Source: Hypanus sabinus (taxonomy: Eukaryota). From it: a stretch of DNA of 64,000 nt. The notes below the pieces were generated by a model. The model worked only from the letters and a program-made list of their open reading frames with translations. It searched no databases and was not told the DNA's origin. The translations under genes and the position numbers were made by a program. Of the stretch, positions 1 through 64,000 are shown piece by piece. Every line of letters begins with the position of its first letter. Within the stretch, counting starts at the first letter, position 1. Location: NCBI RefSeq assembly GCF_030144855.1, contig NC_082707.1, forward strand, positions 55,800,001 through 55,864,000, in the 5' to 3' direction.

Positions 1-2070
1 GAGGTGATGGGCAGGTAAGGAAAAAGGTGAGAGGGAAAAAAGAATGGGAAATGGTGGGGGGGGGGGGGGGGCGGATTACCAGAAGTTTGAGAATTTGATG
101 TTCATACCATGAAGTTGGAGGCTACCTAGACAGAATACAAGACCATAAGACATAGGAGCAGAATTAGGCCATTTGGCCCATCAAGTCTGCTTCACCATTC
201 AATCATGGTTGATCCTTTTTCTTTCCTGCCTCAGCCTTCTCCTCGTAACCTTTGATGCTGAGTACATTCAAGAACCTATCAAGTTCTGCCTTAAATACAC
301 CCAGTGACCTGGCCTCCCCAGCTGCCTGTGGTAACAAATTTTACAAATTCATCATCCTCTGGCTAAAGAAATTTCTCTGCATCTCTATTTTAAATAGATG
401 CCCCCCTATCCTGAGGCTGTGCCCCCTTGTCCTAGACTCCCCCACCATGGGAAACATCCTCTCCCCATCTACTCTGTTTAGGCTTTTCCACATTTGAAAG
501 GTTTCAATGAGAACTCCCCATTTCCTTCTATATTCCAGCGAGTAAAGACCTAGACCTATCAAATGTTCCTCGTATGATAACCCTTTCATTCCTGCAATCA
601 TCCTAGTAAACCTCCTCTGAGCCCTCTCCAATGCTAGCACACCTTTTCTTAGATGAGGAGCCCAAAACCTGTCATAACACTCAAGGTGAGGCCTCACCAT
701 TGTCTTATAAAGCCTCAGTGTCACATCCTTGCTCTTATATTCTAGACCTCTTGAAATTAATGCCAACATTACATCCGCCATCCTCACTACTGACTCTACC
801 TGAAAGTTAACCTTTTGAGTGTTCTACACAAGGACTCCCAAGTTCTTTAGCATCTCAGATTTTTGGATTATCTCCCCGTTAAGAAAACAGTCTGCACATT
901 TATATTTTCTACCAAAGTGCATGACCATGTATTTTCCAACATTGTATTTCATTTACCACTTTTTTGCCCATTCTCCTAATTGGTCTAGGTCATTGCGCAG
1001 CGTACCTGTTTCCTCAATACTACCTGGCCCTCCACCAATCTTCTGTTCATCTGCAAACTTAGCAACAAAGCCACCTATTCCATCATCTGAATCATTGACA
1101 CACAGCATAAAAAGAAGCAGTCCCAACACCGACCCCTGCGGAACACCACTAGTCACTGGCAGCCAACCAGAAAAGAATCCTTTTATTCCCACTTGCCACT
1201 TCCTACCAATCAGCCAATGCGCTAACCATACCAGTAACTTTCTATAGTACCATGGACTCTTAACTTGGTAAGCAGTCTTGTGTGGCACCTTGTCAAAGGC
1301 CTTCTGAAAGTACAAATATACAACATCCACTGCATCCCCTTTATCTATCCTACTTGTAATCTCCTCAAAGAATTCCAACAGATTTCACAGACAAGATTTT
1401 CTCTTATGGAAACTACACTTTGTCATATTTTGTCCTGTATCTCCAAGTACTCTATCACCTTGTACTTAACAATTGACTACAACATCTTCCCAACCACTGA
1501 GGTCAGGCTCAGTGGTCTGTAATTTCCTCCTTTCTTAAAAGGTGAAATGATTATAAGATGTTTCTCCTCCAACCTGAGTGTAGCCTCGTTGAGGGAGAAG
1601 AGGAGGCCATGGACTGACATGTCAGAAAGGGAAGTAGAACTTAAATAGTTGGCTTCCAGGAGATCCTGCTTTTTCTGAGTGTAGGTACTCAACAGAGACA
1701 GTCTCTCAACTACATCAGCTCTCATCAATATACAGGAGCCACATTAGGAGTACCGGATACAGTAGATGACTCCCAACAGACTTACAGAAAAAGTGTCACC
1801 TCAGCTGGAAGGACTATTTGGGCCTTGAATGGTAGTGAGGGAGGAGGTGTAGGGGCAGGTGTGGCACTTGTTCCACTTGCTGTGAGAATCAGTGGGTTTA
1901 TAAAAGATATCAGTAGATAGACCAGAGATGGAGACAGAGAGATTGAGAAAGGGGAGGGAGGTGTCGGAAATGGATCAAGTAAATTTGTGGGCAGGGTGGA
2001 AGCTGGAGGTGGAGTTGATGACAAGCTCAGTATGGGTACAGGAAGCAGCACTAATGCAGTCATCAATGTA
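1..2070 (-). mobile_element. Penelope-like element remnant (1-142 and 1550-2070) split by CR1
   Basis: GIY-YIG tail LRLEEKHLI; continuity of the same sequence seen in other copies. Confidence 0.8.
143..1545 (-). mobile_element. CR1 LINE 3' portion inserted in a Penelope copy
   Basis: FQKAFDKVPH, SGVPQGSVLG, KFAD, VRPHLE; (CATAAGA) tail. Confidence 0.9.
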
Positions 2071-2621
2071 GCATAGGATTAGTTTAATTTACCATTTGAT
2101 TACTAATTTAATTGGCTTGGCACAACATCGTTGATGGAAAACTTATTCCTGTGCTATACTATTCTATGTGCTGTATATGTTTTCATTAGCGCTAAAGCAG
2201 AAATTTATATCAGTTTTAGGGGAATAAGGTGTAACTTTCTTTTTGTAATTTAAGATGCTCCTAAACACCTAACAATCAAATTAAGCTCTAAAACCTGATA
2301 AAGACAAAGAATCCATTAACAGATACTTTTCATAAAAAGCTGAATGTTAGAACGAGAATTATACACTTTTCAATGGGATTTTTTCCCATTCTCATTTGTC
2401 ATTGACAACGAGGTGGTAGAACCAGAATTTATATAATTTTATCTTACAGTTAAACAGTACATGCTGTTTGAAAAATTGAGTTGCATTGTGCTTGATAAGA
2501 AAATGACAAACTTGAATGGTAACTCGATATCAAAATGATGGTCCAGCTTCGTTCTGTGACATGGGTTAGGTGCACAAAGAAGGTTCTTTAAGCAAACGTT
2601 TAATACTTCCGGGACACTTAC

Positions 2622-2681
2622 TAGCCTGACGCTTCTGGCTAAGATCACGATTCCGACCACTGCCAGACCCGTGCTGATCGT
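2622..2681 (-). CDS. C3orf33: C3orf33 homolog, coding exon 2 (TISTGLAVVGIVILARSVRL); later exons fall left of the window
   Basis: Acceptor TGCTTTTAG|, 60 nt phase 0, donor |GTAAGT; matches human NISTGMAIAGIMLLLRSIRL. Confidence 0.92.
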
Positions 2682-2854
2682 CTAAAAGCACAAGCAAAGG
2701 GACAAAGCAATGAGAAGCAGCCTACAATACAAACTTCTCCAAACCTTCCGCTAAAGCACCCAAATTACAAAGTAAACCCCTTTGCCTCACTATCCCAGAA
2801 CTGCGCGTCCATTTTATAGCAGCTGGATTGTCAGGATGTAAATATCCCCCATAC

Positions 2855-2938
2855 CCGAACCACCCGAACATGCTCATCCGCGAATTCCACAGCTTTGCTG
2901 AGATAGTAACCGAGCGCATTCGGCCCCTCGTCAGACAT
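2855..2938 (-). CDS. C3orf33: C3orf33 homolog, coding exon 1 (MSDEGPNALGYYLSKAVEFADEHVRVVR)
   Basis: ATG at 2938 in a CpG island, 84 nt, donor CGG|GTATGG. FADEHVRVVR resembles human WADDHLRLVR. Lies downstream of SLC33A1 on the same strand, as in human. Confidence 0.9.
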
Positions 2939-3739
2939 GTTTCGCGCGCGGCATCACGGGAAGCATCGTGCGAATTGCCGAAGCGACGCGTGCTTGTCCA
3001 CTCGCGCGTACCCGCAGGTCCGCGCGTCAGGCGGGCGGGGAGCGCGCAACGCGCGTCCACAGAGCGCTTCGTACGGAGGCAAAAATGAGGGGTTTCCACC
3101 CGAAACATCGCCGGCCGTTTCTTTCCGCATTTCCTCTCTGACCCGCCGAATTCCTCCAGCAGCTCGTTTTGTTGCTCCACATTCCAACATCTGCAGTCTT
3201 CTGTCTCTTATAAAGTTTAATCATTCACTCTTTCAAAGGAAGGGTAACTGGCTAAAAAAATACATAGATTGCTCTAATAGCATATTTATTTTGGGGGAAT
3301 CCAGAATGTATTATCTGCCATTACTTATAATTAGAAATGCTGCTAAGCCAGTACCTGGAAGCCTGGCAGATCTAGTGAAGGGACTCCACAACCCAAGGTC
3401 AACCTTTCACATCCACCCTGAAAAACAACGCACACAGGGGTTGCAAAATATTTGAAAGCACTTTGGAATTGAAACTTGTCAACTGGCTAGTGACTTTGTT
3501 GGATTGTCAAAGAACACAGATGCACTAAAACCTAGATGAATAAAGCTAATAATAAAGCTTGAATGACACCATGTTTCTTGATTGCCATTATACTGCCAAT
3601 GTAGCTAGTCCTTGCAAGAGTTTGTTGAATAATTTGTTTATTAATGGTAGGAAAGTTTTACCAAATACATCAGGTAGCAATGAATATTTATAATTCCTGA
3701 AAAGCAATTTGTTAATTTCTTTGCTGTCCTTCAGGTGCT

Positions 3740-6700
3740 TAGACCATCAGATAAAGGAGAAGTAGGTCACTTGGCCCATCAAATCTGCTCCACCATTTCA
3801 TCATGTCTGATCCGAATGTCCTCTCAGCCCCAATCTTCTGAACTCTCCCCCTATCCCTTCATGCCCTGACCAATCAAGAATCTATCAACCTCTGCCTTAA
3901 ATATACATAAAGACTTGGCCTCAATGGCTGCCTGTGGCAAAGAATTCCACAGATTCATCACTGTCGGGCTAGAGAAATTCCTCAACTCCATTCTAAAAGG
4001 ATGCCCGCCCCTCTATTCTGAGACTGTATCCTCTGGTCTTAGACTTTCCCACCATAAGAAACATAGTCTCCACATCCACTCTATCAAAGCCCTTCACCAT
4101 TTGATAAGTTTCAATGAAGTCACCTGCATTCTTCTGAATTCTAGTGAATATAGGCCCAGTGCCATTGGATGCTCTGCATATGACAAGCCATTCAATCCTG
4201 GAATCATTTTCATGAACCTCCTTTGAATCCTCTCCAGTTTCAACACATCCTTTCTAAGATAAAAGCCCCAACCTGCTCACAATACTCCAAGTGAGAGCTC
4301 ACCAGTGCTTTAAGGTCTCAACATTACATCCTTGCTTTTATATTCTAGTCCTCTTGAAATGAATGCTAACAATGCATTTGCCTTCCTCACCACAGACTAA
4401 AACTGCAAATTAACCTCAAACAACAGAAAATCTGCAGATGCTGGAAATCTGACCAACACACAGAAAATGCTGGAGGAACTCAGCAGACCAAGCAGCATCT
4501 ATGGAGAAAAGTAAAGTCGATGTTTTGGGCCAACATCGGGGAAGGAGATAAAGAAACACAAGGTGATAGGTGAAATCTGAAGGAGGAAGGATGAAGAGCC
4601 GGGACATTGATTCGTGAAAGAGACAGATGGACATGGAGGAAAGAAAAAGGGGGAGAAGCATGAGAGGGAGGCAATGGGCAGGCAAGAAGATAAGGTGAAA
4701 GAGGGAAAAGGGGATGGGGAATGGTGAAGGGGGCAGGTGGAGGGGGCATTACCAGAAGTTCGAGAAATCGATGTTCATGCCATCAGGTTGGAGGCTACCC
4801 AAACAGAACATAAGGTGTTGTTCCTCCAACCTCAGTGTGGCCTCATCACAACAGTGGAGGATGCCAAGGATAGACATATTAGAATGGGAATGAGAAGTAG
4901 AATTAAAATGGTTGGCCGCTGGGAGATCCTGCTTTTTCTGGTGGATGGAGTGTAGGTACTCAGAGAAATGCTCTCCTAATCTACGTCAGGTTTCACTGAT
5001 AAACAGCAGGCCACACCGGGAGCACCGGACACAGTATATGATCCCAACAGACTCACAGGTGGAGTGTCGCCTCACCTGGAAGGACTGTTTAAGTCCCTGA
5101 ATGGTAGTGAGGGAGGAAGTGCAGGGGCAGGTGTAGCACTTGTTCTGCTTGCAAGGATAAGTGCCAGAGGGAAATCGGTGGGCAGAGATGAATGGACGAG
5201 GGAGTTATGTAGGGAGCAATCCCGGCAGAAAGCATTGTGGTGGAGAGGTGGAGGGAAAGATGTGCTTGGTGGTGGGATCCCATTGATGATGGTGGAAGTA
5301 TCAGAGAATTATGGGCTGGATGCAGAGGCAGGTTGTGTGGTAGGTGAGGACAAGAGAAACTCTATCCCTAGTAGGGTGGCAGGAGGATGGGGTAAGAGCT
5401 GATGTGCGTGAAATTGAAGGGATACAGTTGGCAGTATTGATGGTGGAGAAAGGGAAGCCCCTTTCTGTGAAGGAAGACATCTCCTTCGTTCTTGAATAAA
5501 AAGCCTCATCCTGAGAGCAGATGTGGTGGAGATGGAGGAATTCAGAGAAAGCAACAAGTTGGGAAGAGGTATAGTCCAAGTAGCTGTGACAGTCTGTAGG
5601 ATTATAATAGACATCAGTGGATAAACTATCTCCAGAGACAGAGACAGTAAAATCAAGAAAGGGGAGGGTGCTGTTGGAAATGGAGCTGGTAAGTTTGAGG
5701 GTAGGGTGGAAGTTGGAGGCAAAGTGGATGAGGTTGATGGGTTCAGCATGGGCGCAGGAATCAGCACCAATGCAGTCGTCGATGTAGCATAGGAGAAGTG
5801 TGGGATGGTCACCAGTGTAGGTTTGGAACTTAGACTGTTCTACGTAGCAGAAAAATAGGCAGGCATAGCTAGGACCCATGGGAGTGCCCATGGTTACACC
5901 TTTTGTTTGAAGGAAGTGGGCGGAGCCATAGGAAAAGTTATTTAGTGTGAGGACAAGTTCTGCTAGGCGGAGGAGAGTGGTGGCAAAAGGGAACTCCACT
6001 ACCTTTAACCTTCTGGGATTCCTGCACAAGGGCACTCAACTGCCTTTGTCCTCAATTTTTTTTTGCATTTTCTTTCCATTCTTCTACCCAAGTTTATAAC
6101 CATACACTTCCTGATACTGTATTCCATCTATTTCTTTGCCCATTCTCCTAATACGTCCAAATCCTCTGAAGCCTCTCTACTTCCTCAAAACTACCCGCCC
6201 CTCCACCTACCTTCATATTGTCTGCAAACTTCGCAGCAAAGCCATCAATTCCATCTTCTAAATCATTAACATATCACGTAAAAAGAATCGGTCCCAACAC
6301 AGACCTGTGGAACACCACTAGTAACTGGCAGCCAGCCAGAAAAGGCTCCCTTCAATCTCACTCATTGCCTTCTGCCAATCAGCCACTGCTTTATCCATGT
6401 AGAATCTTTACATAGAACCATAGAACATTACAGCACAGAAACAGGTCTTTTGGCCCTTCTTGGCTGTGCCGAACCATTATTCTGCCTAGTCCCACTGACC
6501 TGCACCTGGGCCATATGCCTCCAAACCCCTCTCATCAATATACCATATACCTGTCCAAGTTATAATGTGGAGGGCTGTCAGAAACCACAGCAGGATATCG
6601 ACAGGATACAAAACCAGGCTGAGAAGTGGCAGATGGAGCCCAATCCAGACAAGTATGAGGTGGCTCACCTTGATCATGCGGATAATCAGAGGCTTTTTCC

Positions 6701-7925
6701 CAGGGCTGAAATGGCTAACACAGGAAGGCACAGTTTTAAGGTGCTTGGAACTAGGTACAGAGGAGATGGCAGGGATTAGTTTTTTTATGCAGAATGGTGA
6801 GTACGTGGAATGGGCTGCTGGCAATGGTGGTGGAGGTGGGTACGATAGGATCTTTTGTGAGACTCCTGGAGAGGTACACGGAGCTTAGAAAAATAGCCGG
6901 CTATAGGTAACCCCAGGTAATTTCTGAAGTAAGTACATGTTCGGCACAGCACTGCGGGCCAAAGGGCCTGCATTGTGCTGCAGGCCCTCTATGTTTTCTA
7001 TGTCTGGATATCCTATCTCTAATCGTACACTCTCAATCTGACTTTGCCTCCTTCAGGTCCTTTTACAATAATCCTGATAACATGAATGTGTGAACTGTTA
7101 TACGTGATCCTTCCTGTGGACTGAAACCTCTTTTCATTTCAGACCCATCCCGCAGTGCTGAGCCGAACATGTACTTACTTTAGAAATTACCTGGGGTTAC
7201 CCATAGCCCACTATTTTTCTAAGCTCCATGTACCTCTCCAGGAGTCTCTTAAAAGATCCTATCATACCTGCCTCCACCACCATCGCCAGCAGCCCATTCC
7301 ACATACTCACCACTCTCTGCGTAAAAAAAACTTATCCCTGCCATCTCCTCTGTACCTCCTCTAATACCATGGACTTGTAGTTTGTTAAACATTTGTGACA
7401 CTTTGTCTAATGCCTTCTGAAAATCTAAAGACACAATAACCGATTCTCCTTTGTCTATCCTGCTTGTTATTTTTTTCAAAGAATTCCAACAGATTTGTAA
7501 GATCTTCACTGATTATGGGCTATTTTATCATAAGCCTTCAGTGAGACCTCATCCTTAATAATCGACAACAACATCTTCCCAACTACTGAGGTCAGACTAA
7601 CTGGCCTGTAGTTTCCTTTCCTTTGCCTCTCTCCCTTCTTGAAGAGTGGAATGACATTTGCAGTTTTTCATTCTTCCGGAATCATTCCATAATCTAGTGA
7701 TTCTTAAAAGATCATTACTAATGCTGCCACGATTTCTTCAGCCACTTCTTTCAGAACTCTGAGCTGTACATCATCCAGTTCAGGTGACTTACTGACCTTC
7801 AGACCTTTCAGTTTCCTCAAGAACCTTTTGTTTAGTTATGGAAACTTCACACACTTCATGCTCCCTGACACCTGGAAATTCCACCATACTGTTAGTGTCT
7901 TCCACAGTGAAGACTGGTGCAAATA
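3740..7925 (-). mobile_element. CR1 LINE split by a Penelope copy (4416-5990) and a composite insert (6410-7357)
   Basis: Same CR1 3' sequence as 143-1545; resumes after each insert (TAACCT at both Penelope junctions). Confidence 0.85.
4416..5990 (-). mobile_element. Penelope-like element (RT plus GIY-YIG), degenerate
   Basis: LAELVLTLNNF...QTKGVTMGTPMGPSYACLF...YIDD...LPFLD. Confidence 0.9.
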
Positions 7926-8069
7926 TACTTGTCATTCTGAGTTGTAACAACAATAACAAAGAGATATAGTTAGGCTTTTTTCTTGCTGAAGGTAATCATT
8001 GTTACTTCACATTTATAATCCAAGCTTGGACATTGTCCAGTTTTGCATAAAGGTATCACAGTTCTGTAA

Positions 8070-8320
8070 TAGGTAGCATAATGGTACAACCAGTAGAACT
8101 GCTGCTTTGAAGCACTGTTGACCCAGGTGCATTCTTAACATCTGGTGCTGTCTGAAATTCACACATTTTCCCTATGACTTCATAGGCTTTATGTCAGTAC
8201 CCTAGTTTCATCCCACATGCTCAAGACATAGGTGGAGAAATTAATTATTCATCATAAAATTGCTCCTAGTACTTTGATGAGTAGTAGAATCTGGGCGGGG
8301 ACGTGGTGGTGAAAGAATAA
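8070..8320 (+). mobile_element. tRNA-derived SINE remnant (similar remnants near 13850-14100, 20690-20850, 61850-62050, 63395-63590)
   Basis: Decayed A/B-box head followed by a V-SINE-like core (TTTCATCCCACAT...AAGACAT). Confidence 0.5.
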
Positions 8321-8749
8321 AATGGGATCAGGGTCTCAGCCTGAAACATCGACAGTGCTTCTTCCTATAGTTGCTGCCCAGCCTGCCATGTTTCACCAGC
8401 ATTTTGTGTGTGTTGTCAGTGTAAAAAGATACTTGATAGTGTGGATTCAGTGGGCAGAAGGGACCATATTCTATGACCTTAATTAATCAGATCTCATGAC
8501 AGCAAATATTTGCATTAACCGGAATAACTAAATTGGATATAAACAAATTTCATTAAATAAATCTCTTCTCTCAAGTGGGTAGATGTAGATGGAGGACATA
8601 ACTGAACCTACCCATTAGTGGATGTGAACATCCAAGAACTGGAGCCTGGTCTTCCATCATCTGGACCAGCTGACCACTATACCTTGCTCTGTCCACCATC
8701 ATTGCAAGTGCAGGCCTTGTGGGATCCTTTGGAGCAACAATAAGGATCC

Positions 8750-9317
8750 AACCCTTACTGGGAGTATTGTCAACAATTTTTGGCCCCGTATCGCGGAAAG
8801 GATGTGTTGTTCTTGGACAGAGTCCAGAGGTAGTTCAAAAGGATGATTTCAGGAATGAAGTAGTTAACATATTAAGAGCGTTTGGCAGCTTTGGGTCGGC
8901 ACTCACTGAAATTTAGAAGAATGCATGGGAATCTCTTTGAAACTTACTGAATGTTGGAAGGATTAGATAGGGTGGATGTGAAGAGAATGTTTTCTGTGGT
9001 GGCTGTATCCAGAAGTAGAGGGCACAGCCTCAAAATTGAGGGGTAACCTTTCAGAACAGAGTTAAGGAGGAATTTTTTTTTTAGCCAGAGAGTAGTGAAT
9101 CTGTGGAATGCTCAGCCACAGAATGTGGTGGAGGCAAAGTCTGTGGGTATATTTAAGGTACAAGTTGATAGTTTTCTAATTGGTCAGGCCATCAAAGGAT
9201 ACGGTGAGAAGGTAAGTGTATGGGGTTGAGTGGGATCCGGGATCAGCCATGATGGAATGCAGGAGAAGACTCAATAGGCTGAATGGACTAATTCTGCTCC
9301 TATGTCTTATAGTCTAA
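8750..9317 (+). mobile_element. CR1 LINE 3' fragment
   Basis: Reverse complement of the 143-790 sequence, ending CCTATGTCTTATAGTCT. Confidence 0.88.
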
Positions 9318-12217
9318 TATCAACAGACTTGGTTGTCACTGTTATTGCCTAGAACTCTGACACTCTGATCGTAATATCACTGCTTTGGTCCAATGTTTTA
9401 CTCAGGGTAGTGATGCCACTGTGGCTAGTTACAGAACAAAGTGCTGGACGTGTTTTTTTTTCTGGAAGGGGTAAAGCAGAAAAGGATTGGTTTTTTTTGG
9501 GAGTGGGGGAGGCATGTTGCCATCACTGATAAGCTGGTCTGATGTTTCAATGTCTCTCCTTTGACATTCAAACATCAAATCATCCTGAGGAACATGGAAT
9601 CGGCCGGCTATTTTGTAACATATGCCCTAACACTGGATCATGCAAAGGAGGATTTCTACCGCTGGTGATTCCCTATTTTCTTCCCCTTCACTTCTTAAAT
9701 AATTAAGATGTATTTACTAGCCTCATCCCGAAGAACAATTGCAGAATATACAGAATCTATAAAGCAACCTCTTTCAAAACTTAGAGATGAACATCAGGGT
9801 CCTTTAGATTATATATTTGTAGTCAGACTAATATATTCCACCCAATTTCTTCATTCTCACTAGTTCTCTAATTTTTTTAATGCATATTATTTTGTGTCTT
9901 TTTTTGTGCAAATGAAGTTTACTCCCTGCTATTAATTATCCCATCTCTCCAATTCGGTCTCATGTGATAGATATTTTTCCCTAAGTCCTATCGTTAGGGA
10001 CATCACTTTGCTGGTCGGATAACATGTAATGAACTGCAAATACAGGTAAAAGTTTCACCACTCCCCACACTTCCAACATCCCACCCAACTACTTTTGATT
10101 TTATAATTAAGGGAAAATGATTTATTGTACAGCTGAAGACAGGTGAGCTACTGTAGCTAAAGGATAATGGGAGCTCAATATCCCATGTTATTATTGGTGC
10201 CAAATCAGCTACATTGTGCAGATATCCCATGACTAGATACAGCTGTCATTTTGCAGCATTCCATTAACTTAAAGACATAATTACCAAGAAATATCCTTTT
10301 GAAAATGTGATTATTGATCAATCAACTCCTCGATTTTAATTTCAATTTTCTCCACTGTCTCTGCTTTTTGCTTCATCTGCTTTCTCCATTTCTAAGAATG
10401 AGTTAACCCACTAATTTTCCACTGCTTATTCTTTGTGTTTTCCTCTCTTCTTTCATTATAAGGAGTTACCAGATCTGGTATTGGCTAACTGGCTTTTCAT
10501 GGGTAGTAAAATTTGAAACCATAAATGAGTAAGACAAGTATGACCAGTTTAACCAATGACAAGTATAACCAAAATTAATATACAAGATGCCTTTTGTTAT
10601 AAAACCTGGTCAAATTTTATTCCTTTCTAACTTCAAATTGTGAATACCAGGAGAGGGTATTCCTAGCTTGATACAATAATGGTGAAAGATGTTAAAAAAA
10701 AATAGTAGCAACAATCTCAATATGATTAAACCATTATATCAAAATAACAGAAAATTCAAAAGTGGCAGAGAATCATAAAATACAAACTTTTAAATGGACA
10801 TGAATGAGCAAATAAGACAAATATACAGTAAATCAAGAGAACATCAATCACAATACAAAAAAAATTACTCAATAAGGCATTATGAAGTGCACTGGGTTTT
10901 CTTTAAGAAAGGACAAAGGAAAGCACAGGAAGAACAATCTCCTCAAAATCATTTAGAGCAGCAAAGGATAAAAGACTAACTAAGGAAATTCATTTTTTGA
11001 AAAAAAAAACTCATTTTGAAAGGATTTCCATTTCTTATTCTTATGAACAATAAAAGTGCAGATTAAATACATAGACATTTTATATTCTTGGAGGTGGAGG
11101 TGATGAAAAAGTCAAGGCCAAGAATTACTGTTGTTTCTGAGTGGCCCTTTTAAGACACCTTTATGTTGCCCTGGTGTAGATGTTCCCTTAAAAATAGTAC
11201 CTTATGTAACAATGAGGAAGGAGAGAATCTTGTGGGGGGGGGGGGGGGTAGTGATGCTACCATGTATGAACTGCCCCTGTTATTCTTCTGGCTAATGGAA
11301 ATTATGGGTAGTTGAGGTACTGATGGACAGTTGCTGCAGATGCATTGGATATTTATGGATACTTGCAATGACACAACATATTCATCGGGAAGCTGTTTTG
11401 TTTTAATTAGTAAATTTTAAATTGTTTTATTTTAACTAGGAGATTTAAAATTAACTGGATAAGTTATAATATACTATTGGGTTTTTTTTGGTAGTTCACA
11501 ATCAGCACAACAAATATATGCAGTCATCATTCAAAAATAGAATATTAGTAATGATCACTACAGTATAATCAGTTATTCACTAATTGATCAAATACTGCTC
11601 ATCGCTGGTTCAAAAAAAGTTAGTACAGAAACAACCACCAGTAAATATTGAAGCATGATTAAGAATCAGCTAGCAAATTTAAAAAAAAACCAGGATATTC
11701 TTGGCAAGTTCATATATTAAAATAGCAGGCACATCACCAGACAAGTTCAAATAAATAAATATGGTAGTGTACAACTCCATAGTATTAAATTGATGCTGTC
11801 AGGCATTAAATGGAAAAGACAAGATTTTAGTGGAAATTGGTATGACCCCAGCACTCAACACCCAAATGATAAAGGTCCTCTACCAATCTGCACCCTCTGC
11901 ACAATACTGTCCTTCAGCAAACAGATAAATGTCAACTACTCAAACTCTTGGGAGTTATCATTTGATGAAGACAGACATTGATCATATTTATGAATGTCCT
12001 CAATAAGCTAACATAGCCTTTTGTCCATGATTAAACGGTGTTGAAGATATAAACAACCTTAAATATGCACAAAACTAATGATCTGCTGAGACAGCCACGA
12101 GTCCTGCCGTCCTTCCTCTCCTTTGACATCTGAACTACCTATAACAGATCCCTCAAAGTATTTAAAAGATACCACCACTACTGCTTCTACAAAATCCTGG
12201 AAGGTTTACTATATATA

Positions 12218-12707
12218 CTATAAGCTGTTGTGTGCTGGGGCAGCAGGCTGAGGGTAGCAGACACCAACAGAATCAACAAGCTCATTCGTAAGGCCAGTGA
12301 TGTTGTTGGGGTAGAACTGGACTCTCTGATGGTGGTGTCTGAAAAGAGGATGCTGTCCAAGTTGCATGCCATCTTGGACAATGTCTCCCATCCACTCCAT
12401 AATGTACTGGTTAGGCACAGGAGTACATTCAGCCAGAGTCTCATTCCACTGAGATGCAACACTGAGCGTCATAGGAAGTCATTCCTACCTGTGGGCATCA
12501 AACTTTACAACTCCTCCTTCGGAGGGTCAGACACCCTGAGCCAATAGGCTGGTCCTGAACTTATTTCCACTTGGCGTGATTAACTTATTATTATTTAATT
12601 ATTTATAGTTTTATATTGCTATATTTCTTCACTATTCTTAGTTGGTGCGGCTGTAACGAAACCCAATTTCCCCTCTGGTTCAATAAAGTATGTCTGTCTG
12701 TCTGTCT
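12218..12707 (+). mobile_element. Rex1/Babar LINE 3' fragment
   Basis: CWG...INKLIRKAS...SHPLH...TERHRKSFLP; AATAAAG plus (TCTG)n tail. Confidence 0.85.
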
Positions 12708-14143
12708 ATATCAATGACATCTTCTCCCTGGTCAGTAGTCTCAGGATCAAAGCCTTAATACACTCAGTTTGCCCCTCTTGACAGCCCAGGTCATTTGCAT
12801 ATACAATAATACAGACATTGTTCAAGATTTTCCTCCAAACCTCTTGACAAAATGCAAATCCCAACTGACTCTTCGGAATTCTTGGCCCATGATTGCTTGA
12901 AATGGTAATGGAACAATTGAGGAGGTATTAGAGCCTCAAGTTCATGCATTGAAAGCACACAGAAGTCCTGCGTAAGTGTTGGAGGAGCTCAGCACCTCAC
13001 AAACTACCCACCTGTCAGGCACTTCCAGTCCCATCGGTGGAAGAGTCAGGATCCAAAGTTGACTCATTATTCACCTCAAAACTTGACAGGAAGCAAAGTC
13101 ATACTCAATTCAACATGACACCGGAGAAGATGCCAGTGAAGGTACAACTTAATACAGCACAAACTATTCATTTACTAAATACACTAAATCTAATCTGGCT
13201 GCTGCATTTTCAAGGATTCCTTGGAACATCTGCAAGAATGAAGCCTGCACAAGCCCAGCTGTGCCAATGGTAAAATCAGGATAGTCATTTAAAAATGTCA
13301 TGCCTTGCCTTCTGTTCATTAATTAGTGTACCTGAAATTTGAAAACACAAATTTTGATGCCAATAACTGCACAGATCATCAGAAATATCGAAAAAATAAA
13401 CATTTCATAATTAAATAAAGATTTCTTCACCAGCAAGATCAATTTAAAAAAAAACAAATTTTCAAATATTTTTCTGCTAATGGTTGAATTCACTATTTGG
13501 AACATAATTCTTTTCTTTTAATGTGGTAAAATGAAGCAGAAACAAATATGTTTCATTCATGGTGCAAAAAAAACATTCGTTTTTGATCACAAAAAGAAAC
13601 CTTGGTTGATACCTCTTAAAGAGCCAAAGACAAAGTTACAAGAGAAGAATAGTTAGTGATTTGAGACTGGAGAATATTTGAAATTATAAGTTTCTTGATG
13701 AAAATTTCAGACTAGTTTCCCTTCAGAACCAATTTGACTTGTGTTAAACATCCCTCACTCTGCCATCTATTTAATTTGATGGAAGGAAGATCTGACATCA
13801 GTGAGCAAACTAAAAAAACTGATATCCATTCTCTGGCAGATGTTAAATTGGCTCCAGAAATCAGCATTGATCCTAGCTTCAGACATTGCCTGCTTTATTT
13901 TCCTTTAATATCGTGGTCTTCCTCCAGGTGTGCTGGTTTTCTATCACAAACGTAAGTAGCAATAGCTAGTAAATTAATTGGCAACCATAAATTGCCTTAA
14001 GTGCAGTTTAAGTGGTAAGAGAATTGGGTGGGAGAGGGAGTTGAAGTTGAGGTGAGTGAAAATGTAATTAGTGTGGATGGGTTTTGGGCTTGGTTTCATG
14101 GTTATATAATTCTACAGCTCAATGACCAGTGATAATGAATTAA

Positions 14144-14149
14144 TTTATT
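14144..14149 (-). terminator. Candidate distal poly(A) signal of SLC33A1 (another AATAAA at 15702-15707)
   Basis: AATAAA on the - strand at the far end of about 2.3 kb of AT-rich DNA with no recognisable repeats after the stop. Confidence 0.35.
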
Positions 14150-14686
14150 TTTAAAACACAACTTACGTTTGAAATCAGGATGTGGAAAGCACATTGTCGT
14201 TGGTCACTGCTTTCACGCACAATAGTCTTTATATTTAAAGAACATCAAATGAGTTTAACCTGGGGGAAAAAACTTCACAAGTTTCTAGCAGCTTACCTAC
14301 AAATGGTTGTGAAAGTTAGTACTTTGTTTACAATCAAAATCAATTATAAATTATTAGACTCCAGAAGAAAAATATTATACTATTGAGATGACTAAATACA
14401 GTATGTCGATACATCACAGATAATTTAGTAAATGCTGAATAATTCAAAGTTCTCAGTTTGTAGTTAACTTACAGTTTTGAGTAAACAGATTGTCCAAATG
14501 AAGGATTTGGAAGAGACTGAAACCCAAGTCAATCCCACTTAGTGAGAAATTCAGTCCTACAGAAATATTAGATCTATTTCGATTGATTGAAATTTCACCA
14601 ACAAAATGGAGATTGGTAGGTAACAAAAGGAGAGGTTTTCTCCTTCCATAAAGAATTTTGAATGACTGAGAAAGAAATATACCACT

Positions 14687-14740
14687 TGGTACCATGTACC
14701 ATGTACATATTAATGGTACCATGTACCATGTACATATTAA
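14687..14740. repeat. Perfect 2 x 27-bp tandem duplication
   Basis: TGGTACCATGTACCATGTACATATTAA occurs twice. Confidence 0.95.
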
Positions 14741-16435
14741 TTTCAAATCCATGTTATTTAACACATTCTCCTCAGATCAATAAATATTTCAGACTATAGG
14801 AAAGGTCTGAAGAGTTTAAATGACAAAATTTTGAAATGATGAACCAGATGTTACAATAGCTGGAATAAAATGCAAGTCATAATGTGGAAATCAGCATCAT
14901 TCAAAAGGTCTTAAATACAAGTTTCTGTCACTGAGTTTCTCTAAAGGCCAAATATTTCTACTGTTATGCTCGCATACAGTTTTCAAAAATAAGTTGGAAG
15001 TGAATAATGTTTCATTATATCAGAATGCCACAAAGCAGTTCATATTTAATAATTATTTTTCAATTATATTACTTAATACGGAAGCTATTTTGAAAATGGG
15101 AGTATTTCATAAACAGCCAATGCATTTAAATGAATACTTCATCTTATCATGGAGCTCTTAATGTAGAGAGAAGGATTGGCTTGAACATCATAATTTCAAA
15201 CTCTACTTCAAATAATCACAACCACCTAGTTTTCATAATTATCTAAAAAGAGGACGGTGTCTTAGTTAACATCTTATCCAAAGATGATGTCCCCACTGTT
15301 GCAGGCAAATATTAGTCTAAATTATATTGTTCAAATCCTGGACAGACTATTGAATAATGATCTTTGGATTGAATGATTACCACTACATGATATCACAGTT
15401 GATTTAGCTAAAGGAATAAAGGCATTTCACTGGTGCAATCCTGTCTTCATTTGAGAAATATATATATATATATATAGAAGATAGCTTTATGGAAATTAAA
15501 GTAACCAGAAGGACTATAGACAGAAGTAGTAATTTGAATGAAATCCATTTAATGTACAATATACAATGCTGTTATTTTGCTTCTTTGATATGTCAGAAAA
15601 GGATGTTTCACTTTTTACAAATGCTCTATGACCTGCTGGGTGTCTATCAAATTTTCTTTTCCTTTTCTATGCTACTCTGATGTCATCCAAGTTTATCCCA
15701 ATTTATTATGTTTTATAAAATTAGTTTAAATAGCTGTAGCATCTTGCTGAATTTACATTTCATCCCCACCCCCCTACATGCGATGAAACAAAATTAAAGG
15801 TGAAATGTATGATAGAAACACCAAAGCAAGGTGACTTCAGAATTATTCTTACAGGCAAGTCTCTACACTTAAGTCCACTATCAGGTTAAGTCGTATTGTG
15901 TGGTAACGTTTCACTGATATAGTACTGCAATTTTGTGGGAAGGTAAACATCTAAAACAATAGCATCCTTAATGTAAATAGACCCAAAATATTTATATGAA
16001 TTTGCAATTCAAAATGTAGCCATTGTTGCAATTACTAGATTTACTAGACCAATTGTGCTCTTAAGTAATTGCTCTGTGAAGCATTTTCACTTTCAGTAGA
16101 GAGGCAGTAAGCTTGCCAATTTTTCTAACAGGCATGCAATTTGCTTTAGAGCCACTGTTCAAGTGTACCTTATATGACATCTGAAATAATGCAACTTGAT
16201 TGCTATCTATGTAATGGATGTTGTTGCACAAGTAGGCAATTTTTAAACTTCAACAAAAAAAGCCTAATTAAAATTAGTGCGATACATAACCGGCACTACT
16301 TGTAGCATACAGCAATCATTTGACATACTCAAATTAAATGTTATAAAACTGATAAAATACTTTCTTTTTTCAGTCTCTTGAACACTGGCCAAGAGATCCA
16401 ATTTTCATAAAACTCCACAAACTTCCATTATGAAC

Positions 16436-16603
16436 TCAATTATTCCTCTTGCACTGCCATGTGGATGGATGCTCATTTTGTAGATTTCTGAATTTTTTCC
16501 CATACCGGAGCCACCATGCAAGTCCAAAGAAAATGCAGAATACAGATTCTACATAGTAGCCATCAGTTATTGTTGCACATGAACCACCAGATTTAACACA
16601 AAG
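16436..16603 (-). CDS. SLC33A1: SLC33A1 last coding exon (LCVKSGGSC...DGYYVES...WQCKRNN*)
   Basis: ATACAG| acceptor, 168 nt to TGA; spliced CDS totals 1620 nt = 539 aa plus stop. Confidence 0.97.
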   Translation of the reverse strand, partial: LCVKSGGSCATITDGYYVESVFCIFFGLAWWLRYGKKFRNLQNEHPSTWQCKRNN

Positions 16604-17196
16604 CTGTATGTGGACAAAAAAAAAGGAGAAAGTTTCAATTATAATGCAGAGGTTTATATTTGTTGTGATCAAGCATGAAAAGCACTCACACAGACAATAC
16701 TATAGATCAGTTTCCCAACCATTTTTAGCCCAACACCCACCTAAAGCACTTTCATAATTGCCAATGCCCCTCTTAGACAATACACTTTCCTGTGTCCTCA
16801 AAGTGTAAAAACATCTTGACCAAAAGCTTACATGAGAAAAATGATTCATGCTTTAAATTTTGTCTGTCTTTAAACTTAGCTTACATTGTACCTTCGCGCT
16901 GTACAGCAGCTTCCAGATCAATGTGATCCGGAGCTTGATGGTTATTTGCAAGAGCTGAAATATCTGGTTTAAACTGTGACAGTAAAAGCGTTAAGTCCCT
17001 ACATGTAACAATGTCCAAGCAGTTTGTTTGTTTGTTTTTTTTTGAGTATGTGGTTCATTGCACTGAAGCCTCCTTCAACAAGGTAGGAGGATGGAAATGC
17101 AGTTTGGTTCTTCTCCAAAGACCAGGAAAGTTCGTATAACATAGCCACATACCACAAAAGTTGACATTTTTGAAAAACATTTTTACGTTTTCACTA

Positions 17197-17810
17197 CAGG
17201 CAATCCCCGGATAACATACGAGTTCTGTTCCGGAGTCTGTCTTTAAGTCCGATTTGTACGTAAGTTGGAACAAGTACATCCGGTATTATTTAGCGTCAGT
17301 TAGTCAAACGTTTGTCTTAGTATATAGTATATATTTTACCTTTCTATGCATATAAAACACTTAAGAAACGTATGTATTCCAATAATTAAACCACTGCGTT
17401 GCTTAGTAATAATTGTAGCTTTCATTGGGGCAGGGCTTTTCACATGCTCCATTATTCTCACTTTATCCTTTAAAATTGTTCCGATCATTGACCGACTGTA
17501 GCCTAACGATTTTCCAATGACCAACGGTGCTTCACCTCTTTCCAAACGCTTTATTATTTCCACCTTATTTCAATTGCGATTGCTTCCTGTCAATGGAACA
17601 GAAACACTGCAGACAGCAGGTCTCATGCTCTGCCGGGTCCTAAGGACCACTGCTCTGAGACAGGCTAAATGGGCCAAGTGGGGGCTGTGCTGGATTTGGG
17701 TATTTGATCCTCCACAATATTCCGCGTGGGAACTTAAACTGGAGGTGGCAGTGTTTTTTTTTAAGAGGTTGAGTTGTGAGCTCAACATCAACTCGGCACA
17801 GATGGTATGG
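17197..17810 (-). mobile_element. Tigger/pogo non-autonomous fragment
   Basis: TA|CAGGCAATCCCCGG terminus; CENP-B-type HTH EIIKRLERGE...IGTILKDK. Confidence 0.8.
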
Positions 17811-17819
17811 GAGTCACTG

Positions 17820-18264
17820 GATCGACATCAACCATGCCAAAGCATGCCAATGAAGAAAACAATGGGTAACTTGCAAGTCTGGAATCTTCTTTTTTATCAA
17901 TGCAGAAAAGCCAGATTTATTTCCAAACATTGCAGGCACCCCGTCAGTGCACACAGAACCAATGACCTTGATATCTAAATCATGTTTGGCAAAGAAGTCT
18001 TTCACCAGCTGCATCACATCCTTTGCAGTTGTGTTTGTTTTCAGATCTTTACAAAACAGGAAATTTTCCTTCACAGCACCATCATTGACATACCTCATTA
18101 ATGTGATGAGAACGGAGTGTGCTTGGGACAAACGTTACTACCACTTTTCAAGGCACACTGGCAGCTGGCTGAGTGATGACTCGAGACTTGTCACTCAAGG
18201 ACACAAGCCACTCTTTGTTGCACCCCCTGAAATTCCATCTCGCACCCCAGGTTGGGAACCCCTG
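17820..18264 (-). mobile_element. Second hAT (Charlie/ZBED8-like) fragment
   Basis: RYV...ENFLFCK...VCTDGVPAMFG...THCFLHWHALA; terminus GGTTGGGAACCCCTG|GTCTAGAA. Confidence 0.85.
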
Positions 18265-19642
18265 GTCTAGAACAGCAGATACCTGGGAACGCCACCACTT
18301 GGAAATCCCCCTCCGAGTCACTCACCATTCTGTTCCTTTAATGTTGCTGTGTCAAAATCATATAAGTTGCTCCCTAACAGCACTGTGCATGTACCTGCAC
18401 CTCAGGGACTACAGTGGTTCAAGAAAGCAGCTCATCACCACCTTCTCAAGGGTAACTAGGGATGGGCAACAAATGCTGGCTTAGCTGGCGATGCCCACAT
18501 CCCGTAAATGAACAGATTTTAAAAATCATGTTCTTAATGGGAATAATTTTATCCTCAATTTTTAACTTTTTGCAAAAAAGAATCTCTTCATAAACTTTTC
18601 CATTTTTGATAAACCACACGCCATTAGCAATACCCTGTTGTCTCGCACAGTTGACTCATCCAATTGTATCCCAAATTGTTTTTTTTTGTAGCTCTGTGCA
18701 TAGTTGATACTCAATGTCTTGTTAATACGATGAGCTACTGAGTTATTACTCAAAGGAATTGATTTTAAAACACTGGTATCCATTTTGAGAACAGTGGTGA
18801 GAACTTCTGATAAAGCAGGCATTATTAATCTTTTACCAATTGTATGAGATTTTCCACACACTGCTATCATTTTGGAAATGTTATAAGAAGCAATGACATC
18901 ACTATCAAGGTCATTTTTATATTACTTGACAAATGACTCGAGTGTGCAACTCTTTTCAAAATCTTCTTTCATCTTCTGGAACTGAATGATACCATAAGTA
19001 GCCTTTTTAAGAGCTCCTGCAATTATGGTTTCATTAGACAGTATGTACAGTATTACAAATAAGACACAAGGCATCATTGATCTGACAGGAATGGAATAAA
19101 ACTATATTCTTGGTACGCATCTCTCTGTAGCTTCTGTTTCTTAGCAGGATCAGAATTCAAGGCTTCACTGCCTTCAGACTTCGAGATTGTGCCATACATA
19201 TTTAGCCATCATTAAGGGGGCTACTAAATTAAAATAAAAAATTACCACCAACTGGGAATGTCTATTGGGTGTTGATGACATCAGCAAGTTGATGTGCATG
19301 GAACAATGGTAGTGGCACACGAAGGAACAGCGAGATGAAGGTGAAAACGATTATAACAGCAAAAATTGAGATTGGAATCTGAATATTAGTCAGCATAGAG
19401 CCGGTATTCAGCAAGCTACGTTTATACTATTCCAGTTAGTGTGACTCACCAATCACGTAAGCTCTCGTAATTATCAAGGTATAGTTAAGGTGCCATTTAC
19501 AGTCCATCCCCAAGAATCTTGAATGCTCCTCCCCCGACGACTCCTATTTCCCCATCGCCCCCTTAGGAGCGGGCAGTAACACCCCCATTCTGAATAACTG
19601 CGGTAGATCATTCATTTTTACCATTAGTAAATAAAGACTCAC

Positions 19643-19858
19643 CTCCAAATCTGCTGCTGATCTACAACTTTGTTCGGGCACACCTACACATTTCTTGACA
19701 GTGAGTGGATCCACTAACCAAAGGGCTGCAGTAGCTGGCCAGTTTCCAGCAAGATTACAGATGGTATTCAATAAAGTCATGTATGTTCCTCCAATTGAAG
19801 GATCACTAATCTTAGCATTAAAAGCCATAATAGCAACATACATGCTATAGACAGCTAC
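19643..19858 (-). CDS. SLC33A1: SLC33A1 coding exon 5 (VAVYSMYVAIMAFNAKISDPSIGGTYMTLLNT...DLE)
   Basis: TTTTCAG| ... GAG|GTGAGT, 216 nt. Confidence 0.97.
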
Positions 19859-20924
19859 CTGAAAAGTGGAGAAAAACAAAAAGTCAATACAGTTGACAAA
19901 TTATCAAGGTAAATGCAATTCCAAGAAAATTGTTCTTTTTTGAAAGACCATCTATAATAAACTCAAACAACAAGATAATGTATAATTAATGTACATTTTG
20001 GAAATATTCAGCTTGTTCAAATATATTTGGATTTGCATGTCAAAATTACTACTTTTATAATTAAAAAAATAATTTAAGATACAAAAACTGTTGACATACA
20101 CAAACAAAAGCAACATTTGTAGAGACATACATAGCATCAGGTGCCTGAATAAAATGTGAAGAGGTCAAGTAAAGATAGCCAAATTCTAATGCAGATGTGA
20201 AGCATTACAAGGCCAAAAGACCCAATTACCAGTAAACTATCATTCAGAGAGAAGGGTTAAAGATCAACACCTGGAAAGGATTTTTTATGCATAATAGTGG
20301 ATATAAAGATATTGGAAGTAATTTAAAAGATAAAACAAAAAGTACAAGTTGGGTTTTCAATTAATAGAGATTTTCTAGATCATAATTTGAAAAACAATTT
20401 GTCAAGCTACCAAATGTAGTCTGTCAGATATCTTATTCTAGATTAGAATGCCTGAACTATCTAATTTACACACAACATAAAAAATATCTGGAAAAACGTT
20501 TCTTAATGTGTAAAATTGATTTAATAATCTCTATGTCACAATAAATACCAAAGGGACAATGTGTTTCTAATGATTTACAGATTACCTTTATCTTCACATG
20601 TACATCATATAGAATGAAATGTATCTTTTGCATCAAGACCAAACACAGTCCAAGTTTCGCCATGCTTCCAGTGCCAATACAGTATGCCCACAACTTACTA
20701 ACTCTAACCTTTGGAAAGTGGGAGGAAACTGAGCACCTATATGGTCACAGGGAAAATGTAAAAACTCCTCACGGATAGCAGTGGGAATTGACCTGTGAGA
20801 TCGTTGATGCTGTAAAGTGTTAAGCTAACTGCTATGCTACTGTATCGCTCTCCTAGGTTGAACAGGGCAAGGTGATCTTGCTCTCTAACTTTCTTTTATA
20901 TCCATTTGTTCATTACTTCATTAG

Positions 20925-21890
20925 CAGTTTGAAGAGATTTGGTATGACAACAAATACACTCAAAAATTTCTAAAGATGTACCGTGGAGAGCATTCTGATA
21001 GGCTGCATCACTGACTGGTATGAACACTACCTTACTTTTTAAATATATTATTTCTATTTTTTGCACAATTTTAATCCATTCAATGTATATTGTAATTGAT
21101 TTACTTATTATTTTTCCCTTCTATATTATGTATTGCATTGAACTGCTGCGCTAAGTGCAGCGTTGCCAGGATAATCAAGGACGTGACCCACCCAGCTAAC
21201 ACACTTTTTGTCCCTCTTCCCTCAGGGAGAAGGTTCAGGAGCTTGAAGATTCGTACAGCCAGATTTGGGAACAGCTTCTTTCCAACTGTGATAAGACAGC
21301 TGAATGGATCCTTACCCGGATCTGGGCCGAATCTTCCAAATATCTGGACCTGACTTGCACTACCTTACTTTCCCTTTGCATTTTCTAATTATGATTTATA
21401 ATTTAAATTGTTATTATATTTACTTTGATTTGTATTCCAGGAAGCACGAAGCGCAGAAACAAATATCGCTGTGATGATTGTACGCTCTGGTGTCAATTGT
21501 TTGGTGACAATAAAGTAAAAGTTGACAAATTTCACGACACATGCCACTGATAATAAACCTGATTCTTTTTCTCCATGCTTGAATCTTTTAACCCAAATGC
21601 ATGTGTGAATCAACTAACTACAAGTTAATATTTAATGTTGGTATTTCAAGTCACTATTTATTGTCATTTTGACCATAACTGCTGGTACAGTACACAGTAA
21701 AAACAAGACAACATTTTTCAGGACCATGGAGCTACATGAAACAGTACAAAAACTGCACTGAACTACGTAAAAACAACACAGGAAAAAAAAACTGCACTGG
21801 ACTACAGACCTACCCAGGACTGCATAAAGTGCACAAAACAGTGGAGACATTACAATAAATAATAAACAAGACAATAGGCACAGTAGATGG
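20925..21890. mobile_element. Cluster of nested Rex1/Babar-type 3' ends
   Basis: IIKDVTHPANTLFVPLPSGRRFRSL...NSFFP; several 3' tails ending in AATAAA. Confidence 0.75.
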
Positions 21891-22643
21891 ATGACAGATG
21901 AACATCTGCCAATTTTCCAAACAGTCTTTTCTGCAAGTTCAAGGTGATTTCTTCTCTGATTCAGAATAGATCTGGCCTTGTCTTTCATTAGTCTTAAATT
22001 AGCTTTAATGTATAATCACTGTGCTGCTATAAATATCTGGCTATGTGACACCTTCACATACACTAAAAGATATGGAAGACTACATCCGATCAGTTGTTTA
22101 TTGAGCCAATTCGTCTTCAATATATTTTGAATCAGACCTCAATGAAGAGGATGCAAGGACTAATTATAATGCAGTGATGTCACAGAAAAAAAACATATTA
22201 GCCACCTTAGAACCCCAGAACTGGAGTGGAAGCAAGTTATTTTTAGTTCAGAGGAACAAGTTGAGAAAGAAATTACCTGAAAGAAATGAGAACTAGCCTG
22301 TCCAGTGCACATACAGTTCTGCAGATAAATCTGAATACTATGAGACTAACTTGAAACCACTGCATTCCTTATTTCCAGTTCAGAAATCAGCTCAGTATCT
22401 TTTGAAGAAAAAAATCTTTTTATTAATAACCCACCTTCAAAATTAATGAGAAAGTAAAATGTTGACTCAAGGTCAAATTCAGAAGTCGGTTTGTTGAACA
22501 TTATAACTGCCAGTTCAGAAACATGATTTAGTTTAGTTCCTTTAAGGATTCAGTACATATAATGAGCCATTTTCAAAAATACATCTTAGTATTTTACAAA
22601 ATATTATTTTAATGCAATATACTAATCCAACGCACTCTCTCAC

Positions 22644-22761
22644 CTGATGCAAGGCATAACTTAACAGCAGGATTCCATAATAATACACAGGGAACTCTGT
22701 ATCCACTTTTACCAAAGGAGTCCAAAATACTAACAGAGCAAATACTATACCCATTGCTAAC
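22644..22761 (-). CDS. SLC33A1: SLC33A1 coding exon 4 (LAMGIVFALLVFWTP...YALHQ)
   Basis: TTACAG| ... CAG|GTGAGA, 118 nt. Confidence 0.96.
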
Positions 22762-25209
22762 CTGTAATGGAGAGAGACAAGGCATGTTGTAATTAATTTT
22801 CTAAACTACTAAGTGTAAATGTAATTGTTGAACCTATATTAATACTTTATTATATTATTGCCATATTTCACATAATAGACTAATTACACTTGTCATTAGG
22901 CTCCATTTCACTTCATTGCAAAATTAAGTAATGCAGATGAATAATCATAGAGTACATAGGGCCAGCGTGTCCATGATAACCTCAAGAGTTCATTAGTATT
23001 TCGAGTATTAATCCCAATTACCAGCACTTGGTCCATAAACAGCTATGCCTTGGCAATTCAAGTAGTCTTCTGGATATTTCTTAAATGTGAGAGTCTCTAC
23101 CTCCACAAGTCCCTAAGATTGTACAAGTCAGATTTCAAACACCCTCCTGGTGATACAGTTCATCAGATTCCCTCTACCTCAGGGGTTCCATGGACCCCCA
23201 GCTTAACGGTATTGAGCTATGGGATAAAAAACAGTTGGGAATCTTATTTCCTCAAAGATTTAGACATAACTGCCATAGAGATAAATTTCCTACTGTCAAT
23301 TCTATCTTCGCCCCTGGTAGTTCTGCATTATTTGGTCTCCAATTGACACTTCCATACCAGTTGGGACATCATGTTACAAATGTAAAAGTCATTGGTGACA
23401 TCACATGGAGTAATATATAAAATTCTGTTTGTCCAGCTATAGGCAGGATAACATTAGGCTAGGAAGGCTGCAAAAAAGATTCACACACATATACAATCAA
23501 AACAAGAGTAAATAAAGGGCATGATCACACTTTTTCCCAGGATAGAGGAGGGCATTGATTTAAGGCAAGAAGGGAAACTTCCTCGACACAGGGGGAGGTG
23601 GGAATATGGAACAAGCTGCCATTGGAAGCTGTGTATTTGGGTACATTACAATGTTTAAAAGACATTTGAACAGGTATATGCTAGAAAATCCAAGAGAGAT
23701 ATGGCCCAAATGTAGGTAAATGTGGATGGCTAAGACAGATACCTTGGTTGCTGTGATGAACTGGATCTGAGGGCACGTTTCTCAGATGTGTAACTTTATA
23801 ACCTTCTCTGTTCCAAAGCAAACAAAACTGGTGAAGCCACGCTATCCTCAAAACTGAAACCTGGAGATAAACTTGGATCAAACTCTTTCAAATCCTAGCA
23901 AATCTCTTCTGCACTCACTCTAATACAATTTTGTCAGGATAAATATTATAAAGTTATAATTTTGCAATGCATAACATAGTTCTGAAAAACTGTTGTTACT
24001 AGAGTGCATCTTTATTATTTCTATATACAAAGAGCAGTTGCAAAATTACCCAGAAAATACAAAAAAAAACAGAAACAGATTAGCAGCATTGTATTACATC
24101 TCCTATAGAAAGTTCCAACTTTAGTAAATTTCCTTCAAAAGAAAAAAATAGCAAGAGCTGAAAATCTGAAATGAAGTTAAAAAATGCTCGAAACACTTTC
24201 GGCCTGCATCTGTGGAAACAAAGAGAATTGTATTTCGGTGTATTAACATTCCATCACAAACAAGCAACCATTTAGTGGATATTTTTCTTAGTTGTGAAAA
24301 CACTTTTGTTAGCAAGACATGAACCAAGTTTGAAAAATGAAAGGTTGATAAACACCTCCCTGTGATTCTGCCTATTTATCATATCTATTCAATTGATTGT
24401 TGTTAAAGTATACATTGTCCTGAATTCCTTCAGATCAGAACAGTAATGTTTTGATTTATCAAATTTCACTTAAACATTATTGGCTCTGAGGTAGGAGACC
24501 TTTTCTTTCCCCCCACCCCCCACTGTAACAAATAGCTCACCACTTTTCACCCACTAAAATGCACTATTTTGTACAATGTTTATAGTTAACAAAATTCAAT
24601 TTAATAATACATTCTCTTCTGCAAACTCCCAGTATATCCTGTGAAACTATGCAGTACTGTCAGTGCATTCTATCCCATTTGGATTTAGATCACAGAAATC
24701 CAACATCTTGGTGTGCACTATCAGGGAGCTGATCATTGTGCTCTGGTTCCAAAGGAACATAATTTCAGTAGCAATGAAGATGGACTTCAGAAATGCATTC
24801 CAACAATGTGGAGGTTTATTTCCTATTTAACTATGTCCTTGCTTACTTTTTTGGGAATTCTGTCCTTACAATGATTTTTAAAGTTTTTTTTAAAAAAGAA
24901 AAAACAAAATTCAATTGGAGAGGGGAGAAGTTAAAAAGCAACGATTTGGAGTAATACATTTTGTGTTTACCCTGCAAATAATACACTTCATAGCGTGTCC
25001 AATTAATCTCTGCATTTTTGTTATACTTATTGAAAAGCAGTCTCAGAAGTTTATAACAGAAAAATTGCCATAGGATTAGAACAGAGGCACCAGGAACCTT
25101 GCATGACATCCAAGTTAAGGTTTTTTACCCCCAGCACTCTGTTGTGTCCTGCTAACATCTACCTTCCATTTCCTATCAGTTTGAAGGGAGATAGCAAATC
25201 ACACTTTAC

Positions 25210-25394
25210 CTGAATGGCACTGCCCAATAAAAAACATCCAGTGGTTTCTGGCCTGCTGTATATTTACTTATTACAAGAGGTAGCATTATCTGCAGAGGAA
25301 CCATGGGTACTGCGAGAATAGCCAACTGCTCTTTAGGCACACCCATCTCAATCAACTTCAGTCCAGTCACTTCATCAGCAGCTGAGAAACCAAT
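25210..25394 (-). CDS. SLC33A1: SLC33A1 coding exon 3 (IGFSAADEVTGLKL...WAVPFR)
   Basis: TTTTCAG| ... |GTAAAG, 185 nt, frame-consistent. Confidence 0.96.
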
Positions 25395-28300
25395 CTGAAA
25401 ATATACATGTTAATTGGAACTATTATTAACTTCTATAAAAGTTAAACGATTTAGTTAAAATAATGGTACCAAAATGCTTCCAAGTAAGACACAATTGATT
25501 ACAGAGCATCATCCGTGCCAAGTTCTGCCATTGCAATGTGTTTCAATAGCACTCAATTGCTCTTGCAATTTTATTTAAAAAAAAACACCATTGTGTAGTT
25601 ATGTTAGACTACTTCTCAGTGCAAATTCCTAGTTAATCATGACATGCTAATGAATTTAGCAGACCAAACAGAAAAAATATTTAAAATCTCCAGCATAAAT
25701 ATTTATATGGATTAAAAATTATTTGATTTTTTAGCATAATGCTATATAGTATATAGCACAATTTTCATTGGTTAATTATTAAATGATGTAAAGTACATTA
25801 ACGCACAAAAAAAGGATTCTGTTGCTCAAACTAACTCCCCATCCTGTGTATTGAATAAAATTTCTGAAATCCAGATGTTTCTGGAGTTAGATCAACAACG
25901 GGATGAAACTTCCATGGTGTAGGAGCACTGGCATGGGTCCACTGATATAATTGAATGGACTGACTTCATGATGTCAGAAATTGATTTACAGTATCATGCA
26001 ACCATCGCAATCGCATTGCAAGGGAACATCTTCAGAATATTTGAAAACTATTCAGACTCATTCAATGCTGGAATTTGTTACATTCTGAATGAAGTTTCCT
26101 GTAACTGATATCACCAGAACATTCTTCTAGGTTGGAACATTTAATTTGATGGTGGCAATAAAAAGTAATGCCAACATTCAAAGAGGAGCAATTCTTCATA
26201 TGTTTACTAACCTTTCCTTAAATGCATCTGTGGGAAAGTTAATGCCTTTCATTGTTCTGTACGAGGCCAAATAACTAATGTCAGACTGAGACAACTATGA
26301 AGGAACAACCACATTGGTCAGTACAATTAAATAACGAAAGCAAATCAAGTGCTGAAACTACTCTCTCTGGACAACACTGAGCTAACGGGAATACAATGTT
26401 TTGATTAAAAAGGAACTACCAGTGAAGTAGAATGACCTGATAATAGTTACCTAATACCATGGTTTGTATAATTGTATTGATACGCTTTTCTGAACTGATA
26501 AAACAGGAAAAAATATTGCTTTAGCATTTTGTTCTAGATTAATAATATTTTATTGTTATCTCATCAACCAGGCAGTTTAACAGATCAAACAATAATGCAG
26601 CAAAAGACTATTTTCTTTTCGGAATAAAATACAAGGTAATTGAAGTACAAAGGAATTATTTACAGTATGGGAATATTTAATATAAATTTAAATATTAATC
26701 AGAAAATTTATCTGAGATGCAGCAATAAAGATTGAAAAATATGAAAGAATTTATTGAAATAACTTGAGAATTTGTGCTACAAATAATGGTAGCATGCTCA
26801 GTTGCAGCAGATTTTACGGGACCAACCAAAGGTGTTATTGTCTTTTTTTAAAAAAAGTATTTTTGTTTACGATCACAAGACACTGCTGGACATTAAAACT
26901 TAAAGAACTGCAGGTTCCCCCTCCCCCCCAACCCCAGTGAGTTGCTCATTGGCGGAGAAACTAAAGCTATATTTGCTGCTGCCTGCATCATAGAGATGTC
27001 AATGAGTCATTGCGCAAAGGTGGTGTGAAGTGTAACAGTCAGTGACCCCGAGTTGCTTTACTTGTGATTGTAAGACCCTGTTGGACATTGTTGATGTGCA
27101 ACGCTACAGGTCCGATTCACTGATTTATCGGTGGATGGCAGAGGAGCTGTGTGGCCTCTGTTGTAGCCAGGACAAGGCCTCCCACAAGGTGTTGGCTGGC
27201 TACAGCTGCCCCAGGAGAAAGGCACTGGAGTCTGTGTACTCCACCAGAGTGCTGGGGACCGTGTGGCACGGCGTCCAGCTGGACTCAGTGTTGCCTCCCA
27301 AGCATTCACTCGGAAGACTGGAAGCCATATTGTGTTTGACTGCAGACTGTTGCAACATTCATGGACTCAAGATCTTGGGCTGTATTTTTTGTGTGACAAT
27401 TTTACTGGTATCTTTTAGGTGCTTGCCATCCTATATGTGCTACATGTGTCTTGTGAAGTGTATGACCTTGGCCTCATTTGGCTGTATATATGGGTATTCA
27501 TGCATGGTTGAAATACAATTAAACTGGAACTTGTACAAGCCTTTAAAACATGTCTCAATTATAACAATTATAATTCCAAAATGAAAATATTAACAAACTT
27601 GGAGTACATTTGCAAAGACCATGGCTTCCAGAATTGAGCTACACAGTAAATCAAATGATTTCTGTTAGGATTTTACATTTTAAATTCGTCGAAACAAAAG
27701 AATCATCATAAAAGTTGTTCATTGCATTCTCAGAAGAATTCAATATGCTTGCTAATAGCAATAAAGTAATGACAACACTTTCTCAAATCATATGTATTTG
27801 TAGAAAATGATTACAAGTACAATTTACGGAATATTGCTTCAAGGAAGGCACTTGATCCAGATTCCACATAAAAACTTAAGTCACTGACTTGGTTTGAAGA
27901 ATGCTTGGGTGATCAGACATCCAAGCATAGTGATTATATAAATATGCATTCAAATTGCAAAGATAGATTACATAAACTACATTAATATTCTATGTACAAG
28001 AGTTAACCATCCAGAGATATGAATAACTATTTTAGCACTTTGAAGGGAGTCAATTACAGTACTGTCAATATGCCAAAATTTAAACATCCTGACTTGATCA
28101 CACGTTGAGAAAACTTTGAGCCTCTTTCATCGTCTCCCTGACTCTTACTAGGAGGACATTAAAGGGGGTCTGAAAGTGATGCAATGGAAATTTTAAAAAA
28201 TCTGATATTACCTACAACAGTCTACCAGTGCATAACAGTATTTCAGGGAGACTTCATGAAATTGGAGCCTTTACAGTAAATAACTCTTTATGTCTGTATC

Positions 28301-29094
28301 ATTAACATTATGCTAAAAGAGAAATGTTTTGAACAAAAACAAAAGTTCAAATCCCAGCATCAATGAGGTGCTAGGACCTGGAGTAACAGGATCACATGCT
28401 GCTACTAGCTGTAAACCTCACGTCCCATCATAACTCTAACTGTATTTCTACCATTATGTTAAGAGACAAAACCTGTTCAACAAGAATGCAGAAGAATATG
28501 CCAGAATGAGGTATCAAGAGTTCCTAAAAAAATGATGGACCTAGCTGGTGAAACAGCCAATACATGGTCACAGGGGAAGCAATAAACACTCAAAGCTGAG
28601 CAATCCCACAAGAAACCAGTTCTCTGATCCTACCACTTCGAGTTCTGAACAGTTCTTACAGGAACATTGGCATGATACTAAGCTAGGGCACATCATCAGT
28701 GATGTTACTCGGGGTCGTCAGGTGTTTTGAGTCTTTCAACAACGTATATCCTCACCCAGGCGACCCGACCGGGGTTGATCAGACCCCGGCCTGTTCCCCA
28801 GCAGCAACCCACGGATCTGCCCTCTTTATCCTGAGCCATCTTGATGCTTTCTCTGCTACATATGTGGTGGTAGAAATGGCTCTCCTTCTTCTCCCTCCCA
28901 TGATTCCAAGTGCAGTGTATACTTTGCAGAGCGACTGGCCTGCAAAGCCACGACACCCGACCTCCACGGGCCAACACTTTGCTCTCCAGCATCTTCTTTG
29001 GCAGTTGTTCTTCAGATCTTCATACTTGGCTCTTTTCCGCTTGTAGGCCTCCTCCATGCGTTCTTCCCATGGCACGCTAAGCTCAAGGATAAGA

Positions 29095-29618
29095 ACGTGC
29101 GTGCTAAACATTCATTGATACAGTTTAAAGTTGTGCACAGGGCTCATATGTCCAAGGATAAATTGGCTCGTTTTTATTCCCATATAAATCCTTTATGTGA
29201 TAGATGTCATTCTGAGATAGCTTCTTTAACTCATATGTTTTGGTCATGTCTTCTTTTGAAAAAATATTGGAAAGACATTTTCGATATTACTTCTACGGTA
29301 TTGAACACTGATTTACAACCACATCCTATTACTGCAATCTTTGGCTTACCAATCCATTTACAATCTTCTGCTTGTCGGATGATTGCATTTCTTACATTAA
29401 TGGCTAGAAGTTCTATTTTGTTGAATTGGAAAGAAATTAATCCCCCTACCATATTTCATTGGTTTTCTCAAACTATATAATGTGTAAATTTGGAGAAAAT
29501 TAGAAGTGTTGTATATAAGCCTTCTATTAAATTAGAAAATATTTGGAGGCCATTTATTTAATATTTTCACATGATGTAATTTGAGCTTGTTCCAATCCAA
29601 TTTGCTTTTCCGGTTTTG
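29095..29618 (+). mobile_element. L1 ORF2 3' fragment nested antisense in the Hero element
   Basis: IQFKVVHRAH...CDRC...LTHMFWSC...ILLNWK...LEKIR, the C-terminal CCHC region of fish-type L1. Confidence 0.85.
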
Positions 29619-30041
29619 NNNNNNNNNNNNNNNNNNNNNNNNNNNNNNNNNNNNNNNNNNNNNNNNNNNNNNNNNNNNNNNNNNNNNNNNNNNNNNNNNN
29701 NNNNNNNNNNNNNNNNNNNNNNNNNNNNNNNNNNNNNNNNNNNNNNNNNNNNNNNNNNNNNNNNNNNNNNNNNNNNNNNNNNNNNNNNNNNNNNNNNNNN
29801 NNNNNNNNNNNNNNNNNNNNNNNNNNNNNNNNNNNNNNNNNNNNNNNNNNNNNNNNNNNNNNNNNNNNNNNNNNNNNNNNNNNNNNNNNNNNNNNNNNNN
29901 NNNNNNNNNNNNNNNNNNNNNNNNNNNNNNNNNNNNNNNNNNNNNNNNNNNNNNNNNNNNNNNNNNNNNNNNNNNNNNNNNNNNNNNNNNNNNNNNNNNN
30001 NNNNNNNNNNNNNNNNNNNNNNNNNNNNNNNNNNNNNNNNN
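29619..30041. other. Assembly gap (423 N)
   Basis: Run of N. Confidence 1.
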
Positions 30042-33000
30042 CTGTTGGTCTTTTCCTCTCTTTGACAAAGCACACACTATTCTTGACCGGACTTGTTTTC
30101 CGGCAGATGTTAAGGGTGCTGCAGATTGTCTCAGCTATTGTCCGGAGGACCTGGTCATGCCGCCACTGATAACGGCCATCAACAAGAGCTCTGGGGCAGC
30201 AGCTCAGAATATGCTCTAGCATAATGGTCTTCTCAGAGGGGGCAAGCTGGTCGTTCTGCAAGGCCCCAGCAGTGCAGGACTAGGAAGGACGCCATAAACA
30301 GCCTGGATAAGGAACTTGATGCGGTGTGGATCCACCTTCCAGAGATCGTTTCATGTGATCTTTCGTTCAATCACCTGCTCCCATTTGGTCCAGGCTCCTT
30401 GCTGTTTCATTGCCACTACTCTCCTGGTCCTCTCCTCCTCCACAGCTGCCCTTACTTCATTCTGGACCAGTTCTCATCACTCTTTCCCTTGTACTTTTCA
30501 AAATGGGGGACTTCAAGGCTTCCAAGTCCAACTCTTCTCTAGGCGACTGCCCCTACCAGCACTTTGAGGCGCAGTCGTGCCTCAGCTTCTTCCACTGCAG
30601 CCTCTGCTCTCCACTTTCTTCCAGTTCTCACTGCTATTCTTGCTCTGGCAACCTTTGGATCTGAAGATTCCCGGAACTGCAGCATCTCTCTTGCTTGCAA
30701 AACCTTGAACTCCTCCTCGCTGGATTTCAGGGGGAGCCTCAGTTTGCAGTTATTCCCATGCAGAGCGATGCTGCATGGTAAACCCAGTCAACTTCACAGG
30801 AACTGGCTGACTACTCGCTCTAATTCAGCAACAGTGGGAATTGGAAACTCACAGAGAAGCAGTGGCCAGAAGATTCTTGGTAGTATACCGTGCTGGTAAA
30901 TCCAGGCCTTAAACCGCCCTGGAAGGCCAGTCCTGTCAACCTCTTGCAACCGTTGTTTAAACTCCCCACAGGTGTTTCCTATTGCCGCCTTATCTCTGAG
31001 TGTTGCATCAAACATCTTCCCAAGACTTTTAACAGGGTCCTCTGTGATGGTAGGAATTGGAATGTCCTCAATAGAGAAACAAAATTTCTCCTGCACACTC
31101 TCCCCTTCTTCAGCACTACAGATCTTGATTTTACAGGCTTAAATGACATCCTTGCCCAACTCACCAACCTTTCCAGCCCCTTAAGAATCCACCTAGCACC
31201 AGGCACTGACTCCATAGTGATAGTCAGATCATCCATGAAGGCACGTATTGGTGGTTGGAGGATCCCAGATCTTGATTTCAGGCCTCGACACTCTGGCTCT
31301 GCAGATTTTACCAGCATGTTCATTGCCAGAGTGAAAAGGATGACTGAATAGGTGCAGCCTGTGATGATACCAATCTCCAGCCTGCACCAGTCTAATGTTA
31401 TTGGCCCTGTTGAGACTCTCAGGTGGAACTCGTTGTAGTAGTCCATAAGGAGGCCTCTGATTCCTTCAGGAACATGGTGCCTCTTCAGAGCGTCTTCAAC
31501 CTTATAGTTGGTCCTGATCCATAGGCATTCATCAAATCCAACCACAAAGTCACCCTTATTCTCTCTGGCCTCTCTCAGGAGCTGTGTGATGACTCCAGTG
31601 TGCTCCAAGCAACCTGGTACCCTTGGAACACCAACCATCTGGAAGGAGGTATCGATGTAATTGTTTCTCAGGAAGTACTCTGTTAGGCGCTTTGCCACCA
31701 TGCTGAAGAAGATCTTCCCTTCAATACTCAGCAGGGATATTATCCTAAACTGGCTGATGTTCTCAGTTCTCTTCCTTCAGAATCCACACTCTGTTTGCAT
31801 TCCTCTATTATTTGGGCACTTTGCCTCTCTTCCCGATCATTGTGAGGAGCCTCTCTTCCCGATCATTGTGAGGATCCTCCACAGCCGCCGGAGAAGCTGG
31901 GGCAGTGTTTGTAAATGTAGGTGGTGCCACTCGGACCAGGTGCTGAGCCAGCACTGACTTTCCTGACTACTTGCTGAACCTCCTAGAAGAGAGGCTCTTG
32001 AAGGTCAAAAGCCTCTGTTGGTTCTGCGTGTGTGATGAGGGCAGTTCAGCTTCTCTGTCCGGGTTACTGAACGTACTTTGAAGATGATGGTCCATCTGTT
32101 CCTTTGTGCAGAACAGTTTCCCGCTTCTCTTCTGACCCAGCAGCTGTTTGGTGAGCTGAAAAGGGTTACTGATAAATGCATATTTTTTCTGTGCTCTTTC
32201 TCTCTGGCGCCTCCGACGTTGCTGTGCTCTTCTCAGAGTTATGAGCCTTTTCCTCAGCATCACACGCAGTTCTTCCAGTGGTGCCGTCCTCATGGTTTGC
32301 CAATTTACGTTGTTGCTTGAGCGCCTTGTGTTCTTTCCAGATGTTGCGGATTTTGGTGGCTCTGTTGTTTTCAACATATGGTTGTTTGGCCCACTTCTCT
32401 TCCTCGGTACAAATCTTTCTGCTGCCACAGTTAGGATCACTGTTGTCATCTGCAGTCTCCTCTCCACACCACTTTTGGCCACTGTTTCCAACACTAATTA
32501 ATACAAGGACATGACCCCAGAAATATCGGCTCCTTTAGTCATGACAGAACTCAAAATGCTAGTCCAGTAGACAATCTTCTTTTGGCAAAAGCCCACTTTA
32601 GAGTTCCCACCATCAAAGGCCAATATTCAGTCATTTTGACTCCCTCTATCAGATATCTATAAATGTCGGAGCATACTTTTCATAGTTTCTGCTTTATCTG
32701 ACTATTTCCAACTTTTTTTGTTTTCTTTAAACCTCCTCCGATGCTTTTTGTGCCTGACAGGACAACACAACTCTTGATTTTGTTCCAATTTTGGTCAAAA
32801 CATTTACCCAACAAACAAATTAGTTTGTACATCATGGCAGCACTATGTTATAACAAAATGCACCATTAAAATTGAAGTCATCAGGATTAATCAGCAAACA
32901 GAAAAAAAACAATTTGCACCAAGGAAGCATTTAGTCTCAGAGTGGAATATGGAGATTGGGAGAAAGTCATCAATTTAACTGGAGCAACTACAAAGTTCTG

Positions 33001-33665
33001 CAAGCAGCCAGCTGAGTATATCTGGCAAGTTACTCAATTTGATATCCCAAAGTCTTTCCATCATCCACAAGACAATCACCAATTGCTAAATTAATAGCAG
33101 CTCTAAAAGCATTCAAAGAACTCTACAAGTTGCTTTATTAGCACATTATCCTGAGCATTAAATATTAACTTTATTACCAAATAATTGTGGCCACAATGCA
33201 TACCATCAAGATACACTGACAAATCTTCAGTTTTCCCTCCTCCACCCACGTCCCCAACAGAACCTCTGAATACACAGCTAGAGACTGAAAGCAGCTACCA
33301 GATACATTGCCACACTTCATATATTTTATTAACCTGATTTGAAAATATGTTACTTTTCCTTAGATGTCACTGGGTCAATATTCCGAAATTTGTGGCTAAA
33401 TAGAACTTTAGAGCACCTACTGAACTTGTATAATTGTAGTTTCAGCAGCAACTCAGTTATATCAGATAAACAAGGTGCTTCATGAGACCGTCATACAAGT
33501 CCTAAGGTAACTTCCAACACTAATATATTAAGCTTCTTTTCGATTAGGAATCGATTTTACATCCCTGGGGGAGGGGGAAAGAAATTAATGTCACAATCTA
33601 GAATTTCATTCCCCTTTCACAAACCAAAAGTCACAAACACACAGCGGTATAAAACTTTGTGATTA

Positions 33666-35268
33666 CAGTGCCTATGAAAAATATTCCTCCCCCACCCAGA
33701 TAATTTCATGTTTGTTTCACAACATTGAATCACAGTGGATTTAGTTTGGCTTTTTTGACACTGATCATCAGAAAAAGACTTGCATTAAAGTGAAAACAAA
33801 TTTTCAACAAATTCGTCTAAATTTATTACAATTACTAAACACAAAATAATTGATTACATAATTACTCACCCCCTTCAAGTCAGTATTTAGTAAATACACC
33901 TTTGGCAGTAATTTAGCCTTGAGTCTGTGTGGATAGGTCTCCATCAGCTTTGCACATCTGGACACTGCAATTTTTCCCCATTCTTCTTTACAAAACAGCT
34001 CAAGTTCTGTCAGATGCATAGGATCATGAGTGACCAGCCCTATTCATCCAGCCACAAATTCACAAGTCCTGACTTTGACTTGGCCACACCAGGACATTAA
34101 CTTTGCTGTTTTTAAGCTATTGCTGTGTAGCTTTGTCTTTATGCTTGGAGTCATTCATTGTCTTGCTGAAAAACAAATCTTTTTCTAAGTTGCAGTTCTC
34201 TTGCAGACTGCACCAGGCTTTCCTTCACGATTTCCCTGTATTTTGCTGCATTCATTTTACCCTCTACTTTCACAAGTCTTTTCGGGCCTGCTGCAGTGAA
34301 GCATGCCCATGGCATGGTGCAACCACCACCATGGTCCATGTTTTTTATGTTTTGTGGTGTTTGGCTTATATCATAGTGCTTAGTCTGTTGGCCAAAGAAT
34401 TAAATTTTGGTTTCATCAGACCATAGAACCTTCTTCTTCCAGCTGACTTCACAGACTCCCATGTGCCTTCTGGTAAACTTGAGCTGAGATTTCACGTGAA
34501 TTTTTTTTCCAGCAGTGGCTTTCTCTTTGCCACTCTCCCAAAAAGCTGCGGCTGGTGAAGCACAAGGCAATAGTTGTATGCACAGCCTCTCCCATCTCAG
34601 CCACTGAAACTTGCAACTCCTTCAGAATTGTCACAGGTCTCTTGGTGGCCTCCCTCACTAGTCCCCTTCCTGCTTGGTCAGTCAGTTGAGGATAGCCTGC
34701 TCTTGGCAGATTTACAGCTCTGCCCTATTCTTACCATTTCTTAATGATTGACTTAACTGTACTACACGGGATATTCAGTAACTTGAAAATGTTCTTGTAC
34801 CATCTCCTGACTTGTGCTTTTCAATAACCTTTTCTTGCGGAGTTGCTTGAGTGTTCTTTTGTCTTCACAGTGTAGTTTTTGCCAGGATATTGACTCTCCA
34901 ACAGTTGGACCTTCCAGATACAGGTGTATTTTTTTTTAAACTACAAGCAATTGAAACACCTTGACTGTTCACTGGTGATCTCCATTTAACTAATTATGTG
35001 ACTTCTAAAATCAATCGGTTGCACCAGTTATGATTTGGTGTGTCATATTAAAGGCGGAAGGGTGAATACTTATGCAATCAATTATTTTGTGTTTTATATT
35101 TGTTATTAATTTAGAAATCTATTTGTAGAAATCTATTTTCACTTTGACACAAATCGTTTTCTGTTGATCACTGTTCAAAAAGCCAAATTAAATCCACTGT
35201 GATTCAATGTTGTAAAACAATAAAACATGAAAACTTTCAATGGGGGTGAATACTTTTTATAGGTATCA
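33666..35268 (-). mobile_element. Tc1-like DNA transposon, near full length, degenerate
   Basis: TA|CAGTG start, roughly 210-bp TIRs with internal direct repeats, transposase remnants (MNAAKYREI, FVFQQDN, LTELELFCKEEWGKI). Confidence 0.9.
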
Positions 35269-35469
35269 TAGCCCTGTTAACATGATGTTTGTATTCAACT
35301 TGATTTTTGTCCCACCATAATTTATTTAATATTAAAACTGGTAGAAAGGAAAGCCAAAAGCAAATCAGAAACAATCAATATAAAGAAATATAACTATGAT
35401 ATTAATTGATCTTAAAATGTAGCGTTGCTTCCAAGTTACTTTCGAAATATTTAAGTTAAATTATCTTAC

Positions 35470-35663
35470 TTTTGATGTTAGCATAAGGATGCAGAACTTT
35501 AAGATAGCGGGCATCCTTATTATACAAATGAGAGACTTGTATGTTTCCTTGATTCCTTGCTGAGCAACCTGATGCATTGCCGTTTGTCCACTGTTTTCCT
35601 TTTTAAGAACCATAACCAACGTTGTTGACACCAGGAAAACTATCCCCCAGAAAAACAGAAAAT
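35470..35663 (-). CDS. SLC33A1: SLC33A1 coding exon 2 (DFLFFWGIVFLVSTTLV...LMLTSK)
   Basis: AG/GT bounded, 194 nt, restores phase 0; homologous to human DFLFFWGTVFLITTTLV. Confidence 0.96.
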
Positions 35664-37559
35664 CTAAAAATAGAAATTTAAAAACATGGAAGTGAAAAAT
35701 CTAACTTTTTCATTGTAGATATTTGTAATGCCATAAAATCTTGACAATCTACTAAATCTCAGCAAAAGGTCATGTAGCATTTCTTGTAAAGAAAGAATGA
35801 GCTTGTCCACCCAAACCCCTTATCAATTATGGTCAATATGCCTTTGCCTTGTCAATCACTCACTGCATCTGTATGCTTTCTTTGTGATTCATGTGAAAGA
35901 CCTAATCAATTTCCCACATTCAAGTTAAAACTGTATATTTAGATAATAGTCATGCCTCAATTCTTCCTATGGAAGTGCATGACCTTTCTACATTAAACAG
36001 CAGTTAAGTTCTTACACCACACTCAATCTATGTGTCCTATTGCAGAGTGCAGATATCCTCATCATAACAAGTCTCTTAACTATTTTCATGATATCAACAA
36101 ACTTTATGTTCTGCCAGTCAATGTCACGAAGATAGACAGTAAACAATTGGGGACCAAGAAATAATCTATGTGGCATTCCACCAGATACATCTTTCTAATT
36201 TGAGAGAAGATCTATTTATACCAACTGTCTCCTATGTGGTAGATAATCAAACCATATTCACACACAGACATATACTTCACACAACCATATTGTGAACCCT
36301 TTTCTGTGCTGCAAACTGTCACCATTCTGTTTCAAGCTCAAATTCAGGATGAAAGTTAAAGCAGGGAGTGCATTGTGACAAAGTAAAATTATGCCATTTT
36401 TAAAGTAGACCTCATATATTTTGTTGCATTACACTGAATATCTGCAGACCAAATTCACAAATAGAGAAATACAAGGAAGTTATTTGGTTTCGCAAGGCTG
36501 TTCTGTCCTTCAAAATGACAGTGGATGACTTTCAGCTTACATCTATGTTATCATATCCCGTATGCCTCAACGGGTTACCAAAAATCTCGTGCAATAAATA
36601 TTAGAACCTAGCAGAGATTTCAATTGAAACTTCACATTACTAGTCACTGGTTTTACCAAAAAAATGTATATGGTTTAAAATTAACAAATGAAGAGTAATC
36701 ATTACTGTTTACAAATGAGTATCCTGAGTTTTTAAACCAATTATTAATACATATTACAATTTCTAATTTCAACCTGAAAGTCTCGATTCGTAGATTCTCC
36801 AAAAGCAGAATTAGCTTCTTTCAACAGAAATTGTCAACTCTGTTTAATGCCTCAAAATATTCAATTCAGTTATCCCTTAATTTTCTAAATATCTGGGAAT
36901 GTAACTACCGTTTGCCTAATCACTCTAAATAGAAATCTATTGGGTCCATTCTAATAAATTCACTCTGCATGCCATCTAAAAACAATAACATTCCTCAAAT
37001 TGCTTAAAATATAGTGCCAATTTTTTTTGGAACTTTGCATGACATTTTAATTATCTATATTTCTGGATCCAAGATACCTTGAACATTGCCACTTCTAGCT
37101 CTAGGATATTTACAAAGATTTTTGTCTTGGGATCCAAGCAATTTGTCCAAATTTCCTATATCAAACTCTATTTCACAAAATTTTGATTAATTGCATTATT
37201 TGTTAAATTCAGAAATAGAAAATGCTGGAAAAATTCAGCAGGTTAGAATCAGAATCAGATTTATTATCACCAGCCTGTGTTGTGAAATTTGTTAACAGGA
37301 TCAATGCAGAGAAAATGTTTTTCCTTGCCATAGATGCTCCCTGATCTTCTATTTTATTTCGGTTTGCAAGCACCTTCAGCATTTCAGATTATTTTCTTCA
37401 AATTTATTTGTTCACAGAACCTGGGTATTATTCATAGTTTTAACTTCTCCTTGAACTGAGCAACTTGTGAGCAGTTAAAGTCAATTATGTTATTGAGTCT
37501 AATTATCATGAATGAGCCAATATGGGAAGATTTGTCACACAAATCATATACACAAGAGA

Positions 37560-38900
37560 TTTTGTGATGCTGGAAATTCAGAGTAACACATACATTGGGG
37601 TAACCTCCCACCCGAAGGCATGAACATTGATTTCTGTAACTTTCCCCTACTCTTCTTCCATTCCCCATTCTGGATTCCCTCTTACCTCACCTCATCACCT
37701 ACCTATCACCTCCCTCTGGTGCCCCTCCTCTTCCCCAATCCCCATGGTCCACTCTGCTCTCCTATTAGACTTTGCCTTCCTCAGCCCTTGACCTTTTCCA
37801 CCTATCACCGTCCAGCTTCTCACTTTATCCCCCCCCCCCCCCACACCTGGTTTGACCTACCACTCTCTTGCCTGTACTCTGTCCCCTCCCCCAATCTTTG
37901 TACCCTGGCTTTTTCCTCCATCCTTTCCAATCCTGAAGAAGGGTCTCGGCCCGAAATATCAAGAGTTTATTCCTTTCCATAGATGCCGCCAGATCTGCTG
38001 AGCTCCCCCAGCCATTTGTATGTGTTACACTAAGTTTGTTGGATATCCTTTCCCAAGGACATTAGTGAGGCAGACAGACATTTACTGTAATTCAGTGGGC
38101 TGCAGAAGCCATTATTGATCCAACATGAGAAAATCTGCGGATGCTGGAAATCCAAAGCAACACACACAAAACCCGGAGGAACTCAACAGGCCAGGCAGCA
38201 TCTATGGAGAAGAGTAAACAGTCGATACTTTGGGACTAGAAAGGAAGAGAAGTCAGAGTAAGACGAGGGGGTAAGGGAGGGAGTAAAATAAGGTGATAGG
38301 AGAAATTGGGAGAGGGGGAGGGGTGAAGTAAAGAGCTGGGAAGAGATAAGGGAAGAAGGAAGAATCTGATAGGAGAGAACGGTAGACCATGGAAGAAAGA
38401 AGGGGGAGGACACCAGAGGGAGATGATAAGCAGGTAAGGAGATAAGGTGAAAGGGAGAAACAGGAATGGGGAATGGTGAAGGAGAGGAGTGGGAAGTGGC
38501 AATTACCAGAAGTTCGAGAAATGGGCATTCATGCCATCAGGTTGGAGGCTACCCAGACAGAATACAAGGTGTTATTCCTCCAACCTGAGCGCTGCCTCAA
38601 CCCAGCAGTAGAGGCAGCCATGGACTCACATGTCGGATTGGGAATGGGAAGTAGAATTGAAATGGGTGGCCACCTTATCTCTTTACTTGCCCATCAACTC
38701 CCTCTGGTGCTTCTCCACATTCCCTTTCTTCTATGGTCTTCTGTCCTCCCCCACCAGGTTTCCCATTCTCTTTCACCAATCAACTTTCCAGCTCCTTACT
38801 TCAACCCCCACCTCCCAGTTTCACCTATCGCCCACCACCTAGTCCTTCTTCCTCCCCTCTCCTCACCTTCTCACTCTGACTTCTCCTCCTCTTTTAGGTT
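37560..38900. mobile_element. Three Penelope terminal fragments in alternating orientation (+ 37600-38030, - 38130-38670, + 38670-38895)
   Basis: Shared terminus GATGCTGCC...CTGCTGAG...CCAGCA and GIY-YIG tail. Confidence 0.85.
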
Positions 38901-39097
38901 CCCAGCTAAATTCCAGTAACGATCTGGGGTATCAGGCCTATGAATAGTAAAAAGCATTCACTTTCATCACTTAAGTTGAGGTTGTACGTAGACAGAGAAG
39001 GAAAAAGTTCACTGTTCTCTCATACCATTAAGGTACCATGTGCTTCTCTGGTTTCCCTATTGTTTGTCTTTCATGGTTTAGTCAATTCCTTCATTGG

Positions 39098-40245
39098 AAC
39101 ATAAGAAATAGGGGAGGGAGCAGAGGCTATCTGGCCCGTCAAGCCTGCTCTCCCATTCGATAAGGTCACAGCTGATCTGGCAGTGGACTCCACTGCACTT
39201 ATCTGCCTTTCCCCCATAACACTACATTCCCCTGTTATATAAAAATATACCTAACTGTATCTTAAATTGTATTTAATTAGACAGTCTCAACTGCTTCCCT
39301 GGGCAGTGTATTCCACAGATCCACGACTCCCTGGGAAAAGCAGTTTCTCCTAATCTCTGTAAATCTATTCCCTCAAATTTTGAGCTATGTCCCCTAGTTT
39401 TAGTCTCATTTATCATTGGAAACAAATTTTCTACCCCCATTTTAACTATTTCTTCCATTGTATTATGTTTCGACAAGATCCTCTTTCATTCTTCTAAATT
39501 CTAGTGAGTATAGTCCCAGGCAACTCAATGTCTCCTCATAGGTTAACACCCATTTCCAGAATCAACCTTGTGAACCTCCTCTGCACTGCCTTCAAAGCCA
39601 GTATGTCTTTCCTCAAAGAAGGAGACTAGAACTTCATGCAGTACTCTAGGTGCGGCCTCAATCATATCTAGTACAGTTGCAGTACATCATCCTTGCTCTT
39701 AAATTCAATCTCTCTAGAAATGAAGGCAAACATTCCATTTGCTGCCTTGATAACCTGGTGCACCTGCAAGCTAACCTTTTGCAATTCATGCACATTCCCA
39801 AGTCCCTCTGCACAACAGCAGGCTGCAATGTTCAAAGTTCAAAATAAACTTTTTACTATTTAAGCAATCAGATCTTCTATTTTTCCTTCCAACATTGTAC
39901 CGCCGTCAGATCCTGACCCACTCACTGAACCTATCTATATCTCTTCGCAAACTCTCCCCGTCCTCTGCACAATTTGTTTTCCCACTCAATTTATTGTCAT
40001 CAGCAAACTTTGATGTACAATACTTAGTCTTCTCTTCCAAATCTTTAATGTGTATTGTGAACAGTCATGGGTGCAACACCAATTCGTGCAGCACTCCACT
40101 CACAATTGCCTGCCAATCAGAGAAACACCAATTTATACCAACACTCAGCTTTCTACTGGTTATTCAATCCTCTGTCCATGCTATTACACCAACTTCATGC
40201 ATTCTTATGGATAAATCTTCCATGTGGCTCCTTATCAAACACCTA
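39098..40245 (-). mobile_element. CR1 LINE fragment
   Basis: AACATAAGAAATAGG tail; KFADD-like region near 40000. Confidence 0.85.
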
Positions 40246-41480
40246 AATTAAGTAAATAATTTGATTTAATTTCCACAATATTTAACCTTAGTTATTAGAC
40301 TTTTATGATAACCTTCATTAAATGCCTTCCAGAAATCCTGATGTGTTTTCTTGTTCACTAGTTATCTTTTCAAAACATTCTATCAGATATGTCAGGCATG
40401 ACTTGTTCTTAGAAATCAAGTTAAGATCATGATAACATTACTTGTCACTGATATTATGTTTACAAAATTATTAAAACTTGTATAATACTACTAGAACAAT
40501 TGTTGTTAACCTACTGAATATGTAATAGTAAATTAAGTTATTAATATAGTGAATCACAAATGGACAAACCCAGTGATTAAAGATGTGATTTTAATCAGAA
40601 TCGGGGAAATGAAGCTAAGCCAGATAAGGGTGGGGTGGACTTAACTCAATTTGAATAACTTGTACTGAAAATTACATGGTTGCATGAAAAGTGGAAAACC
40701 ACAAATGATTTCACTCATACTCAGTGGAGGGTCGAGCATACAGTTGGTCCTGGCCCTAGAGTTGAGATGAGAGCTGAGAAGGGGAGCTCCATTGGTTTGG
40801 CTATTCAAGGAGCACAGCTCGAAATTTAGTGAAGCTAAAGGTGGTGAAAAGGTTTCTTCCATCAAATGAAAAACTAATATTAGTAAAGCAGGAAATTACC
40901 TGTTTCCCTTCTTTCAAACTACAACATTTCAGCAAACCAACAACCTATCATTTCTTAAAATGCTGGAGGAACTCAGCAGGCCAGGCAGCATTTAGATCTT
41001 GGCCTGTAAAGTTGACTGTACTCTTTTCCATAGATCCTGCCTGACCTCCTGAGTTCCTCCAGCATTTTGTGTGTGTTGCTTGGATTTCCAGCATCTACAG
41101 ATTTTCTCGTTTGTGATCCTTTCATTTCTGTCGTAATTCTGTAATAACTGCTGCCACCTAATGTTATGCATTCAAACTGCATTCAGATTTTGTCAATGAA
41201 CATGGCAGGTCTTTCAATGTCATAGAAAGACAGACCAACAATAATGTCACTGACAAGAATGAAAGATAATGCAGTAAATACTTCTGTAAAACAAATTTTG
41301 TTGAAGGCAATGATGACTTAAGTGTTTTGTGGCATTTTGAATCATAACATTGCAATAATACTTTTAGTCTAAATGCCTCCAAAAGGTAAATATAACTGAT
41401 AAAAGATCAATGTTACGACATTGATAATTTCATAAAATTCATAAAAGATAAAATTGAACAACAAATATTCAGCATTTTAC

Positions 41481-42219
41481 CTGCGAGAGAAAGAATTCCA
41501 GTTGGTTGAGATTCCATGCGTATATATTTGTTGCAGAATTCTGCTGATTCCAGTGCCAAAAAGAGTACATTACCCAGAAAGTACCCTGCTGTCTGTCCAA
41601 CAGAGTTGCAAGTAGAAGCAAGTCCTACATTTTCTTTTGACAACATAGTTAATGCCCAGCCATCCACTGCTATGTCTTGTGTAGCAGCCAGGAATCCAAA
41701 CATGAAAAAAGCAGCTGTAAGCTTAACAACATTGGGGCTAATATGCTCATCACTTTTCAGTAACTCATCCACTTTAAAGGACAGAAAAAGCATAAAAAAC
41801 CCCAGAAAATATTGAGTTGGCACCAGCCAAGACTTTCTTCGCCCAAAGTTTGGAAGATACATAGCATCCACTAAAGGTGCCCATAGCAGTTTCAGACTGA
41901 ATGGCCAAAATACAAAGCTGTAAATAGCTTGGTCTGAATAACTAACATTTTTGCTCTGCAGTATTAGTGGGATGCTCCCAGCCACACCAAGTGGAATTCC
42001 CTGCAAGATATAGAGGAATAAGAGCAGTAAAATGCTATTGAGATCTTTTTTAAGACCATCAGAGCTAGATAATCCATTGTCGTAATCTTTCAAAAGGCCC
42101 CTTTCATCTATTTCCAAATTAGTTTCGTAGCTATGCACTTCATTTTGCATGTGCAAACCTTCAAGTGGATTTTGAACACGTTGTCTACTGCGTTCTTTGG
42201 GTTTATCTGATGAAGACAT
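41481..42219 (-). CDS. SLC33A1: Acetyl-CoA transporter 1, coding exon 1 (exon begins 42272, ATG 42219)
   Basis: LLLFLYILQGIPLGVAGSIP...FWPFSLKLLWAPLVD...GRRKSWLVPTQY...AATQDIAVDGWALTML. Acceptor TTTTTAG|G at 42272, donor G|GTAAAA; 739 nt, phase 1. Confidence 0.97.
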
Positions 42220-42829
42220 GTCAGATCTAATATCAGAGCTCAGTTCTTCAATCAACCCACCACGTTTGGAGCCTAAAAACAGTAGGATGAAAATGGGTGA
42301 AATTGGATTCATAATCTTTAAACAATAATTGTCAGTAATGAAATCAAATTTTTATTTATTTTCTAAGATCAGAACCATTTTACATTTAATATGCAAAAAC
42401 ATCTCCAATTTGCTTTTTGAAAGAGCTACCAAAATTACTCTTTTGCATTCTGCATATGCAGCTGTCTCAGGAAAATACCTCAGTGCTCTGTACTACAAAT
42501 TAATTTTTCTACAATCCAATTAATGGCTTCATTCAAATAAAAGCAAAATTTTAGGCTTTATTCTAAAAATTTCTAAATTGAATTGCGTGGAAAGCAAAGA
42601 ATTATCAAACAAAAACATTTTAAACCAATTTCCATATGAATAATTTTGAGCCATGTTAACAAGAAAAAAGATATTAAAAGATATTTATAGTCACTCAGAC
42701 CTTTCAAGGAAAGAGGTGAGGAAAGTAAATATGCAAATATATGCAACTATGCAAGATTTGCCAGCTCTTTTCTCAAGTTTCTGAGTAACAAATAATCACA
42801 ACTCCAATAAACAAAATTTTAAATCATAA

Positions 42830-44135
42830 TAACACACACAAAATGCTGATGGAACACAGCAGGCCAGGCAGCATCTGTAAGGCGAAGCACTGTCGCCATT
42901 TTGGGCCGAGACCCTTCGTCAGGACTAACTGAAAGGTAAGATAGTAAGAGATTTGAAAGTAGTGGGGGGAGGGGGAAATGCAAAATGATAGGAGAAGACC
43001 GGAGGTGGTGGGATGAAGCCAAGAGCTGGAAAGGTGATTGGTGAAAGTGATACAGAACTGGAGAAGGGGAAGGATCATGGGACGGGAGGCCTCGAGAGAA
43101 AGAAAGTGGGGTGGAAGCACCAGAGGGAGAACAGGCAAACAACTAAATATGTCAGGGATGGGGTAAGAAGGGGAGGAGGGGCATTAATGGAAGTTAGAGA
43201 AGTCAATGTTCATGCCATCAGGTTGGAGGTTACCCAGCCGGTATATAAGGTGTTGTTCCTCCAACCTGAGTTTGGATTCATTTTGACAGTAGAGGAGGCC
43301 ATGGATAGACATATCAGAGTGGGAATGGGACGTGGAATTAAAATGTGTGGCCATTGGGAGATCCTGCTTTCTCTGGCGGACCGAGCATAGGGGTTCAGCA
43401 AAACGGTCTCCCATTCTGCATCGGGTCTCACCAGTATATAAAAGGCCACACCAGGAGCACCGGATGCAGTATACCACACCAGCCAACTCACAGGTGAAGT
43501 GTCACCTCACCTGGAAGGACTGTCTGGGGCTCTGAATGGTGGTGAGGGAGGAAGTGTAAGGGCAGGTGTAGCACTTGTTCCGCTTACAAGGATAAGTGCC
43601 AGGAGGGAGATCGGTGGGTAGGGATGAGGGGGGACGAGTGGACAAGGGAGTCGAAAAGCAGAAAGCAGAAAGGTGGGGGGGAAGGGAAAGATGTGCTTGG
43701 TAGTGGGATCCCGTTGGAGGTGGTGGAAGTTACAGAGAATTATACGTTGGACCTGGAGGCTGGTGGGGTGGTAGGTGAGGACAAGGGGAACCCTATCTTG
43801 AGTGGGGTGGCGGGCGGATGGGGTGAGGACAGATGTGCAGGAAATAGGAGAGATGCGTTTGAGAGCAGAGTTGATGGTGGAAGAAGGGCAGCCCCCTTGT
43901 TTAAAAAAGGAAGACATCTCCTTCGTCCTGGAATGAAAAGCCTCATCCTGGGAGCAGATGCGGCGGAAACGGAGGAATTGTGAGAAGGGGATAGCATTTT
44001 TGCAAGAGACAGGGTGGGAAGAGGAATAGTCACAGGTAGATCGGGAGACCGTTTCGCTGAACACCTACGCTCGGTCCGCCAGAGAAAGCAGGATCTCCCA
44101 GTGGCCACACATTTTAATCCCACGTCCCATTCCCG
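42830..44135 (-). mobile_element. Penelope-like element with inverted 5' segment (44035-44135)
   Basis: GIY-YIG VVYCIRCSWCGLLYTGET...HFNS...LEEQHLIYRLG; KNAIPFSQFLR. Confidence 0.92.
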
Positions 44136-45419
44136 TCCAGTGTTTGTTAAATCATAACACTTACTCAAGCCATCATGAGCCGAATATTTCTATCTCCTAT
44201 CCTTCCCAAGATATCACTGATTCTGCACATAGCCCTGCAGATCATGGAGCCATATGCAAGAACCTTGCACCTGCCTATTCTTCAAGCATGCTTCAATGTT
44301 GAGCTTTATATTATTCCAAGTCTGAAATGTCTGCCCATTCAACAGAGAATAACCTGATATAGAATCATTACTGGCTGGCTGCCTTGCAATAGGTTTGTAC
44401 CATTTTGCTGGAAAAGAAAATACTTCTCCAGCTGCAGGATCAGCATCTGGGGAGTTGAAGACAATGAAAGAAAAATCTAATGGCAGAGTATGCCAGACAA
44501 GGTCTACAGCTGCAGAAACATGTCTGAAATCATACTGGAGAGTCAGCTAGCTGCAGTCACCTGCAAAAATTAGCACATCCTGACAGTGGAATCAATAATG
44601 GGTAAGAGCAAATCAGTTGCTTCCTCCAAGGACATGGCAAAAATGGACCATCTAAAAATGCCCTAGGTTATTTCTTGCATTTTGCCTCATTTGAAGTATA
44701 TTAAGGACAATAGAGAAGTGAGGACCATTATAGATCAGAGGGACGATCTGCATGAGAAGGCAGAGGACATAGGTAAGATTTTAAATGGAGTCTTCTGATG
44801 TGTATTCACGGAGACAAACATAGCTGAAGAATTCATGGAGACAACTTTCCAAAACAGGTTATCACAAAAGGTGGGGGTTTTCTACTCGTACTTCTTATAT
44901 TATGTCCAACATGTTTTCCCATGGTATTTTTATGCAATTAAAAACTCAAGATATTAGCATCATATGCACTACCAGAATTGTAATTTAAGCTATTCAGTGA
45001 TTAAATTACTCTTTTGAAAGTCATACAATACCGTAATTACAAAAGTCTTTACATCACTTTAACAGATGCCGAACAACTACTGCCATAGTTTCAGTAAGGT
45101 ATATGTAATCAGAGCTAAAACTGTAATTTAGTTTTAAGTTTCAATCATTATGTGATTAGGAAATACAGCAACCAGAATGTTAAGATTAAATCACAGAAGC
45201 GGTAATTCCCAATTCAACCTAATGCAGAAGAAACACTTTAAAGTGAGTACTTTACAGTGAACCAGCAACTAACAAAATAACCGTGACTAAGTAAACTATC
45301 ATAAATCAAGACTTTGCCGACTTGTTTATAACAACCTTTAAACAGAAAAATGTTAAATCGTTCTGTTTAACGTTCCTGATTCTGTCTCGACAGTTCCATT
45401 CATCAAACATGAGAAACAC

Positions 45420-45900
45420 GGAAGAAACCCCCACGTGATGCGGCCAGCGGGCCTCATTCAAGCAGTCCTGGTCATTCCCACCACACTGAAGGACGCGTGG
45501 ACTTAACTAACAGCCAGCTCTCGGTACAGGCCCAGCCGCCGGTCTCCTGGTCCGATAGCGCTCGTTCACCAAACGCGAGACCGACAAGCTTTAACCGACC
45601 GAAGGCGCAGCGGCTGCCCGCCCACCCGCCGAGCGCCAGGACCCCCATCGAGGGCCGCCGAGCCGGCCTTACCTGACGCGATCGTCAGTTCCTTCCGAGC
45701 GGCTTGGCTGGACCCGGCGTCTCTGCCCCCTGGAAGCGAGGTCACGAGTGACGTGGCAGAGTCGGATGGGTTGGATGCCGCGCGCATCCACAGAGGCGGC
45801 ACACGCGAGCTTTCCCGCGCCGCTCCGCAGCATGGGCTTGTCCATGTGGGATGGCGCTGCACCCTCCCGCCAGTGTCCTTAATATTTCCACCGTACGTGC
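45420..45900. promoter_or_regulatory. CpG island / promoter of SLC33A1 with UPRE TGACGTGG (45749-45756) and E-box CACGTG (45432-45437)
   Basis: GC- and CpG-rich island 3.4 kb upstream of the first coding exon; motifs read directly. Confidence 0.8.
45673..45745 (-). other. SLC33A1: Probable non-coding first exon of SLC33A1 (5' start approximate)
   Basis: Strong donor CAG|GTAAGG at 45673/45672 in a CpG island, no ATG in the exon; pairs with the acceptor at 42272. Confidence 0.7.
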
Positions 45901-46140
45901 CATGTTGTCAACGTTACCTTTGTGTGAAGGACTTACTGAGTTTGTTTTTCTCTCAAACAGAACAACTGCCATTGTGATGTAAATTAACGCTCCAGAGTCA
46001 CTCTACCCTCCCATCTGGAAGGAATCGAATGCTCATGGTGAGTCAGCGGTTTTAGAAATGTTTACTGTACCTTATACCTCCAGGGCTGCAATCTCTGGAT
46101 TGTTACCTGTGCCAAGTGCCAGTGAAGGTAAGAACAGGAA

Positions 46141-46350
46141 AGGGGTACTTAACCTTTTTTATGCCGCGCACACCTTTGGCAGTTCAGTGAAGCCTATGGA
46201 CCCCTTCTCAGAATAAATACATAAAACGAAATTCATGGGATTACAAAAGTGACAAAGCCACAGGTATTGCTAATACTACTGTGGTTTGTTATCCACATTC
46301 ATAATTGAAGGAACTGCTGAATTTCGTGAACCCCAGGTTAAGAACTCCTG
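46141..46350. mobile_element. hAT-Charlie MITE (Charlie4-like)
   Basis: TIRs AGGGGTACTTAACCT / AGGTTAAGAACTCCTG. Confidence 0.75.
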
Positions 46351-46351
46351 G

Positions 46352-48085
46352 AGTAAGATAATTTGACAAATGTGACTTAGGAATTGGTGCAGGGGGCAGG
46401 ATTCAGATTTCTGGATCATTGGGATCTCTTCAGGTGGAAGGTATGACCTGTATGAAAAGGACCTGAACCCAAAAGGGAACCAACATCCTGCAGGCAGGTT
46501 TGCTGGAGGGGTTGGGGAGGGTTTAAACTAATTTTCCAAAGGGAGGGTGAGAACCAGAATGATAGGACCGAGGATAGGACAGTTGATATACAGAAAAGGC
46601 AGATGATAGGGCAAAATTGCATTCAGTGGGATGAGTTGAAATGTAACATGAGGGCAAAATCAAAAAGGATGATGAATACAGGTGTTATATTTGAATGCAC
46701 ACTGTATATGGAACAAGGTAGATGATCTTGTAGCCCAGTTAAAGATTGGCAATTATGACATTGTGGGCATCGCTGAGTCATGGCTGAAAGATCATAGTTG
46801 GGAGCTTAACATCCAAGGATACACAGTATATCAAAAGGACAGGTATGTAAGCAGAAGGGATGGGGTGGCTCTGTTGGTTAAAAAAAAATTAAATCCTTAG
46901 AAAGAGGTGATATAGGATTTGAAGATGTAGAATCCTTATGGGTATACATAGTTAAGAAGTTTCAAGAGTGAAAAAAGACCCTGATGGAATTATATACAGG
47001 CCTCCAAATAGTAGCCAAGATGTGGGATACAAATTACAGTGAAAGAAAGAAAAAAAATGTAAGAAGTGCAATGTTACTATAGTGATGGGGTATTTCAATA
47101 TGTAGGTAGATTAGGAAAATCGGCTTTGTGCTACATCCCGAGGTGGATTTTGCAGAATGCCTGTGAGATGGCTTTTTAGAGCAGCTTGTGGTTGAACTCA
47201 TTGGGGGAAAGGCAATTCTGGATGTGGTGTTGTGTAATGAACAAGATTTGATTAGGGAGCTTAAGGTAAAGGAACCCTTATGAGACAGTGATCTTGACAT
47301 GAGAGCATTCACTCTGCATTTTGAGAGGGTGAGATAAAGTTTGATGTATCAGTATCACAGTGGAGGAAAAGGAATTATTGGAGTGTATGGGATGGCCAGG
47401 GAGGGGTAGCTCCTCTGGTGAAGAGACTTGTTGTTTCCATTCCAGAGTAACTCACTCACCTTTGGTCCCCAGTGGACACTCAGTTCTCACCTGGAGCTCC
47501 AAATAACTCTTTACATGTGAAAGTTGCCACACCCCAGTACATTGCTTTGACAGGCGGGCTAAACCAGGCACGGCCTCACACCCCGTGTCCTACCATGGAA
47601 AGTCAGCTCTGGCAGACTGGTTGGATGAGAGCTCTAGTGAGATCTAATGGCCACAAGGGCAGTACTGTAATACTCCAATGAGAGCGAAGGGCATGACAAG
47701 GCACAGAAGATGTCATGGTCATTCAATGCAACCAATGCAAACTCCAGTTTGTGACACTAGTTCGTACCACTGAACATGGACTTCTGAAGTTGAAAGAATG
47801 GAACTGCCCCAGTGCAACTTTAAAAGCTCTCCATTATAATTTTCCTACTATGGGCGTGTCCAAGGTTGACAAATCTGTTGGAATTCTTTGAAGAAATAAC
47901 TGACAGGATAGACAATGGAGAGTCATTAGTTGTTGTGTACTTGGGTTTTCAGAAGGCTTTTGACAAGATGCCACGCATGAGGCTGCTTAACAAGATAAGA
48001 GCCCATGGTATTACAGGAAAGTTACTGGTATGGATAGGAGATTGGTTGACATGCAAGAGGCAAAGAGCAGGAATAAATGGTTGAC
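46352..48085 (+). mobile_element. CR1 LINE (ORF1 end, APE endonuclease, RT fragment)
   Basis: LYLNA...DIVGIAESWL...GVALLVK; TNLLEFFEE...FQKAFDK. Confidence 0.85.
47380..47830 (+). mobile_element. RTE 5'UTR-derived fragment or non-autonomous element with a decayed HDV-like ribozyme, nested in CR1
   Basis: Colinear with the RTE 5'UTR: GGAGTGTA...GACACTCAGTTCTCACCTG...GCCACACCCC...GGGCTAAACCAGG. Confidence 0.75.
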
Positions 48086-48217
48086 TGCTATTCAAGCCTA
48101 ATTGCAGGACAATTTACAATGACATCAGCGTCAGGTTTATTATTGGCATGTGTCATGAAATGTAGTTTTGTAATACGTAATTTTAAAAACTATAAATTAC
48201 AAAGAGAAATCTATATA

Positions 48218-48972
48218 CAGTGGATTCCAGTTCATTGGGACAAATACATTTTGGATCAATTAAGCGGCTGCCCCAATTAGCAGAAGATTCAATGGAAATA
48301 GTTAAAAAGATATAAAAAGATAGAGAGTAACTATTTAAAGTATTTAAATGAAATACAGAACAAATTGGAACACTACCGATTGCTCTATGGTGTTATCAAA
48401 TTGTGTATTAGTTCCTAATAGTTATCGACAGAGGAATTCATCCATTGTATGCAATGAACAAAATCAGTGCAGACACCTCCTGCAGACAATGGACTGCTTT
48501 TGATATCAAAGATTGCATCCTCCAAATATTCATCTTCATTGTAACATTCAAGATTGTCGATATCTTCAAATTTTTCACAGATCCTAACTTGTTGAAGGAG
48601 TGAAATCATTGTATTTTCACTCCCTGCCTTTTCTTGGTATCTCTGAGCTTGAGTGCTTGAAATCGCAGAGAATAAAGCAGCTCGGAATTGTCTTACTGCT
48701 TATTTCTCACCAACTATCAGTGACAAAAATCACTGTTTTGAAAAAAAAAATACATGCAACAGAAACTATTTTAAAACTGTTTGTTTTAAGCATGTGTGCA
48801 AGTCAGAAACTGTTTGGTCACAGTCTACTGCCACAATTAAGTAGCATGGTGTCCCAATCAAACAAAGGGAATCCCAGCAATTTTCTTTATTAATTTTTGT
48901 TCTTTCAGAGTTGTCTCAAATAAGTGGCTGCCCCAGTAGCTTATCATCCAATTAACTAACTAGAATCCACTG
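48218..48972. mobile_element. Tigger/Tc1-mariner non-autonomous element
   Basis: TIRs CAGTGGATTC / GAATCCACTG flanked by TA. Confidence 0.85.
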
Positions 48973-49123
48973 TATATAAATAAATAAAATTAGAATAGCC
49001 AAAAAAAAAAGAAAAAGTAGAGAGATAGCACATATGAGTGCTGAATGAGTCCATTCAGAAATCTGATGGTGTTGGGGAAGTAGTTGTTCCTAAAGTAGTA
49101 AGTGTGTTTCTTCAGGCTCCTGT

Positions 49124-52100
49124 TGTTGTGGGTCCGGAGGTGACTGGTGAGGCCAATCCGGGCCCTGAAAGCTCGCCCACATGTGGGACACGAGGGTAGG
49201 TGCTGCAGTGGAAGTGGAGGTAGTTTGAGCCTTGCGTGAGGCGCGTTTCCTCTGAGCCTCAGTGGTGCGTCTGATTTCTGCTGCATACGCTCCTTTAGTG
49301 GTCCTGCTCCACCAGGTTGGGCGGTCCAGAGCAAGCGATTCCCAGTTACTGAGATTGATGTTGAGGTCTTTAAGGGTCACTTTGAGGCAGTCTTTGAAAC
49401 GTTTCTTCTGCCCCCAACTGAGCACTTGCCCTGGCTCAGCTCTCCATTCAGCAGCTGTTTTGGTAGTCGACTGTCAGACATCCTGATGACATGGCCAGCC
49501 CATCTGGCTTGGGCTTTCTGTAGGAGGGTGTAGATGTAGGGTGCTAGCCTGCTCCAGGACCTCCTGCCATCGTACGTGGAGAAGTCTGCGGAGGCAGCTC
49601 AAGTGGAAGTGGTTGAGCTGTTTAGCGTGTCTGCTGTAGACAGTCCAGGTCTCGCTGGCATAGAGGAGGGTGGTGAGAACCACTGCTCGGTAGACCTTCA
49701 GCTTGGTGGTAAGGCTGAGTCCTCTCTGCTCCCTTACATTCTCACGGAGTCTCCCAAAGGCGGCACTGGCTTTGGCAATTCTGTTGCTGCTCTCTGCATC
49801 TATGTTCACCGCCCATGATAGAGTACTGCCCAGATAAGTAAAGCTGTCGACTTCCAGTAGCTTCTGTGCCTTTACTGTGATGTGTGGTTCCTGGTAGGGC
49901 TTTCTGGGTGCGGGCTGGTACATAACTTCGGTCTTTTTGGTGCTGAATGTAAGTCCGAAGTTGTCACAGGCTCGTGAGAGGCAGTCCATTTCTCGCTGCA
50001 TCTTCTGCTCTGTGCTGACGTTGAGGGCGTAATCATCAGCAAATAAGAGGTCTCTGACGACGGTCTCCTTTACCTTTGTAACAGCCTGTAGACGCCGGAG
50101 GTTGAATAGCCCACCGCCAGTCCTGTATCTGAGGTGTATAACATCCTGACAGTCGTGGAAGGCATCATTCAGCATAGCAGAGAAGACCATGCTAAAGAGT
50201 GTAGGGCGAGAACGCATCCTTGATTCACACCGTTCATCACTGGGAAGGCTTCTGACTCATCACCATCATGCCATCGTGGAACTGCCGAACAATCGTGGAA
50301 ATGTCGACAGTTCCACGCCCTGCACGGAAGCCACACTGGCTTTCTGGAAGGAGACCTTGCTCAAGGTGTTGGAGAAGGCGATTAAGCAGGATGCGAGCCA
50401 AGATCTTCCCAGCTATGGACAGCAGGGAGGTGCCTCGGTGATTGTCACAAGACTGGAGGTTGCCTTTCCTCTTGTAGATGTGGACCATACTGGCATCCTT
50501 CAACTGTTGTGGGACCTTTCCTTCTTTCCACATAGACTGGAAGAGCTCAGTCAGCTTCTGCATCATAAATGGGCCTCCTGCTTTGTAGACTTCAACAGGG
50601 ATTGCATCTGATCCTGGTGCTTTGCTACAAAGTTGTCTGATGGCTTTTCTGACTTCTTCTGTGGGGAGGTTGTCAAGGTCCAGGTTGATCTCCACCTGAG
50701 GTAGCCGAGCAATGGCCTCATTATTGATTTTGGCAGAGCAGTTGAGGACCTTGTTGAAGTGTTCAGCCCACCTCTCCAAAATCTGCTTTTTCTTTGTCAG
50801 CAGCCGAGTCCCATCTGCACTGAGGAGGGGGGGAGGAGCCAGAGGACTGAGGTCCACACATAGCCTTCAAAGCGTCGTAGAAACGCTTGGTGTCATGACT
50901 GTCTGCATACCCCTGGATCTCATCGGCCTTATTGCTGAACCAGACATCCTGCATCTCATGGAGTTTCTTCTGTACTTTCCGTCTTGCACTGGCGAAGGCA
51001 TCTATCTTTGCTTGTGATGTGGGATCGTTCTGGTGCGCTCTGAACAGTTGGTGTTTCTCTGACAACAGTGCCTGTATCTCCTCGTCGTTCTCATCAAACC
51101 AGTCTTGATGTCTACGGATTACTGGTCGGAGGTGTTCGAGAGTGGTAGAGTAGACTGCATCTCTGAAAGTCGTCCACTGCTCTTCAGTGCTGGTGTGGTC
51201 ATCCTTGGGTGTGTCAAGCAGCCTGCTATCTAGGTCTTCACAAAATTCTTCTGCAACTACACTGCTTTTCAGCTTGGAGACATTGAGCCTCTTTGCAGTC
51301 TTCTGACCTTGGGGTCTTCTCACAAGCAGGATGCGAAGTTTAAACTTGGACACTATGAGTCGATGATCCGTCCAGCAGTCGGCACCACACATGGCCTTTG
51401 TCACTCTCACGTCTTGCCAGGCCCTCTTTCTGGTGACGACATAGTCAATCAGATGCCAGTGCCTAGAGCGTGGATGCATCCAAGATGTCTTGTTACGGGT
51501 AGGGAGGCGGAATAGGGTGTTTGTGATGACAAGGTCATGCGTAGCGCATGTCTTGAGGAGCAGCAGGCCATTGCTGTTACACTTGCCAATACCATAACTT
51601 CCAAGAATCCCTTCCCAGGTCTGGTAATCTGTCCTCACTCTGGCGTTAAAGTCCCCGAGGACAGTAAGCTTCTCTGGCTGGAGGGCATCAAGTTCTTCAT
51701 AGGACTTTGATGTCATCTGGGTTGGTCATTGTTGGGACATATGCACTGATCAGCGTTGTACTCCTCTTTGCCAAGTGGGAGCCGAAGCATCATCAGGCGA
51801 TCGTTGATGCCCTCTGGAAGCTTGGCAAGTTTACGAGCGAGGTGGGATCGGATGGCAAATCCAACACCAGCCTCTCGTTGTTCAGTGCTGCTGCGACCGC
51901 TCCAGAAGAATGTGTACCCACCACCATGTTCTGTAAGCTGGCCCTTGTCTGCTAGGTGTGTTTCGCTGAGTGCTGCAATGTCCACGTTATAGCGGGCTAG
52001 TTCTTTGGCGACCAGTGCTGTTCTTCTTTCTGGTCTGACAGCCTTGGTGATGTCAAGCAGAGTTCGCACGTTCCACATGCTAAGGTTGAGCACCTTCACT

Positions 52101-52940
52101 TTTGTTTTCTTTGTAGTTTGACTGCTGAGTGGGATCTCCGCCAGCCGTGGTGTGCTGGCCAGGGTAAGATGAAGCAGGCTATGTTTGAAGCACCTTTTCT
52201 AGCCCCGTCCTCCTTGGAGGTAAGCAGAGCAATTCCTAAAGAGGACTGCTCAGACACCCGGGGGCTGCTGAGCTCCACTGCTGCTTCATTCCAGCGCAGA
52301 ATGACCCAATGCCCTGGGCCACCTGTGTGCAGGTTTGTGACTACAGCTTCCATTGTATCCACACCTGCTGCTTCGCCACTCGCCCATCGCCACAGGACTT
52401 GAAGTTTTTTAGCGGAATGGGTTTGGAGTCGTGACTTGCGCTTGACTTGGATGAAACTGAGGGAGAGTTGCGCAAATCGTCAGCCTCACTCTCTCATCTC
52501 GACCTATCTGTATCCAGTTGCAAGACGGAGTTGAGACGGCTGGAGATAAGTCGGGATGCAGTGGATGGCCAGCAGTGTCCTATGTGTCTCACTGTGCCCT
52601 GATTGCGCTCCACAACGCTTTGCTGGGTCTGCCTTTTTACTCGTTGGACCGCCAAGTGGTTGATCTCCTCCGCGTAGTCCGCCGAATTCAGTCTTCGCAT
52701 GCGTTGGTAGACAAGCCCTAACTCACTGAGGGTTTGAGACCCAACAGCTACCCTCACCAGGTTTTGCCGGCCGGTCGAAGCTGTTGCCCGGGGTGTGGCC
52801 GCTGTTGCATGCAAACAGCTACGAGGAACCACTGGTGAGAGCTGAGTGTCAGGTGAGGACTAATGCAGACGAACTACTCAGAAGAGTACGACGTGTTCCC
52901 CATCAGTGTTACTACCTCTCCCTGACGCCTCGTACACCCC
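49124..52940 (-). mobile_element. RTE-clade non-LTR retrotransposon, 5'-complete, frameshifted and internally deleted
   Basis: APE endonuclease (WNVRTL, IAALSET, GDFNA, LIDYV, TDH), RT (LLFADD, YLGS), C-terminal CPTCGRAFRARIGLTSHLRTH. Perfect 12-bp TSD TCAGGCTCCTGT at 49112-49123 and 52941-52952. Confidence 0.95.
52751..52940 (-). ncRNA. HDV-like self-cleaving ribozyme at the RTE 5' end, with a hairpin inserted in L3
   Basis: P1 GGGGUGU/ACACCCC, P2 CUCUCACCAGU/AC(C)UGGUGAGGG, P3 GGU/GCC, L3 UCCUCG, P1.1 CC/GG, GGGCAAC...GGCAAA core; G1 abuts the TSD. Confidence 0.8.
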
Positions 52941-53500
52941 TCAGGCTCCTGTAGCTCCTCCTTGATGGTAGCATTGAGAAGAGGGGCTGTCCTGGGTGAT
53001 AGGGGTCCTTTAGAGGCAACCCCTTTTGAAAGTGTCCTTGATACTGGTGATGCTAGTGCCCATAATGGAGCTAGCTAAGTTCACAACTTCCTGCAGCCTT
53101 GTCTGATCCTCTGCAGTGCCCCTCCCCAATACCAGATGGTGATGCACAGTGAACACAGTACATTTGTAGAAATTTGCAAGTGTCTTTGGTGACATGTCAA
53201 GTCTCCTCAAACTCCAAATGAAATTTAGCAAATGTCATGCCGCCTTTGTAATTGCATTAGTATGTTAGGCCCAGGATAGATCTTCAGAGATTTTGACACC
53301 CAGGAACTTGAAACTGTTTACCCTTTCCACTACTGATCCCTCGATGAGGATTGGTGTGTGTTCCCTCGACTTACCCTTCCACAGTCAATTCCTTGGTCTT
53401 ACTAATTTTGAGTACAAAGTTGTTGTTTTGGCAGCACTCAACCAGCCGATCTACCTCACTCCTGTATGCCTCCTTGTCACCATCTGAAATTCTGCCAACA
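52941..53500 (-). mobile_element. Rex1/Babar LINE remnant hosting the RTE (continues at 48975-49123)
   Basis: MSPKTLANFYKCT...LQEVV; RSLK...FRNNYFP on the far side of the RTE. Confidence 0.75.
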
Positions 53501-54532
53501 ATGATTTACAGGTTGTGTTTGAACTGGCATCCACCGATTCTGCTTGGAGGTTGGAGTACTTCAGTTTACAGAATTAAGTCTACTTCAAGTATTGACTGTT
53601 TTATCTCCATGTTTAATCATTCAGTTTCCTTAATGTAAGCCTTTATGTCTGTCAATGTACAGAACCTTGGTTTACTCTTTGTCCTTATATAAACAGCTTT
53701 CGCTGCTCTTCAGATCTCTTCCCATACCTAATTCTAATCGTCTAACATCCATCTTTGAAAATCTAGCAGTTGTCATCATGGTACATTTTTGTGTTATTTC
53801 CCTCATTAAAAATCATTGTTGCTTAAGATTCCATTCTCAGCAGATGCAAACATATTCAGGTAATACCGTAAAACACAGGAACAGTATTAGGCCATTTGGC
53901 TCATCAAGTCTGTTTTGCCATTCAATTTAGTTTCCCTCTCAAATACTTTCAACTGTCTTCTCCCCAGAACCTAATCAAAAATATATCAACGACTGCCCTT
54001 AAATATTCCCAATGACTTGGCCACCTCAGCTGTCTGTCAAAGTCCACAGGTCTACTTTTATAAAATCCCTTCCTAACTATGAGGATATGTTATCGGTACA
54101 TCTCTAGCAGTGGCTTGGCGCCCTTCCTTCACATTATCATCTTTTCCCTATCATTGTACTTTCATGTTCAGCTTTCCAACATGTTTCAAATAGCAAAAAA
54201 AATGCATATTGTGGAAATACTAAAAAAAACAAAAAAATGCTTGAAATACTCACTAACCAGGCAACATCAGTAGAAAGAGAAAATTAACTAATGTTTCAGA
54301 TTTCACTTTCCAACAGAATTGCGAGAATTTAAAAATCAAACTTATTCAGGTTGCAGGGGAGGAGGAAATATGAAATGAACAATAGGAATGGTATGATAGG
54401 GTGGGAACAAAGACTATCCTCTCTTATCAGATTCCTTCCTCTGCAGCCCTTTACCTTTCCTATCCACTTGGCTTCACGTATCACTTTCTAGCTACCCTCT
54501 TCCCCCCGCCCCAACCTTTTTATTCTGTCGAC

Positions 54533-55270
54533 TTAAGACCATAAGGTAGAGAAGCAGAATTTGGCCATTAGCTCATCAAGTCTGCTCTGCCATTTCATCA
54601 TGGCTGATCCAATTTTCCTCAGCCCCAATCTTCTGCCTTCTCTCCATATCCCTTCATACCCTGATCAATCAAAAATCTATCAACCTCTTCATCAAATATG
54701 CATAAAACTTAGGTCTCCACAGCTGCCTGTGGCAAACAATTCCACAGACTCACTTCTCTCTGGCAAAAGAAATTCCTCCTCATCTCCATTCTAAAAGGAT
54801 ACCCCTCTATTCTGAGGCTGTGTCCTTTGGTCTTAGACTCTCCTACCAAAGGGTACATCTTCTCCACATCCACTCTATCAAGGCCTTTCACCATTTGATG
54901 GGTTTCAATGAGGTCACCCCTCATTTTTCTGAATTCCACTGAATTCAGGCCCAGAGCCATTAAATGCTCTCCGCATGGCAAGTCATTCAATCCTGGAATC
55001 ATTTTTATGAACTTCTTTTGAACCCTCTAGAGTTTCAACACATCCTTTCTAAGATAAAGGCCCCAAACTACTTACAATGCTCCAAGTGAGGCCTCACCAG
55101 TGCTTTATAAAATCTCAACATTACATCCTTGCTTTTGTATTCTAGTCCTCTTGAAATGAATGCTAACATTGCATTTGCCTTCCTCACCACAGACTCAATC
55201 TGTAAATGAACCTTTAGGGAATCCTGCACCAGGACTCCCAAGTCTTTTTGAACCATAGGTTTTTGTATTT
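54533..55270 (-). mobile_element. CR1 LINE 3' fragment
   Basis: QKDLGVLV...KANAMLAFISRGLEYKS...VRPHLE. Confidence 0.9.
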
Positions 55271-55643
55271 TCTTGCTGTCTGTACTTCAGAAGTTTTCCA
55301 TTCTTAACCTTTTCCTTATTGAATTCATCTGTGCTGTTTCAATTTTGTCTCAAGCTCATCTGACTGATCTGTGTCAACTTCTTGCTCAAGGCTCAAGCAG
55401 TACAATACTGCCTAATAGCTCTTACCCCAGACATGCCCTAGGTATTTTGCTTTCATTTCCAACTCAGACTGGTTCAAACCAGATCAGCCAAACACTGGGC
55501 ACAGACCACTAGATCACAGGCTGTTCCTTCTACAAGCCTGCAATTTTATATAATAAAGAGTTCCTTATCTGAACTCTTGGTGTCAGGTTTAGTAGATCAT
55601 TAGCAGGAAACCCATTGTGTCCATGTTCAGTTGTTCTGATTAA

Positions 55644-56539
55644 GGATACATCCACACTAGAAGGGATAAATCCGTAACCAAAGCTTTTTCTCTTCGTTTT
55701 GATCCTCCATCTATACTGAAACGGCATTTTCCTCCCCCAAAAACAGAGCTTTTCTAAAATGCCCTCCAGAGTGTATAAATTTGAAATCGTCATTGGGCAA
55801 GATTAGTGTGGACGGGGTAACCGGAGAGTTTTAAAAAATGCTGTCAAGACGTGCCGGAACAGATGGTGGCGGCAGCACAGCATTTCATTGTTTTCTTGAA
55901 CACAACCCCCCATACAACCTAACAATTTCAGAACAGATGGCAACGAGACTCAAGCCAGAAGAGATAGAAATGTACTCATCAAATACTTTGACCCATAACT
56001 TACGGAATAAATAAGTATACTCACTTTGCCCTGTTTTCTGTCCCTGCTTGTATGAGGGCGGTTTATGCAAGTACTTCTCTAACAATAGATGTGTAACAGC
56101 CTACTGTAACATTGTATGGAAATACAAGATTTATTAATGCAACAGCGTTAGTCAGTTTTTCAATGTTCGTCATAAGCAGGGTCATACTGTCCGTGAGCTC
56201 CCTGTTGGGTGCCTCCATACGCTCCAGTATTTGGTTTTTTCAGTTTTAAGTCCTCCTGCGCGAGAGCCAACAACTGTCGGTCGTTTGGCAATTTCTTTTA
56301 AAGTTTTTCTAGTCTGTAACTGCACAAACGTGCACTTTCACAGCAAGATTCAACACCAAGCATGTCGCTTGTTTTCTGTAGATGTGTCTTGTGCATGCCC
56401 AGTAGGGGGAGATTTGCCCAAATATCCCTTTTAATGTGGACAGAGGTATTTTCAAAAATGCTTGGTGTGGACACCTGTAATTTTTATGGGAAACCAGCGT
56501 TTTCCCATAAAAAAAATCCTGCCTAGTGTGGACGTAGCC
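55644..56539. mobile_element. PIF/Harbinger-like MITE
   Basis: TIRs GGATACATCCACACTAG / CTAGTGTGGACGTAGCC, TAA/TTA flanks, repeated subterminal GTGTGGAC. Confidence 0.75.
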
Positions 56540-56919
56540 TTAGTTATTCCTGAGGAAGAACCAGTTCATCAAACAATACACAAAATGAATTGTTTGAATT
56601 TTAAAGGATAGTTTCAGAAAATGTTAGTCTCCGTTCCTGCAACCACATGGCAAGGACAACGATTCCTGCTTTGTCAGTTTCCACTGCCCTTGCCTTATTC
56701 CTGTAAACTACTTCTAGATTTTATTTCTTTCTGGCCAACATCCTCTGTCCATATATTTGGACATCTCAATGGGTTTAGTACCTGCTTCGTCAGGTAGTAC
56801 ATGCTGCCCTGATTCTGTGACCCTCTCTGTCACACTCGGAGACAATTTATTGTAATAGTGTGTAACATTTAAAAAAAATGTGGCTTAAGAGTGCTGAGCT
56901 ATTAGGGTATAATAGCTTC

Positions 56920-57661
56920 AGGACTTCAGGCATGCTCGGAGCCACACTCACATCCCCACGTACATCTATGGAGCTGTAGTGGAGCGTGTATCAAGCTTCA
57001 AATTCCTTGGTGTCCACATTTCCAAGGATCTCACCTGGTCCCTGAACTCCTCCATTCCGATCAAAAAGGCGCAACAGCGCCTTTATTTCCTGAGGAACAT
57101 CAAGAAAGCTCACCTCTGTCCCAGGATACTGATGAACTTTTACCGCTGTACCATAGAGAGCATACTCACCAAATGCATCTCAGTGTGGTATGGCAATTGT
57201 CCCATATGAGACCGCAAAGCACTCCAGCGTGTGGTGAAAACTGCCCAGCAGATTATCGGCATCCAATTACCCACCATTGAGAACATCTACCATAAATGCT
57301 GCCTGGGCAGGGTGAAAAGCATTATCAAGGATGCATCTCACCCTAACCGTGGGCATTTTACTCTCCTCCCATCCAGTAGGTGCTACAGGAGCCTCCGCTC
57401 CCACACCAGCAGGCACAGGAAGAGCTTCTTCCCTGAGGCTGTGACCCTGCTGAACCTCACATCACAGCCCTAAGCAGTATTGCACCCATATTGTACTGTC
57501 TCAGTACTTTTATATTTGTGTGCTGTGGCACTTTTTATTCACAGTTATTTTGTAAATAACACTATTCTTTGCATTTCTGGTTAGATACTAATTGCATTTC
57601 ATTTGGCTTTGTATCTGTACTCGGCACAATGACAATAAAGTTGAATCTAATCTAATCTAAT
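56920..57661 (+). mobile_element. Rex1/Babar LINE 3' fragment
   Basis: ERVSSFKFLGVHI...KKAQQRLYFLR...FYRCTIESIL; (AATCT)n tail. Confidence 0.9.
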
Positions 57662-58129
57662 ATGTGTCATCTCGTAATCTGGAAAATCTGCTGACCAGGT
57701 ACCACCAAAGTTCAGAGCGTTCCAAATAACTGGAGTCTTACCATGCCATTCTACTTACTAATAAAAATATAGCTCATTTACAGCACTAAGCTAAACAATC
57801 TTTCAATCAGTTGGTTTCAGTGGTTTGCCTTCTATGTGAGCAAGGATTTTTTCATACATACTCACCCTTATCCTTTCAACAACTTTTTCTCCATCTATAT
57901 ATTCAGTTTAATTGTCAATATTTACATAGTTTCTGCTTCATCCAACCCCAAGAGGTGAAATCCATAATCTGCTTTACTTGCCTGTCTTTCAATTTTACTG
58001 TGCAACCTTCATCCTTAGTGCACCAATGAGTGGAATTTGATTATTTATACAGTTAAACAACAGGAAACTACACCCTACTTCCACTGCAGTTGTGCTAGCC
58101 AAGGATCAAACACACTCTCCCATCTTTCA

Positions 58130-60190
58130 CAACCCACAAAATGCTGGAGAAACTCAGCAAGTCATGCAGCATCTGTGGAGGGGAATAAATAGTAGACAGT
58201 TTAGGCCAGGACACTTCATCATGACTGGAAAGGAAGGGGACAGTAGCCAGAATAAGAAGGTAGGGGGAGAGGAAGGAGTACAATCTGCTTTTACTGCTGA
58301 AACCAGGTGAGAGGGAAGCTCTGTGGGTGGTGATGAAGTAAAATCTGGGAGGTGGAAGAGGTAAGGGGCTAAAGAAGAGGATAAGGGAATGAGGAGGTGT
58401 AACAGAGGGAGGAGATAGGCAGGTGAGGAGAAGAGGGGTGAACCAGAATGGGAATGGAAGAAGAGTTGGGGGTGGGGATTACCAGAAGTTAGTGAAATCA
58501 ATGTTCATGCCATTAGAGGTCGGAAGCTATCCAGATGGAATATGAGTTGTTGATCCTACAAACTGAGTTTGGCCTCCTCATGGCAGTAGAAGAGTCCATT
58601 GGCAGACATATGGGAATGGGAAGGCAACTTGGAATGGATGGCCACCAGGAGGTCCTGCCTTTTGCTGTGAATGAAATGAAGGTGCTCAATGAAGTGGTCC
58701 CCTAATCTACGTTGGGTCTCATCAATGTAGAGGAGGCCGCACTGGGAACACGGGATACAATAGTTGACTCTCACAGAAGTGTCACCTCACCTTAAAGGAC
58801 TGTTTGAGACCCTGAATGTTGGTGAGGGAGGAGATGTCAGAGTAGGTGTAGCACTTATCAGTCTTGTATGGGTAAGTGGCAGGAGGGAGATCGATGGGGA
58901 GGGACATGTGGACAAGGGAGTCATATGGAGAGTAATCCTTACAGACAGCGAAGAGGAGAAAAGTGCTCAGTGGTAGGATCCTGTTGCAGATGGTGGAAGT
59001 TACAGAGAATGATGAGCTGGATAAAAAGGCTCATGGGATAGTCGGTGAGATCATCTGTTCCTGTTAAAGCAGTGGGAGGATAGGGTATGGGTAGACGTGG
59101 GAAATGGAGGAGATGTGGTTGAGGGCAGCACCGATGGTGGTGAAGGGAAACCTGATTCTTTGAAGGAGGACATCTCAGATGTTCAGGAATAGAAAACCTC
59201 ATCCTCAGAACAGATATGGTGGAGGTGGAGGACCTGAGAAAAGGGAGTAACATTTTTACAAGTGACAGGGTGGAAAGAGAGTCAGTAGGTTTGTAAAAGA
59301 TATATGTTAATAGTCTGCTTCCAGAGAAGGAGACAGATCATAAAGGGGAGAGAAGTGTCAGAGATGGATGAAGTAAATTTGAGGTCAGGGTGGAAATTGG
59401 AGGTAAGGGTGATGAAATTGATGAGTTCAGCATGGGTGGGAAACAGGAAGCAGCACCAACGTAACATAAAAAGAGTTGTGGTGCATTACCAGTGTAGGCT
59501 TGGAATACAGGCAGGCATTGTTGGTGCCTATATAAGTACCCATGGCTACAACTTAGGCTTAGAGAAAGTAAAAGGAGCCAAATGAGAAATTGTTACCAGA
59601 CAGAGAGTAGAAGTGGTGGAGGGCAACTGTTAGTCCAGCTGTCCAGAAAGAAGCAGAGAGCATTAGGGCTTTCCTGATGGGGGATAGAATTGTATAGGGA
59701 CTGGATGTTGAAAATGAAAATGAGGGAACTTAAGATGTTTGAAGTGTCACAAAAATAAATTGAAAGGGACTGAACCAAAGGGGAAGAATGGAGTTGAGTT
59801 ATGCAGACATGAGCAGGCAGAAACACTGGACCTGCAAGGAATCAGATTTGTGGATCTTGTGTAGAAAGTGGAAGTGAGCAGTGCAGTTGGTGACAGTGGA
59901 TGGGAGATCTCCAGAGGTGATGAAGTTGGTGATGGTGCAGGAGGCAATGGCCTGATGCTCATTAGTGGGGTCCTGTTCAAGGGATAAGTAAGAGGAGGTG
60001 TTACTGCTTGGCCTCAGCAAGATAGAGGTCAGTTTGCCAGACTCCCAACAGCACACCCATTGTCGATGAGTTTGATGGTGAGGTTGAGAATTGGTGCAGA
60101 GAGAGTAGAGAGCATTGCATTCAGAGGGGGTGAAGTTTGAATAGGAAAGAAGAGTGCAGAAGTTGAGATGGTTAATGACCTGAAAGTTTG
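58130..60190 (-). mobile_element. Penelope-like element, old and degenerate
   Basis: YCIPCSQCGLLYIDET...; SLYNSIPHQE; same terminus as other copies. Confidence 0.85.
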
Positions 60191-60799
60191 CAATATGTGT
60201 CATTATGCTACCCAATAAAAACTTGAGAAAGTAACAGTGAATTAATAGCTATGAAGAATTGAAATAGGAGTGAGGAAAAAACTAAAAGGTTACAACTAAA
60301 ATGTAGTGGCTTAATACATTGGTAACAATGATTGCCTATGGAATATATCCTGGTTATAAGTCTTCAGCTGAGTCATTATATTGTATTTTATTTGTATTTA
60401 TACAGCAATTTCAGCGCTTTGTTTAAACTCGGGAAGAGAATGATAATGAGATCTTCAGGGAAAGCTCATGGTGAAGCAGGACCAATCATTCAACAACCTG
60501 AGGATTGCTAGGTTTTTAATTAAAATTAACTGTCTCTTTGATTGAAATAACTGATGTCTTTTTTCCCCACTGTGGGCATAGTCAACGATTTTGATTGAGG
60601 ATTCCAGCTTCCATAATTAGCTATACAATTTTTCCAGCAAGGAATTCATTGGGAAGTTGCAAAACACCCCTTTAGTTTCTGGCTTGTAAGATAAAAATGG
60701 GGTAAATCACTCGTACCATAATTGTATGAAATTAAGAGTGTGTGAAGTAACTTTGCAGCTTTTTAGCGAATTCTGGCCCATTCTTTGTTCAAGTCCATT

Positions 60800-61300
60800 T
60801 ACAATCGTAGTGTCGAACGTAAGCGTTAAATTGTATATTTGATGCAGAAAATAGGAATTGTAAGCAATAACTTAGACGTGAGGATTGCGAAACTCAATGC
60901 CCTCCCCTGCAAGACGTGTCGGTCTTGCTGAATGGCCCCTCCAGCGGGTCGGCGGTCCGGAGCGCGGACTGGCGAGGGGGCGGAGCCAGCACTGCGCGGT
61001 GCACTATGGGCTAGTCTCGCATTGTCGGCGCGAAAGCTGCACTGAGTCGCGTCGCACGCGTTTGTGGCCACGGCCGGACTCTGGGGCGACATCGATGGCG
61101 CTGTGTAACGGCGATTCCAAGGTTAGTCTGGGCTGGGCCCGCTCCTCCTCACTGCGGGTCGAGAAGTGGGCCAGCGAGGTGTCGTTCTGCCAGCTTCAGT
61201 GGAAGCCGAACCTGCGGCCTAGAGGTCTGGGCGCTACACTAGCGTTCACTTATTTGGCTTGGGCTGATCAGCGTCATGCCGAGGCCGCAGGGCGATTGCA
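60800..61300. promoter_or_regulatory. CpG island / promoter of GMPS with GC box (60977-60986) and ZNF143/Staf-like site (60995-61012)
   Basis: CpG-dense; GGGGCGGAGC; - strand AGCCCATAGTGCACCGCG. Confidence 0.8.
61095..61121 (+). CDS. GMPS: GMP synthase, coding exon 1 (MALCNGDSK); gene continues past the window
   Basis: Identical to the human GMPS N-terminus, followed by donor AAG|GTTAGT; head-to-head with SLC33A1 as in human. Confidence 0.93.
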
Positions 61301-62869
61301 TTGCTTGGTGTATTTTTTATCATGGTGTAACTTGTGTTACTGTGCAGTGGAGTTCCGTTAGTTTGGCTTTGGGGAGTGAATACACCCATCAGCCAGGACC
61401 TGTGAAGTTGCGCCCTTAACATTGTGCTTCAAGCCCTTGTAAAGTGGAGCCATACTTCTGTTTAGGCGGTGGGGGTGGTGGATGTTGAGATGCGAGAGAT
61501 CGGAGTGAATTTGTGCCTGATCTCTTAATCCTCAGAGGTTTAATGATGACCATTGCTCTGGTGATTGACCGTTACCGCAGTGATACATTGCAAGTCTTGG
61601 GAGGACAGTACGAATAATAAATAATTTAGTAATCGGGACGCCTTTTAAAAGGGGTATCATTTCGCGCTTTGGATTTTAAAGTGTTTATGTTTGTATGCAT
61701 ATATATGTTTTAAAAGCACTAGATAGAAAAATGTTTTGCCATATGGAATCCTCATTCAATGTTGGCAGTTGTTTTTTGCAAGTCAACAGTATTTACATCT
61801 TAGTCCAGGCTACCATTTGAACGTGCAACTTCTCAGAATTCCCATCAATCCCACTCACATTTTTCTCCCCCCTCCACCTTTGCTTATTAATTTACACACT
61901 TCTGCTGTCTCCTCACAGTGAACATCAGGTTAACTCAGAAGCATGACTTTGAGATGTGGAGAAACTAGCTCTTGGAGAAAACCCATGTAGAATGTATAAC
62001 TTGGGCCACTGGAGCTGTGCAGCTTTGGTACTTTGATGTTGTGTTGCCCATTAGGATTCAAGAGAAGTGGGGCAGCAAAAAGTCCAAAGGTTAAACCTAA
62101 ACTGAGATCAATTTGTTGCAGCTAGTTCAAGTTTCTTGCTATTCAGCCGTACATTTGTATGCTACCAAACAAAACAATATTCCTCCAAACCAAGGTGTAC
62201 AATAGAGTATAACTCACACAAAAGTAATGTTTCCAGCAATAAGCCAACAAGTAAGAATGTGCATTTATGACACAGGCTTAAAAAGTAAACACTGTTGGCA
62301 CTTCATTCATATGTGATGAGACTTGGGTGCTGCAGGCAGTTCAGTAGTCTCATGGCTATTGAAGGAAGAGGTTTATAGAATAAATGTGACTTCACCATTG
62401 CTATTTTGAATAGACTTAGTTGGTACAAGTGGCAGAAAGCATGGATTCACAAATAAAGGTGAATTTGCCAAGTTATTTCTGTAAAGTTTAACTATTGTGC
62501 TGATCAGCTATCTTCCTGTATCTTAATGTTCAAAATTCAACGTTCCTGTCACGAGCATTATAACAACAATGATCCGTTGTTCATAATGATGAAGGTAACA
62601 AAAATTCAGAGTAAATCAGACAGCAACTAAACAAAATCTGAAAGTTATTATCTGCATTACTTGGTTCTTTTACATTCTTGATAGTTAAGTCTGCCAAGCC
62701 CTTCAGAAGATCGCTAGTTCATTCAGCCAGTTTAAAAGCATGTTGCTTAAAGGGAAAATACAAACTGCCAATTGCAGTGATTGTGATTCAGAAGAGGATC
62801 TAGAAGTTTTGTGTACAACATGCAAACATTGCTGTGTGTCATTGGCATAGTCTTGGTTCTTGGTTATTG

Positions 62870-63358
62870 ATGTTGAGTGAGGTTGTTGGTTCTGACACCA
62901 CTCAACCAGCTGATGTATCTCACTCCTGTAAGCCACCTCATTGCCACCTGAAATTTGGCAAATTTATAATTGGTGTTTGAGCTGTGCCTAGCTGAACAGT
63001 TGTGGGTGTAGAGTGAATATAGCAGTGGGCGAAGCACGCATCCTTGAGTGTTGGTTGTCAACGAGGAGGAGATGTTATGTAGAGTCTGCACTGTCTGTTC
63101 GTCCGATGAAGTCAAGGAACCAGTTGCAGTGGGAGGTATAGAGCCCAAGGTCTAGGAGTTTATTGAGTAAAACTGAGGGAATGATGTTGAATGGTGAGTG
63201 TATTCAGTAAGCAGCAGCCTGACATGGATATTGTTGTCCAGGTGATCCAAGGGTGAGCGGAGAGCTATTGACTTTGCATCTGCTGTCGATCTGTTGTGAT
63301 AAGCAAATTGCAGAAAGTTCAGGAACTTGCTTAGGCAAGAGTTGATTTTACTTAATGA
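62870..63358 (-). mobile_element. Rex1/Babar RT fragment
   Basis: LQFAY..NRSTADA; QGCVLRPLLYSLYTHNC. Confidence 0.8.
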
Positions 63359-63589
63359 CATACAGAGTGGAATCAGCCCTTTGAGCCACGCTGCCTAGTA
63401 CGTAGTCCCCCAATTTAATCCTAGCCCAAACTTGGGACAATTTCCAATTATCATTTAACCTACTAAACTAGTATGTCTTTGAACTCTGGGAGGAATTCAG
63501 TACATCAGGAGGAAACCCATGTGATCACAGGAGAACATACAAATGCCCTATAGGCTGCAGTGGGAATTGAACCCAAACTGCCTGTACAG

Positions 63590-64000
63590 TAATGGTCGCC
63601 AACTAGTCGATCGTGATTGACCGGTCGATCTTTGAGACTTTCCCAGTAGATCCTGAAAAAAAGAAAAATAAATACACAAATGCATTATGCCTGATAAACC
63701 TTTTGATGCAAATATGTAGTAACTTCTACTTTGAAAAAGGATCACTCGACAAACTTCATGCCCAAAATAACAACTTTATCTAGGACGGTAAAACAATACT
63801 TGCATACAGAAGTTTTCACTAATGCGCACTGAGCAGAAAAGACTGGAAGGAAAACCCCAGAAGCAATCTCTCTTTACAAACAGTTTTCCATAGTGGGAGT
63901 ATTGCTATATTACCATAATCCTAATTGGTATAAATTTATATTTATAATGCTCACATTACAACACTTCTCCCCCTTTAAATTCCAACATTCCCCAAATGTA
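63590..64000. mobile_element. hAT-like element end, runs off the window
   Basis: TGGTCGCCAAC start followed by GTCGATC repeats, typical of hAT subtermini. Confidence 0.5.

Follow-up and report, generated by a model that had tools for sequence, protein, structure and literature searches.

A putative HDV-like ribozyme with a hairpin inside L3 at the 5' end of an RTE-type LINE

The window, by which we mean the whole stretch of 64,000 nucleotides analyzed here, carries on its minus strand a retrotransposon whose 5' end coincides with an RNA fold resembling that of HDV, and the question is whether this fold could cut the element out of a longer transcript despite an additional helix within its catalytic loop. 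The answer that we favor, with a probability of roughly 0.78, is that this RTE-type LINE opens with an HDV-like self-cleaving ribozyme of unusual build, encoded in its initial 190 nt, the catalysis being judged from sequence comparison.

The element measures 3.8 kb, runs along the minus strand from 52940 to about 49124, and is nested within another LINE. It is delimited as follows:

49124–52940, minus strand: RTE-type non-LTR element with an APE+RT frame containing frameshifts, a C2H2-like motif at the C-terminus, and a (CAA)n 3' tail; a dead copy
52941–52952, minus strand: 5' copy of the TSD, ACAGGAGCCTGA, identical to 49123–49112 at 12 of 12 positions
49112–49123, minus strand: 3' copy of the TSD, whose opening ACA may be part of the CAA tail

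The Pfam domains Exo_endo_phos and RVT_1 lie on consecutive pieces in the list of open reading frames, the APE+RT reading frame being interrupted by frameshifts, and the C2H2-like C-terminal motif occupies 49090–49425. The closest named relatives of the APE are 'craniofacial development protein 2-like'. The element terminates in CAACAACAA, with a (CAA)3 tail adjoining the TSD copy ACAGGAGCCTGA at 49123–49112. As in the RTE group, APE and RT share a single frame, the size is compact, and the 3' end consists of tandem repeats rather than poly(A); an assignment to this group, made from the domains, size, tail, and APE kin, fits these features. The copy is dead, its reading frames being broken, and its ribozyme core is intact.

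At the 5' boundary, the minus strand reads tga and then, from 52940, GGGGTGTACGAGG... The two flanks are the halves of another LINE's tail and, when joined, read ...RSYRSLK followed directly by KHTYYFRNNYFPNTIRFLN; in the loose ends of RNA contigs from other organisms, this host repeat runs uninterrupted past 52941 with its own sequence. Because of the 12-nt TSD, the intact host repeat, and the loose contig ends, G52940 is delimited as the first base of the insertion independently of any fold. The sequence-only reading, an earlier inspection of this DNA, had predicted a cleavage site exactly at the element boundary, and this coincidence is upheld.

The 190 nt that begin with G52940 follow the strand order of the nested double pseudoknot of HDV: P1-5', P2-5', P3-5', L3, P3-3', P1-3', P1.1, P4, J4/2, and P2-3'. 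Every strand and pairing drawn in the sequence-only reading was recovered, at the following positions:

52934–52940, minus strand: P1 5' strand GGGGUGU, with predicted cleavage 5' of G52940; the heptamer is invariant, without covariation
52842–52933, minus strand: J1/2, a peripheral domain of 92 nt closed by GUCAGG/CCUGAC, with more internal helices
52831–52841, minus strand: P2 5' strand CUCUCACCAGU, pairing with 52762–52751
52828–52830, minus strand: P3 5' strand GGU, which is GGC in most related contigs
52821–52827, minus strand: L3 core UCCUCGU, in which U, CC, and G are equivalent to U20, C21, C22, and G25 of HDV
52800–52820, minus strand: L3 insert A-GCUGUU-UGCAUGC-AACAGC-G of 21 nt, a 6-bp hairpin in which 52819–52814 pair with 52806–52801 around the loop 52813–52807
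52797–52799, minus strand: P3 3' strand GCC, pairing with GGU at 52830–52828
52790–52796, minus strand: P1 3' strand ACACCCC, forming seven Watson-Crick pairs with 52940–52934; invariant in intact copies except the relatives L004 and L016
52788–52789, minus strand: P1.1 3' strand GG, pairing with C52826 and C52825
52783–52787, minus strand: J1.1/4, GCAAC; UAAAC, UACAC, or GCCAC in relatives
52769–52782, minus strand: P4, AGCU/GGCC with the 6-nt loop UCGACC, a 4-bp stem in which 52782–52779 pair with 52772–52769
52763–52768, minus strand: J4/2, GGCAAA, with the C75-equivalent at 52766 and then AAA
52751–52762, minus strand: P2 3' strand ACCUGGUGAGGG, forming 11 pairs with C52761 bulged

The sole P1 change among the relatives affects the base facing G1, where L004 and L016 have U in place of C and hence a G·U wobble. 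In P3, U52828 is C in 82–94% of the contig depth. J1/2, originally described as about 90 nt closed by the same helix, is indeed 92 nt long and structured; RNAalifold places five helices in it, several with compensatory changes. The original description of P4 as weak holds in so far as its first pair is an A·C mismatch in the window copy, a position at which G is found in about 90% of related contigs, but the 4-bp stem with its 6-nt loop is conserved. Owing to the 21-nt insert, L3 spans 28 nt between the P3 strands and exceeds the short loop of about 7–8 nt. Folded singly, the window copy does not reach a significantly low minimum free energy (z = −1.6), a weak score that is expected because of the pseudoknot.

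A relaxed descriptor (L3 insert of at most 40 nt, J1/2 of at most 150 nt, and P2 of at least 8 bp) matches only the 52751–52940 fold in the real window and found three matches in 400 simulated 64-kb windows, or about 0.0075 per window. At this rate, many matches would occur across a whole genome, so that the fold alone would arise by chance in a genome-wide scan, as a likeness afforded by the free lengths in J1/2, L3, and P4. Chance is nevertheless an extremely improbable explanation here. The fold is more than a chance arrangement because it starts exactly on the independently set element boundary and is conserved in relatives from unrelated genomes, where it covaries; such homologous copies already contradict a fortuitous origin. 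Moreover, a loose 24-base pattern yielded only five matches in 596 Gb of prokaryotic DNA, all GC-rich and evidently non-homologous. The same pattern had no match in viral contigs.

Relatives were sought with an accidental reading frame across the ribozyme (52494–52832) as a protein query. This translated query retrieved 9 proteins and then, by profile search, 84 clusters at 50% identity, and the protein matches are all translations of one RNA region (...TQLSPVAPRSCLHATAATPRATASTGRQNLVRVA...). The DNA of the relatives came from the encoding contigs and from a pattern scan of metagenome contigs (L003, L004, L005, L006, L008, L011, L012–L014, L015, L016, and L017), the scan giving two true copies and three GC-rich chance matches. 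Eight DNA relatives are distinct (L003, L004, L008, L011, L012, L015, L016, and L017), and the comparative sample comprises 10–11 sequences, three of which are decayed. All segment lengths are kept in the relatives except those of the hairpin loop and J1/2; the L3 insert is present in every one, with a hairpin stem of 5–6 bp. One relative, L015, belongs to the cestode Schistocephalus solidus, in which the variant heads an RTE-like family, and the variant also occurs on metagenome contigs; the initial proposal of a vertebrate subclass is accordingly too narrow. Among the insert-bearing lineages, L005, with a downstream gene of 1076 aa, and L003 have unbroken frames of about 1000 aa.

The window itself contains a second copy:

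47380–47574, plus strand: copy B, a decayed ribozyme module scoring 77.6 bits with the covariance model; no RTE reading frames downstream

In copy B, L3 reads UCCAAAU, AG replaces the GG of P1.1, and P2 has lost its outer part. The ribozyme is absent from two relatives found through the APE, L001 (Diadema) and L002 (an ENA contig), neither of which matched the covariance model R1; they align only from element positions 380 and 545 on, and are either 5'-truncated or equipped with a different 5' UTR. A look-alike in L002, TCCTCG plus a hairpin, was rejected upon manual inspection as a misfit to the fold. A tRNA origin of the region was excluded.

The double pseudoknot with an L3 hairpin, as recognized in the single copy, is an architecture kept in the homologous copies, in which P2, the L3 hairpin, and P4 have undergone compensatory changes. 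In the core alignment (P2, P3, P1.1, the L3 hairpin, and P4; 10 sequences), 93.4% of the cells pair, compared with 30–50% when the partners are slid, and seven core pairs are altered on both sides, a number reached by none of 500 shuffles. With P1 and the J1/2 helices from RNAalifold included (11 sequences), 92.3% pair and 20 pairs are altered on both sides. The covarying core pairs comprise two in P2, two in P4, and three to four in the L3 hairpin. In P2, seven of the 10 core sequences have U-A instead of A-U at 52833/52759, and the neighboring G-C is A-U in L011. The stems of the hairpin and of P4 compare as follows:

L3 hairpin stem, window copy and L003: GCUGUU/AACAGC
L3 hairpin stem, L004: GCUGUC/GACAGC
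L3 hairpin stem, L008: GUUGU/ACAGC
L3 hairpin stem, L011: GUUGC/GCAAC
L3 hairpin stem, L015 (S. solidus): GCUGG/CCAGC, with the loop UUCUUC
L3 hairpin stem, L017: GCUGU/ACAGC, with a 9-nt loop
P4, L003 and L017: GGCU/GGCC
P4, L008: CGCU/GGCG
P4, L011: CGCG/CGCG
P4, L015: CGCC/GGCG

In P4 of the relatives, the first pair is thus G-C or C-G, and the fourth is U·G, G-C, or C-G. P1, P3, and P1.1 show no covariation among the 10–11 sequences, being invariant or changed on one side only, and the two pseudoknots consequently rest on complementarity and invariance. Hence, where covariation in P1, P2, and P3 had been named as a check on the fold, P2 displays it, as do the hairpin, P4, and J1/2, whereas P1 and P3 do not.

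The covarying helices (P2, the hairpin, P4, and those of J1/2) are all possible in a pseudoknot-free fold, an observation that suits a different reading of the region as a conserved, structured, but non-catalytic module of the 5' UTR. Such a module could bind the element's protein or serve in translation initiation, its architecture being a three-way junction of P2, P3 extended by the hairpin, and P4; the 5' end would derive from an internal promoter or from full-length reverse transcription, and the resemblance to HDV would be a partial convergence. RNAalifold offers a nested alternative, GUGGCU/GGCCAC continuing into the hairpin, that competes with P1 and P2. The likely start codon of ORF1 lies 45 nt downstream, at 52706, and an IRES-like action has been proposed for HDV-like folds (PMC6765202). 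The region also lacks a match to any Rfam ribozyme model, as detailed below. However, this reading leaves unexplained the 7-nt complementarity of the extreme 5' end to the strand after P3 in all intact copies, as well as the GG that follows the P1 3' strand and pairs with the CC of L3. It also fails to account for the unpaired core residues, to which we now turn.

Assembled contigs of four other organisms were placed on the region at 80% likeness, with a summed core depth of up to about 30,000. In these organisms, no variant reaches 8% at C52766, G52822, U52827, C52826, C52825, or 52791–52799, the last interval being the P1 3' strand minus its CpG cytosine 52790, plus the P3 3' strand. The neighboring positions 52765, 52764, 52824, 52823, and 52821 vary by 17–90% in at least one organism, with variation of up to 73% at 52765 and up to 53% at 52764, and the remaining low-frequency changes are mostly CpG transitions. 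The L3 variants UCCUCGU, UCCCCGA, UCCACGA, UCCAAGA, and UCCUCGA conform to U-C-C-N-N-G-N, and those of J4/2 to G-C-(A/U/G)-(A/G)-A-A, with the C present in all intact copies. Judging from contig depth, the ribozyme core is 10–50 times more abundant than the J1/2 of the window copy. In HDV, U20 and G25 form a U·G pair, the G25A change costs about 3000-fold in activity, C21 and C22 belong to P1.1, and the catalytic C75 is anchored by A77 and A78 (PMC1874588). The invariant unpaired residues are those that are important in HDV. If the role of the element were structural alone, one would not expect it to keep exactly the unpaired bases of HDV catalysis, namely U-C-C..G in L3 and C-N-A-A in J4/2, beside freely varying neighbors. 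A non-catalytic module is accordingly considered unlikely.

The same residues bear on whether the L3-hairpin form could descend from a once-active ribozyme whose catalysis was destroyed by the insert, the family now spreading by other means. The insert is located in the catalytic loop, and many copies, including that in the window, have decayed. In opposition to such a history, the hairpin occurs with compensatory changes in all lineages recovered, the core residues stay invariant among the very numerous copies sampled from four organisms, and the lineages with intact frames of about 1000 aa (L005 and L003) bear the hairpin. The compensatory changes in the hairpin and the invariant core indicate that selection acted on the insert-bearing form, which makes inactivation by the insert very improbable.

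An active self-cleaving ribozyme, the reading that we prefer, would act as follows. Host transcripts, longer than the element, would carry the element RNA, and the ribozyme would cut directly 5' of G52940 by means of C52766 in J4/2 and of a metal that would be bound at the U·G pair of L3. The released element RNA would begin with GGGGUGU and bear a 5'-OH. Since the released RNA would start there, a full-length reverse-transcribed copy would begin at the first ribozyme base, exactly the G of GGGGUGU. This mechanism would explain the defined 5' ends of promoter-less RTE elements and of the short elements derived from them.

The 5' ends of the copies are largely consistent with this proposal. GGGGTGT opens seven of 10 copies straight after unrelated flank, in keeping with the premise that copies do not extend beyond this heptamer, but L006 and L017 depart from it by an additional GGGTGT unit upstream, without the first G. 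In most lineages, a second and less conserved GGGGTGT-like unit lies 8–9 nt downstream, and L003 starts at the heptamer aligning with this second unit, a unit that its lineage has kept intact. We infer that the position of the 5' end depends on which of the heptamers pairs with ACACCCC, together with some terminal re-copying by the reverse transcriptase. The base preceding the heptamer is never G, a partly circular observation, as such a G would count as part of the element; it agrees with the preference of HDV at position −1, U>C>A>G (PMC1874588).

The Rfam models of HDV, CPEB3, drz-Agam, and related ribozymes gave no match at E values of up to 10 on either strand of 50000–55000, which bears out the suspicion that existing models miss this variant. 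HDV-like ribozymes have been found mostly with descriptors or covariance models in which L3 is short and fixed, and published HDV-like descriptors take L3 as a loop of about 7–8 nt. To our knowledge, no known HDV-like ribozyme has an L3 as long as 28 nt. No description of a structured L3 insert was found in Rfam or in the literature searched, a body of work separate from the primary descriptor papers, and the novelty of the insert is probable. The family to which it belongs is large and has probably been missed by standard ribozyme searches. More tentatively, at slightly under even odds, L3-hairpin HDV-like ribozymes may constitute a large, active, and undescribed subclass that heads RTE-type LINEs, as well as non-autonomous elements derived from these, in widely separated animals (the present genome with its relatives, a cestode, and marine or host-associated eukaryotes) and that escapes both length-capped descriptors and Rfam. 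The hairpin may then have a function of its own, for instance as a docking site for the element's protein or in the timing of folding.

The family that carries this conserved helix in L3 has reached very high copy numbers in several genomes. If the ribozyme cleaves, the catalytic core would be more tolerant than assumed, and ribozyme-processed retrotransposons would be undercounted by surveys. The family would also provide a natural test case for how the active-site scaffold of L3 and P1.1 copes with an extra domain.

HDV-like ribozymes cutting at the first base of RTE, R2, R4/Dong, Baggins, and L1Tc elements are established (PMC3774820 and PMC6765202, both of which cite Ruminski 2011). The present RNA shares with these non-LTR ribozymes its place at the very 5' start of an APE+RT element, the predicted cut at the first base, the double pseudoknot, the U, CC, and G of L3, the C followed by N-A-A in J4/2, and a reading frame shortly downstream. 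It differs in L3, which measures 7–8 nt in those ribozymes and 28 nt here, with the hairpin placed before the P3 3' strand. UCCUCG in L3 and GGGCAAC are identical to the core of the genomic HDV ribozyme (RF00094; PMC1874588), as the sequence-only reading had pointed out, and the 7-bp P1 starting from G1 is likewise shared. A G·U wobble forms the first pair of HDV, as it does in two of the relatives, and the AA after the catalytic C, able to form an A-minor anchor, is common to both. Compared with genomic HDV, the structured 92-nt J1/2, the 4-bp P4, the L3 hairpin insert, and the 11-bp P2 with its bulge are distinctive here. Large J1/2 domains activate HDV-like ribozymes, and pinching P1 and P2 together speeds cleavage (PMC4908430). 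Ribozymes of the drz-Agam-2 type (PMC4908430) share the long J1/2 closed by a helix beside P1 and P2, but their extra domain lies only in J1/2 (and P4), whereas the present RNA also has a helix inside the catalytic loop. The nearest precedent is the R2 ribozyme of the jewel wasp Nasonia (PMC3774820), in which the conserved L3 nucleotides are atypically spaced and cleavage still takes place, although the departure there is a small change of spacing and that described here is a structured insert.

The ribozyme module of the RTE copy is followed, 45 nt 3′ of its end, by an AUG at 52706 that opens a candidate frame.

52494–52706, − strand: candidate ORF1 frame, opened by the AUG at 52706

The encoded peptide (M-R-R-L-N-S-A-D-Y-A-E-E...V-Q-R-x-x-R-x-Q-Q-x-V-E) is found again in many 50%-identity clusters, with P0127, P0130, P0131, P0138, and P0152 among the proteins sharing it. 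The Diadema element exhibits 70% DNA identity to the RTE copy, beginning at element position 380. The recurrence of the peptide, together with this alignment, suggests that a short ORF1 precedes the APE+RT frame. At the opposite end, the reading frame reaches the extreme 3′ end of the element (49090–49200, − strand), where it is closed by a C2H2-like motif (CPTCGRAFRARIGLTSHLRTH) immediately 5′ of the (CAA)n tail; Pfam returned no match here. The ENA contig of the APE-based relative L002 carries, at 3380–3510, a head-to-tail pair of RTE-like copies with an AT-rich (ATTATT)n-like tail between them; the downstream copy does not match the ribozyme model.

The RTE copy is enclosed by another LINE.

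52941–53100 and about 49000–49111, − strand: 3′ coding tail of the host LINE

Its translation reads ...KDTFKRGCL.KDPYHPGQPLFSMLPSRRSYRSLK / KHTYYFRNNYFPNTIRFLN, in which the slash marks the break caused by the RTE insertion. Of the four organisms aligned, three have this repeat at extremely high abundance in their RNA-run contigs, with summed depth in the thousands.

At the 5′ terminus, ribozyme-headed copies carry one to three tandem GGGGTGT-like units of 8–9 nt each.

Copies with tandem 5′ units: window copy
L006:1576–1600
L017:140–170
L008:4941–4960
L016:1386–1405

The first unit is strongly conserved and later units are looser; an additional upstream unit lacking the first G is present in two copies (L006 and L017). 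The units may have arisen from terminal re-copying during reverse transcription, or they may represent alternative P1 registers.

A second ribozyme module is also present in the window.

47380–47574, + strand: decayed copy of the module, 70% identity, 77.6 bits with the covariance model R1

No RTE reading frames are found downstream of this copy, which resembles the much more abundant subfamily present in contigs from other organisms (L3 UCCAA-; U-A in P2). The copy probably represents a non-autonomous RTE-derived element.

The variant with the L3 hairpin also occurs in Schistocephalus solidus, a cestode parasitic in fish and birds.

L015 (NCBI GCA_900618435.1, UYSU01039127.1), 1422–1621: ribozyme variant with the L3 hairpin

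There, it stands at the head of an RTE-like family, and the translation SWFFPAATPR is common to at least seven protein clusters. The shared variant could reflect either horizontal transfer or old common ancestry. The cestode family has a much shorter 5′ UTR ahead of the APE domain.
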